Source of the DNA: Ramazzottius varieornatus
Lineage: Eukaryota; Animalia; Tardigrada
Length of the DNA stretch: 64,000 bases
NCBI GenBank assembly: GCA_001949185.1
Contig: BDGG01000008.1
Span: 62,001-126,000, forward strand
Direction: 5' to 3'
Shown piece by piece: positions 1 through 64,000 of the stretch. The position numbers and the translations under genes are program-made. Position 1 is the stretch's first letter. The number at the start of each line of letters is the position of its first letter. The notes beneath the pieces are model-generated. The model saw nothing but the letters and a program-made list of their open reading frames with translations. It did not search any database and was not told the origin of the DNA.

Positions 1-1
1 C

Positions 2-208
2 CTCACACAGCATCGGCATCGCAGTAATCTGGAAGCCTGTGCAGAACGTCTGGGCCGGTTCCAGGAACTGCTGGACTCTGCGGAAGATGTGACACTAGCC
101 ACTCACGAGATCCAGCAAGCTTTAAGGTTTCTGGGGAAAGTGACTGGTCACGTTTATGTCGAAGAAGTCCTCGATGTTATTTTCCGCGATTTTTGTATTG
201 GCAAATAA
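2..208 (+). CDS. GTPBP3: 3' end of tRNA modification GTPase MnmE/GTPBP3 (partial, gene begins before the window)
   Basis: Frame from nt 2 reads LTQHRHRSNLEAC...LGKVTGHVYVEEVLDVIFRDFCIGK*; terminal FCIGK is the MnmE/TrmE signature. Confidence 0.93.
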   Translation, partial: LTQHRHRSNLEACAERLGRFQELLDSAEDVTLATHEIQQALRFLGKVTGHVYVEEVLDVIFRDFCIGK

Positions 209-1131
209 ACCCGGCAAAGTTATTTTCTTTGATTTTTGTTTCTGCTGTAGATGAATTTGTCACCTCGTGATGACTTTGTTTCGCATCTCGTGTTTGTCTT
301 TCACTGTGTTTGTCGACACTGTTAGCCAGCCGGTTGCCTTCGAACTTTGATTAACAAGTGTGTGTTTGATATTGAAATTCCAAACGACTCATTACATCCC
401 ATCGATTGATGGCTATGAGCCGTGCACTTGATATGTAATTGTATCAGTCAATATTTGGCGAGACAGATCACTTGTTCGCGATGGAGTACCCTAGCCGGGC
501 ACTGGCGGGTCCCCATCAACGTCCGACAACGATGGATGGAGTTGCCTGTTCCGCCGGCTGGAAACCTGTTCTTGCAACTACTGACCGTATACAGGCTAAT
601 TTCTGTCTACGGTAGAGGAATGGTATTTATAAAGCCGAACGTGACTTCGGCGGGGCGATTGGAATCACATCAATTCGCTGTTTTACTTTCTACCTCGGTC
701 TACTGCACCTCTATAGTGTATTTTATAATCTGGAAAGGGGATTAAGCTACGAGTACTTCACCAACCAGATAGATGTGCGCTTCAGACTGGGTTAATAGTT
801 CATGCACGGGCAACTCTACAGACCACGCCTAGCTAAATCCCTCAATTTGGCCACATTATTTTTTTCATAAGTTGACGACCTGGGCGGCAGACGAGCACAC
901 ATCTGTGTACCGGCCGGTTTCCTAGTCAGTCGCTGACCACCATTGTTTGTTTCGCGCCGAGTACTTTTATGCTAATGACGTGTTTAACGTAAAGTTCGTA
1001 GCATACGCCGGTTTCACGTCCAGAGAGGGACGCTGGACGCGGAAGCCTGGGAGCCATGTTTGCGGGCGTCGAAACTTTCCGTGGAATACCAATATCTGAT
1101 CAACCTCTGCGTATGATTATAAATTAGCGGG

Positions 1132-3141
1132 ATGTTTTGCAGTCATGTGTTGGGAATATACCGAACATGGGGACTGATTATGGTGTGTTTATTCACTTCC
1201 CTGTTCCTGGTTGTGGAGCCGTTCGGGAACGAGATGCTATCGTCGTACCTCCTCGCCCCATCCCCTCGCATTGATTACACAAAGTAAAATGAAAATCTTC
1301 TCCATCACTCGCGTTTGACCTAGGTAAAATTTGTCTTCTTTCTGGAGCAGCAATCAGTTGTTCAAGATCTACACTCGGACACCAGAAGACTTGGCGCTGC
1401 TAAAGCGATGGCAGGTGGAGCTGCGCCCGCTTCAACTGGACTTTTGGGACGATGCCTTGCCGGATTACTTCAATCCTTTCCATACCAGCTTCCTGGTTCG
1501 TGTTCCTCCGCAGTCAGTCAAGGACTTCACGGGATACCTCATCGCTGCAGAAATAGACTACCAAATATCAAGTCACGATCTCAAAAAACTAGTCCAATGG
1601 GAGAAGATGACAGTAGCCACCGCACAACAGGCAGGTCGAAACCGTGGCTCCGGGATGGTCATCGCACAAAGCCCCGGCACCGACAGATATCCGAATCATC
1701 GCAGAGTCTTACTCCCGGGTGTACATACCTTAGCATCCTATCTCCCACTGGAGAACGTCAATAACTTTATCGATTCCATTGTCGATCGACATCCTGTAAT
1801 GGCAAGCACCTTCGAAATCGGCAGAAGTTTCGAAGGACGACCTATACGCGGAATAAAGGTACCTACGAGTACCTTACTGTAATATAGAATTCAAGGCACT
1901 ATCTCCTTACGTTTTGTGTCGCTCAACTTAGATCGGTACTCCGTTTATGAACTTCGGGGAAACCACCTTTGAAGACCCACAGTCAGTTCCACCCACAGTA
2001 AAGAAAGCCATTCTTATTGACGGTGCCATGCAAGGCCGTGACTGGATTACCGTGCCGGCTTTACTCTATCTCGTGCAGCAACTTCTGTCTCGCTACGATA
2101 TTGACGACCGAGCCAGATTCATGTTGGACACGTACGACTGGTACATTGTAAGACCATCTTTTCTTATATCATAGGCTCTTGTCCCTCGTTTTATGCCCTT
2201 GTTTTCAAAGATACCGGTGGCCAACCCGGACGGATATCTCTTCTCCTGGCAGACGGTAAGTGACGAACCTTCTGCTTACTTTTTAGAAATCGCTCTTCTG
2301 CTTTCCTTGTATATATGTAGGATCGGTTCTGGAAGAAGACAAGATCGATCAGTGCTCTAAACACCACGTTAGGCAATCCGCAGTGCCGCGGAGTGGACTT
2401 GAACCGAAACTTTGCCTTTGGATGGGGAAAGAGCGAAGAGTCGGACTATGAGAGCTCCGACGTGTGTCATCGGTCCTTTGGAGGTGGCAAGCCATTCTCC
2501 GAACGAGAGTCCACGGCACTCGCCAAGTTCATGTTTAATAACCGGAAGCAGATCAAGATTTACATCACCCTTCAAAATTATGGCCAAGCGGTCCTGACTC
2601 CTTATGCTGCCAAACCGGTTCTGTCCAAGGATCATCGCAGCCATGTGTTGGCCGGCAGTATCGCCGCACGAGCCATGCATAAAGTCCACGGGGAAGGTTA
2701 CGAACTGGGAACCTTCGCCGAAGCTCTCTGTAAGTTGCCTGTCGATGGAATATTCTGATGAGCGACATTATGATCACCAGGGTCGTGCCGTCAGGTGAAA
2801 CTCCAGCCATGCACGGCCTTGATCAGTTATCAAGGCTGTGCCCGAAACTTTGCATTTTCGACCACTGGTCGGAATACTTTTGACTGGCCGCAAGATCAGA
2901 ATATTCCTTGGTTTCTTTTATAGATCTCGCAGGAGGGACAAGCATTGACTGGGCATATGAAGTGGCAAAGATCAAGTATTCCTTCCAGTTTCAGCTGCGT
3001 GACAGAGGAAGCTGGGGGTTCCTTCTGCCAAGAAGCCGAATTATTCCTGCCGCGGCTGAATTCTATGCCGGCGTAACAGAAATGGCTCACTTTGTCCATC
3101 TCTCAGAGATGGACTATGAAAATATCGACAAGGTTTGGTGA
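1132..3141 (+). CDS. Secreted M14A carboxypeptidase A/B-like protein with prodomain, predicted catalytically inactive (multi-exon)
   Basis: Hydrophobic N-terminus, prodomain (LQLDFWD), IGRSFEGRPI, PVANPDGY, RFWKKTR, GVDLNRNF, PFSERES, GGTSIDW, WGFLLP. Zinc and catalytic motifs are altered (GAMQGRDW, TLQNY, FQLRD). GT-AG introns join the frames. Confidence 0.9.
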
Positions 3142-3273
3142 ACATGTTCGGATTTCATGCCGAGCAATTAAGTTAGAGAAAAGAGGGGTATGCTTTCACA
3201 GGCGAATTGAGATACTGGTTGGAGTGAAAAAACAATGAAATGAAACAATAAATTAACAAGACAACTCACAGCA

Positions 3274-4021
3274 TCACGAACTTTGAAGAGCGCGGAGCAA
3301 CCTTTCGAATACTTCATGCGTTTCCCCGATTCCATCGACGGTTTTCAAAACGCCCTTAGCTTTGTAGTGCTCTATCACCGGTAAAGACTCTCGTCGAAAG
3401 GCTGCGTACCTTTTTCGCACACTTTGTTCTTGATCATCGGAACGGCCACGTCCCAGACACCTAATCAAGTTGAGATCCATTGTGATTACTACTCTGAGCC
3501 AAATGAGTTCAACAAACTGCACGGATACCTTCGAAGTCCCTTTTGAACACATGCATACAGCCGCACATGATGCATAAGCATGTGCATGTGTTCAGGTTGT
3601 TGATCCATGGCTCATACCTTATTAGAGACAGCTCCTCCGGAATATCTAAGAACACGACCGAGCGAAGTTTCATCGTACTCCCAAGACCTGCTTCCCAGGT
3701 CGATAGATTAGACTGGTTTATAGGGAAACCATCCAGCAGGACAGTGCTCGAAGGCGGACAGCTTGCGATGGCTTTCCCGATTAGCGTACACGTGATGTTC
3801 GAGGGGACAAAATTACCAGGCTCTTTCAGAATCTCCGAGATGATCGTTCCATATTGCGAATCGAGCATGTCCCTTTCCGTGCGGATCAGATCGCCTGACG
3901 AAAGATGCACGTAGCCAAGTTTCTCGCTGAGAAGGCTACACTGCACGTCTTTGCCTGCACCCGGGGCTCCAAGGACGAATATCAGCGCCAGCTGACTACC
4001 ATTCTGATTGCTTCCGTTCAT
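3274..4021 (-). CDS. Divergent UMP-CMP kinase / adenylate kinase family paralog (2 coding exons, intron 3461-3617)
   Basis: FVLGAPGAGK, HLSSGDLIR, LLDGFP, RGRSDD..KRY..LPVIEHY; clearly homologous to the gene at 36849-37514. Confidence 0.88.
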
Positions 4022-4859
4022 TACAGCCGTCAGTCCTCCAACCGCTAACCTGCAAGACTCTCATGAAATCAACAGCAACACTTTCGAGATCAGTAAGCTA
4101 CTCACCAAGAACAACGCGAACCGAGGCTTTGAATCCTGGTGAAAGCAACAGTTGTCAGAAATCCATTCTTCGCGGATCGGTGTCAAGGGATTGACGGAAA
4201 TGGCTATCCGGGATCATTCGCGGCTAATCCGGCGACATTCATCTACATCAAACTGCTGTCGTAAGAATACTGACGACCTGAGAGAACTTGCCTGTCGTCA
4301 GGCACAGGTAGTAAAAGCACTCCCGTTGTAATTCATTCGAAAGAACGATCTTAATTTCTCAAAAATGTAAACACGGTAGCTCCGCCCCTCATTGCAACTT
4401 CCAGGCAGTGTTGAGCTCTTGGCTCTCCTATATGCGCCGATGAATCAAGGGAAGGTCTTCCGCCCAGATGACGGGGTTTCTAAAAACTTTGAGGTCTCTG
4501 GAACTGACACTGTCATGTTCCCCACCGCACAATGCTTGCGCAGATCCGGTGAGATTGCTTCGGTTTTGTGAAACTGTCGGCGGTATGTCACAGCTCACGT
4601 GCGGGGCCTTGCGGCCATTTCACCACATATTGGATAACTCTTTTGTTATTAACACGGCAAGGCCTCTGTCATTTTCACATACATGGCTGACATAACCATC
4701 CCTTCTGGTTTAGCCAGATAATCACCGCGCAGCACCGAAATTGTCGAAAATGCGGAAAGCAGGTAAACACAACGTAGAAACGCAACACTGGAAGTATGAT
4801 TTGCTGGTATCAGGCGAACCCGCCGATGCGTGTCTGATATCTTCCAATGAGGATCCACG

Positions 4860-6772
4860 ATGGCAAGAAAGCTTATAACATCGTGTTTATTGATTGTATT
4901 GATTGTGGGACTATTACAGATTTTTTTTGGCGCTTTTGTGTTCCAGCAGACGTCGCACAAGATTCTTAGCGACCTAGGAGATTCATGGTCGAATCTGGAG
5001 ATTCGTCTCCGTGAGAACTCCGACCATCCCACGAACGAGTCCGCTTCGACATCGGCATCCAAAAGCCAGAAAAGGAGTCTGGACTCGTCCTGCAAGAAAT
5101 GGAAGTTATTAGCTTGTGCCATGGTCCATAACGAGGCGGCGTACCTGTTAGAATGGATAGAGTTCCACCGTGGTCAAGGCGTCGACCATTTCGTGTTCTA
5201 CACATATTTCAGTACGGACTTGTTGGAATACGTCCCGATGATCTACGAGGATCTGGGCACCTACGGACTTGTTGATGTAATACCCGCCCGCTTCTTTGCC
5301 CAAGACGCAAAGCGGAAGCTGGACCCGGCGGACTACGCCCAAAACAAGGAGTGGTCAATGGTCGACTGTAATGTACGTTATAGAGAACATGCCCAGTGGA
5401 TTATGCAAATGGACGCCGGTCATTTTGTCCATTCAGAAGAATACAACACAATCTTGGATTTCTTGGAGAATCAAACAGAAAACGCCTTGGCAAACGGCAC
5501 CCTTCCAGAGGACGTCTTTACGGCTGTTCGAGTTCCTACAGTGCGATTTGGCACTTCCGGTGTGCAGGACAAGTTCCTCACATGGATAACACCGAACGCT
5601 TATACTGGAGGAGCCGAAGTATGGGATTAAAAGTTTCCTAGTGTTTTTGTTTTGCCACTCGATAGTCTCTCTAAATAACTTGATCGTACACGTAGGTACT
5701 CTACGAGCCATATCGCGGAACAGAGGACCTTTACCCACTGGTCATCGAAAGCAACCCCAAGCGAGCTCCTCACGGAGAACTGGACGGCAACCTAACCGAT
5801 GTTCCTGTTTGCTCTGGTCAATCCAAAGAAGAGCTACAGCTTTGTAGCGATTCTTCAACCGTCACGATAGTGAAAAGCGGCAGGTGTCCTCCGGCTAACA
5901 TTACCGAATGTCTGAGGCCAACGGAAAACCTTATCTGGCCGGAACTACCTTTGTTACGAGCAGACAACCACAACTGGCGCGCTGTCAATCATGCCAAAGA
6001 AGCCAAGTACTGGGACCCCCTTCATGATCAGACGTTTGATGCGCTGGACACTTCGTGGTTCTCGTCCGTTCTGGATGATATCAAGTTCAAGTACATCAGT
6101 CGAGTACGAGAAGGCATCATGTCGCTGAAACCAAGACTCTTCCTGGATGTGAATCGGACTTGCGACCCAGTAGCGATGAAGAACGGCCAGCAAGTGATGT
6201 GCCCGCCATCTCACCCTGTAAGCATAGATCGTCTAGTAAATTAAAAAATCAGATAGTACAATGAGCTGTCGACACAATTTTAATAATGTTCCATAGTATC
6301 CATACGGTAACTTCGGAGGAAAATGGCTACGAGAATGCTGCGAAAAAGATATAGATTATTATGGGGAACCATTGACGATAGAGTCGAACAGCTGCTGGAA
6401 CTATTCAGGTATTCACTTGGACTGTTTAGATTTCACTGGTACAATCTGATCCTTTTTGGCAAACGAAACTGCAAACGAAACTGAGAAACTGAATAAGGTC
6501 TCTGACTTTGTGGAAAATTTTGGAATTTGGACTTTTTAGTGGTTGACTGCCCCGATCCGCCCGGAGTGGAAAAGTGGCTGCACAGAAGCTGCTGTGTCTA
6601 CACTCCACCTTCCGGCTCTCTCAACGCGACCATGCTGGACTTTGATTACAGCAACGACACCTCACTGGAATATTATGACTATAGTAATGATACCTATTCG
6701 AACGCCTCAGACCCTCTGAACGACGACTTTGATAACAGTATTATTCAACCGATGAAAGGAAGTCTGACGTGA
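4860..6772 (+). CDS. Type II membrane GT-A fold glycosyltransferase-like protein (GT92 / Glyco_tranf_2_4-like) with Cys-rich C-terminal module (about 4 exons)
   Basis: N-terminal TM anchor, Ser-rich stem, LACAMVHNEAAYLLEWIEFHRGQGVDHFVFY motif. In-frame splices near 5618/5696, 6217/6297 and 6408/6540 extend the ORF to the stop at 6772. The 3' exon structure is less certain. Confidence 0.7.
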
Positions 6773-6794
6773 GAACTCGAGAAGGTTAGTTTTC

Positions 6795-9265
6795 TTACGC
6801 TTTCGGCTGTTGTTTCAAAAAGTTTTCTATTGCGATACGCAGAACGTGGATTGCGTAGTCCACATCGTCTTTGGTGATGCACATGGGCGGTTTTATACGG
6901 AAAACCTGCAAAGGCAATCATCTCTTTCATACCTTTTGTAAACTGCCTTCTGAACCACACTTACGTTTCCGTAATATCCTCCTTTGCCCACAAGCAGTCC
7001 CAGGTCTTTGGTAGTTTCCCAGATTTGAGCCATACTGGCAGCAGGCAGAGGTGTCTTCGAGTCCTTTGTAGTGACCATCTCCAATCCAATCATCAGCCCC
7101 TTTCCGCGGACGTCTCCGACGATTTCGTACTGCTCCCGTAGCTTACCCAGCTCTGTGATGAAGTACGTGCCCAGTTTCGCGCAGTGCTCTTGGAGACCTT
7201 CTTCCTCAACCACCTACACCGACAACCAGCAATAGCTGGTTTTTAGTAACGCCAAGCAAAACAGTCACTGAGTTCTTACGTCAAGAACTGCTGAGCCGAT
7301 CGCACAAGCTAGAGGGTTTCCACCGAAAGTGTTGAAATGGGTTGCGGCGGCTAGCTTTTGCGCTATTTCTGGAGTGGTGACAACAGCGGCCATGGGAAAA
7401 CCTAGAGTACAAGACCGTTAGTCGCCCTTAGTTTCCGGGGAGAAAGCTCCAATATTTCGTGCAGATCAATGCAACATACCGTTTCCGATTCCTTTGGCCA
7501 TTGTTACTGCAAAAGAAGAGCTTTAGTTGCACAGAGGGCAAAACGGAAAAGCAAGTGTGTGATTGATCGTACCTATGTCCGGTATCACACTATGGCCTTC
7601 AAAGCCCCAAAAGTGTTCTCCGGTTCGACCGAATCCTGTCTGCACTTCGTCGGAGATGCACACGCCACCGTGGTCACGGATGATCTTGAAGGCTCGCTGC
7701 ATGAAGGTCTTCGGGAACTGGATGGTACCGCCAACGCCCTGAGATAGACAAGCGGGTCACAATCGTTTTCTCATCAGACAGAAGTGCTACTGTACGAATG
7801 CGAAAAACAAAAGCATGGGTGCAATCTGTTTCACTTGAGTTCGTCTACCAGGTGGCGCTGGCCCTCACCTGGATGGACTCGGCAAACATACCGCCAACTC
7901 TCCCCTTCGGACAACTGTATCGCAGAACTTCTTCGAGTTCTCCGATGTACCGATCGCTTGCTGCACAGGACTTCGCTGAGGCACAATCGCAGCCACGGTC
8001 CGTCTAGAAAAACGGGATAAGCATTGAGTATTAACATTATAGTCGCGCAATACCGGTGAAACTTCCGCCATCGCATCCACCGGTGAAACTCGGTTGCAGT
8101 TCATAAGGATAATGCTTGATAACACCAAATTGAGGTATACTCACTTGACAAGGTGAATCTCGGCACTTGTTACCTCCCCATATACCACGATATGGGTCGG
8201 GATTCATGGTTTGATGGATACCAAAGCCGGTAGGGATATTGTAATGCCAGCTAGACAGTGCCGTCAAACCCATCAGGTTGGGGCTGGTTCCGTGATAGCC
8301 ACTCCTTGAATCGGCATAACAGCAAAGTCATTCCCTAATTATTGATTACCGCTCTCAAAAACAGAATACCTGAGTCCAATGATGTCGTAACAGCCGGAAT
8401 GGAGTCTGGCCAACAACATGGCCAAATCGTTCGCTTCCGAACCGCTATTCACCAAATAGACAACCTACGAGCAAAAACGCGTGTAAGTTACCAAGAGGCA
8501 AATGTATGGCAAGAGAACTCACTTTGAGGTTTCCGGGCATTTTCTTCATGAGCTTCTCGATGTATTCATGCAGCGTCGGATACATGTAAATGACGGTCGT
8601 ATGCCAGAGTTTGTCCATTTGTTGACGCGCTGCTTCAACCACTCTCCTGCAGCATGCAACAGGTGATATAACTTGGCAGACGCAGCGGAAGTGATGTGAA
8701 ATATGCGTGACAGAAGGAAACGTACGGATGTGAATGTCCGACAGAAACAGTTACAATGCCGCCGAACAGATCCAGGTAACGTTTACCGGTGGAGTCCCAG
8801 AGCCACTGTCAGAACAAGGATATTTAGATCCGCGGTGGTTGCAGCACAGTTTCGGCTTCGACACCTGCATATGGCCCTGATGTATCATGATTGGCTTCTT
8901 ATAATACGCGAATCCATGGGTTGACGGAAACAGGTGCTGCTTCCGCGTCTTTACGGCTTCCTCGATTGGTGCGCCCTGCAATGACGAAGTGCGTGGAAGT
9001 GAGAACAGCATTTCAGAAAGTGCAGTCACCCACTGAGGAGCCATCACACTCAAAATTGCACTCTTACGGTGTATTTTGGAGGAACGAAGTTGCACGGTGG
9101 AAGCTCCAACGATGAGGAATCTGTCGAAAGTCTGCTGATGTGTTTCTGACATCGTAGAACACGAGACTTCAAGCCAATCTTCCCTACAAACACAAGGCGT
9201 GCAGTACTTCCTCTGCAGCACGAAAACGCAAGATGGAAACCTTCCTTACCCAAAAAAGTTGGCAT
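6795..9265 (-). CDS. AGXT2: Alanine--glyoxylate aminotransferase 2, mitochondrial (class III PLP aminotransferase, multi-exon)
   Basis: Presequence then [90 protein letters not shown]. Confidence 0.95.
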
Positions 9266-10112
9266 GCTTGGTACTTTAACCACACATCCGAAAGTGGCAG
9301 CAATGGGCTGTAATCCAGTTATGGTTTGCCTCGTAAGCACAACTACTTGAGCCTAACTGCATGCTCGATCAGCCAGGAAGAATGGGGCCACTGAATCGAA
9401 CCCCAAGCAGACCAGGAAACGACATTATCTTCATCTGCTGATCACCGCTAAGATATCAACGTTAGTACACGTTCGGCCATGCCACGTGTGTTCGCAGACT
9501 TTCAAAATCACGTAAAGCAAAGTCTACGGGATATTCGTTTATCGAGAAAACGTTCTATAAAATTGATGGCTGCTATGATAAGCGGACGACTCTGAATATC
9601 CTGCTGTACAAACTTGCGAATGTCTCCGTGAAAGTGCAGCGACCTACAACTATAAGCCATGCTACTGCTGCCCTTGAAATCAGTCACGCAAAAGGTGCAC
9701 GATGACGGTTGGTCACTACAGCAAAATACAGTGCGAAGAACCTGACGACAAACTCTTTCTGCTATGTTTCACGCGAGTATTAGTGCGTCGAACACCACGG
9801 ATTTACTCTTAACAAAACTAAACAAACCCCGATATCTGTTCAATTCTCCCAAACGCCAACGAACAGTACGTTAACATGCGGTTCGGCAGAGTACTAACGA
9901 AAAGTTTCCCACCGAGCACCTCGTAAGGATTCCTTGTCGTAGGTATGCGTAATTGTTAGATGGGACAGCCTATAACGGATACTAACGACAAGATAAAGAC
10001 TTGCATCGCTGAGAAGTGAGAACCATTCGTGACTAAGAACGTACCCATGTCGTTCGGAGTCAAGCATAAAAAGTCAGCCTGAGGAGCAGCAGAAGAGAAG
10101 AAAAAATGGATC

Positions 10113-11498
10113 CTAGTGTTTCCCCCTCCCGATCTCATACGTTGCGGGCCCCTTCGTTGGCAAGTCTCGAAGCGTCTCCGCCTTTGGGTCCGAGTACCTG
10201 CAAAAACGGAAATTCAGATGAAAAAACCCCGCACAACACAACCACTTGAGCGGTGTACTACGCATCGTCATGGCCATAACGCTTCCGTGTATGAATTTTA
10301 CCCATTCAATGTCGAGTCCATCAGCTTCTTGTGCTAGTTCCTGAAGGTCAGCAGCATTGGTCACAGGCTTTCCTTTCGTCGTCTTCCATCCATTCTGTAG
10401 CCATTTTGATGCCCACTGTGTCATACCTAATGAATACGGAAAAGGCTGATTAACAGTTCGGAAGACACTCAATTGCGCAGTTAAAGCCCCGGAATGTTGG
10501 AAGGCTTTCCACCGGCCATCGCACTAATCTACGACAGTCGAGGATATTCCTTCACACATGGTTTAGCACAGATTCGTTACTGAGACCAACGAATGTCCTA
10601 GTTTTTGAACACGAACTCGATGCCTTATGGAAGTGAGTCTGTGGCTCAAGGGAGGCAAAGCTTCTGATTAGGCAGCCAACTTACTTTGGACAACGAAAGA
10701 GTTGGGGGTATTTATCGTTATAGATTCCACTCCAAGTTCTTTTGCTTGCCGTAAAGCACGAGCAGCGGCATGGACTGCCACACGGTTCATCGTTGGTGTA
10801 CCTTCTATCAGTAACTGCTCTGAAATGTTCCTCGGGGAATCCTCTCCCCAGAAGACACCCACTCCGCATCGTCCCTTGACGTAGCAGACTGCATCGATGT
10901 AGACGACGGCTGTCTTCCCGACAAGTCCTGTGAACGAGAACCATGCACTTGCCTGCTCATACACCCAGCAAATGGGAGCAGACAGTATGGAATTGTGGCC
11001 AGAATTGTGCGTACCTGGAGGAGCGAATTTGGGCTTCTTTTCAGTCTTTTTTTCTGGTACCGTCTCGGTTAGCTCAGTAGCAGGACGCTTGACCTGGACT
11101 GATGGAGCTGGTGCCGTCTTGGCAGGTTTGGAGGAAGCTGCTGCATTTGAGGCGGCTAGGTTCTTAACGGCTGCTCCTTTGTTGACAAATTCTTCAGCCT
11201 CCTGAGCAGTATCGAATTTCTTGAACTGCGCTCCCGTAAATGAAACGGTCTGCTGTTGGCATTCGGCCCTGAGAAGTAAGACAGAATGGTCAAACGGCGC
11301 AGAAGAGGAACGATTAGCCATAGCCTAAAGGAATACATCTTGGACAATCGATCCAGCCGCTCTGAATAGGCCAGCTACAGGACATCACACACCTTTCCCA
11401 GCGGAAGAAAACGGGAGGAGAAGAAAGTTGCCACCGTTGACTTACCATGTTTTGTACACTCCCGGCTTCTTCCCGACCTTGACTGCGTAAAATGGCAT
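10113..11498 (-). CDS. RNase H1-like paralog with intact hybrid-binding domain and degenerate catalytic site (5 exons)
   Basis: MPFYAVKVGKKPGVYKTW|AECQQQTVSFTGAQFKKF (HBD); VVYIDAVC..GVGVFWGEDSPRNISE; TQWASKWLQNGWKTTKGKPVTN. Three intron positions match the canonical gene at 29539-30654. Confidence 0.88.
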
Positions 11499-12071
11499 GG
11501 TGGTCGCGTTGGACGATGAGCTTGACCAAAGGTAACGGACCTGTCGATTGATTTGAAGACCTGCTCCTTCGGAAATGTGGTCAGAAAGATGCTCCTAGAA
11601 GGTTCACTGATTGAAATTTTGAACTGCTCCCAACATGGCGATGGCCCATCGATTTTGACTCGATTGATTGGTCGGTGACCTGTTCTATGGCCCTGGGGAA
11701 AATTGTTGTGGCGGCCGTGGCGATGGCACTTGCGCCGGCGCCGCTGCTTGCGACCCCGGGACAACCCAAGGGCTAATCAGTTTGTTTACAAACTTTCCAG
11801 TTACATCGACGATTCAAGATTCCGAAATCCGGAATCAGGACGTCCAGATTTTAGATTCCAGAATCCCGATCTTCGGATTTGTCATCATCCGTGTGAGCTA
11901 CATCTCAGGAGGGCTTTTGTATCCGTACTCAGAAGAAGATCCGGACGCGATTGCCTAGCAGGAAAGGCAGGAAGGTTAGTGCATTAGTTCGCTAACGTCG
12001 CTTCTCATTGTATTTGTACAATACGAATAGCGTCTAGTCTCTGGCGTCTATCTAGTCTGGCGTTTAATAGG

Positions 12072-12940
12072 ATGGCCCCTCGTGCGCATCCAAGATCTGA
12101 ACGGAAAGAGCCGCCAAATTTTTCACCAAAGATCACAAGACAAAGAGCTAAAAGAAAAGAGCAAGAGGGATTCTCGGAAACACCTCAGAGCGACGGAAGG
12201 AGTAACAAGGCTAGTTCACTGCCCAAAGGATTCTTAACGTCGAATGAGACCGCTCCAGCAGGACCCATGACGATAGAAGATTTACTCTTACGAGATCTCC
12301 CAGCAAAGCAGCGCAATTCTTTGTCGAGCGATTTCAAGGAAAAGATGTCCAAAGTTGGAAGTGCGGTAAGACGTGCTAATCCAGCTATCTCCTGCTCAGG
12401 ACCTGCTGTGCATTTTGTAAGCTTCAACTGAGCGAATACGCCACATCTCAAACTTTTGCAGTTGATCGCACTGTACTCATCGAAAAAGGAACTACAAGAC
12501 ACGGATACGAAACTCTTACATCTTGAAGAGACGTATGGCAAGACGATGAAAATCCAAGATTTATGGAATTATCATGAAAGAGCAGGTATACCCATGAAGT
12601 GTTTCACGATTGAATTCCATGCCGCCTAGTGTACTGGTTCTGGACTTCTGGTTTAATCTGACTTACGATACTCGTCATTCTGTATTTTTAAGGACTATCT
12701 GCCATAATCGGGCAGGATCCTCAGTACGCCATGAATGCTCCTCATGTTTTCAATGATGAAGAGCGCCTGATGTATAACTCATCTTTCCCACGGCCCAAGG
12801 CGAAAGAAAAGGATGCTACGCCCGAACCCGAGCCCTCTGTTTCTCCTCCTCGACCGAGGACTCGCGCGGCATCCCATCAAGCTCTGCAATCAGCCAGAAG
12901 CCCGAAAAGGGAAAGACTTAGCACAGACGATGAAGACTAA
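12072..12940 (+). CDS. Small basic nuclear protein, possibly a divergent Eaf6/MEAF6-like chromatin factor (3 exons)
   Basis: Splices near 12365/12462 and 12585/12693 give a continuous ORF. The coiled segment LIALYSSKKELQDTDTKLLHLEETY and FNDEERLMYNSS resemble the Eaf6 helix and FKEAERLFSKSS motif. Confidence 0.45.
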
Positions 12941-13217
12941 CATAGCCCGTCATCCCGCACCGGAAACCATTTCTATTTTGCATCTCGTACGATATTTTGT
13001 TCGATTGTTTTAACAACGAAATGTGTTCGTGATTTCGTTATTCCGTACGTATTACAAATGATTTACTTCTGGAACAGCATGTGAAAATAAATTCTAGAAG
13101 GCAGTGTATCTGGAACATTTAGAAAGAGGAGGTAAAGCTTCGCTGTACGTAGTTCTAGTTACGCGACCAGATCAAGAAACTTTTAAACGAACACGAAGCA
13201 GGTTTAGTAGTTTCTCT

Positions 13218-15044
13218 TTACTGTGAAGTACGTTTGAGATAAGCTTCGAAGGCACGAGTCTGGTACATTCTAGCGGCTTCGGAAGGCTTGAAGGCTTCAG
13301 TAATGCCTCGGCCCACGATAACTGCATCCGCACAGTTCTCAATGACAGTTTCCGGGAGCACGTACTGCTGTCCTAGAGTATCACCCGCCTCTGAGATGTG
13401 GACTCCTGGAGTCATTCGGACGAAGCGAGGCTCATCGTCGATGTCGCTCTGGCAGATGTAACCCATGATGTCTTCTGGGTGGTCGTGAGCCATCTGAATG
13501 GTCGCAGCGACGTTTTCCTTGTTGGGTAGCGCACCTTTGCTGCTCATTTCTGCGATCAACGCGCCTCCTATAGAAGATACACTTAACAGTTGGGACCCAG
13601 GCAGATAAACTCGACAAGATCGTTATCCCAAGTGGCGCACGTTCGCAGCCACCAAGACCGAAAAAGCAGGCCACTTGGGAAAACAATGCCGTCGAGTTTG
13701 TTTGCTGCGCTCTTAGGTGTTTAGGTAGGTTCAAGTTTTGTTGATAAAGCATTAGTTACCAATTCCATGACCAGAGCGCTGTCCCTTCTTCAAGCCTTCG
13801 ATAACGGCCGGTCCAGGAGTAGGTTGGATAGTGACCATATCCGCCCAGTGAGCAATCTGGAAAACACCTCCTCCATACTGTCGCGCCACAGTCGAGCCAA
13901 TATCACTGAACTTTCTATCTTCGAAAATCAGGAATCTATGTGTTTGTGAAAGCTCTTTCAGCTTAGAGACGAAGTCCTCGGAGAACCCGTCGATGATGTC
14001 GGCGTGAATCTTGAAAGCGCAGATGTTTGGACCAATAGCGTCTGCCAGGTTCAAGATGGCTTCCGTCGAAGTCAAGTCTGCAGCCACAATCAGGTTGCTT
14101 TTCTTCCTGTCCATCAACTGGAACAGGTGTTTCGCCACAGCATTCGAGGTGTGCTCGGCCCGTGCAGAGAAAGATTGTTGCTTCCATGTTTTCGAGAGTC
14201 CATTTCCATTAACCACTTTTTGCGGTTTTGGGTCTGGAGCTTGAGATGCCATAAACTGCTCGATCTGCTTCGCCATCTTCGGATCGAGCTTTCCTGACTT
14301 GACCAGGGTTTGACAGACGTAGGAGAGAGTCATAACCGAATGGAGCGTGATGCCTGTAATCAAACGGAAGATGACAGCACTCCACACAGCAATCAGGATG
14401 AGTCGGCCACCCCCGGATATCAATCATCGTAAGAAAACGTTACGAGGTGACCGATTCACCGTGTTTGCTTGCCACCGAGTATCAAAGTTTAGATTCGTTT
14501 GAGATCTACGATCGAATAACTACTTACCTTCATTCTGTAAGTTGAAAGGTCCACCAGCTTCTCGATCCAGGAGAATAACGGCATGTTCGACCACCAGGCC
14601 GACTTTGCGCAGGTCTGTTGCGGTTTCCATAATGCTCAGTCCACTAGTACAGACATCGTCGATGATAACACATTTCGCTCCATCTTTAACAGGCCCTTCC
14701 ACTGCTTTCTTGGTCCCGTACTCTTTAACTTCTTTGCGGCGCATAACCATAGGAATGTTTTGAGCAACTGTAACCAGCGTGCAGACTGGAACAGCAGCAT
14801 ATGGAGCACCACAGAGTACATCGCAGGAGATAGAGCTGCTCTTCTGGCGTATAACGTTGTGCAACAGCTGGGCAGCGGTGTTGAGCAACTTTGGGAAGCC
14901 AATTAACTCTCGAAGATCGATGTAGATCGGGCTCATCACTCCGCTCTTCAGCTTATACTGTCCCAACTTGATAACTCCAGCAGCGTAGAATTCCAGGATG
15001 ATTTCGTCCAGTGACTGGATAGTGGCCGGCGACGAGGTGTCCAT
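13218..15044 (-). CDS. UMPS: Bifunctional UMP synthase (OPRT + OMP decarboxylase), 3 exons
   Basis: YKLKSGVMSPIYIDLR, RKEVKEYGTKK, VIIDDVCTSG (PRPP motif); NLIVAADL, IFEDRKFSDIG, MTPGV..GDTLGQQY, VIVGRGI. Confidence 0.97.
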
Positions 15045-15240
15045 GGCTGGAGCAGGGATGTCTGCAGTCCAGAGCAAGCAGGCAGCAGCGGCTTTCCGGT
15101 CAGTTTTAAGATTCGGAAGATGTCTGCTCCGCTCCTAGACCTCTTTGAAAGCAAAGGTGCGAGCTGCGACTGCGAGCGACTGCTGCAAAATTTTCCAGGT
15201 TGCCATCATTACGTAATTAAAATTTATACGGTGAAAACAG

Positions 15241-15425
15241 TATAGAGATTGCGAGCGAAAGCGTACTAGCACAATTCGATACGCACAGGTACATCGTGAC
15301 CTCATAGGAACAAGATCGTCTCGTAGACTCTCTGTTAAAAGAGTCACATAAAATTTACATATGACGTCACGATGTTCCTATGCGTATCGAATTGTGCTAG
15401 TGTGCTTCTGTTCGCGATCTGTATA
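15241..15425. repeat. Imperfect inverted repeat (66-bp arms 15241-15306 and 15360-15425, 53-nt spacer)
   Basis: Reverse complement of the left arm aligns without gaps to the right arm, 10 mismatches by manual count. Confidence 0.9.
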
Positions 15426-15605
15426 TCAATAATCTGCTGCGTCCGCGCAGCATACGTCATCGACTCATCGTCTCATCGTACACGTAAAGTACAGCCACGG
15501 TCCGGCTTCACTGATCGCTCAACTCCTACGGGGGAACATCGTCTCCTACTTGTACGTGATGTGCTGCCAAACCTTACAGTTAGTGATGTTCTAATACTGT
15601 ATGCG

Positions 15606-17284
15606 TTAATAGACCTGCTTCGCAAGTCATGTTTTCGCATTGCACAGCATATGTATAGGTTTTATCAGAGTGTATCACTCTGGTTTTATGCTGTGCAGCT
15701 ATCCACGGCTTATGTTTTGCCTAATATCGCTGCACAGAATTTCAAATTCTGTGCAACCTGAGTTGATTGCCGTATTGACCAGTTACGTTTCAAATTCGAA
15801 ACTTCAAATTTCATTTCTCGTCCTGTTTCCCATTTTCCTTCTTCTGTCAAGAAATACCTTCCGTTGCTTACGCTTCTCGGGACTCATCAGCCGTGAAAAT
15901 GTCGGACAGCGAAAGCGGGAGCCAGAAGGAGAGAGATGATTCCCAGCCAACCAGGCAGAAAAGACGGGATAAAAGTCAGAAATACTTCAGAGGTCCGAGG
16001 TTCCTCCCGCTTTCAGTCGAGAACAAAGTTAGCTTGATCATTGAGGACATCCTGTCCATCATACGCCTCAGCACTGAGGTTAGTAACGCGTCTTTTTCTT
16101 GATCGCTTATGATACGAGCTTCAGTCTTGATGGTTCCGAGCTCCAGTTCTCGAATTCTTAAAGCAGCAGCTTCCTCTCTGGCTGCCTTTTGTTCAGCTAA
16201 CTGAGCCTCCTGAAATGCCAGCTGACGGTTCTGCAAGTCTAACTTCATGGTACCGTACTCTTGTTCGGTCTTGGCAGAAGCCGACAGAACGTCAACCAGT
16301 TATCGCTTCCGGTCGGTGGCCTGTATCGTTTGAAACGATCAGCATCGTCTTCCCCGTGTTCCGCTTTTCGGTTCAGATTGCGTGTGTTGACTCCCATATG
16401 GCCATTGATTTCGTGTTCCTCTTCCCCGTCCGTATCTCCATTATCACTCGAAAAATCAAGCTCTCCCGCAAGTAGACGCCGTGAGAAGGCAAAATTACCA
16501 CTTGCGAAAGTATCCGGTTGACAAACCAGAAAAACGCGCCACTTCACCTGGGAAAGCAACAGTAGTCAAGAGTGAACCTTACCTCGACGTCGTTTCATCA
16601 TGTCCATCGAAGGATCTTGAATGTTCTTCCCCTGCTGGACCTCCGTGACTCCCCTAGCTTTTCGGCTTGACTTCTTCGCAGCAGGGACAGCTGGTGGTTT
16701 TGCAGCTTTCTCGGTGTGATGTCTGGCTTCTTCCTTTCGCAGCAAGGCGACTTCTTCCAGCAGCTGCTTCAACCCTTTATACTGTTCCTCCGTACCAGAC
16801 TTCGGAAGCTTGCTCATCTTCTTGTCTTGATCATCGAACAGCTTCCTCACTTTCACAAAGTGCTTAGGATTTTTGGCGGCCACTTGACGGAGAAGAGCAA
16901 TCAGATGACACGGTTGGTAGGCAAATCTACATCTCCGGCTTGGCTGGGAATCATCTCTCTCCTTCTGGCTCCCGCTTTCGCTGTCCGACATTTTCACGGC
17001 TGATGAGTCCCGAGAAGCGTAAGCAACGGAAGGTATTTCTTGACAGAAGAAGGAAAATGGGAAACAGGACGAGAAATGAAATTTGAAGTTTCGAATTTGA
17101 AACGTAACTGGTCAATACGGCAATCAACTCAGGTTGCACAGAATTTGAAATTCTGTGCAGCGATATTAGGCAAAACATAAGCCGTGGATAGCTGCACAGC
17201 ATAAAACCAGAGTGATACACTCTGATAAAACCTATACATATGCTGTGCAATGCGAAAACATGATTTGCGAAACAGGTCCATTAA
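15606..17284. mobile_element. Non-autonomous foldback DNA transposon derivative (PIF/Harbinger/ISL2EU-like) with 345-bp inverted arms
   Basis: 15606-15950 is the reverse complement of 16940-17284 (identical 99-aa shadow ORFs; three mismatches seen near the outer end). Ends are TTAAT-AGACCTG...CAGGTCC-ATTAA. The interior carries a decayed Myb/SANT-type accessory ORF and no transposase. Confidence 0.8.
15976..16991 (-). pseudogene. Decayed transposon accessory gene (Myb/SANT-like N-terminus + coiled coil)
   Basis: RF....LIALLRQVAAKNP and KSGTEEQY..LKQLLEEV resemble Harbinger-associated Myb-like proteins. The central helix appears deleted, there is a frameshift near 16300 and the likely acceptor reads CGG; C-terminal E/K/Q coiled coil. 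Confidence 0.55.
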
Positions 17285-17442
17285 ACTCGTATCCCACTGT
17301 GTTGGAATTTTGTTGTTAGCCGAATTTCCTCCAAATTTCCGTTTCGACTTGAAGGTTTCTCTGTGATCTGTCTCCGCTTCTGAACTCAACTGGAACATAC
17401 TTGGACTACTAGAAGCTTAGTTGAGACCCTGGTCAAGCAGGG

Positions 17443-20400
17443 ATGCAGCGTGGAGGCCTGTACACGAGAGAAGGAGCACTCCGCGGTCGTGGCGGATATA
17501 TGAGTGAGTCCTGCATTATGTTCAAGTTGGACTCAACCGCGTCACTTCGGTGTGCGTGACGGGCCGTTTATTTTTGCAGGATCTGATCAGCCTCAGTTCC
17601 ACAGAAACCAAGGTGGTGCTCCGTTGGAGGATGAATCTGAGCAGGAATCCGGACCTAGCGATATCGAGAAGCGCTTGGATTCGCTCATCACTCGACTGGG
17701 TGAACGCGTAAGTCCGGTTTCGTGATCCCCTGATCTCTCTGTTAATGAATTCAAATCGTTTTTACAGAGTAATGCCAGTCTGGAAACCAACATACGAAAT
17801 CTAGCGAAGGTCCTCTCGGGTGACATCGCTAACTTCAAAGATGCCATCCTCAACATTCTTCTCAAATGGTGAGTTAACCCAAGAACGTGGCTCTATACCG
17901 TCCCCGTTGCCTTCATCCGGTAGAAATTTCGTTGGAGAGGAGCGAATTGCGAGATTGAGCAGAAAGTTACCAAGACTTTTGTTTTCAGCTCCACTACGAT
18001 GCCGGAGAAGATCAGCATCTACACGTGTCTCGCCGGCGTATTGAACACGGAGAATTATACTTTTGGCGGAGAGTTCGTCGATGGTTTGGCTCGACGTTTC
18101 CGCGACTTGCTTAGTGCCGGAGCTTATAGACAAGCAGAATTGGTGGTACGGCTGTTTAGATCTTTCGTTTCGGAGTTCAGGAATCAGAATTACATTTTGT
18201 CGTGTGACATATTTCTTCTTCTAGTTGAGAGTTATAGCAGACTGTGTGAACAGTAACCTCGTCAGCGCGTCCAGCCTGCTGATGTTCATGGAAGTTCTTC
18301 TCGAAGTTACATATGAGAAGAATGTTCCTCAGGTATCCATAAGGCACAAGCTCTACCATTACAGTTTCCAAGCATCTGATGTGCTGCGTTAGTTATAAGC
18401 CCATGCTGCTTTCAGGTTCGATCGGACTGGTATGCTTTTGCCGTATTGTCCTGTATGCCGTGGATGGGAGAGCGTATGAACTTCAGCAAGCCAGACGGTC
18501 TCCGAAAGCTCCTGGAAGAAGTCTTGTCTTACATCACCAGAAGAAAGAAGGTGCATGTCGCTGCTCTTCGGGTGATAAAGTCGGACGATCCGCTGCCACA
18601 AGAGGACGTAAGTTGTTGGACCTTTCGAAGGTTCCCCCGCCTATTTGAATTTCGGACGATTTTTCTGCCTCAAGGATCTTCTAGTTTATGAGCTCTTACT
18701 TGACGGAGCTGTTCAAGAAGTGAGTTTCACGTTGATCCAACATCATATTGTGTTGTTCGCAGTATCTGGACTCGCTGTGGACGCAAGTCGAGGATTTGAA
18801 GAACCGTCAATGGCGCGAGAAGCACATTCTCCGACCGTACACATCCCTCGACAGCTCGCTGTCGAAAGGCCAAGCCCACAACCTTCCCCAAATTATTCCT
18901 CCTTCCTACGAAGAAGATCACCAGTACCCACTTCCTCGTGTCGTGTTTCGGCTCTTCGACTACACAGATTGTCCAGAAGGCACAGTTCTTCCGCCCATGA
19001 ATTCTATTGAGCGCTTCTTGATCGAGGACGATCTGACTCGTCTCATCGACCAGCACCACGAAGACCGGAAACAGTGCGCTGTAGTTCTCCTCAACTATCC
19101 CACTGCGCAGCCCAACATTCCCATCGACTACATTGTGACAGAAGTCGTACTTGGACAACTGATGCAGCTACCAAAGTCACCCCACAAGGAAGTTATGTAT
19201 GGGTCCATGATCCTGGAGCTGTGTAAAGTCCGACAGGATGTGATGCTGCAAACACTAGCTTTGGCAGTGTCGTTGCTGTATGAACGCATCGAACACCTGA
19301 ACATCAGCAGTCTCCACCGGTATGGTGAAAAGTGTCAAACAGAAGCATGAGGAATTTCGTAAGATTTTGTTTATAATCTTTGGAGGGTGGTTGTTATTTT
19401 GCAGGTTGGCGTCGTGGTTTGCTTACCATTTGAGCAACTACGAGTTCCGCTGGACATGGGAGGACTGGAGCGACTGTCTTCAGGTGGATAAGGACCATCC
19501 GAAGGCTCGGTTCGTCACTGAGATTATCCAGAACTGTGTTCGACTGTCGTATTACGGACGCATTGCCGAGATTGTGCCCCAGCGTTTCAAAGTGTTCCTG
19601 CCCGACGAACCTTTTCTGCGTCAAAAGTTCGATGTTGAGAACCCAGGTACTTGGTCTACCTTACCTTATCTCAGAGTGTTTTCTTTAGTTGGTGTGTTCT
19701 GTTTGGATATTGTGTATTTTAGAAACGATCGAAGGAGTCAAACAAGCTCTAGAGGTTCACGAAGCAGCTCGAGATAAGAAGGAGGTGACACGCATCTTGG
19801 AGATCATCAAGGAAGTTCCGCGACCCGAAGGCACCTCAGGTTGGTCTTTTTAATGATTTTATATTCTGGATCTACATGCATGTAGTGTCGGGCAAAAAAT
19901 TGGCTGCTCTTGGATTCTAATCGGTATTATTTTTGCAGAAACGGATTTTAACCCACTCCAGATCGAAGTTTTTGTCCATGTCATACTGGGAATGTATGCG
20001 AAGACGTTCACCCACCTATTCACCGCGCTGAACAAGTAAGAAGCATACAGATTGATTATTTCTGCTTTCGATGTAAGAACTAAGCTTACTGAAGCCGCTC
20101 CTGTCTAGCTGTGAGCACTTGTGCGTGGTGGTAACTTGCTTTGCTCTAGGTACGCTCCTGTTATGAGAGATCTCCTCACCGGCGAACAAGAGCAGATCTT
20201 TTTCCTTCAGTCCCTTTACGACTGCTTCGTCAACCGCGAATACACGATCATTGTGTTGATCGACCGGCTGTTGCGTATGCAGCTAGTTGATGCGACCAGT
20301 GTGGTTAACTGGATCTTCTCCCCGGAAATGTCCATGTACTTCAGCGATCACCATGTTTGGGAAATCCTGCAGCAGACCATTCATCGAGTCTCCACGCTCG

Positions 20401-20997
20401 TCCAGAAGTCACAGTCCGAACTGAACGAAGCCAGAGCGCGATCGAAAGAAGCTGCTGACGCGGAAGTTGTCAGAGAAGAGGACGCAGTAGAGGCACTGGA
20501 AGAGGCTCTTGACCGCAGTCTGAGCCAGCAGAAGAGCATGTTCCTCGTCATCTTCCAGGTGATTTGTTATATCATCCCCATACTACTGTAATTCGGCGAA
20601 GTTACGGTAGCTATGATGAACATAAATCTGTTATAGCGCTTTGTTATGGCTTTCACGGATTACCTGGAACAACAAGGAGTCAAGGGGAAGCCAACGGACT
20701 CCTCGTGGTGGAAAACGGCGATTGGACACATGCAGTATATTCTGATGACGGTGAGTGCACCCGATAGGTTCATGTGCTATAGTCATGAAAAATAATACGA
20801 GTATTTGAACATTTTATTCGAATATGTCGTGGAGAAGGAAATGATTTTTATCTTAAACATTTTCTGAATATTCCTTTCTTCAGAATTACGAGCTAATTCG
20901 TCCATATAACTCCACTCTCGAGAAACTCGTCTTCACCAAAGAAATCGATCGCGCCATTCTTCACGCATACAATGAATATGCGGCCATGTTGAGCTGA
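17443..20997 (+). CDS. NCBP1: Nuclear cap-binding protein subunit 1 (CBP80), multi-exon
   Basis: IEKRLDSLITRLGE, MPEKISIYTCLAGVLN, QVRSDWY, QEDYLDSLWTQV, HILRPY, YPLPRVVFRLFDY, WFAYHLSNYEFRWTW, RLSYY. Confidence 0.96.
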
Positions 20998-21186
20998 ACG
21001 TTCCTTCCTGCGATTCCCACATCATTTTGTTTTTTGAAATTTTGAAGCTTTATTCAAACGCAGAGCTTGGAAACGCTTATTTTACATCATAGACAACCAT
21101 AAATTATTCAATGAATTTTTCCAATATGTGCAGTGTCAATGAGATAGAACAACCCTGACATCGGCAGCCAACACACTATCTCATTT

Positions 21187-21643
21187 TCAGAAATCACTAA
21201 CTCGTCCCTTCCTTTCCCAGTCTCCAAATCTTGTAGGCTCAGGGCCCTTTGGTCCACCAATCTCACCTGTATGCGGGTTTCTGTTATTTGGCCAGGGTTT
21301 CAGAGGTTCTTTTTCTGCGTGAGGGTGTCTTGTGTTGTCGTCTAGAACATCATCAAACTTTCCTGCCGGAGTCTTGCCTGTCTTCTTCTTTACGTTTGTC
21401 GTGTCGGCCGAGCCTGATGCCTTGACGTCGCTTTGGTTTGGCTTTGTTGTCTCGGATGAGTAATTGAAAGACTAGAGAATAGACATGAGAAGTTAGGTGT
21501 GGAAATAAAAGCTTGACTTACGAATAGGCAGGGAAACTTACGTTTGCATAGATAACTGATGTCCAGGTCGGTGGTGACGGATTATACTGGCCAGGTAGTG
21601 CACATCTTCCGTTGAAAAGTAGTCTTCCTCGAGAGCAGATCAT
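21187..21643 (-). CDS. SDHAF4: Succinate dehydrogenase assembly factor 4 (DUF1674), 2 exons; missed by the ORF track
   Basis: C-terminus [30 protein letters not shown]; Arg-containing presequence [13 protein letters not shown]. Confidence 0.95.
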
Positions 21644-22528
21644 CTTGCACCAGAATCAGGGGGAAACGGAGGAAGCAAGTTGAATTAACTCGAAAAGAGA
21701 AGAGAATCTTATAGGAAAGTGACATGACATAACAGTTACAGTATCACAGTGTTTGCCAGCAGAATACCGTCCGTCCCGTCGGGAAGCTCAGCAAGCTCAT
21801 ATACTGTGACAGTATGTCGGAGCCGATTGATTCAACAGCTTGATTGCATGAGCTGCCTGAAAATTTTTCACTCATGACTCATCTGAGGGCGGCTTCAACT
21901 CCGAACCTGTTCGGAGCTCAAAATCGTCTTCCAGAAGGTTGCTCTACCATTCGTCCGAGGAAGCGAACGTGATAAGCCTATCGCATTTGTGCTTCATCGG
22001 AACAGTAGTAACAGGTTGACCACTCAAGTGGACTTTGAGATGTGATCGAAGTTCTAGCTTTTTGTCTGGTAGGAAGTTAGTCAGCCGGGCGCATTTCCCA
22101 CCGCTTACGATGGGTGGAGAAGCGGATGAATATATTGATTTCGGTATATTCATCCCGAACGCACTGCGGTGCAGCTGCTCTAGTTCAGTCGTGCTTCCGG
22201 TGGGATGGACAGCGAGCCACGACCTATCTGGGCACAGTTCCCGCATTCTTTGCCAAGTAGTACAAGAGTAATGACCATCCACTACTTTCGATATTATGTG
22301 AACTGGTAACTGAGTTGAGCAGTTCTTATCTGAAGAAACACCAACACGTTCGACATTACAAGAGACGTTATCTTCCGTGTGTAATCTATGAACTGTATTC
22401 TGTAGTAGAGTTGCCCGATAAACTACAAAATCCTCCCTCCATCGATTTACGAGTCGTGTAATTTCTGTGATTTATCTAGTGATCCGTTAAAATTCTACGA
22501 TTATTTCCTAATTTTTTTCATGAGCTGA

Positions 22529-24374
22529 ATGAAAATGGCTTCTGATATTTCTCATCCAGTACCATCGAGGTCTCCGCCTACCCATTCGGATGTGGAAGTT
22601 GTCCTTGCCGCACTGAAGGAAGCAACAGGTTGTGAGATTCATTTTGAACGAGGTTTACGCCGGGTTTGCTTTCCCCTCAAAGGCTGCAGTGATTTTTCGA
22701 GCAGCTCACAGGAACGTGGACGGGAGATTTTTATTGGGAGACTTCCGAGAGACCTGCTGGAAGACGAGCTTTACCGTGTTGTATCGCCACATGGAGAAAT
22801 ATTGGAGATTCGTCTGATGTTGTCTTTTGACTCCGCGATCATTAACCGCGGCTATGCTTTTGTCGTTTTCGAAAGAAAACAAGACGCGAAGGCGGCAATA
22901 GAGAGACTGGACAACTCGGAAATCAGACCCGGAAGACGAATTGGAGTCAAACGCAGTGTGGACAACTGGCGGCTTTTTGTAGGAGGTTCGTTTCACCTGA
23001 TGTTTTGAGATTCCCTTTGTGTGTTTGGTCGAAGTTGGTTCACACAGTTTTGGTTTCGAAGGTTTGCCGCGGGACAAGACGGTGGAACAGTTTGAAGAGG
23101 AAATTCGAAAACATCCTGCCTGCAGCAACGGGATCCGTAAAGTCATCATGTACCCAGCGGTCCACGACAAAAGCAAGAACAGAGGCTTTGCGTTCGTAGA
23201 GTTTGGCTCCCATCGAGAAGCAGCTCTTGCCAGAAGACAGCTCATGCACGACAGAGTGACCATATGGAACAAAGAAATATGTGTCGACTGGGCGCAACCG
23301 GAAGCCGAGGTCGAACCGGAAGTTATGGATCAGGTAGACATTACTTTCCAGGTTCTTCGTCATACTGTAGAGTTTGGTTTGCCGGAATCTTTTATTTGCG
23401 TTTTGCAGGTGCGTATTGTGTACGTCAGAAACCTAAACGTGGACACTACGGAAGAGGACTTGTACAGAGCAGCCGTTCCAGCTCTTCAGAATGGCGTCAT
23501 CGAGAAGGTTAAGAAATTGACAGACTATGGGTTTCTTCATTTCCAAGATCGCGAAGATGCCGAAAGAGCGATAAAAATTCTCAATGGTATGTTTCGGTTT
23601 GCGAAGAACGATCGTGACATATGAACAATTTTCCTTCTGTGTTAGGAGCTCTTGTTGGAGGTTCCAGGCTGGAAGCAGTGTGGGCCAAGCCTCCTACTTG
23701 CAGACGAACTCAACAGTCCGTGAGCCAGCGGAACCCTTTTTCCTTTCATACTTCCAAGTTCCCGCAAGATAATGCTCTTAGTGCTCTGCCGTACGAGATG
23801 GTATACTGGCAACTTTATGCGCAGCAAGAATATCCCGAAAGTCGCGGGCTGTCGCAGCGCCATTATAGAAACGCAGCTGGTACCAGAAGACGGTACCAGA
23901 ACTTCCGACAACCCTCTCAGGTACATAATGTCTACACAATTGCTTTCCCAAGCAGCACAACAGGTTTTCATGGTGAATTGTAGAATGCATACGGAGCAAC
24001 AGAATTTCCGTTAGCCGCTCGTGAACCGCCTATCACCAGCACTGTGCGTTTCGATTCAAGAAGATTCGGGGTACCCGTGGTAAGGGTGGGCCCACTTCTG
24101 GACCGACAGCGAAATCTTATTTTCATTTTTCTTTCAGACAAATCCAGAGCAGCCTTTTCTTTACTCTCAACATCATAATGCCGACCCGTTTTACCAGTAC
24201 CAGCAGCCCGCCATTCCTCACTTCGGTCAAACGTCGTACGGACAACAGCACCCCGCTTTCTCCTCCGAGCCTGAATATCCGCCGTTCCTGATAAATCCTT
24301 TGCATAGCAATTTTCTTGCGAGTACCGCTCTGGGGCTCCCTGAAACATTCTCGCAAATGCGCGTCAGTGGATAG
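22529..24374 (+). CDS. Three-RRM protein of the RBM46/RBM47/A1CF (hnRNP R/Q-related) family
   Basis: EIFIGRLPRDLLEDEL, NRGYAFV, IRPGRRIGVKRSVDNWRLFVGG, KNRGFAFVEF, VDWAQPE, VYVRNL, YGFLHF; Q/P/Y-rich last exon 24138-24374 inferred from an in-frame splice. Confidence 0.9.
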
Positions 24375-25163
24375 GTGGAGAAACTCGCTGAGTTGCTGAA
24401 CGATCAAGTCCCTTCCAGGTACCGAATGACAGCCAAATCACTCGCAATTATGAGCGGCTCCTCGGCGAGCTGTAAAAGCAAGAAAACAAAGACTGCGTGA
24501 AGTATCAAAACAGGTTTATGGAAACCCCGTCTGCTCAACACTATGTGCTTTGAAGCTTGGGATACACAAAGCCAGTCCATTTGAAATCTTGGTATGCCAT
24601 AGCCCGAAGTTTTTTCTTATGCACCAGGGTGCCCTTAGTCTTGCTGTATATTTCTGCTGTTCGGTTCAACTTAGTTGGAATACTCAAGCCTACTCAGTAA
24701 TAAACAGAAAGCCGACAGCTACAAGTAAAAAAGTTGAGAAAGTTTCTCTTGTTGTTTGACACGAGCTACAATCTGGGTTTTCTGCCGTGGCGCCGGTGCG
24801 GGTTTTCGATGACAGGCGTAGACAGATCGATATGAGGCATCGTTATGGGCGTCAGTTCGTCACTTCCTGTGCGCCGCACCACGTCTGTGGCATGCGATAA
24901 TTTATTGCCCGTGCTTTGTTAATCATACCAGAACAGGTTTCAAGAACGCTGACGTCTCTGACATTTTCTCATGTTTTTGTTGAGTCTAGCTGCGACATGA
25001 GAACCGACAAAGGCCAGCTCGGGTTTAGCGTATGCTGCTCATACACAGCCCATGCTAACCCGCAATAAATTTCACCCATTGCAGAACTTGAGGCATAGCA
25101 CCAGCAGTTGAGGTGGATACATTTAGTGTCCTCTAGATTGTAGACTCTTTCTAAAACGCTGCG

Positions 25164-27156
25164 ATGGCGAAGAAGAAGCGAAGTTCGAAGACCGTGGAGA
25201 AGCACAGCGAAACTGTGACCAAGCACCGCCATGGAGAGAAAACTCGCAATGCCATCGAGGAGAAGCTTGGAGACGGACAAATCACGGCCGACGAATTTGT
25301 CCAAATCTTCCACGGTTACGACAGGGACGGTAAGGAATTTTCTTGCTTTTTTCCCCAGTATAATATGCTTGTTTCGCTTCCTAAAACTCCATGCCTTTGC
25401 AGGCAATGGGTACTTGGAAAGGTCCGAGGTAAGCCTAGGGTGGACTGCCTTGTTAAATCCTAGTTCTTTTCTGAATGCTTCAAAAAAGCACAGACGGCAT
25501 TGTTCTTTAGGTTGACAATTTTCTTTGGGATCTGTTGAATTCGTCTCTCATTGGAACCAGCGGCGTGAGTATCATACGCAGTGTCGACTGGAAGATAGCG
25601 CTGCACGAGAAAGTACTCTAGTACACCTCCTCTATACAGCTCTATTGTATCGTTACAGAAAAAGTTGTCACCAGAGGACTTCGCGGAAGTAAAGGCGGTT
25701 TTCATGTCGGAGTTCGACTCGAACAACGATGGGAAAATTTCGCTTGATGAGGTTAGTTTACTAGCTGGCAACTGTTTTTCCCGGTCGAATTTCAGCTACT
25801 CGTTGGATTAGATGCTTGGGCTTCTGTCTGACGAGGAAAGCTTTTATGGATCATTCCGCACGGAGTTCGACCAGCAGCTGAGTGGGCAGAACTACATGAA
25901 GGTAAAATATTCGTGTACATTTCTTGCGTGGGTGTCCGCGTGCCAGAACGAAAGTTAGTGGTATAAATTTCTGGTATTAGGTGTGGAAGAAATACGACCG
26001 AGATCTTAGTGGATTTCTGGAAAGGGGCGAGATCAAGGTATTACGCAAGGGCAATTGTCCAGCATTGACTTACCTTACTTTAAGCGGGCGTCAAACCCAC
26101 AGAACTTCCTGAGAGATCTTAGTCAGCAAAGCGGCAAAGAGCTCAACGACAAACAACTTGAACACTATACACAGCAATGTGTACGTAAGATCTTCCTATC
26201 CATCTTCCACCCATTGCATGCAATGCATGGGCGATGCATGGGGTACGTAGCCTGAAATATCTCTTCGACAGGTGGACTTGTTCGATGCCAACAACGACGG
26301 GAAACTGTCAATGGGCGAACTGAGCAGGTACGGCGAACCGAGAAGTTTCACGGCTACTTGCGGGTCCGCAAGACGGAAGCCGTACCCAGCGTATCCCCAT
26401 TTAGCGGACCCGGAAGTGGTGCTCTTAACAAGAAACACTGGCTTACGTTGCAGGATGCTACCTCATTCTGAGAACTTCGTGCAGCTGACGTTAGACAAGG
26501 TATAGTAGAAGGCGAGCCAAACGAGCCAGCGCGAGTTCTGCCCGTGGGAAAGTGTATACACAGACGCGGCATCCGATCACTAGGAACAAATACCGTTCTC
26601 TGTTTGCAGGCTTTCGCGTTGCACAAGCTGAAGCAAAGTGATGTCGATAGGCTGCTAGATCGTTACGACAGGGTAAGTTGGTCACTGACAATCTGTGTTA
26701 GTGCGAAACGCGGAAAGGTGGAAGACCGGAAGTGGGATATCTTTAACTTATTGGCTGGTTGCAGGATGGCAATGGAACTCTCGAAGGACGAGAGTTGACG
26801 GACTTGATCAAGGATATGCTGGGCATTATTCAGCAAGGATCTTTCTACAATGAAAGCGACGTCTTTGATGTCAGAGAAGCCATCTTGAAAGGTTGTGACC
26901 GCGATGGCGACGGAAGAATCAACCGCAAGGAACTAGCAGTCATTTTACTGACTCTGGCTAACTCCGGTAAGTTGGGAGTGGCTGAGCTCGATATTGCCGG
27001 TTTTTACCTTTGTGATTTTGTGTACTTGTAGGTACGTACACGGATGACGCGTCGTACACCCGCGCAGCAGACAGTGAACGTATTTACCAAGGAAGAAAAA
27101 GCCAACATATTCTGTCTTACATCCGCGTCGGCGGTGACCGAAAAACTGGTCAATAA
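25164..27156 (+). CDS. Hexa-EF-hand calcium-binding protein (calbindin/calretinin/secretagogin family), copy A
   Basis: Six loops: DRDGNGYLERSE, DSNNDGKISLDE, DRDLSGFLERGE, DANNDGKLSMGE, DRDGNGTLEGRE, DRDGDGRINRKE; many short exons. Confidence 0.9.
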
Positions 27157-27656
27157 GCCGAGTACTGTTTCGCCTATGCGAGAACGAACATTCCGAGGTT
27201 CCCCCTGTTAATCTACGGCCGTTTTGCCCCTTTCACATCAGAATTCTATCGACTTGTACTGCAAAGCCTCACCTATGGCCTTCAGAAGCATACAATATTT
27301 TCAACAACTGGTATTTCGAGCTATTCTCTGAACAAGCTCGACAACTTTTGCATTTCGCTTGTCTTGAAATACCATCGATGGAATGCCGCAGGCTAGTTTG
27401 CGAAAAATCTCCACCTGCCTGCAACTGGCGTAATCTACCACAATTTCCATGTCCCTTTGATAAGGAAGCAAAAACTCTATGGGTTTGATTGTGAAGAACG
27501 CCCGCAAGGTGGCTGTGGCCCGCGGTGCTAGGAAGTTGCCCGAGGCATTGAAGCTCCCGAAGTGTTCGCCACGGCCGTAGTTGGCAGTCACCTCAGCATT
27601 AGAGTCATGTTGGAGGTCTTTGCTGTTTCGACAGAAGTTAAAGTATCTCCGTCAAG

Positions 27657-29438
27657 ATGGCACGAAGAACGTCCAGACTTCGAGTGGAGGAACGTGGCGA
27701 TCGCAGAGGGTCGAAATCCCACAACTTCGTCGAGCGTATGCTGCAAAGAAGTGATGGGTCCATGAAGGCGGATATCTTTCTCCAGGTCTTCAAGTACTAT
27801 GACCGGGATGGTACGTTTGTCTCGATTCTTTCCTCAAATGAATTGAAGAACGGTAGGGAGCGTATTTGTTACCTGTGTACTGTTCTTTCCCGTAGGGAAC
27901 CGATACTTGGAAAAGGAAGAGTTGGATGCCTTCTTGAAGGACTTTCTGAACTCATCCATGTTTGGTACCGGTGTGAGTCCCTACGTCTTCTGCTTCTTGA
28001 CCATCAAATATTTTCCAGCAAGTGTCCCAGTCCAACCATGCTTGAATTACGCAGGGAAATGTGACGGACGAAGAGGTCGCTGCTCTGAAGGTCACGTTTC
28101 TCCAAGAGTTTGATGACAACCGCGATGGAAAGATATCTGTTGGCGAGGTAAGTAACAGATTTCGACCCCTTTCAAAACTTCCGGGAGCTGCAAGTTTATG
28201 CGGCTGAACTTGTCATTAGCTGTCGGCCATCTTGCCAGTTGACGAAGGGTTCTTCGCCCTGTTTCGACTGGACAATGTTACAGACAATGGAGTAGACTAC
28301 ATGAAGGTATTTCCCTTGTGCTCAACCTAACCGCCACGGCGTCACCGTTATTGCATTGCCAGTGAAACTCAGAGTCGACCTAGATCTGTTGTAGATTTGG
28401 AAAAAATACGACAGAGACTTGAGCGGGTACATCGAGAAACACGAATTGAAGGTAAAGGCTCCGAATTTTTGTCTTGCTCGTACGCAGGGGATTATAGACC
28501 TAGAACTGAATTTCACTACAGGAGTTCCTTCGCGATTTGATAAGGAATGCATCGGTTGACAGACGAGAACACATAAATGAAGAACGGCTAGATCAATATA
28601 CCCAGACGATCGTACGTACAACAAACCGGCAACTTCCTCGTTCGCGGTTAGAACCATCGATGGCCTAGAGCGGAAGGATGATTATCTCGATCGTTTTCAG
28701 TTGGAACTATTCGACATCAACAACGACGGAAAGCTGGGCCTTTCAGAATTGTGCAGAATGCTGCCAGATTCGGAAAATTTCGTCCAGTTGGTTCTGGACA
28801 AGGTAACGCCCAAGCCCCAAACGAACTTTCTCTTCAAAAAACATTTCCACCGACAGAAAATTGCTTTTCGCAGGCAATCGCTTTGGACCGACTCAGTCAA
28901 AGCGATGTTGACGGGCTGCTCGACAAGTACGATAAGGTAAAACTCTTGACTTAAACAGACCGTTTACCCACTATATACGATGAAAACCCCGATAATTTTC
29001 AACCCCGAAGGACGGAAACGGTACTCTGGAAGGCAGCGAGCTGACAAGACTGGTCCACGATATCTTGGCAATGACACAAAAGGATGGCTACTACAACGCC
29101 AGTGACGTGTATGACCTGGAGCAAGCCTTGCTCAGGGGCTGCGACATCGACAGAGACGGGCACATCAACAGAAAGGAACTGGCTGTCATCCTTCTGGCTA
29201 TAGCCGACGCTGGAGACAATGTCCAACGTAAGTAGCGTAAAACTGCACCGAAACCATAAGTGTGAATACCTTTCGATTAAATAGCCGATGATTTCCAGAA
29301 GTTGAGAGCGCCGCTGAGGAGTTCAGCCGACGCGTATTCCAGGGACGCAAAGGACAGCACATCATGTCGTATGTGCCGATGAAGGAAACTACTACCACCA
29401 CTACTACCACCACGACAAGCAGAAGTCACAACAAATAA
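27657..29438 (+). CDS. Hexa-EF-hand calcium-binding protein, tandem copy B
   Basis: Loops DRDGNRYLEKEE, DDNRDGKISVGE, DRDLSGYIEKHE, DINNDGKLGLSE, DKDGNGTLEGSE, DIDRDGHINRKE; exon structure parallels copy A. Confidence 0.9.
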
Positions 29439-29538
29439 GACAACAGCATTCACACAATGAAAGACCAACCGATTTTTTAGTACAACTTGTCTCAGTTGTA
29501 AACCTGGACTACAATAATTATCGTAAAAGGAAAAGACG

Positions 29539-30654
29539 TCAGTGTTTTCGAACACCTTCGTTGGCCAGTCGGTCGGCTTGTTCGTTTCCGTATACGCCTT
29601 GGTGCCCTCTGACGTGCACCTGACAACAAATCAGAACCCTCGTTGTAAATCTGTAGCAATGGATCATTTGAGGGGGAAAAACACGAAGACGAATGATGCA
29701 TTAAGTTAGTAAGAATTACCCATTCGACAACGATGTCATTCATAGTTTCCAAGAGCTCTTCGAAGTCTTCCTTGTTGACCACCTGCTTTCCACTGAGCAG
29801 CTTCCAGTTGTTCGATATCCATTTTGGCACCCACTGTGTGATACCTAGCGGGCGAAGAACATAATTAAGCACTCAACAAGGAATTAAAGGCACAATGTAT
29901 TTGACGAAGCTCAGCGTATCTGACCGGAAGTGGGAGTAATTTACCTACTATTGATCAGAAACTGGCTATCAGTGTAAATCACAATCTTCTTCTTCCCCAG
30001 TTCTTTCGCCTGTGCGATAGCTCGGACGGCAGCATATATCTCTGCACGGTTGTTAGTAGCTCGACCAACTAGCGGTTCCGCGATATTCAGCGGTGAGTCC
30101 GCGCCCCAGTAGACACCGATACCAGCTAAAGCTCCTTCCTGTCCGTTATTATGACAGCATCCGTCCGTGTAAACTACAGCTGTTTCTTCCTCGCTGAACT
30201 CAGCCGGAGCATCTTCACTCACAGAAGATACGTTATGTGAATCAACTACAGCCACGGTTTCCGTCGTGCAAAGTCTCCTGGCTGTCGAAAACTCGCGCTT
30301 GGAAGTTTGGTTAACATCGGTTGGTTGAAGTAAACCTTCTTTCTCGGGTCGTGTATATGGAGTGGGTCGTTGTGGTGCTGCGGCAACGGGAGGTTTCCGC
30401 TGATAATTGGTAGGTGAGCCGCCAGTGGTGTTCTTAGGCGCATCGGTGTCATCTATGAAGGCTTGAGCTTCTTCTATAGTCTTGAACTTCTTGTACCGCG
30501 CACCGGAAAAGGCCTTGACTTGCTCGGCACATTCATCCCTGAAGCAGCGTCAACTTCAACACTTCATCATTTCATAATCGACGGTTTTCGCTTACCAGGT
30601 TTTGTAGATTCCAGGCGTCCGTCCAACACGTACTGCGTAGACGAACTGAGGCAT
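29539..30654 (-). CDS. RNASEH1: Ribonuclease H1, canonical (4 exons)
   Basis: HBD FVYAVRVGRTPGIYKTW..RYKKF; VYTDGCC, TNNRAEI, YTDSQF, HVRGH..GNEQADRLA: all DEDD residues present. Confidence 0.96.
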
Positions 30655-31505
30655 CGTCGTAGTTATGCCATGAGAAAAGATCGCGACTGGCTGATGGCAT
30701 GTCCGCGCCAACAGCCGACGCGTAAGTCCCGCTAAGAAAGACACTTTGGCAGTGGGTAGGCACTGGGGTCAGTCCTTGGAACTTGAACCGTGAAAGAGGC
30801 AAGTCGCTTGTATCCCAAATGCTCCGATGTCATCACCTGTAAGAGCACAAATCCTAGAGTGACTGTCGGAAGCGCAAAGTGGACGTCGGCGGTTAGATGA
30901 GCTTTCAATCAGCATCAGAATCTTGCGTATCCAGTCCGCCTCAAGATTACGGAGATCAGGGACTGTGCCACTGGGAAGACCGGACCGTCCAGGATGCGGA
31001 TTGTCAGCGTATATGGGATTGCGGAGAAATGGGCCGAATCACGACAAAATATTCTCGAGACCCTAAGATCGAGATGACATGTCACACCTGGCGTATGACA
31101 TGACGCATAACGTTCCAATACTCAACACAGGGCGCTTGCGTCATGCAACGGTAAGAAATTACTTGATTGTAACATGTTCTTGATTACCCACGGCTGAAGC
31201 GCGGGAATCGATCCCGATCGGATAATCATTACGATCGAACTTTCGAAGGATTCTGTCTTCCATATTCTCTGATTCTTCCATCATTCCATAATCTGGACCG
31301 AGCTTTCTTCGCATCGCGTTGAGGTCTGGATTTTGGAGAGGACATTTCCATTCCATCTGCACAGGGTATTGGGTTGGCCGATAGGGAGGAAGCGCTTGCA
31401 GTTTCAGCTGTGTCAGTTAACTCCATCAGACGAGATACCTCCGTCCCAGCTTTGTAGTTTGCACTTTCGCAGTTGCACTTGTTGCGGAAGGCAGAAGCCG
31501 CAGAC

Positions 31506-34499
31506 ATGGCTTATCGACCAAGCAACTACCATCCGCGGGAGTCGAACATCTACCGGTCATCATCGATGTCAACGGGAATGAACTACAACCCAAATGGAGC
31601 TGGTATGCAGCATAATCACTATTACGGAAGCGCCCTGGACATGAGCGTCGTGGGAAACGGCGGGCATTCTAATCGACCAAGCCTTCTGTCGTCAACTCCT
31701 CTAGCACGAAAGTAAGATGAGAGACTTGTGTGCTGAAATGTAGAAGCAGTTGGTTAGACGACCAGTAACGTTGCACGCGAATTCATTTCTTGTAGACTCA
31801 ATGAGGCGGTAAACACGAGCGTCATCCATTCCACAAACGGGAATGGCCATTACCAGTCTTCTCAACCCTCGACCAGCCAAGGAGGATACCTGCAGGATGG
31901 CCATATGGGACGACCAACTGCTTCGATTAGCGGCATGAGTTCATTTGCTGATCGACAGTCGATGGCCCCTTTCACCTCCTTCACTCAGCCCTCAGCTCCC
32001 TTGCAAGACCCTCGGCCAACCGACAAACATGACTTCCGAAAAAACGTGGCTGTAAATTTGTTTCAGGTACTGTTAGCAAGTTCGAATACGTGTTTCGCCC
32101 CTATCACTATCATTGACGAACGGTACTATCTTTGCAGTTTTTGCAAGGGCACGGTTTCGACTGGCAGCCGGCCAACTGTAAGAGTGCCTTTTCGGAAGCA
32201 GCACTCAATCCAGCTAGCCGGCAGACCTTTGAGAAGGTATTTGAGTTCCTCATAAAGCAAATATGTGGCGGAGACTACTCCTTGGATGGAAAGAAAATTG
32301 AGGTGGAAGTCATGTCGAATGCCAGTAAACTGGGCTATCCGTTCGCAAACTTACTGAAGCCCAACGTCCTGAAAGCGCCTAACATTCCGAATGCTGTTCC
32401 TGTCGTGTGTGGATTTCTGGATTGGTTAAGGGAAGAAGCCGAAGCTTGGGAGGTTTTGTCGACTTCAGGTAACAGGGAAGCTCTCGAGTCTGGCTATGGT
32501 TCACTGTTCCATCGAGCGGAAGAGGGAATGGGACCCAACGGCAAGAACATTGAGAACGTTTTCCATAATGTAAGTGATAATCGTTAAAATTTGACGGTCT
32601 GACACTTCATCAATATATGTACTATTCGGAAGCTCGGCGAACCGAACTCGGCAGGATTGTGTTCCCAAGTGGCGCATTTATCCAGTGTTGTAGGCCGAGA
32701 GCTCGCGCAACTTGAGAAAACGATCGTGTTGAGTTTGTTGGCCGAGTTCCCAGTTATCTTCAATGAAAAACATTCAGGTATGTTTCTCCTTACAGGCACG
32801 ACTGACTTTCATGGCAGAAGCTTACAACCGCGCGCAGCAGAATCCGACCGGGGATGGTATCTACACCGAAGACATTCTGGATCGGTTTAAGCAAAAACTA
32901 GGTACTTACCCTCTATCAACACTTCACACCACGACACTTTTCAATCACGGATCCACTTAAATGAGCGCAAAGAGCAGTAATGGCTTTTTTCCTTATGCAG
33001 ATCCGTGCGTCGATACTTCCGTTGACTTGGAGGGACTACAAGCGGAGCTCGTGGAGAGAGCCGCATGTATCAGGGAGAAGACGGCAAACTACGAGGTTTG
33101 GTCGACACTCGACAGTTCGGTGTTTGTGTTTTACTCTGTAGCTTGTTGTAAAATTATCGTTTTTAGAGTTTGGACAAGCTGAAGGCTCGGCTAGAAGCGA
33201 CCGAAGCTCGCATCGCACAGGCGAAGAAAAAGCACGATGAAGAGAAGAGCATGATCAACCGCACCGAGCACGAGCTGATGAAGTTCGCGGCGGACGAGAA
33301 GCAAATAGGTACGGTGCATATTATTACAATCTGTACGTAACTGGCACATATCAAACGGGAAGATGAGTAGCTGGTTCTTCTAGAGCAAGACAATCAACAG
33401 CTCTCTAAACAGATGGAGGAAGTCCAGAAGCAGATAAGGAGACAGAAGATCAGCAAGGACGAGCACCTGGAAAAGCTGGCGAAACAGGAAGAACTTCGTG
33501 CCCAGATTCGCGCTGCGACTGAAGAACTGGAGAGCATGGACCGAATGATCGTGAAGCGTAAGCAGAATCAACAACGATACTGCGCCAAGGTGGGAGGTTT
33601 GGTCGCATACAGTTCCCTAGAAAAGTCGGAATTGAAAAACAATATAAATATTCTGGCAAAGATTCAAAAAGTGTTGAAAGGCTTTGGTGATCTGTAGTTG
33701 CAAGATTCGGTGCAAATTCTGAAATTGGGCTTGGTTCAAATGGACGACACAGCAAGACTGGACAAGCTGTCGGACTATACGGCGGACCAGGATGTCACCA
33801 AGTACATGGCGGATGTGAAGGCCGAAGTAACATGTGTCGTCTCACGTTTACGTTCCCGCTCGGATGAGCTGAGAGTGGCTATGCAAAGAACCAGGAACGA
33901 GTTGGCGGACCTGGAGAAGAAACGGGAACCTTTGCACGCCAACCTGGTCAAGACTGCTGAAACGGAGAAGACACTCCAGCTCGAAATCGAAACCCTGGTA
34001 CGGGAAATACGGTTGAGCTTTCTTGAGACTAAGTTTTGACAGTGTTCCGTTTCTAGAAGAATGGTCAGGATACTAGTGAGGCCGAAAAGAGACTGGAAGA
34101 GAAGAAGCGTGCTCTGCTGGTGGATCAGCAAATGGCAAATGGTCAACTGGATGCGGCCAAGACAGGTTGTCAGAAGGCCGAACATCGGTACGAAGCGTAC
34201 GCCAAAGCACAAAAGAAGATCAAGGAAGCTTTGGCACTGCGGAAGGCGGCGGACGTGAGACTTCGGACGGAACACGTGGAAAAACAGCAGGTACTAATAT
34301 ACGCTCCTGGTTTCCTCTCAAAAGTATTCGCAAACGCCTAAGCCTGCGAAGACAATTGTGCACTTCACAGAGTCGTTGTAAACATCTCGAACAGATTCTG
34401 GCCGGTATCGAGAATAGCGGTAATGAGGCCGGGGAAGCGGTGGCGGACTTACAGAGGAGCATGCTGAATGCAATGCAAGGTATGGAGAAGCATGCCTGA
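31506..34499 (+). CDS. NDC80: Kinetochore protein NDC80/HEC1 (multi-exon)
   Basis: Disordered N-terminal tail, QDPRP, FEKVFEFL, LGYPF, GFLDWL (CH domain), then a long coiled coil. Confidence 0.88.
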
Positions 34500-34836
34500 T
34501 AAATTCAGGCATACTTCATGATGGTACTGTATCTCGTACTGTAGATCACCGGATATACTGAGCGAGACGTGTTTTAGGTCAATAGTGAACAACTCCGAAA
34601 GGGATCGACTTGTTTCTCTTCTCATTTGTTGATAGTTCAATTCCATTATTCTGATCGATTTTATTCGAATTTTTCCTTTTAAAGTTGTTCTGTAGAACTT
34701 GGCAGTCTACTGCTGGTTTGATGGCGATCCGCCAAGTAGCCATGCAACATTGGTAAATGTAGTTTTCCGTTTTGCATAAAGTATTAGAAGCTGGTTAGCA
34801 CCTGTATTTTCAACTCTTTCGCAATCTACTTGTAAA

Positions 34837-36309
34837 ATGGCCGTATCGGAAGGACTAAAAGCTGCGGCGCCGGCGGAACACCTCGTTAGGCACGATGTTC
34901 CGGAAATCTTGGTGGAGAAGCCTGATATGGTCAAGCCGGGAGTGCGTAAGGGATTTTGCCTTTCTGTGTTGTTCATCACTTTTAGTCTGGTACTAATGAC
35001 CGGGAATCACTCTTCTTTAGATGAGCAAAGGCAAGACTGCACCAGCTCCAGAAACGGCGAATGATCAGCTAAGCTACTTTTTGCCAGTGTTACCAAAGCT
35101 AGAAAGACGGGAGAACCATAAGACCAATGTCTCTTCAGCAGAACCCATCCTCGACTTTATACTTCCTCCCCGGTATGTTATGATTAATCAATCGGAACAG
35201 CAACGCAAAACTACAGTAGGAGCGTCTGTGTTGCTTGGTAGACTGATGGTCTCTTTTCGGCTTTTCCACAAGACGTCACTGCGGGCACACAGTATAATAC
35301 TGTACAGTAATTTTTATCGCGACAGAGTTTGGGTCGCTAATGGACATCAGTACACGCAGAAAATCTCCCGGTGTGCTGCTAGCAGAATGGACGTGATCAA
35401 TCTGCAGGTGGGTAAGTGACAAGTCCTCTTACCGCCGCGACTTTAAACAAGAACGGTGAACCGGAAGATCAGCAAGTCATTCTAATTTTTAGGAAAGACT
35501 GGATGCTCGCCTGCATCAGCTTCAAGCGCGCGAAATGGGTATTTGTCCTATAAGGAGAGACCTTTATTCGCAGACATTCGGTATGTAATTTCGCGATTGC
35601 AATCCCGTGTGCACTTTGTCGCTGTGGCTAGCTGAATATTGCGTCGGTAGTATTATATACGGTAGTGTTTCTGGTTGCAGATGAGCTTATACGGCAGATA
35701 ACACTGGACAGTCCGGACCGAGGTCTTATGTTTCTTCGTATACGGGATGAGATCAGAATGACCATGGCAGCATATGAGACTCTGTTTGAACGAGGTGTGG
35801 CGTACGGGTCGCGGAATGCTCTAACATTCGAACAACAGAAGGAAGGCACTTCTGAGAAGGTACTATGGCCGTATGGCACACATCAGTAAAGTCCTTCGCC
35901 TTGCAAAAAGTTTACTCCGGTCAATTGCAAGCTGGGTGTTTCAGGTGCAAGAAGCTGGGGAGGCGAATCGAGAACTGGAACGACAGATCAACGAATGGAA
36001 GCTTAAATGCGAGCTGTTGGAGAAAAAGCACAAAGACTTGCAAGAACTTGACGATAAGCGACACCAGGAACAACTGAAAGCCGAGAAAAGACCGGGAATA
36101 TGGCTGAAAGTAAGCTGAAGCCCCTTGCTGTTCGTGTGCTTTTGCTGGTTGTCTGACTGGTCTGGTTACAGAATACCTTGGACGCAATAATGAGCCATAC
36201 CCGTTCCGACTTCTATTCCGCCAACTCTGGTGGAGGTATAGGTCCTGCCAGGTCGGAAAGACTGGCGGAACAGAGTGAGAACCACGAGGAAGCCAACAAG
36301 AACGAATAA
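34837..36309 (+). CDS. DNALI1: Axonemal dynein light intermediate polypeptide (p28)
   Basis: ILDFILPPR, SRMDVINLQERLD, QAREMGICPIRRDLYSQTFDELIRQIT..RGLMFLRIRDEIRMTMAAYETLFE. Confidence 0.93.
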
Positions 36310-36848
36310 GCTTCACACTAGCCTGTTCCAGTGCTACTTCCGGGTTCTTTGGTCCTCTCCACAACTCTGATCAATAAGCCGGTGTGTTCGACATACCGTA
36401 TCAACAGATTGCCGTTTCATTCAAGCTGTGTAGACGCTGGAGCCAGGAAACTATTCTTTCCAAAGCCATGCTTTGGATTCTCCAAAAATCATCGTGCGAA
36501 AAAAACTATTAACAAAATATAAACATAATCTCTTTTGTCTACAACAAAATTCATAAAAAGCTATTCATAATGTAAAATCAGAGGGAGCAATGACGGCTCT
36601 TATCACACTGCTTCTTTGATAGACGTTCTTCTTGCGAGCGATATCTGAAACTGGCCACAAAACATTCTTTTTCCATGGCGCAGCAAATAAACGGCATAAT
36701 CACAGGTGCAAGCAAGGCAGTAAGATAGTGCAGAAGTTCCGCACTTGAGATAAGGTACTTACCGTTGAACGAGATGGGAATGACGCATGAAACGTGGCAT
36801 ACTACGGTACAACCCTCGTAAACGTGGAAAGGACAACAATAAATAAAT

Positions 36849-37514
36849 TTAATGAGCCAGTAAATCGTTCTCGAAAAGTCCATCTTTCGAAACAACCTCC
36901 CGTAACACTGCCATCACATCCTCATGGACCGACTGCATTGGTCGCGTAGAGTCGACACTCCTCACAAGGCCTTTATCCTCGTAAAACTTGACAATAGGCA
37001 GAGTATCGTGCAGGTAGGTCTGAAATCGCTTCTTGAGGCTGTCAGCATTGTCGTCTATGCGACCGGAAGTGGCACCTCTGGACAGAATCCTCTCCACACA
37101 AATATCCTCCGGTGCTTGCAGGAATAGCAGAAAGAGAAAGTCGGTCTTGTGACCCATCTGGTTGATCCACCCTTGCAGATTATCGAAGTTCCGGGGGAAG
37201 CCGTCGATTAGGAAGTATTCTTTTCCGCTCATCTTCATAGCTTTCTCTAATAACGAGCATGTAATTTCCACAGGTACTATCTTGCCGTCCTTGATGTAGC
37301 TGGCAATCAGGTCTCCGTACTGAGATCCTGATGTCGCACATTCTTGCCGGAGAAGGTCGCCTGCGGAGAGGTGAACGAAGTTGGTCTTGGAAGTAATTAG
37401 GCTGCATTGCGTCCCTTTGCCAGAGCCCGGTGCGCCTAACACGAAGACGACGTTAGGTTTCATTCCATCTTCTACTTCTGCCTTGTCGCCACTCATCTTC
37501 GTAGTGTCTGACAT
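36849..37514 (-). CDS. CMPK1: UMP-CMP kinase, canonical, intronless CDS
   Basis: VVFVLGAPGSGKGTQC, HLSAGDLLR, GKIVPVEIT, FLIDGFPRN, RGATSGRIDDN. Confidence 0.96.
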   Translation of the reverse strand: MSDTTKMSGDKAEVEDGMKPNVVFVLGAPGSGKGTQCSLITSKTNFVHLSAGDLLRQECATSGSQYGDLIASYIKDGKIVPVEITCSLLEKAMKMSGKEYFLIDGFPRNFDNLQGWINQMGHKTDFLFLLFLQAPEDICVERILSRGATSGRIDDNADSLKKRFQTYLHDTLPIVKFYEDKGLVRSVDSTRPMQSVHEDVMAVLREVVSKDGLFENDLLAH

Positions 37515-38221
37515 CCCGGAGAATCGTTAGAGAATGGCACGCATGCAGGCAGCGGGTACAAATCAGGCGAGGCACCGAAGCGATGGTTGCTGCTGCAGAA
37601 GCCACAAGAGAAGGTGACACGACGCAACCTGCAGCGGTGCACCACTTGGGACTCCTGAACTTTCGGATCCTTCGCATATGGATAACACAACCTAAGATGC
37701 GACGCCGACAGAAAATTTGCTGACATAAGCATTAAGATGATTGTTAACTGAAGAAAGTCATTTCGGACTGTGTGATTTGGTCAATGGCCAAAACTGTTCA
37801 GGAATCGATTTTTTCATCTGGGGCAGTTAGGGCGAGTTGAAAAGGCTGATGCAGCCTTGTGTAGCACTCACTGAGTATCTCATGGTGTGAAGCTCATGGG
37901 CGGCAGATGAACATTAAGCGAGATATCACTTCGGCAGATTAGGGTCCACCGTTATGAATGAAGGGATATGTTCCACCACCACCTAAACATTCTAGTCTTA
38001 TTTCCACTGCCAACAATGACATGGAATCATCATGTCCACTTGTACAGATAATCAATGGCTAATTACAAGTGTAGTTCCGTATTTCAACTAGGTCAGAAAT
38101 TACGCTGTGACTACCACGTTCGCACTCCTGCTCCTCTGACTTCACGCAGATATCAATAGTACACGCCTGACCGCAGCAAGAACTCTGCAACAAAAATTCT
38201 TCCCAAAAATACACTATTGCA

Positions 38222-38379
38222 CACGCGCCTGGCCTAACTGTTGGCATGGACAAAAGAGTTGGCAGCCNNNNNNNNNNNNNNNNNNNNNNNNNNNNNNNNN
38301 NNNNNNNNNNNNNNNNNGTTGCCGCTTTCGACCGGCTGCCAGCTGTTTTTTCCATGGCACCAGTTAGGCCAGGCGCGTG
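38222..38379. mobile_element. MITE-like element with about 46-bp imperfect TIRs spanning an assembly gap (N at 38268-38317)
   Basis: CACGCGCCTGGCCTAACTG...GGCAGCC at 38222-38267 and its near reverse complement at 38334-38379; CA dinucleotide on both flanks. Confidence 0.65.
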
Positions 38380-39106
38380 CACACCCTTGCATAGGGGAAA
38401 CTCTTTCCTTGTACAGGGGCAGGTGGTCAGCCAAAGGGTGGCCACTGGTCAATCGGTACTTGTGGGTGCGCAGAGGTGCGCGTGGGTTATCGAATGCCCC
38501 TCATTAAAACCAGCAACTTGATGTTGTTGGATGCGTTCTTGAATCCATAGGAGCAAATCACCCAGTTCCATATGATTTTTTTCAACTGTTATTCTCTTAA
38601 TGGAAGCAAGGAAGAACAATAACGATTTTCGTTTCCGGTCCACATGGACCGGTGGTAAATTTTTTTGATACCAGAGCATGAGATAGTCCCCGGGGTCGGA
38701 CAACTGGTGAGCATGGATGTCAGGATGTGCCAGCAGACGACACGGACCCGCTCTGAACGAAAATCAACAATCAATCATTAGGCAAACTCCCAGGCTAGAT
38801 CATTGCACTTTCGAATTGTGCGTTATCTGATCGAACCGAAAGCAATAATTATAACATTGCATTGGTTAGTCATTGCTTGTGGAGTTTCGTGGACGGCATG
38901 GCCCGCGCTCGGCGCGCTGTCTCCCGATACACCCATGCTGATCTGCCAGCCAAGTTGAGCCAGCAAGGTCAAGGTCGGGGCCCCCTCTAACGGGGCGAAA
39001 CAGCAACAAACAATTTTTTAAGATGAAATTATTTTGTCTAAATTTCTGGATCTTCCAAGTTCTGACTTCTGACATCTCTCTCCATCTTCTCGCCGTTGAA
39101 GTGACC

Positions 39107-42100
39107 ATGGTCCATGCGGAATTATCTTACCTAAGTGCAGGATGCAACACGTCACCGCACTGTGTGGCTTGGGGACCAAACGGTATCCTGCTCTTCGGAA
39201 GCGACGTGAACATCATAGCGTGTAGCACAGTACGTGAGATCATTTCCATGTTAACAGTCTGAAACCTATTCCCAGTGAGCAAAAGGATCAAGTAGTAAGA
39301 TTAGACGTGCGTCTGGTGGCGATCACTGTGTTAATGCTTTTAGGCACGTGCCGGGAATACAACGGTGATTCACGCCGATCAGTCACTCCGGCACCATACC
39401 GGCATGGTTAACTGCGTGAGATGGATCAGCAATCTGGAGCCTGCAACAGGTAATTCGAGCTATTAGGGATAATGTATCAAAATTTGGTCGCGGACCCGGT
39501 TCGATGGACTGTGCTAACCAAGAGGGGCCGTTTACTCTAAGGGAACCGAAGTAGAAGATAATATTTCCGTTTATGCAGAGCCGGTGGATGAGTTTATTTC
39601 GTTGTCGTCCGACAAATTGTGCACCGTATGGACTGTCCAGCGCGGATTGACTGCAAGCGGAGACGAAAGAGGGTTCACGGTGAACTTGAAAAGAATATCC
39701 AGGCTGTAAAACCAATTTCATGAAAAGTTGCTTTTTTAGCATTTGGTGGTCCAACAACTGGAATGTTCTGCTGCTTTGCAAGTCGGTCGATGTGTCTACC
39801 TTCCCGGAGGATCAAACCAAGCAGAGACTAACACGAGACCCGCGATTCTAGCTGTTGCTGCGATTGACGGTACACTGTCGGTATGGAAAAGACTGAACAA
39901 GTTGGGCTTCGAACTTGTCACTTCGGTGAACTTTGGGCGTGGCTTGATTTTGGACCTGGACATCACAAACATTCCTGGTTCCAAACATCATCTGTTGGCT
40001 TGTGGTGCCGATGACGGCAAAGTTCACTTGTACAGTCTGTCGGCCGAGACTAACGAGTGTCAGAAGCTGACAGCGCTCGAAGGACATGAAGACTGGGTTC
40101 GCTCAGTCGAGTTCTCCGCCTTGGATGACAGTGGGTCAGTACATCTACTCAGCGCTAGTCAAGATTGCACTGTTCGTTTATGGACGATTCGGGAAGAACA
40201 GTCGCGAGCGTTGAAAGACGGAGATTTGTGGAATAAAGTCAATAGTAAAATCATCCGTATGCCCGGTATGAAAACAGAAACACGTCAGGCGGGAATTATA
40301 TTGCTGATATGTTCTCTCGCGTTGGCAGGAACTACAACGAACCATGTGGTTACGTTCGACACGCTTCTTCTTGGACACGAGGGATGGATCTATGGAGCTC
40401 ACTGGGCGCCGTCTGTTTTGGAGGAGTCAGGCAGAGTCAGACAGCCGTTAAGAATCCTCACGTCGTCGATGGACAAGTCGCTGGTACTGTGGGAACCACA
40501 GGAAGAATTTGGAGGAATATGGACGGAGACGGTATCGCCAACCTCGTCATATGCTAGTGCTGCATTACGACTATATTGCGCTTGTTTTGCAGGCTCAAGT
40601 GGGCGAAGTCGGGGGAAATACTCTTGGCTTCTACGGATGTCAGTTTGGTCCTGATGGGAGACTTATCCTAGCCCATAGTTTCTCGGGAAGCTTGCATGTC
40701 TGGTCAATGGCAGAAGTAAAGTTGACTTTCATTTAGACTGTAGGCAAATATGATCGAAAGATGATAGCTTTACGGCCTTAGGATGCATCGTGGAGACCTT
40801 GTGTCGTCCCTAGTGGGCACTTCGCACCTGTGAGCGATCTGAGCTGGGATCCACAAGGACGCTACATCCTCTCGACAAGCCAGGATCAGACTACACGATT
40901 GCATGCGCGGTGGATACAACCTCAGAATCCGACACAAGTAAGCGTTGTCCGGCTTGATGAAATTTCGTAGGAGCTGGCAGTTCAAACTTGTGTTTCGTTG
41001 TCCATGTTCAGTACTCTTCACAGACTGACTGGCACGAGATGAGTCGTCCACAGGTCCACGGTTATGACATGCAATGCCTCGCTCCGACAGGTCCTTTCAG
41101 CTTTGCTTCGGGAGCCGAAGAGAAAATTGTCCGTTTATTCCAAGCGCCAAAGAATTTTCTGTCCAACTTCACCAGTCTTTCCGGCGAAACTACCTCGGCT
41201 GGAATGGTACGAGTTTCTAACTACATGGGCGGTTTTCGTTAAAGAAAGTACTGTGACGTGTTGGTTATTGAACCAGGTTGCGGCTCCGGAAGGCGCTAGT
41301 GTTCCCGCATTAGGTTTGTCCAACAAGCCGATATTCGGGCACGCCAGTGGCCAAGGTGACACAAGCCAAAGGCATCCATCGGACCGCTATGCGGAAAACA
41401 CCTTCACTTCCTTGTTCATGACGCGTATGACGCGAAGTCCTATAGTATTTTCTTTGGCCTTTGAAAGTTAACCGCTGGTCTTCTGCAGAACCACCACCGG
41501 AAGAAGACCTAATCCAGAACACACTTTGGCCGGAAACGGACAAGCTATACGGACACGGCTACGAAATAGCAAGTCTGGCATGCAGTCATTCGAGCGACGG
41601 GCAGACTGTCTTGGCTTCTGCTTCAAGGGTAAGTTCAACCGAGAGTTTTCGCGGTTCATGATCATTTTATCTTTTTCGACTATTAGAAGATCGGCAAACG
41701 AACTCGTCACGGTGCGCACGTGTTCAGTCTTATTGGATTAAGGCGTGCGCCACTACTCCAGAAACTTCATAATCTAAATCAAATTGTTCGGATGCTTGAC
41801 ATACTTTTTCTAGGCTTCGAGACCCGAAGATGCAGAAATTTACCTGTGGTGCGCAACGTTAAGGTCTGTAGAGACGAGTGCACAGACGTGGAGTCTTGCC
41901 GGAAGGATCGACTGTCACACCCTGACAGTCACACAGATGGAGTTCTCCCATAACGACCAATACCTCCTTTCGGTCTCACGAGATCGGACATGGGCTCTCC
42001 ACAAAAGAGATAGCCAGAAACCCGTCCAGTACGCCACATGTGCAAAGAGTGACAAGAAGAACGGACAGTCGCGAATCATATGGACATGTGCATGGACACC

Positions 42101-42606
42101 GGACGATCGGTACTTCGCTACTGGTTCTCGGGACAAAACTGTACGTGAACTTCCGAAGAGCTATTCTGGTGTCTTTTTCTAATTTCTTCGAACGGACTAG
42201 GTTTGTGTTTTGGGTGTTCGCGAAGAACCGTCGGTTACTGTCGTTGTGGACCTTATCTATCGACTCACCTTCGACGAAGCAGTGACGGCAATATCGTTGA
42301 CGTTCGCCGAAACACAGAGGTAAATCAACGGTTCAGTTATAACTTCCGAAGGATTTTGATTGAAATGGCTTGGTTGTTAGGGTTCTGATGGCCATCGGGG
42401 AAGAGAATGGTACAATAAGGTTGTACACGTTCGACCGTGCAGGTACCGAGGAGCCTTCACCTGTTCTGGTGCTACCCGAAAGCCACAGCAGCACTGTCAA
42501 TCGACTTCGGTTCAGACCTACAGCTGGTTCTTTATACTCTTCTTACATTCAGCTGGCGACTTGTGGGAACGATAGGGCACTCAAGTTGTTCCAGATTAAT
42601 TTCTGA
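39107..42606 (+). CDS. ELP2: Elongator complex protein 2 (WD40), multi-exon
   Basis: [93 protein letters not shown]. Confidence 0.97.
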
Positions 42607-42794
42607 CCAGCTTTCCAAGTCCTGCGCCGATGAATCTACTGTAGTATTCAAGAGAAATAGTTTCTTTGTTGAAATAGTATCTGATGCCGACACGCCAGAT
42701 GAAAATCCATATAAGGGCCGGAATAAAAATTAGTACTGTAGTTTGCAAGAAAACATCGTCAGAGTCACGACGGACAAACTTCTTTAGAAACCGT

Positions 42795-44331
42795 TCATCT
42801 TTTCGAGCTTGGGTTGGCTTTAGTATCCTTCTTGATGCTGCTGGCGTACCCTCCCAAACCTCGTCCTTGACTTCCACTGGCCGAAGTCTGAAAGCATCAG
42901 AACTCAGTTATCTTCAAACCGGCGTACACCTGTGAGAACCGAATTTGAGAAGCCGGCAGACGGAACCGTACAAGATCGTTATCCCCACAGTTTCAGTCAA
43001 TAACAGTGGAAACGTGCGCTACTTGAGAGGGCGATCTCGCACATTTCGTGTGCCGTCTTGTCAATCTACCTTGGCAGTTTCCCGCTTGAACGGCTCGATG
43101 GAAGTAGTGCCCGCCGACGTACTCGGCATTTCCTTGTTCTGGACTGTCTTTGTAGCCATCGGCTTGTGCGGCTTGGGCGGTGGCGCAACCGGGATTTGTG
43201 CGACACTTGCCTGTTTATAAAATAGTAACTTTGGTAACGCTTGGAATGGCGAGAAAGAGAAAAGCAACATTGCTTACCGGTGGGGAAGGAACTGCTAGTT
43301 CTGCTGACGGAATGTTTGTAGCCTTTCTAGCACACTCCGCGGAACACTGGGCGCAATACCAGATCAAGCGAGTATCCGAAGGATCGATGTCAGTCACTTT
43401 GGGAACGTGGCATTGCTGATGAAACTTCTTGCGACAACTTTCGCAGTCCAAAAGTCGATTTCCGGGTTCTTCGCGACCTTGTCTACAAAAAAGCTGAGCT
43501 GATTGATAACGAAAAATTGCACATTCCACTTCAGAAATGTAAAGTGAACTTCAGCTTTTCGTGAACTGTTAGAAACTCACCCGCAAACGAAGCACGGGTC
43601 TTCGAGAAGCATTGCTAGATCGATGACTTCATCGACATCCATCGGAGCTCCCGAAGCGCCGGATCCAGAAGAGACTACGATATCCATGCCTTCTGATGTG
43701 CCAGCAGACAGCGTCATTGAAGTAGGTGGTGGAAGGAATTCTGGCGAGCTTGGACTCTGTAAAGTCACCACAGGCGGGGCTAGGGAAGAAATCTGCTTCA
43801 GGTCATTGCTGTTTGGGGATGCGGGTCTCTTTTTGGAGGCAGGGTTAGTCTTGACTGGGGGAATAGGCAAATTTGCTGGTATCTTTGCCGGTTGTATTTT
43901 GGCTTCCTTCTTCGGAACCTACAGCATAGTCACACACAAACGTTTCAGTTACTCTGATCTATGAGATCGTTTATTACCATCGAATTTGCGAGCGGGATGG
44001 CTGCTTCTTGTCGATCGCGCTGTTCTCGTCTGTGCGAGCATTCGTCCAGGAGTTTGAGCAGCTCGGTCTTCACGTCCTCCGCTAAACAAAAAGCGAGATT
44101 AATATTATCATAAATGGGCGTACCGTGAGATATTCGGCTAAAGCATCGCTGCCTGCACTTACGTGGACCAGTGATGATTTTCAGGCATTTCGTCATCCAG
44201 GCTGGCATGTCGGGAGAGGGCTGTAGAGGAAAATCTGGTGACGATGCTCTGCTAGATCTTCTGATCCCAGCGCTTTGCGGCTCTGGCACGTTTTCAGAAG
44301 AGCTCTGCGCCATCGACGACGTCTGATCCAT
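42795..44331 (-). CDS. INTS12: PHD-finger protein, Integrator subunit 12-like
   Basis: PHD CFVC|..NRLLDCESCRKKFHQQCHVPKVTD..DTRLIWYCAQC; N-terminal microdomain-like KCLKII..LLKLLDE; S/P-rich flanks. Confidence 0.75.
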
Positions 44332-44577
44332 TCTTCAGAGTTCCAATAGGGCGGAATCAGCCGGAAACGATTCAGTCACTTTCGCGGTAGTTCAACTTCA
44401 GTTTCAACGTATACACTTAGAGTTTCACCAAAGGTCCCAAGCTCACAGTAGATCACGGCAAACGAATTAGTAAACACAAATTTCAGATGGAAGCAAATGT
44501 ATAATAATGTCAGCGCAGAGAGGAAGGTCAGAGTATTATAACTGGAATACAATGAAGCACTGGAAGTCTGGATCCAC

Positions 44578-44862
44578 TCATTTAGCGGATGGCGCAGCTT
44601 CGGGTGCTGCGTTAGCAGCGATGTCACCGTAACCTAGTTTTGTCCAGGGTTCTTTTGCCATCAGCTCGTTCCGCATTCGGCAATCCAGATAATCTTTGGC
44701 TTCCAGACGGCACTTACTGTTGTCGTACTTGTTATCGCTGAGGCATTTCATATAAGATTCCATGTTGATCTTACACTCGCCTTCATGGTCCAAAGGGAAG
44801 CTGCCTTTATCCGGTGGCTTCGGCTTGAAAGCTTTGCTCCCCGAAAAGACGGCTTGAGACAT
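44578..44862 (-). CDS. COX19: Cytochrome c oxidase assembly protein COX19 (twin CX9C)
   Basis: [43 protein letters not shown]. Confidence 0.97.
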
Positions 44863-45441
44863 TCAGAGAGAGAACGGAGGAACGAAGAATTTTGGAGAAT
44901 ATACACATTTAATTGTAAGAAATAAGAATCGCCAGGCCTGGAATCGCGAATCACGATCGGGACTTCCGGTCTGGCTGGGCAAGTCAATCAAGACAGCTGC
45001 TAGCCGCCAATCAAACGAATCATGCGATGTTGACTTATGACATGTCAATTTGTCAATACGTTATCATATGACATAACATGGCAAGCATCACCAGTTTGAC
45101 ATTCTGTACGAGGTCAGGGTCCTGGAAAGAATTCCGGATTCTGGTATTAGTTTCCACACTGAGTATTGAAAGAGACACGAAGAACACTGTCATTCATGTT
45201 TATTTCGAACTGCCGTAAGATGGTTAAAGACAGAAGAAAGTATGCGAATTAAACCATTTTTTGGTATTTTGGTAACAAAACTGGAGGAGGCAGTTCCTCG
45301 ACAGAAACCTCTCATGGTGCTACCTGCTAAGAGCCGTTCTACGACAGCAGATACAGCGATAACATCTAGCGTTAACAACGGCCAATTATATGGTATCGTG
45401 AAGCTACCCTGTGAGATCCAGCTAGGATAATTCGTAGACCT

Positions 45442-47373
45442 TCAGTCATCTTTATACTGGATGGATGTAACAAGGAGGACTTTCTTCGGCAATGTTTCAA
45501 AGTTTGTGGAGAAAGCTATCTTTTTCGTCTGCATATCCACTTTCTTCCTGCAAGACAATCACACGCCAAAATTTAGCAGAAACAATTACCATTAACCATT
45601 TACCATGTGAAAATTGATCGAGACGGTACTTACACTAATAAGTAGCCAATCACGCATCCTTCCGTGATGACCTTGTCGGGCGAATCGACGTTGGTTAGGT
45701 AAAGAACATGGTTGACTTGGTACTTGCCTGCAAACCATAAAAAGATTATGCTCCCTTTGTTTCGTAAGGTGAAGATCACTCAACACGAGCGGGAAGCCTC
45801 ACTTGGCTGGATAGGAACAGCAGCGGCTTTCACCGCAGAGAGATCCACGTTCGCCGGCAGGAGATCCTTGTTGATCAACTTATCTGTAAACGAAATAATT
45901 GTCTACCACAAAATGATAAGTGCGATATGTTCAGAACAGAGGACGTACTTCCTAGTTTGCACAGCATAATCTCCGAGAAGTCCACTTCGTGATAGAACGG
46001 TATCTGCTTCGGAGACCGAAGAGGATGACCGTAGATTTGGTTGCGTACTCGCCCCTCGCGGTGAGCTTTCCTTTCGTCATGACTACGTTCAGCCACACCA
46101 CCGGACTTCGGCATAGACACCAGCTGCAGATCAGGTTCCAACGCGGACTTGTCGGGATGCTCCCTAAGCTGCGTGAAGAATTTCTCGTTGATGTCTAGAC
46201 CGACGATGAAGTTAACTGAAAGAAAAAGAATAACACCAGTTAGCTAATGATATAGCTCGGTGGTGGCGGTTAGAGTATTGAATAAACCTTTGAAGGCTTT
46301 AGCGATGGTTATGATGTGCTGGTATGAGTTGGGTTTCCACGCGAAGGAGTTAATTATTAGTCCGCTCTGTCTGGCACGCTTATCCTTCTCCAGCCTCTTC
46401 TCCACAATGTCACCCAGCCTTTTGATCTGCGTGTGAAGGAGCTCCACATTATCCTCTGGAGAGATTTCCCCGTAGGGAAGGACGTATTTCCGGTGGAAGT
46501 AGTAGTCATACATCGGATCAGCCGGTCGATCGAACTGACAGCAAGCTGGCAAAATCAAACAAAACTAATATAAAAAGAAGTATCAAACTTTCACTCGCTT
46601 TTCGTAAATTGTTCACGTACCTAGAGTTCCGGGGACAGCCAAGTCGGGTTGGCTGAAGTCCAGATCGACAAAAAGCGGATTCCGTCGCTCTTCTCCTCTC
46701 ATCCGAGCAGCGTAGTTGAGCAGTATTCGGCAGAAGGTACTCCGACCGCTGTTCGCACCTCCCACCACCAGAACACGCGGACCGCCCGTGTCGTTCCTGA
46801 CAGCATCGTCTCGATGTTGTTCGAGACAGTTGTGGAAGTTGAAATACGTGATCATGACTCGGCTTTCCTTTGTCTTGTACAGCACGTCTGGGGATCCGTC
46901 TATCTGCAGGTTACAGCTTGTCCAGGACCAAATGCTAACTTTGGAGCCTTTCAAGAATGTGTAAATGCGGTCTGTGGAAAGCTCAGATCCGAAGATTTCT
47001 GCTTGTCCTCTCGACATCTGAAAAAGTACGCAACAGAATTTTCAATTTAACACAACGGGAAACCGACACCGCGAAGGAATTTTGTTAGACTACTTACCCA
47101 AACATGGACTTGGCTGGTCGACTCGACTTCGAACCTCATTTCCTCCAGGGCGTCAATGGTATGCGCTTCGGGGTTTCTTAGATCTCGCTGAAAAAGACGA
47201 GGGTGTGTAAGATCAATAGATGGCTCTACTCTCAACCTTAATCTCCAGTTACATAACGTAGTAACACCATGTCAGCACAGTGACGACACCTAAATTACCG
47301 CGAAGGCCGGGAGTTTCCCGTGGGGTCCGTGTATCTCCAGCTGCGGAAGCATTGGCGGTACCGGTTCCATCAT
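45442..47373 (-). CDS. CLP1: Cleavage factor polyribonucleotide kinase subunit Clp1 (divergent P-loop), multi-exon
   Basis: EMRFEVE, GQAEIFGSEL, GPRVLVVG..STFCRILLNYA, FVDLD..PGT, SGLIIN, PKSGGVAERS, YGHP..PF. Confidence 0.92.
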
Positions 47374-48377
47374 GTTGGACAGTAGACTCTATTCCAAAAA
47401 TCCCTGTCATGAGGGGAAAAAGAATCATACATATATATGAGAGCGAAATGTATGTACGTCACTATATAACTATAGTCTATAGTCAAACCGTCTTACCAAT
47501 TTGAAGCTTCGCTAGGCTGAGTCGTCCCCGGAACACGCCTCGAATTCTAGGGAAGGACAATCTCTGCATTGGCTCCAAGTTGGAGCCTCCAACCGTTTTC
47601 ACTTTTCCGGGTAGGTTACGCTGCAACAGATCGCCGGAAGTGATCACCGATCAGAGCAAATAACTTGGTCTTCAGTGCTCTCGAGCCGACTATCGGGTCT
47701 GCGCTTCACCTCAGTCTCGTACAGTGTACGACAAAATAAACCGTTAAAAATGGGTGTTGGATGGAGCCAGATGGATAAAGCCAATGAAATTTGCCTGTGC
47801 CGCAAAGTATAATTCTCATTGGCTCAGTTGTAAAGAAGCTCTAGCTGCAGCATTACGCCCATTCTTAACGGTTAATTTTGTCGTACACTGTACAGAGATC
47901 GTGACTTTGAGATGGGATTACATAATCGGCTGGAGAGATGAATGGGAAGAGGAGACGTGAGAGTTACACAACAGTTCACTTTTAGTACGGCCATGAACTT
48001 GTCTGCGCCATTTGCGTCACCGCAATGTTGCATGATTCACCGTTCAAGAGTAGATAAATCAAGTGCTAAATCAATCAACTCACTCAGAAGGCGACATCTT
48101 AGATCTACAACAAATCAAGAATATAGCCGATCAACTCGCAGTGGATTTGTCACCGAGAAGGCCAGAACCCAAGGGCAAGCCCTTGGCGGAACAGACCCAG
48201 AACTTGCCCTCACAAACTGACCCCGTTCTAGAAACTCGAAACTTCGAATAAAATTATCCTGGAGCATCCGTGAAGATTTCTTGAATTCGCAGCGACTCTT
48301 TTCTCTAGGAAGTCCGCGTCCCGTCGAACGAGGTGAGCGAGCTACATATTGTGCGAATACCATACCGTGCTTTGGTA

Positions 48378-49902
48378 ATGGCGGATCAAACTCAGCGCTC
48401 TCGCTCAGTATACAGTAAGTGCATTGCCTTAGTAGCCTTACATAGCTTCCCGCAGAGAGACTTCTCTGCTTCTCGTACTTTACCCGAGGGTTGGGTCTAC
48501 CTTGTGGCAGTTGTAGTTGTTTTCTACGTCAAAGGCTGACTTTCGTGTGTCGCTATTGCAGTTGGAAACCTACCATGGGATGTCAAGGAGGACGAGCTGA
48601 AAAAGATCTTTTCCCAAGTGGGGACCATCGTGAGCCTTCGTATGCCAGTTGATCCGGAAACTCAGCGTTCACGTGGATTTGCTTTCTGCGAGTACCGCGA
48701 GCAAGAATCTGTGGCTACAGCGATCAAGCACTTCAATGGATATGAACATAACGGACGGAAAATAAGAGTTGATAGTGCGTCCAACAGTTCCGAGAAGGAT
48801 GGCAAAGCAACTTCCGGTGGTTATATACAGGAGGTATGCAGTGTATTGTTCTACAGTCGGTCCGTCTTGTCGATATGTCTGCGTTACGCGACCCAATTGT
48901 AACCCATAGTTCGTGTCTTCCAGAATGAATACGGTGAACCGTGCGAACCTGTCGATACTCCGGAGAAGATAGCAAACGTAATCGGAAACTTTTCGCCAGA
49001 ACAAGTTCACGCCCTGTTAGCCGAAACGAAGAGGTCCCTACAAGAAGACCCGGAAGAAGCTAGAAGAGCCCTGGTCAACAACCCGCAAATCACCTACGCT
49101 CTTCTGCTCGCGCTGGTCCGTGGACGGTATATCTCAAAAGAACGTGGAACGGTAATGCCTTCTACCTCGATATCACAAAACATTGCCTCACCCCTGCTTA
49201 TGTATATATTCGTCCGTTGTAGGAAGCCCTAAGGAAACCCGAACCTTCCCTCGTTCCACTCTTTCCCGATAACAGGCCACCACCTGTACCGGGTTTTTCA
49301 AATCCCGTTGCAGCATTGTCCCCTGGCGGACCTAGGCCGCCATTAGTACTTCCGCCTGGACACATGAATGGAAATGCAGCTCCTCTTCAGTCGTTCCCGC
49401 CAGTTGTACCTCACACTCAGCCGCCCAGAGCACCGTTCCAGAACTCGCCACCTGTGAGACCGAACGACGCTCCACCGCATTTCGATGATCATCCTCGTGG
49501 TGGCCGAAATCGGCCTAATCGATTTGAGCAGAACGACCGGCCTTCGGGAAGTTCACGTCACGATAGAATGAACAGTGGACGCCATTCGGAGCGCAACCGG
49601 CCTTCCAGCATCCGATCGGTAAGTATCTAGCGAACACTCTTTGACTCAAACACGATTAGTTTTTCTTTGTGACAGTTCAGTTGACGTTTTGAAACGTTTT
49701 GCTTTTGTTTTCCTAGCCCACGAATAACGGCGGAGCAACGCCACCTCAGAATCCACCCGCCGCCACCAGAGAAGAACAGGAGAAAGCTGAGCTTATCATG
49801 CAGGTCTTGAAGCTGAAAGAAGAAGATATCGCTAAGATGCCTCCAGATCAACAGCGAACTGTTCGAACTCTCCGAGAGCAGTTCAAAGGCATAAACAAGT
49901 AG
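48378..49902 (+). CDS. CSTF2: Cleavage stimulation factor 64 kDa subunit (RRM + hinge + C-terminal domain)
   Basis: RSVYIGNLPW, DPETQRSRGFAFCEY, LVNNPQITYALL (hinge), QEKAELIMQVLKL..IAKMPPDQQ..LREQ. Confidence 0.95.
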
Positions 49903-50804
49903 CGTAAAAGACTTTCGATCTCGTGAAAATTCTATTTGTTCGAAAGCACCTAATCTATTTCTATTGCTTCGCGTTGTGACCGTCCACAGAGATCGCTCGC
50001 CAAACTGTAGAAGGAAGCAAGGCTTCACGCACAGTATCTTTCACGCTACATCTGTTTATGTTTCGAACACTTCTGCTCAAGCGTGAATAAACTTCGTTTT
50101 GCTGATTTGGCGCCTCGTGCATGCATTTCTTTACGCTTTACCGGCTTGGCACGTTCATTCAAGAAGGCAGTTAAACCCGCGAAACAGGCTGTAGACTATG
50201 GAGGACGATTACTCGTACAGAACGATCTCGCAGCTGAGGGGGAACAGATCCTGGAGTGTTCTCTCTCTCTTTACAAATCAGCAGTCAGCTAATTATTTAC
50301 TGGCAACTTGAAGCGTAAGGAAAACACTGATAACGTTTGCGTGAGTCTGAACTGAGAGATCGATGGATTACACAAGAAATGCATCTGTGTTGTACCGAGG
50401 AACAGCTGTAGCTGTTTTGAAGTTGAAAGACATGTGCAGAGCTTGACAAATAGGAAGTGCTGGCTCCGCAACTGGCTCCAAAGAATGCAGCGAACAGTTG
50501 GCTCAACCTTAGAGTCAGTGAGTATGGATGCCATCACAGTTTGACTTCGCTTGCAGATGAACTTGATATCAACTTTACATGAGCATCCGACTGATCGACA
50601 TTCTCCGTTGTAGTCCCTGTAGAGTCGCAAAATTTTTCAGCAAGAACTGTTAGCTATATTCGACAAAGACCCCGTGAAGACCAGCGGAGGTGAACAAAGC
50701 TTGAGCGGACTGCAACACGGTACGCTCACCTTACTTCCTGGTTTCACCTCTCCGTATAATATTATGATCAATTAGTCAATTTTTACTGTTATCCCAACAG
50801 CGCG

Positions 50805-51686
50805 ATGGATTTCTGGATACCACTGGTCGTTTTTATGGCGTTCCTGATAGGAGGTATCGTACTTGGCTACTATGCTTAGAAAATCCTTGGTGATAGTGGA
50901 AGCTCCAAAACTCACTCTTGAATCGATATGATGGCCGCAGATGCAATAAGTATGTCCTTTCAGAAATCGCCTGTCAGTTGAACTGTTTAGTCTGTTCCTC
51001 GGTGAATGGCTCCAACCCAGCGTGCGAAAATGGGGTCGCTGACTACAACTCCAAGGAGCTCATCCAGAGAAACTGTCGTTCGACAATTGGAGCTGTGCAT
51101 CCCAGCACGCCTCTGCAAGCAACTGCCTGCATCAGTTTACTCGGAGAATATAGTAAGTTCAACTGTGACGGTTCTTGCATAACTCGTTGATATTTATAGC
51201 ACGACCTTACACCCATACGACTTGGATTCTGGAAGTTGATTAATGCGTCTGTGTCTGTTTTCAGAGGACAAGAATAGTAACCAAGTTAGCTACGTGGTAT
51301 CCCGAAGATGTACTGCTTCATCCTCCGCCTGGATGCAAGCCAAGAACGTCAACTGCGGCCTCATGGACAGTGACGACCATCTACCTGGAGAACGGAAATT
51401 CATCACCGGGTGCGTCGAGGCATGCTTCGAGAACGAATGCAACGGGAAACCTTTAATGAAACTCAGCGAAAGACTACGCCCGAACATGAAAGAGTTTATC
51501 GAGGACAGTCAACGCGCGGATCCCGGAAGAAAAATACGGTTCCCGGCCGTGTTTGCATTGGAAGAAAATAAGCGGACCATGGATGGACGAATCGCTCATA
51601 GCATTAACGACGGCAGCGAGTTATCAACAATGTTTCGAGGATTCCTCGGAATATTTCCCTTGATATTCGTTGCCTTTATCTTGTAA
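50805..51686 (+). CDS. Secreted Cys-rich Ly6/uPAR (quiver-like) protein with hydrophobic C-terminus (probable GPI signal), 3 coding exons
   Basis: Signal peptide MDFWIPLVVFMAFLIG, LNCLVCSS..NPAC, VSRRC, GCVEACFENECN, terminal hydrophobic stretch. Confidence 0.75.
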
Positions 51687-51743
51687 TCTTATGCCTTTCG
51701 ATAACTGACCAATGTGAAGTTTTATACCTATGTAGTCTGATTA

Positions 51744-54700
51744 CTAATATTTTAGCGTCTTGTCATAGTCGTTTTGATAGTGGACATCATCGCGTATGAC
51801 CACGTTGCGTTGAAATAGAGGTGGTGAAATTAGAAAGTCGTCTTGGATCAGTACGGAATCGTTTCTGATTTCATCAAACAAAACCTGTGGCAGAGAAGCG
51901 TTTGGTGGAGCTTTCTGGCTGCGAACTGCGTCTCGATGTTGGAGTTCCACGTCTAGCATTTGATTCGCCATGTTCAGCTCGCACATTTCCTGCTCCATCT
52001 CGAGAAGCGTCAGAAGCTTCATTGTGGATGCTGTCTTTTCTTTCTGTAACTCCTTCCGCAAGGAATGAAAGGTTTCCTCCGCATCGTCGTCCATAAGGTA
52101 AGTCCGGTCTCCTCAAGCGCTTTACAGACGCTCCGGCAGTGATCAGTCCAGTTCTCATACGACAGCCGTAACTCATTATAGTTTATCCAGAGGACGTACA
52201 ACAACCCGTCGTAGGTTGTACTCGGTATTCAGGTGGAACCGTTTCACGTAGACATTGTCGTCCTCGCCCACGCACTGGACACGGACCGCATCGTCTCGTG
52301 GCATTCTTTCCACCTTGCGTCCTCGTAGACATTGTGGAAGAGCTGTCAGGCAACGCAAACGTTCAGCCAGCTGACCGGCACCAGGATTTTCTTCTTCTTT
52401 GAGGGAGTTCAGTGAGAACTGCGCGAGGTTCGAACCCGGAAGTATGTTCCTCTTGGACAGGTCGAAGGTCTCACATGCCAGGTTGAGTCCCATTGTGATG
52501 TGGTGCTCCCATCTCTTCACGCAGGATATTAGCGGTGTCTCTTTAGTCTCACTTGCTTCGCTGTTCCCCGCATCAGTCCGTTCTAGAAACAAAACAGGAA
52601 ATCTGAAGCTAAAGTGCGGCACACGTGACAGTATTTCGCTCGAATCTAATAAGTTCGTTCTCGGAGCACAATTCATCGCCCCAAGCCCCCGGGGGACAAC
52701 AACTCCAACGTTTATGGGCGCATTCTTACTGGCAGTGGCCGGGCGCCATTTCTTGGAGCTTTTTCCCCAAAATATCACAACAGTTCAGAAATCAGGAAAA
52801 TAGTTTCTTACAAGTCTTACCGGAAGTCGGACCCGCTCCGCTTGGAGCATCATCCAGAACGTGTGATAAACAGCAAAGTCTCTTCACAAGTTCGGAAAGG
52901 TTACGCCGGATAGCCTGAAGGTTGGGCGCTTCGGTTGCGGTTTCACTGATGTGTGGAGAAGCGAGAGTGATCAAGTCAATGTCGATGTTCGCCATGCTTG
53001 AACAAAGATGAGATATCTGCTTCATCAGAGCGTTCGTGGGCATCTCGACGGCCTCCTCGAAGAGCAGCAACCATTCGCTTATCTTTGTCGCGAATTTCCC
53101 CATCCCGTTCGACTGAACGAAAGCCGCGGAGCTGTGCTGGAGCTTATGGAGGAATAGAGACACGTGGTCCAGGAAAACAGCGACAGCATCGTACAAACCT
53201 CCTGCTGCTGACCCGTCGTGATGAACATAGTCCCGTAAGGTAAGTCCGGTCTCCTCAAGCGCTTTACAGACGCTCCGGCAGTGATCAGTCCAGTTCTCAT
53301 ACGACAGCCGTAACTCATTATAGTTTATCCAGAGGACGTACAACGAAGCATAAGGAACGCTGTGAAGAAAAGTGTCCAGCTGGCTCGGCTCCTCACCCAA
53401 GATCTTTGCAAAGACTGTTTTCGAGAAGTCGAATTGCTCTTGGGTGAGAATATCTGAAGAAGCCGGCGGATCAAGTCCACATTCTTCGCCAGCACCGACA
53501 TGGTTTCCAGGTGGGATTGTTATCCTCTGGAGTGTACTTTCTCGGCAGAGGTAAGCGCTCAAGCTGGTTTTCACAATCTACCGGTAGATAGAACTTGGTT
53601 ACGGAGTTAGAGCGAAAGAAACACCAGTTCAGCAGGGGCAAAAGAGTTTACCTGTTCGAATAAGGCGTGTACGTTCTCGACTCGGGTCGGAAGACAACTG
53701 TTCGAGAATGCTTTCAGATTCTGAACCATCACCCTCACATATTCTCCCCATGGTATGCATTTCTTTCTGAGCTCAGCTCGTACGTCTTCCCGATCGTTCC
53801 GACTGCGATGTTGTATTGTGACTGACGCCTCATTTAGTAGAAACAAATCGACTTCCTCTTTCAGGTCTTGCAGCATACCGAGGATGGAATCCTGGCTGGC
53901 CAGTAAGAATGAATCAAGACCATGGAGGGCCTTTAGGAAGACCTTGCCAAGACCACGGACTTCGGAGACTATCAGCTTGTCCTGTCTTCTGAGTAGTTTA
54001 TGGCGCTTCTGGGCCATATGGTACCATTCTTGGTAGACGACATGAGTTTCGGTAAGTTTTACGAGCTTCTGGTCCTTGATCATTTTGAGGCATATCAAGT
54101 AAACAGTGTCTTGCCATTTCGGCCGTACTAAAGTCTGTTTTCGTAGCTTCTGGTCGGCGTGGTGACGATAATCCGCCTGCAGCTTGCGCAGGTTCTTCAG
54201 CTGATCGGCTTCTTCGTCGTGACGGACTGCCAGTGGGGTAAGTTGTTCCAAATCTGCAACGAATGCATAGCGTTCTCTGGCACAGTCAGAGCTGCAGGAC
54301 AAAATGGGATATCAGGTTTTCTCAATGTCTAAAATCTTACCGCCTTTTATGGCTGCAACCAAACGTCCGGACAGTTCTGTGGTACGTCTCAGATTCCCGA
54401 GCTGCTTCTGCCACCATAGACGGCCACTTTGTAGGCGGCGCTCGAAGCTTTTGTCAATGTTTTGCTGGTCAACCAGGTCTTGATGAAAGCTTCTCAAAAT
54501 TCTCGGAGCTTTGTTTAATAATACTTTGTATCGCTTCCGAATAGTTTTGAGTAGGGCACCTCTTGGTTTTGATTCAGTGTCTGCTTGCTGAGCTATCTGG
54601 TGAAATAAGGAGTCGTACAACTTTTGGTCGTATCGCACAAGGCCGATCAGCGACAGAACGTCGTCAGAAGTCTTGATCATTTTTCCCTTCTTTCTAAATT

Positions 54701-55346
54701 GGCGATCTTCCACAGTTTGTAGGTAGTCGTTGTAAAGGCTTGTGAGATGGTGACGAGAATTAGGAGGTAGTGCTTTCGCAGGTTCAACGACCACGATTTT
54801 TTCCGCATCTCCTGACCGGCTTCGTTTCCGACCTTCATCCACGATATGACTGAGGAACGTTGTTTGTTTCTCCAGGTCCGTTTCCTGATTGTGCATGTTG
54901 TGCTTCGCGTCATGTAGGAAAGAGACGTCACACAGACCTGCATGACAGTCAGGACAGGTCGCTTCACCATCGTCTTTGTGGTCGTGTCTTAGCCTTTTCG
55001 GAGGTGAATTCTGCAAAGTTGGCAGCCAGTCACGATTAGGCGTGCATCCACGGACCTCACGTCGCCAGACTCACTTCGTACCTCGCTACCTTACTTCCAT
55101 TGCTTGGCCGTGGGTTTCTGCGTATTCTTGGGCCTGATGTATTTTAGAAACGAGCGACAAAGGTTTTGACACTGGTCTATTCTTCATCAAGTGTGGGATC
55201 AGCATTTCTGTCGCTGTTGGGCGTGCCTCATGAGAATTCAAATCCCGAACGCTGGGAACAGGTACAGGAACTATGGGGATAGCCAGCTGGGCGGGAACTC
55301 TTGCCAGACTCCTCATTTTGTGATGATGATCATTGGAACTTTGCAT
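51744..55346 (-). CDS. AXDND1: Axonemal dynein light chain domain-containing protein 1-like; last exon interrupted by a duplicated segment
   Basis: LIGLVRYDQKLYDSLFHQIAQQADTESKPRGALLKTIRKRYKVLL..FHQDLVDQQNID matches the AXDND1-type Ax_dynein_light motif as recalled; long collinear helical ORFs follow. Confidence 0.7.
52094..52202 (+). repeat. 109-bp perfect direct copy of 53236-53344
   Basis: TAAGGTAAGTCCGGTCTCC...AGGACGTACAAC is identical at both places. Confidence 0.97.
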
Positions 55347-55564
55347 TGAACGCTAGCATGAGACCCGCGGAATCAGGAAAATAGTTTACCGTGCAGCGGT
55401 CCAGGGGGCGCCACTACTGGTCGTCAGTCTGCAAACAGACTAGCGCGGTAGTTACTGTGCAACCCCAGTTTCTTCCGTTTTAGGGAAGAGACCGATCCTT
55501 TTACCCGAAGTTTACCGGTACTAGAACTGACCCTTTATTTTTTCGCTCACTGGAATTTTATGTT

Positions 55565-56533
55565 ATGAATATGGTGCCACCTGTATTGAAGTCTCATTTG
55601 TCGGAAGTGTACGAATCCAGCGCCCACGTTCATCAAGCTCTCGCCCGGTTCTCTCAAAACTATGGTGTCGAAGCTGTCCAACTACTGATTCCGGAACTGA
55701 CACATCTTTTTGAGCAGCTTGAAGAGATTGTCGGCGCGAAAGATGCCACGCATGTTGAGGAAACTGAGAAGAGCTTGAAACACACCCTTCATCAGATCGA
55801 TGAACTACGGTCACATCGTATTCAACTGGGGCTGAAGTTCGACGCGGTAAGATAAAGAGTGAACCGTTCAAATATCCTTCGCGTGAAGATGTCGGCCGAC
55901 TAATCTGATACTGTTTCAGTACTGCAGGATTTCAGCAACATAATTGAGCAATGGCGAGCAGAGTCAAGCGCCCTCGAAGACCGTGTTTCTCAGCTGAGAG
56001 CGGAAGTTGAGATGCTGAAGATAAATATCAAGAACCGTGAATTTGACGTGGAGAACTTACATGCCGCTGCCAACAGGCATAACAAAACGACGAGTGGAGC
56101 GCAATTCGATCAAGTTCAAAAACTCGTGGGTGACATCAAGTCAGACATCCTTCAGAAAGAGAAGTATTTGGAGGAAGCTCACCAAGAGCTCGATGCGGTA
56201 AGTTCTTACTTATGACTACAGAAAATTTTTATGAATTCGAAATGGACCCATTTGAACCTGGTTGTTTTTTCCCTGTAGAATATCGCGGACCTTCAGCGAG
56301 CAACCGATGCTGTAGCCATAACCAAGGAAATGAACAAGGGAATGAGATGGGCAAACGCGAAGCTTCGGGAAGAAAAGTACGGCCGGTTAGCCGCTCTACG
56401 GAAGTTGGAGTTTCAAGTACTCCATGCTGAGAAGAAGCTCGATCAGACACAGAGAAAGGACCTTTCGATTTTGTCGATGCAGGCGGTCTTGGGTGATGCT
56501 GGCTCAGGTAGTCTTGATGGAAGATTCTGCTGA
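55565..56533 (+). CDS. RH1-domain coiled-coil protein (RILP/RILPL/JIP3-like), 3 exons
   Basis: EVYESSAHVHQALARFSQNYGVEAVQLLIPELTHLFEQLE resembles the RH1 consensus; coiled coil follows; no RH2 recognised. Confidence 0.7.
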
Positions 56534-58311
56534 CCGCAGTGTGGAAGTTCTTCGTCTTTCCTTCAAGCTTCCCGCTCGACGAGTTGGCTCCCTTGATGGT
56601 CTCTGAAGGGCGCTGTTCTAGAGAGAAGTCATACTAGCTAGCCCTTTCAGTATGACAAGGTCTCCACTGGGCCTGTGCTTGTTAGCGCCTGTCCGTCAGG
56701 ATATTGAGCATATTAAAGGCTTCCAACGATCATAACGCTTTATCGTCACGCGGTTGAAATCCACAGATCCATTTTATGAGAGTGCAACTAAATTTTTTAT
56801 CACACTCGTTCAAGCGCCACCAGCCCGTTTCGGGACACCCTCCGCGTACCTCCTTTTGTGTAGCGACAGGTCATGTAGGCTCGTAACACTACAACAAAAA
56901 GTGTTGTGACGCTGTACGTGTGCGCAAGTAGAGATGCATGGGTGATAAAGTGGCAGGTGGACCGGCTTCGTAGAAAAAGCAATGATGGACATGATGAACT
57001 TCAGGATGTGGATGAGTTCTTCTTGGAGTGGGTTTATTTTGCAGTGGTGTACAGTGGCAAAAAGTGTTGACATTAATTAACGAGATTACATGGTTTGCTC
57101 TCATGTAGGTTACGTGGTGTACCTAATCAGGTTGGATCCACCACTTGCATGGAAGTCGAGGCTATCGAGCTCGATTGACAATCTTTTTTCACCGTGTTGA
57201 CGGCACGCCACACTTAATCAACTGTCAAATTCTGAAAAGGAATGATCGGAGGCTTTTAGCCAGTTTTAGGGTAAAATGGATATTGATCAGATCGCAACAT
57301 TTTGAGTTTCGCCCACAAACGACCTGGCTGTAAATAAGTTCCAGGTTTCTATACAATTATCATGTTTTACTTCACCAAAAGTTAGAAAACTGATTACGAG
57401 GGAGACGATGTAATTCCGCCATGCAGATTTTCATCTTATAATTCCGCCAACGCGAAAAGCTTAAGCATTAAAGTCAACGCTACCTTGATTGATCATCGTA
57501 CGCTTATTGATACAGCTTTAGGTTTTTTTAACACTGAGCAGACCGTTTTTCATTCCAAAGAAGACCTCTCAGCTCCCAGTATCCCGATTTTTCTCCAACT
57601 TGTTGATAGGTTCACGAAAAGGGTTTGTCTATCTCAGGAAACAAAACTAGTTAGATTTGGAGCAGGAACTGAGAAGAACAAAGATGGCGGATTTATGAGG
57701 TGAAAGTCGTCATGGCGGAATAACAGTCTCCACTGATCTGAGCGGTTTATAACCAGAGAACTTTGTGGTGACAGCTTTGAATATGAAAAATGCATAGAAT
57801 TTTGAGGCATGATTCCCTTTTAGACGCGCGGACCAGGAAGCACATTTTCATGCAGGCAATTAATCGATGAGGGATTTTGATCGCACATCACGTTCAATCC
57901 CAGTTGGTTTTCTGAGTCTGTGACTTGACAGTGATGTATGTATGGCCATTCTTGTCGTAAAGAAGAAAAAGGAAGATTTTACGCAATCTACGACTGCTCT
58001 TCGTATGAGTAATGTCCATAGATAAATTTGCATACGGGACATTGCACCCGGAAGTTCCTTCTTAGAAATTTTCGACGTTGATTAGATGGAATCTCCTGGT
58101 GTCATTAATTTTGTCTCGTTTATTTCATGTCTCATATATCCTTCGAGGTTTATTCAAGTGTTTTTTCAAATATTGAGAATATTGATTTTTAGGAATCTTA
58201 CCTGCGAATTATTGTACTAAATTGTTTTTATTACGCATATTTGAATTTTCGATTGGCGATTTTTCTCCTAAGAGGTTTGTTGACGTGGCGGAAAGCTTGA
58301 TCGAATCTTAA

Positions 58312-58980
58312 TTACCGCCGTCCATGGGACGATTGTACTTTTCCATTTACTTTGTCAGCCTGAAGTTGGTTTTTGAAAGAGTGAAGAGGAGCTGCTTGGA
58401 GGGTTTGTTTAGGTCTCTTTGGGCCAGCTTGCCACGCTTGTTTGCCTTCGTCAACTGGAGGACGCATACTTTGTGCTCTGGGAATCTTTTTCTGTGCGCC
58501 TACCGTGGCGTGGAGGCCTCGGCGAACCACACGAGGAGAGAAGGTACCAGGCGCGATCAAGTTGCTCTTAGTTAAGGACGGGCTGATGGCAAGTGACGCG
58601 CCTGTCCAACTTGAGAGAAGAAACATCTCAGAGCCCGAATTACTCTGTCCATTTAAGCGGGCAGTCAAGCAGGCTAACTGCAGCTGGACGGGAGATGTAT
58701 GATTTCTTTGGATGGGGTTCTTCGTGCCTCTTAACCATATTGTTGTAACTGTTGCAACTACCGCGTACTTCGGGTTGTTCGTCCTGTCTAACAGTGTACT
58801 GATGGAGGAAGGGTCGAGAGGTTGGTAGTGGAGATGTGGAGCTGGAGTACAAAGCGCAATCAGCCATATATCGTCCCCCACTTAGCCATCATCTCTTTAT
58901 TCACGTTATGGGACAACAATATATGGCCACGGCAGCTCAAAAAGTCTCTCCCAACATGAGCAAGATTTTGACAGGCTAGC
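58312..58980 (-). mobile_element. Possible heavily decayed Penelope-like retroelement fragment
   Basis: Minus-strand fragments KWGRYMADC (cf. WxRYxDD) and downstream RFPEH in different frames; weak motif-level evidence only. Confidence 0.25.
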
Positions 58981-59770
58981 TTGATACTGCTGGAACTCGC
59001 ACAGGCCAACAATATCGCATGGTGATCGACACCTTACTTCCAGACGCAAACTGTATTGTGTGACTTCTTAGCTGGCGCTGCGGCCGTTCCATCATTGGAT
59101 GAATTGAAAAGCACGCATGTTTGGGCGTACGGCAACAACGGGGCGGATGTCGTGTACGTCGCGGAAACTTTCTTCACGTCATTGCAGTTAGTTCAGTTGT
59201 AACGTGACTACTTAACGTTGTGTATGGATAGAGCGATCGACTAGCTGGACGGGGTTCCCGCATTCTACATCCTTCTTGGGGACTCAAGACCAACTGAAAA
59301 ACTTCATACTGTTGACACCCTATTTTGAGCACAATATCATCACATTTCTAGTTTGACAAGGTCACCTACTATGTCTTATTTTGCCATGGGTCCTCGAGGC
59401 TCCCTTCCGATCCTATCGCGTTATGCTGTGTACACCGATATGGAAGTCGCAACGCGAGGGACTGATTATGCACTGCGTGCATAGATTATAGTGAGGTTGC
59501 CCCGATGGGTCGCCGTTTGGGAAATCAACAGGAATGTGATGCATGTGCGGAATTGCGTATAGGGATGGATATTACGATGGAGGCGAGTGCGGCGTGGCTT
59601 GGATGAAAATTACTTGTTGATACGCCCGAAAAATTAATTGGGAATATACGCGATCAGAATATTATTTTTGGGACCAAATAGTTTTCATGCCTTTAGCCGG
59701 TAGGATCGATGGCGATGGATCGAGCTGAGGCAGAGATCAACAAAAGTTCATTTTGGCGATTGGTGACACA

Positions 59771-62700
59771 ATGGATAATATCATAACCGCATTGCCGCTT
59801 TGGAAACTCAATGTAATAAATGTAACATTTCCGGAAGCGTCGCCCTACAATGCCTCCTCATCCGGAAGCATCAGTAGCACCACAACGGAAGCTCCATCGC
59901 TCTTTGCTTGTCAAGCGGTCCCCGGGGAGCCCGTCCCTTTTCCATCATGCTACACCTGGACTCAGATTATCCTCTTTGCCTTCTTTATGGCTATTGTCAT
60001 GTTTATCATTGTCTTTGGCAATTTACTAGTCGTCATATCGATAATGACCAACCCGGCCCTCAGAACAGTTCAGAACTACCTCCTGGTCAGCTTGGCCGTA
60101 GCGGATTGCGCTGTTGGCGCCTTGATCATGCCTTTCTCTTTGGCTAACGAAGTGATGGGTAAACCCTAGAAATGTGATAAACTGTCATAAAAGTTTCTTT
60201 ATCGACCTTGTTTCTTGTAGGATACTGGGCATTCGGAGACTTCCTATGCGACACGTGGTAAGTTAAGGTTTCACTTGAAGCTGCAGGAATATGGAACGTG
60301 GGCAAATGAACTGAGCCACATCGCTGTTGCCAGTAGCGAACGGTTTCGTTGTTAATCGCTGGAAGTATGCGCCAGTTGGGGAAGCGATCCGGTTCAGTGC
60401 ATTTGCCCATGTCACATAGTTATATTTAAAAGAAGTCCGCCAAAATTTTGAACAGTAGTAATCTGTGAGGCTTTCCCAAACTTCCCGCTGTTTCCGAAAA
60501 TGGGTTATGGGGGTGAATAGTTGCTTGTGTATCGATTGGCGATTGCGGTGGACGCGCTCAATTCAATTACCGAAAGTTAATTACTTATATTCTCAGTGGG
60601 TTCGCCGTCATTGCTTGTCCCGAACTCATTTGGGACGTGGGACAGGTCCCGCCAAACAATAATTACACTTTACAACCTCTAAGTACGGAGGGGTAAGGGT
60701 TACCAAAAGATTACTACGTATCACCCTGACTCCAAAGATTAAGTGTTTGCCCACACAAGGGAACAACAGGGAATACTGAGCTCTTAAGTTGGTTCGTCAG
60801 ACATCCGTAATAAGTTTCTCCGTTCTTGCATCAAACCTTATGAGACGCTCGTACTGAGTAGCAGCTGAAACATTCAAATTACCGACAGATGTTTTCACAA
60901 GGACATGTTGTCTCTCTTTCTTCTGGGCGGCAAAATGCGTGCTGTTTTGGATGTTTGGTTCTTCGTAATAGAAACAAAGGCACAACTACGCCTCTTTTGC
61001 AATAGAGTACCCTGATTTTCAGCAGGGGGCGCAAACAGTTCCACAGTACGCTTGCAGTTTTTCCAGCATGTTTCTCTTTGTGGATTTGGAGCAGCCGGCG
61101 TATACGGAACATGCGGAAGCTTTCTGAATGAAAGTCTTTGTTTCTTTTTCCCATTTGCAATCGAAAAACGAGATCCGGCTAGAAAAATTCCATTCCGTTA
61201 AGTTCATTATCTTATTGAATTACGGCCTCAGCTGGAAGTCAGTGGAGCGGATCTGTTCGGCCGGAAAAAGGTTATTCTCCGTTAATGTTGGCAGATTGTT
61301 CCGTCCTGTGCAAAGCTGTCAGTTGGGCCAAAGTATATCCCTTATTAGCCGTGGGGAGCAAACATGGCGTGATCAAGTGCAGCTTTGGTTTTTGCTACCC
61401 CAAATTGCATTGCTTGCGCTTGAAGGCGCTAAATTGCCTTGTACCGAACCAGACTTCGAGACTCATTTCCCTCTAATGACCCTCGTTCCCTTTACAAGAA
61501 TGAAGAGTTCGGTTGACTGGTTCGCGACAAGTCAGCATCGATCGAGCAGCCATCTCGCTGGAAGATCTTTGAATAAATCATGCGTGGTACCATTGTCAGG
61601 CGACGAACCGGCTCGATCCCCATAGGCTAAACAGCTGAACCCTCTAAATACCTCTTCAGAACCCCAAACTTCTGCCACTTGTGTAGTACTTCGCTCAGGA
61701 CTTTTTACTATTTGGGAGGCCGGTAAACGAAACGTGCAAGCTTGTCACCTCAATGGGCGCACTTCTGTATTGTTGAAGGCTGGAAGTGTGCACCACGTGA
61801 GATAACGATCTTGTACGCTTCGTTTGCTGGCCTCGTGTTTTTCGTAACGCCCATGTATAATTGCTCCACTCACATATTTTCGAATTTTACAGGCTGGCCT
61901 TGGATGTTCTCTTGTGCACTGCCAGTATTTTCAGTTTGTGTGCCATCAGTCTGGACCGCTATTGGAGTGTGACACAGGCTGTAACGTATTTGCAAAGACG
62001 AACGTTGCGCCACGCTGTGCAAATGATCGCCGCCGTTTGGATTTCTTCCTTGATTATTTCCGTTCCTCCCCTGCTCGGCTGGCGGAATCCTCCTAACGCC
62101 ACGGAAATTATAACGTTTGACAACGGGACCGTCCGTCATTCGACGTTCGTTAAAACTTGCTCCGTGGGGGAAGACACCAGCGTCTATGTGATATTTTCTT
62201 CACTGGGGTACAGTACAACCATTCCCATCACCACTACAGTATGAACATATTAACGTCCCATGACGTCACGGCGGATCATTAGCAATTTCAATCATCATTA
62301 TTATTTTTCCAAAAACACTCCATGTACCATTTCGCACGAAATTACGAAAAGTTATTCGCTTAAGAATATTTTTAATACTTTTGGAAACCACCAAAATGGA
62401 CAACGACAGTTGGGAAAACACTTATATGGATGAGTGCAAGTTCGGCGGTTTGCACGAAGTTGTCGAAGTCGTTGCTTGACGTGATTCTTTGTGGCAGCTG
62501 ACAGATACAGTCCACAGCCAAGAGCCATTCCTGAAGCTATGCCAGATCGTTAACGGAAATTAGCATTATCGACAAACGATCAGGGATAGCTAGACAAATA
62601 TCGTTGGCACTTTGCTCTGTTAACGGTACATACCTAATCCATAATTACAAGCCACATTAACACCGTTTGTCTTTCACCAGGTCATTCTGGATACCTATCG

Positions 62701-63891
62701 CGGTTCTTGGATATGTTTACGCCCGAATATACGTTGTGGCGAAAACCCGTGCACGAGCTCAAAGCTCATCCGTTGGTCGATCCGCCAGCGATCGCCCACT
62801 CCCTAGACCGTCCGTCATCTTCGTCGTCCCGACACTTGCCTCTAAAAACCAAGACAGCTGTGTTGAAGGACCAACCAGACAGTCGACCCTGGAAGTCGTC
62901 GACATACAGGTATCAGACGAAATTGTCTATTTGCAGAAGATAACTAATCAACCAGATCACTTTTCCAAGTGGCGCCCACCCTGAGCCAGTAACAATGAAA
63001 ACGTGCGCCACTGGAGATGACGATCTGGTTTAGTTCATATTCATTTGCCCACGTCTCAGTTGACAAAACAACAGCGAAAATAAATTATTAGGATAATTTC
63101 TTTTGTAATCGATAAAAGTACTCACCAATATTGATTCTGTTCTGTGATAGCGCAATACGATTTCGACGACCCAGTCGACTAGCAGCGCTAAGAACGCAGA
63201 GAGAAGGCCGCTCCTGAACCGGCAGAACCTGCAGCCTCTCGACTCCGATATGCGGAGGATGGAAGAGTCTACATTCTACCCGGACTCAAGAAGTCCAACG
63301 TCGGGAGAAAGTCTTTCGAGTAGCGCTCATCTCCGAGGGAACTCGAAGAGGGATTCTAGCACACAAACCGACCCACCGCCTACGGACCGGGAAAGACCGA
63401 CGTACTTTGACGATGACGAGTTTGCCGATTCGAGCAGCATTATGCTCTTGTCCGAGTACGACTTTGACGAACGTTGGAAAGAGATATTTGCAAGGCACCC
63501 TTCGTTTTCCGAACCTGTCCTGTCAGTGCCCGTTGTGGCGCCTTTTCCTAATGGCGACATCGGAAGGACCAATGTGGTAATTATATCCACGGAATCGGTG
63601 CCGCTCTTTCGACGACTACTGCAGTATTTTTCTTCCTCGTGTTTTCGCCGTTTCGGTGGATCGACAGTCAGCAGTTACCGTCTGCAGATCAACAGAGAAC
63701 CCGTAATTAAACGCAAGAAGTCCAGGCTAAAACCTCCGCGGGAGAAAAGCGACCGACGAAAAACTTCAGTGGACCAGAGGAGCGAAGGAGAACGGCGGAA
63801 GAAGCGCATACAAAAACTGAAGGAACGCCGTGCAACTCTGGTCGTCACTTTGGTCATTGCTACCTTTGTCGCTTGCTGGATGCCTTTCTTC
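59771..63891 (+). CDS. Alpha2-adrenergic-like / octopamine-tyramine class amine GPCR, TM1-TM6 (continues beyond the window)
   Basis: [80 protein letters not shown], long ICL3, KERRAT..CWMPFF. Confidence 0.93.
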
Positions 63892-64000
63892 GTAAGTACA
63901 GCCATTCATATCTTTCTGAAAACCAGATTTATCCTTCAAGACTTGAGTGTTGTAGTGATGAACGACTTTTGCACGAACCTGCGTACAGGTGGCCCTGATC

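Follow-up and report, generated by a model that had tools for sequence, protein, structure and literature searches.

The window, a stretch of 64,000 nt of Ramazzottius varieornatus DNA (contig BDGG01000008.1), contains two RNase H1-type genes, and these are the only such loci in the assembly (55.8 Mb, 200 contigs). They lie in the same orientation about 19 kb apart and are separated by about ten gene models, as counted by locus-tag numbers. One of them, RvY_12714, is a canonical copy that looks active. The other, RvY_12703, is labelled "hypothetical protein" in the database; its product starts with an RNase H1 hybrid-binding domain (HBD), which is followed by a basic, probably disordered linker and then by an RNase H fold. 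Coordinates of both genes, and of other features of the window, are collected in Table 1.

Table 1. Positions of the two RNase H1-type genes and of other features in the window
Feature	Position	Strand	Description
RvY_12703 gene	11498..10135	-	five exons
RvY_12703 exon 1	11498..11446	-	ATG at 11498; start of HBD (MPFYAV...KT and the TG of Trp18)
RvY_12703 exon 2	11268..11015	-	remainder of HBD (..QFKKFD..EEFV) and disordered basic linker with NLS-like KRP...KKTEKKPK
RvY_12703 intron 2	11014..10928	-	87 nt, in frame, stop-free, GT..AG
RvY_12703 exon 3	10927..10685	-	first half of RNase H-like domain; VYID, MNRVAV, NTPN; Asn151 equivalent is Lys
RvY_12703 exon 4	10426..10302	-	basic-protrusion part (QW..KW..NGWKT); Asn240 equivalent kept
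RvY_12703 exon 5	10197..10135	-	VLGP...ASRLANEGARNV; TGA stop 10137-10135; no catalytic His; Asp274 equivalent is Ser
RvY_12714	30654..29539	-	canonical, active-looking RNase H1; full D-E-D-H-D set
RvY_12714 exons	30654..30596, 30538..29949, 29844..29720, 29619..29539	-	
ORF	1331-2758	+	matches M14 zinc carboxypeptidase with propeptide
ORF	3509-4021	-	matches adenylate kinase
ORF	4860-5630	+	matches GT92 glycosyltransferase
Assembly gap	38268-38317		50 N

Gene structure of the two RNase H1 copies

Three-frame translation and splice-site inspection of RvY_12703 gave an unbroken frame across the five exons. Each of the four introns has GT..AG ends and a good consensus, and translation of the five-exon model reproduces the 245-aa database protein exactly: each exon translation is a substring of that protein, and the three split codons yield the expected W, G and S. 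No in-frame ATG was found upstream of the start codon. An earlier, sequence-only reading of this DNA had described the ORF and splice sites as intact, and both the introns and the identity to the database protein bear this out; the HBD residues (FYAV, KTW, FKKF), the W..W..NGW series and the basic linker stretch KRP...KKTEKKPK that it listed are likewise all present. The same reading erred at the 3' end. It placed the end of the coding sequence at 10113, where the true end is 10135, and it rendered the last exon as YSDPKAETLRDL, which is exon 5 in frame +1, one base off. In the true frame, the end of the exon, ...ASRLANEGARNV, aligns with the canonical ...ADRLANEGVRKH, with the annotated protein and with the ortholog from Paramacrobiotus metropolitanus. 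Both differences between exon 5 and its counterpart in a close Ramazzottius relative fall at third positions of this frame and are synonymous. The frame given for the last exon was therefore wrong, but the loss of the His and of the last Asp (here Ser) that had been read from it is seen in the true frame too.

The in-frame segment that forms intron 2 has no counterpart in the canonical copy or the ortholog proteins and evolves fast, with 4 of 29 translated codons differing from the close Ramazzottius relative. By these sequence comparisons, the segment behaves as an intron.

For comparisons between the copies, RvY_12714 was used either one exon at a time or as residues 1-218 of isoform RvY_12714-2. 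Intron position and phase are common to both genes for three of the four introns of RvY_12703, which indicates that RvY_12703 arose by DNA-level duplication of RNase H1 and not by retroposition. The annotated isoform RvY_12714-2 (253 aa) uses a donor two bases downstream after ...FLINS, which leads to a frameshifted tail, so that the final third of the RNase H domain is lost; splicing at the donor that preserves the frame (A|GTAGGT, phase 1) yields the complete enzyme. RvY_12714-2 is either an alternative product or an annotation artefact. Canonical orthologs are found alongside the dead copy in other species as well (BV898_10134, LOC129581986; PMC11233135 supplement). The canonical RNase H1 ortholog of Acutuncus antarcticus, whose best matches are RvY_12714-1 and BV898_10134, responds to ionizing radiation with increased expression (log2FC 1.21, adjusted p = 2.5e-18; PMC11233135 supplement).

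Loss of catalytic residues

Residues are numbered after human RNase H1, using a phmmer alignment to PDB 6VRD/2QK9 and an HMM alignment. Two-metal catalysis by RNase H requires the D-E-D carboxylates. In RvY_12703, the Asp equivalent to human D145 is kept (VYID), while E186 is Ala (in MNRVAV), D210 is Pro (NTPN in place of YTDS), H264 is Pro or deleted, and D274 is Ser; six residues are missing around the His loop. Four of the five catalytic positions are thus replaced, and the protein lacks the D-E-D-D plus His feature set of the RNase H1 enzyme (EC 3.1.26.4). The claim that the first catalytic Asp is the sole one remaining is confirmed by the substitutions E186A, D210P and D274S. These are evident against human RNase H1, against 47 active-looking homologs, and in the HMM alignment of 236 proteins.

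The 236 proteins are the closest database relatives of both copies, and they contain 253 RNase H domains, of which 194 have the full D-E-D-H-D set. The remaining domains are mostly truncated, and only a handful of full-length ones are truly degenerate. Because the full set is present in 194 of 253 of the relatives' domains, the pattern of catalytic-residue loss in RvY_12703 is, by alignment, far beyond chance.

Orthologs and order of decay

Orthologs in related species, which the earlier reading had proposed to look for, were recovered by profile and whole-library searches in Hypsibius exemplaris (OWA51828.1, "putative Ribonuclease H1") and P. metropolitanus (XP_055329058-61, "ribonuclease H1-like", four RefSeq accessions for the protein), and all lack E186. 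The searches also found two ORFs on one 2153-nt Logan contig from a very close Ramazzottius relative. In a maximum-likelihood tree of 52 sequences, the three dead proteins formed one clade with 100/100 support, within which the Ramazzottius and Hypsibius copies were paired at 100/97; this topology agrees with accepted tardigrade relationships. The support for the dead clade and the pairing of Ramazzottius with Hypsibius together indicate that inactivation predates the Hypsibioidea-Macrobiotoidea split. A tree uniting the dead clade with the canonical tardigrade sequences, as expected for a tardigrade-specific duplication, was not rejected (AU p = 0.24).

The three orthologs differ in how much of the active site they have lost. 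That of P. metropolitanus keeps the equivalents of D145, D210 and D274. The position of the catalytic Glu is occupied by Ala, Ala and Leu in Ramazzottius, Hypsibius and Paramacrobiotus, respectively, and none of the three has the His. D210 is lost in both Ramazzottius and Hypsibius, D145 is Glu in Hypsibius, and D274 is lost in Ramazzottius; the H. exemplaris model stops before the D274 position. Since Glu and His are missing from all three orthologs, these two were most likely lost before the rest. Drift of the remaining carboxylates would have followed while the binding surfaces stayed constrained, as expected of a pseudoenzyme. The dead clade is a clean case of stepwise active-site decay, in which carboxylates other than the Glu were lost in the hypsibioid pair alone.

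The C-terminus of the H. exemplaris model is odd: it ends in ...VEWVGRFSPGHTYV directly after the conserved exon-4 boundary. This looks like intron read-through, and the true last exon is probably missing from the annotation.

Fold and nucleic acid-binding surfaces

The exon-2 part of RvY_12703 alone matched PF01693 (Cauli_VI, the HBD) at 29.3 bits against a cut-off of 21. The same family is listed for the protein in the precomputed Pfam table, and the HBD aligns to human 3BSU with E = 6e-10. Single exons scored below the cut-off for PF00075 (17 and 18.9 bits against 25.8); for the full protein, the precomputed table lists this family, and the phmmer match to human RNase H1 has E = 1e-37. An AlphaFold2 model of RvY_12703, built on a 50-sequence alignment, had a mean pLDDT of 86, with values above 90 in both domains and of 50-59 in the linker, which is probably disordered. 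The best Foldseek matches of the model were the complexes of the human RNase H1 catalytic domain with hybrid, 2QK9/2QKK (target TM 0.83-0.86). On this prediction, the RNase H fold is retained.

Conservation of the binding surfaces was assessed at the 86 columns that are conserved in 70% or more of the active-looking homologs, of which there were 47. In the HBD, 20 of 22 such columns are unchanged in all three dead proteins, including the equivalents of human Y29, W43, K59, K60 and F61; the equivalent of human F58 is Phe in all three. Residues Y4, W18, F33, K34 and K35 of RvY_12703 correspond to human Y29, W43, F58, K59 and K60 and are invariant in the three orthologs. We take Y29 and F58 to be hybrid-contact residues, as in the HBD-hybrid structure. 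Human W43, K59 and K60 make HBD contacts with the hybrid (PMC6846478).

At nine columns, each of the three dead proteins carries a change. One is a conservative Val-to-Thr change in the HBD; the other eight belong to the RNase H-like domain, where they sit at or beside the active site and on the RNA-contact side: T144, N151, an Ile-to-Val change, R179, N182, E186, S211, and the Asn of the G-N-E motif. Across Ramazzottius, Hypsibius and Paramacrobiotus, N151 is replaced by K/K/L, R179 by T/V/K and N182 by M/M/L, and Ser211 is Asn in all three. In the human catalytic domain, N151A and R179A are the substitutions that reduce hybrid binding most (PMC6846478). On the DNA side, the dead clade has kept T181, N240, W221, W225 and the NGWKT protrusion, and S233 has become Thr. 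W221 is a DNA-selective deoxyribose-stacking contact, and the phosphate-binding pocket selects the DNA strand (PMC8960830). The proposal of intact hybrid-binding surfaces in the sequence-only reading thus stands for the HBD and for the DNA side, but not for the RNA side, where N151, R179 and N182 are replaced. Because N151 and R179 are among the residues lost, the remnant domain may not contact hybrids in the ancestral manner, and the kept Trp, Asn and Thr residues could serve fold stability alone. Net charge and pI did not separate dead from active RNase H domains. A basic cluster lies just before the RNase H-like domain in every ortholog.

Selection on the dead domain

Identity between orthologs was 73-77% for the HBD, 51-67% for the RNase H-like domain and 16-45% for the linker. 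Over shorter evolutionary distance, the close Ramazzottius relative had no amino-acid changes in the RNase H-like domain (exons 3 and 4; 0/121 codons) or in the HBD part of exon 2 (0/30), 3 in 54 codons of the linker, and 17 in 107 codons of translated intron and flanking sequence. The contrast between the RNase H-like domain and the translated non-coding sequence is significant (0/121 vs 17/107; Fisher p = 1.3e-6), the comparison being one of ORF translations from the single 2153-nt contig and not of nucleotide alignments. Exon 4 was identical at 41 of 41 residues. Comparisons at the protein level therefore indicate that the dead RNase H-like domain is under strong purifying selection. We regard it as highly probable that RvY_12703 is a selected, non-catalytic RNase H1 paralog, as judged from these alignments. 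The original proposal of a natural, catalytically dead RNase H1 paralog is upheld, and the 100/100 clade in three genera, the purifying selection and the predicted retention of the fold mark the gene as evolutionarily maintained.

Proposed function and alternatives

We favor, with reasonable though not high confidence, the view that RvY_12703 is a pseudoenzyme: an old duplicate of RNase H1 that lost catalysis and was kept by selection as a nucleic acid-binding protein. That it binds hybrids appears somewhat likelier than otherwise, given the residues retained, and we would assign it a specific physiological role with less assurance than that. In the proposed mechanism, the HBD would dock on RNA:DNA hybrids, with weaker binding to dsRNA, and the catalytic-domain remnant would add contacts to the DNA backbone without hydrolyzing the RNA. 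RvY_12703 would then occupy hybrids without removing them, and could mark them, shield them, or compete for them with the active RvY_12714. The protein is probably nuclear or cytosolic, as suggested by the lack of an upstream in-frame ATG or N-terminal extension and by the basic cluster before the RNase H-like domain. RvY_12703 was not found in the parts available to us of the supplementary tables of three tardigrade transcriptome papers (PMC9145152; PMC5531438, 200 of 273 files; PMC11233135). Gene models annotated in three genomes, and the four RefSeq accessions of the P. metropolitanus protein, are indirect evidence at most for a stably expressed product.

The most serious competitor to a hybrid-binding pseudoenzyme, although a distinctly less probable one, is that the RNase H-like domain now serves for protein interaction or as a scaffold. 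Contact with nucleic acid would then be left to the HBD, if it occurs at all, and the protein would tether its partners to hybrids or dsRNA. The replacement of N151 and R179, and of N182 and E186 on the RNA side, in all orthologs is in keeping with such a change. The three orthologs also have similar replacements (K/K/L, M/M/L, and Asn for Ser211), which may point to a new surface under selection and speaks against random decay. However, T181, N240, W221, W225 and the NGWKT protrusion are invariant in both the dead clade and the active enzymes, and no partner is known or predicted.

The intact frame, the three-genus clade and the 0/121 versus 17/107 amino-acid changes led us to reject a young pseudogene. 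More generally, there is little reason to believe that RvY_12703 is a decaying duplicate or an unexpressed pseudogene whose frame is open by chance or by annotation. Such a reading could draw on the odd C-terminus of the H. exemplaris model and on the Logan run assemblies, which gave no record of the exact RvY_12703 protein, but it has to contend with splice sites that are as intact as the frame, with orthologs in three genera that form a 100/100 monophyletic group and share 51-67% identity in the dead domain itself, with the excess of changes in the adjacent non-coding sequence, and with a fold predicted with high confidence. It is even more improbable that the protein is a still-active nuclease with a rearranged active site. 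The P. metropolitanus ortholog, with three of four carboxylates (the D145, D210 and D274 equivalents), is the one member of the clade that would lend itself to this idea; against it, none of the three orthologs has the His or the Glu (the latter replaced by Ala, Ala or Leu), R. varieornatus is left with one carboxylate, and H. exemplaris has Glu at the D145 position.

Comparison with known systems

RvY_12703 shares the architecture of eukaryotic RNase H1 (human RNASEH1; RvY_12714), namely an HBD (PF01693), a flexible linker and an RNase H fold (PF00075). Its HBD contacts and DNA-side residues are conserved, and its predicted structure superposes on 2QK9/2QKK. It differs from these enzymes in the replacement of the Glu, the second and fourth Asp, the His, N151, R179 and N182, in an extra intron and in a six-residue deletion.

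There are precedents for an RNase H fold that outlives its activity. The connection (tether) domain of retroviral RT is an RNase H fold without catalysis that is retained beside an active RNase H, and Bacillus subtilis YpdQ is an RNase HI homolog without activity. Like RvY_12703, both have retained the fold after catalysis was lost; unlike it, they lack an HBD, have separate origins in other lineages, and are not animal cellular RNase H1 paralogs.

Engineered, catalytically dead RNase H1 (D210N and similar) is a standard probe for hybrids and R-loops (PMC8266564). By analogy, RvY_12703 is a full-length scaffold that would be expected to bind hybrids without cutting them. The engineered proteins, however, have one substitution and keep all substrate contacts, whereas RvY_12703 has, in the course of a long evolution, changed at no fewer than eight active-site or RNA-side positions, and its affinity and specificity may differ from those of the laboratory probe.

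Multiple RNase H1-type genes also occur elsewhere. Caenorhabditis elegans has four (rnh-1.0 to rnh-1.3), of which only rnh-1.0 has both canonical domains (PMC9371901). The worm thus resembles the tardigrade in having more than one such gene, but the pattern is the opposite of that in the tardigrade copy, in which both domains are kept and catalysis is lost. Judging by the title of a study by Kochiwa et al., the C. elegans RNase H1 proteins are reportedly enzymes with different substrate specificities. Arabidopsis has four RNase H1 proteins, all of which are active (bioRxiv 662080). Our literature search turned up no description of a naturally occurring dead RNase H1 paralog from tardigrades or other animals, and nothing on tardigrade RNase H1, RvY_12703, OWA51828, XP_055329058 or RvY_12714.

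Significance of a natural dead RNase H1

Laboratories mutate RNase H1 into a non-cutting hybrid binder for R-loop mapping, and evolution seems to have done likewise beside an active enzyme. Taken together, the sequence comparisons point to RvY_12703 as a real, conserved and catalytically disabled RNase H1 paralog for which a role as a hybrid binder is plausible. Should RvY_12703 bind RNA:DNA hybrids, the animal would have a natural regulator or protector of these structures, and the protein would in addition offer an evolution-optimized scaffold for probes. The setting is of interest, as tardigrades are renowned for their tolerance of DNA damage and the canonical RNase H1 of A. antarcticus is radiation-induced (PMC11233135).

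A broader scenario can be drawn, which we consider speculative and rather unlikely in its entirety. Parachelan tardigrades would have anciently fixed a natural dead RNase H1 that reads or shields hybrids, for instance those at transcribed regions, at DNA breaks or during desiccation and rehydration, and that antagonizes or times the active, radiation-inducible RNase H1. This would constitute a new regulatory layer of animal hybrid metabolism, one that has arisen independently elsewhere too, as in the octopus and entomophthoralean fungus candidates described below.

Other RNase H1 variants

The scan of the 236 proteins also yielded further candidates that lack catalytic residues. In Octopus sinensis XP_036355021, D145 is Ala, E186 is Val and D210 is Ser, and the HBD is degenerate too. 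In Entomophthora muscae KAJ9052076, D145 is Ser, D210 is Thr and D274 is Asn, and the HBD is intact. Going by these substitutions, the two may be independent dead paralogs, and dead RNase H1 may recur.

Tandem fusions of RNase H1 units were observed as well. A 660-aa protein of Parasteatoda tepidariorum contains three HBDs and two complete RNase H domains, and a 538-aa protein from an ENA contig has three fused RNase H domains, the second and third of which are without catalytic residues.
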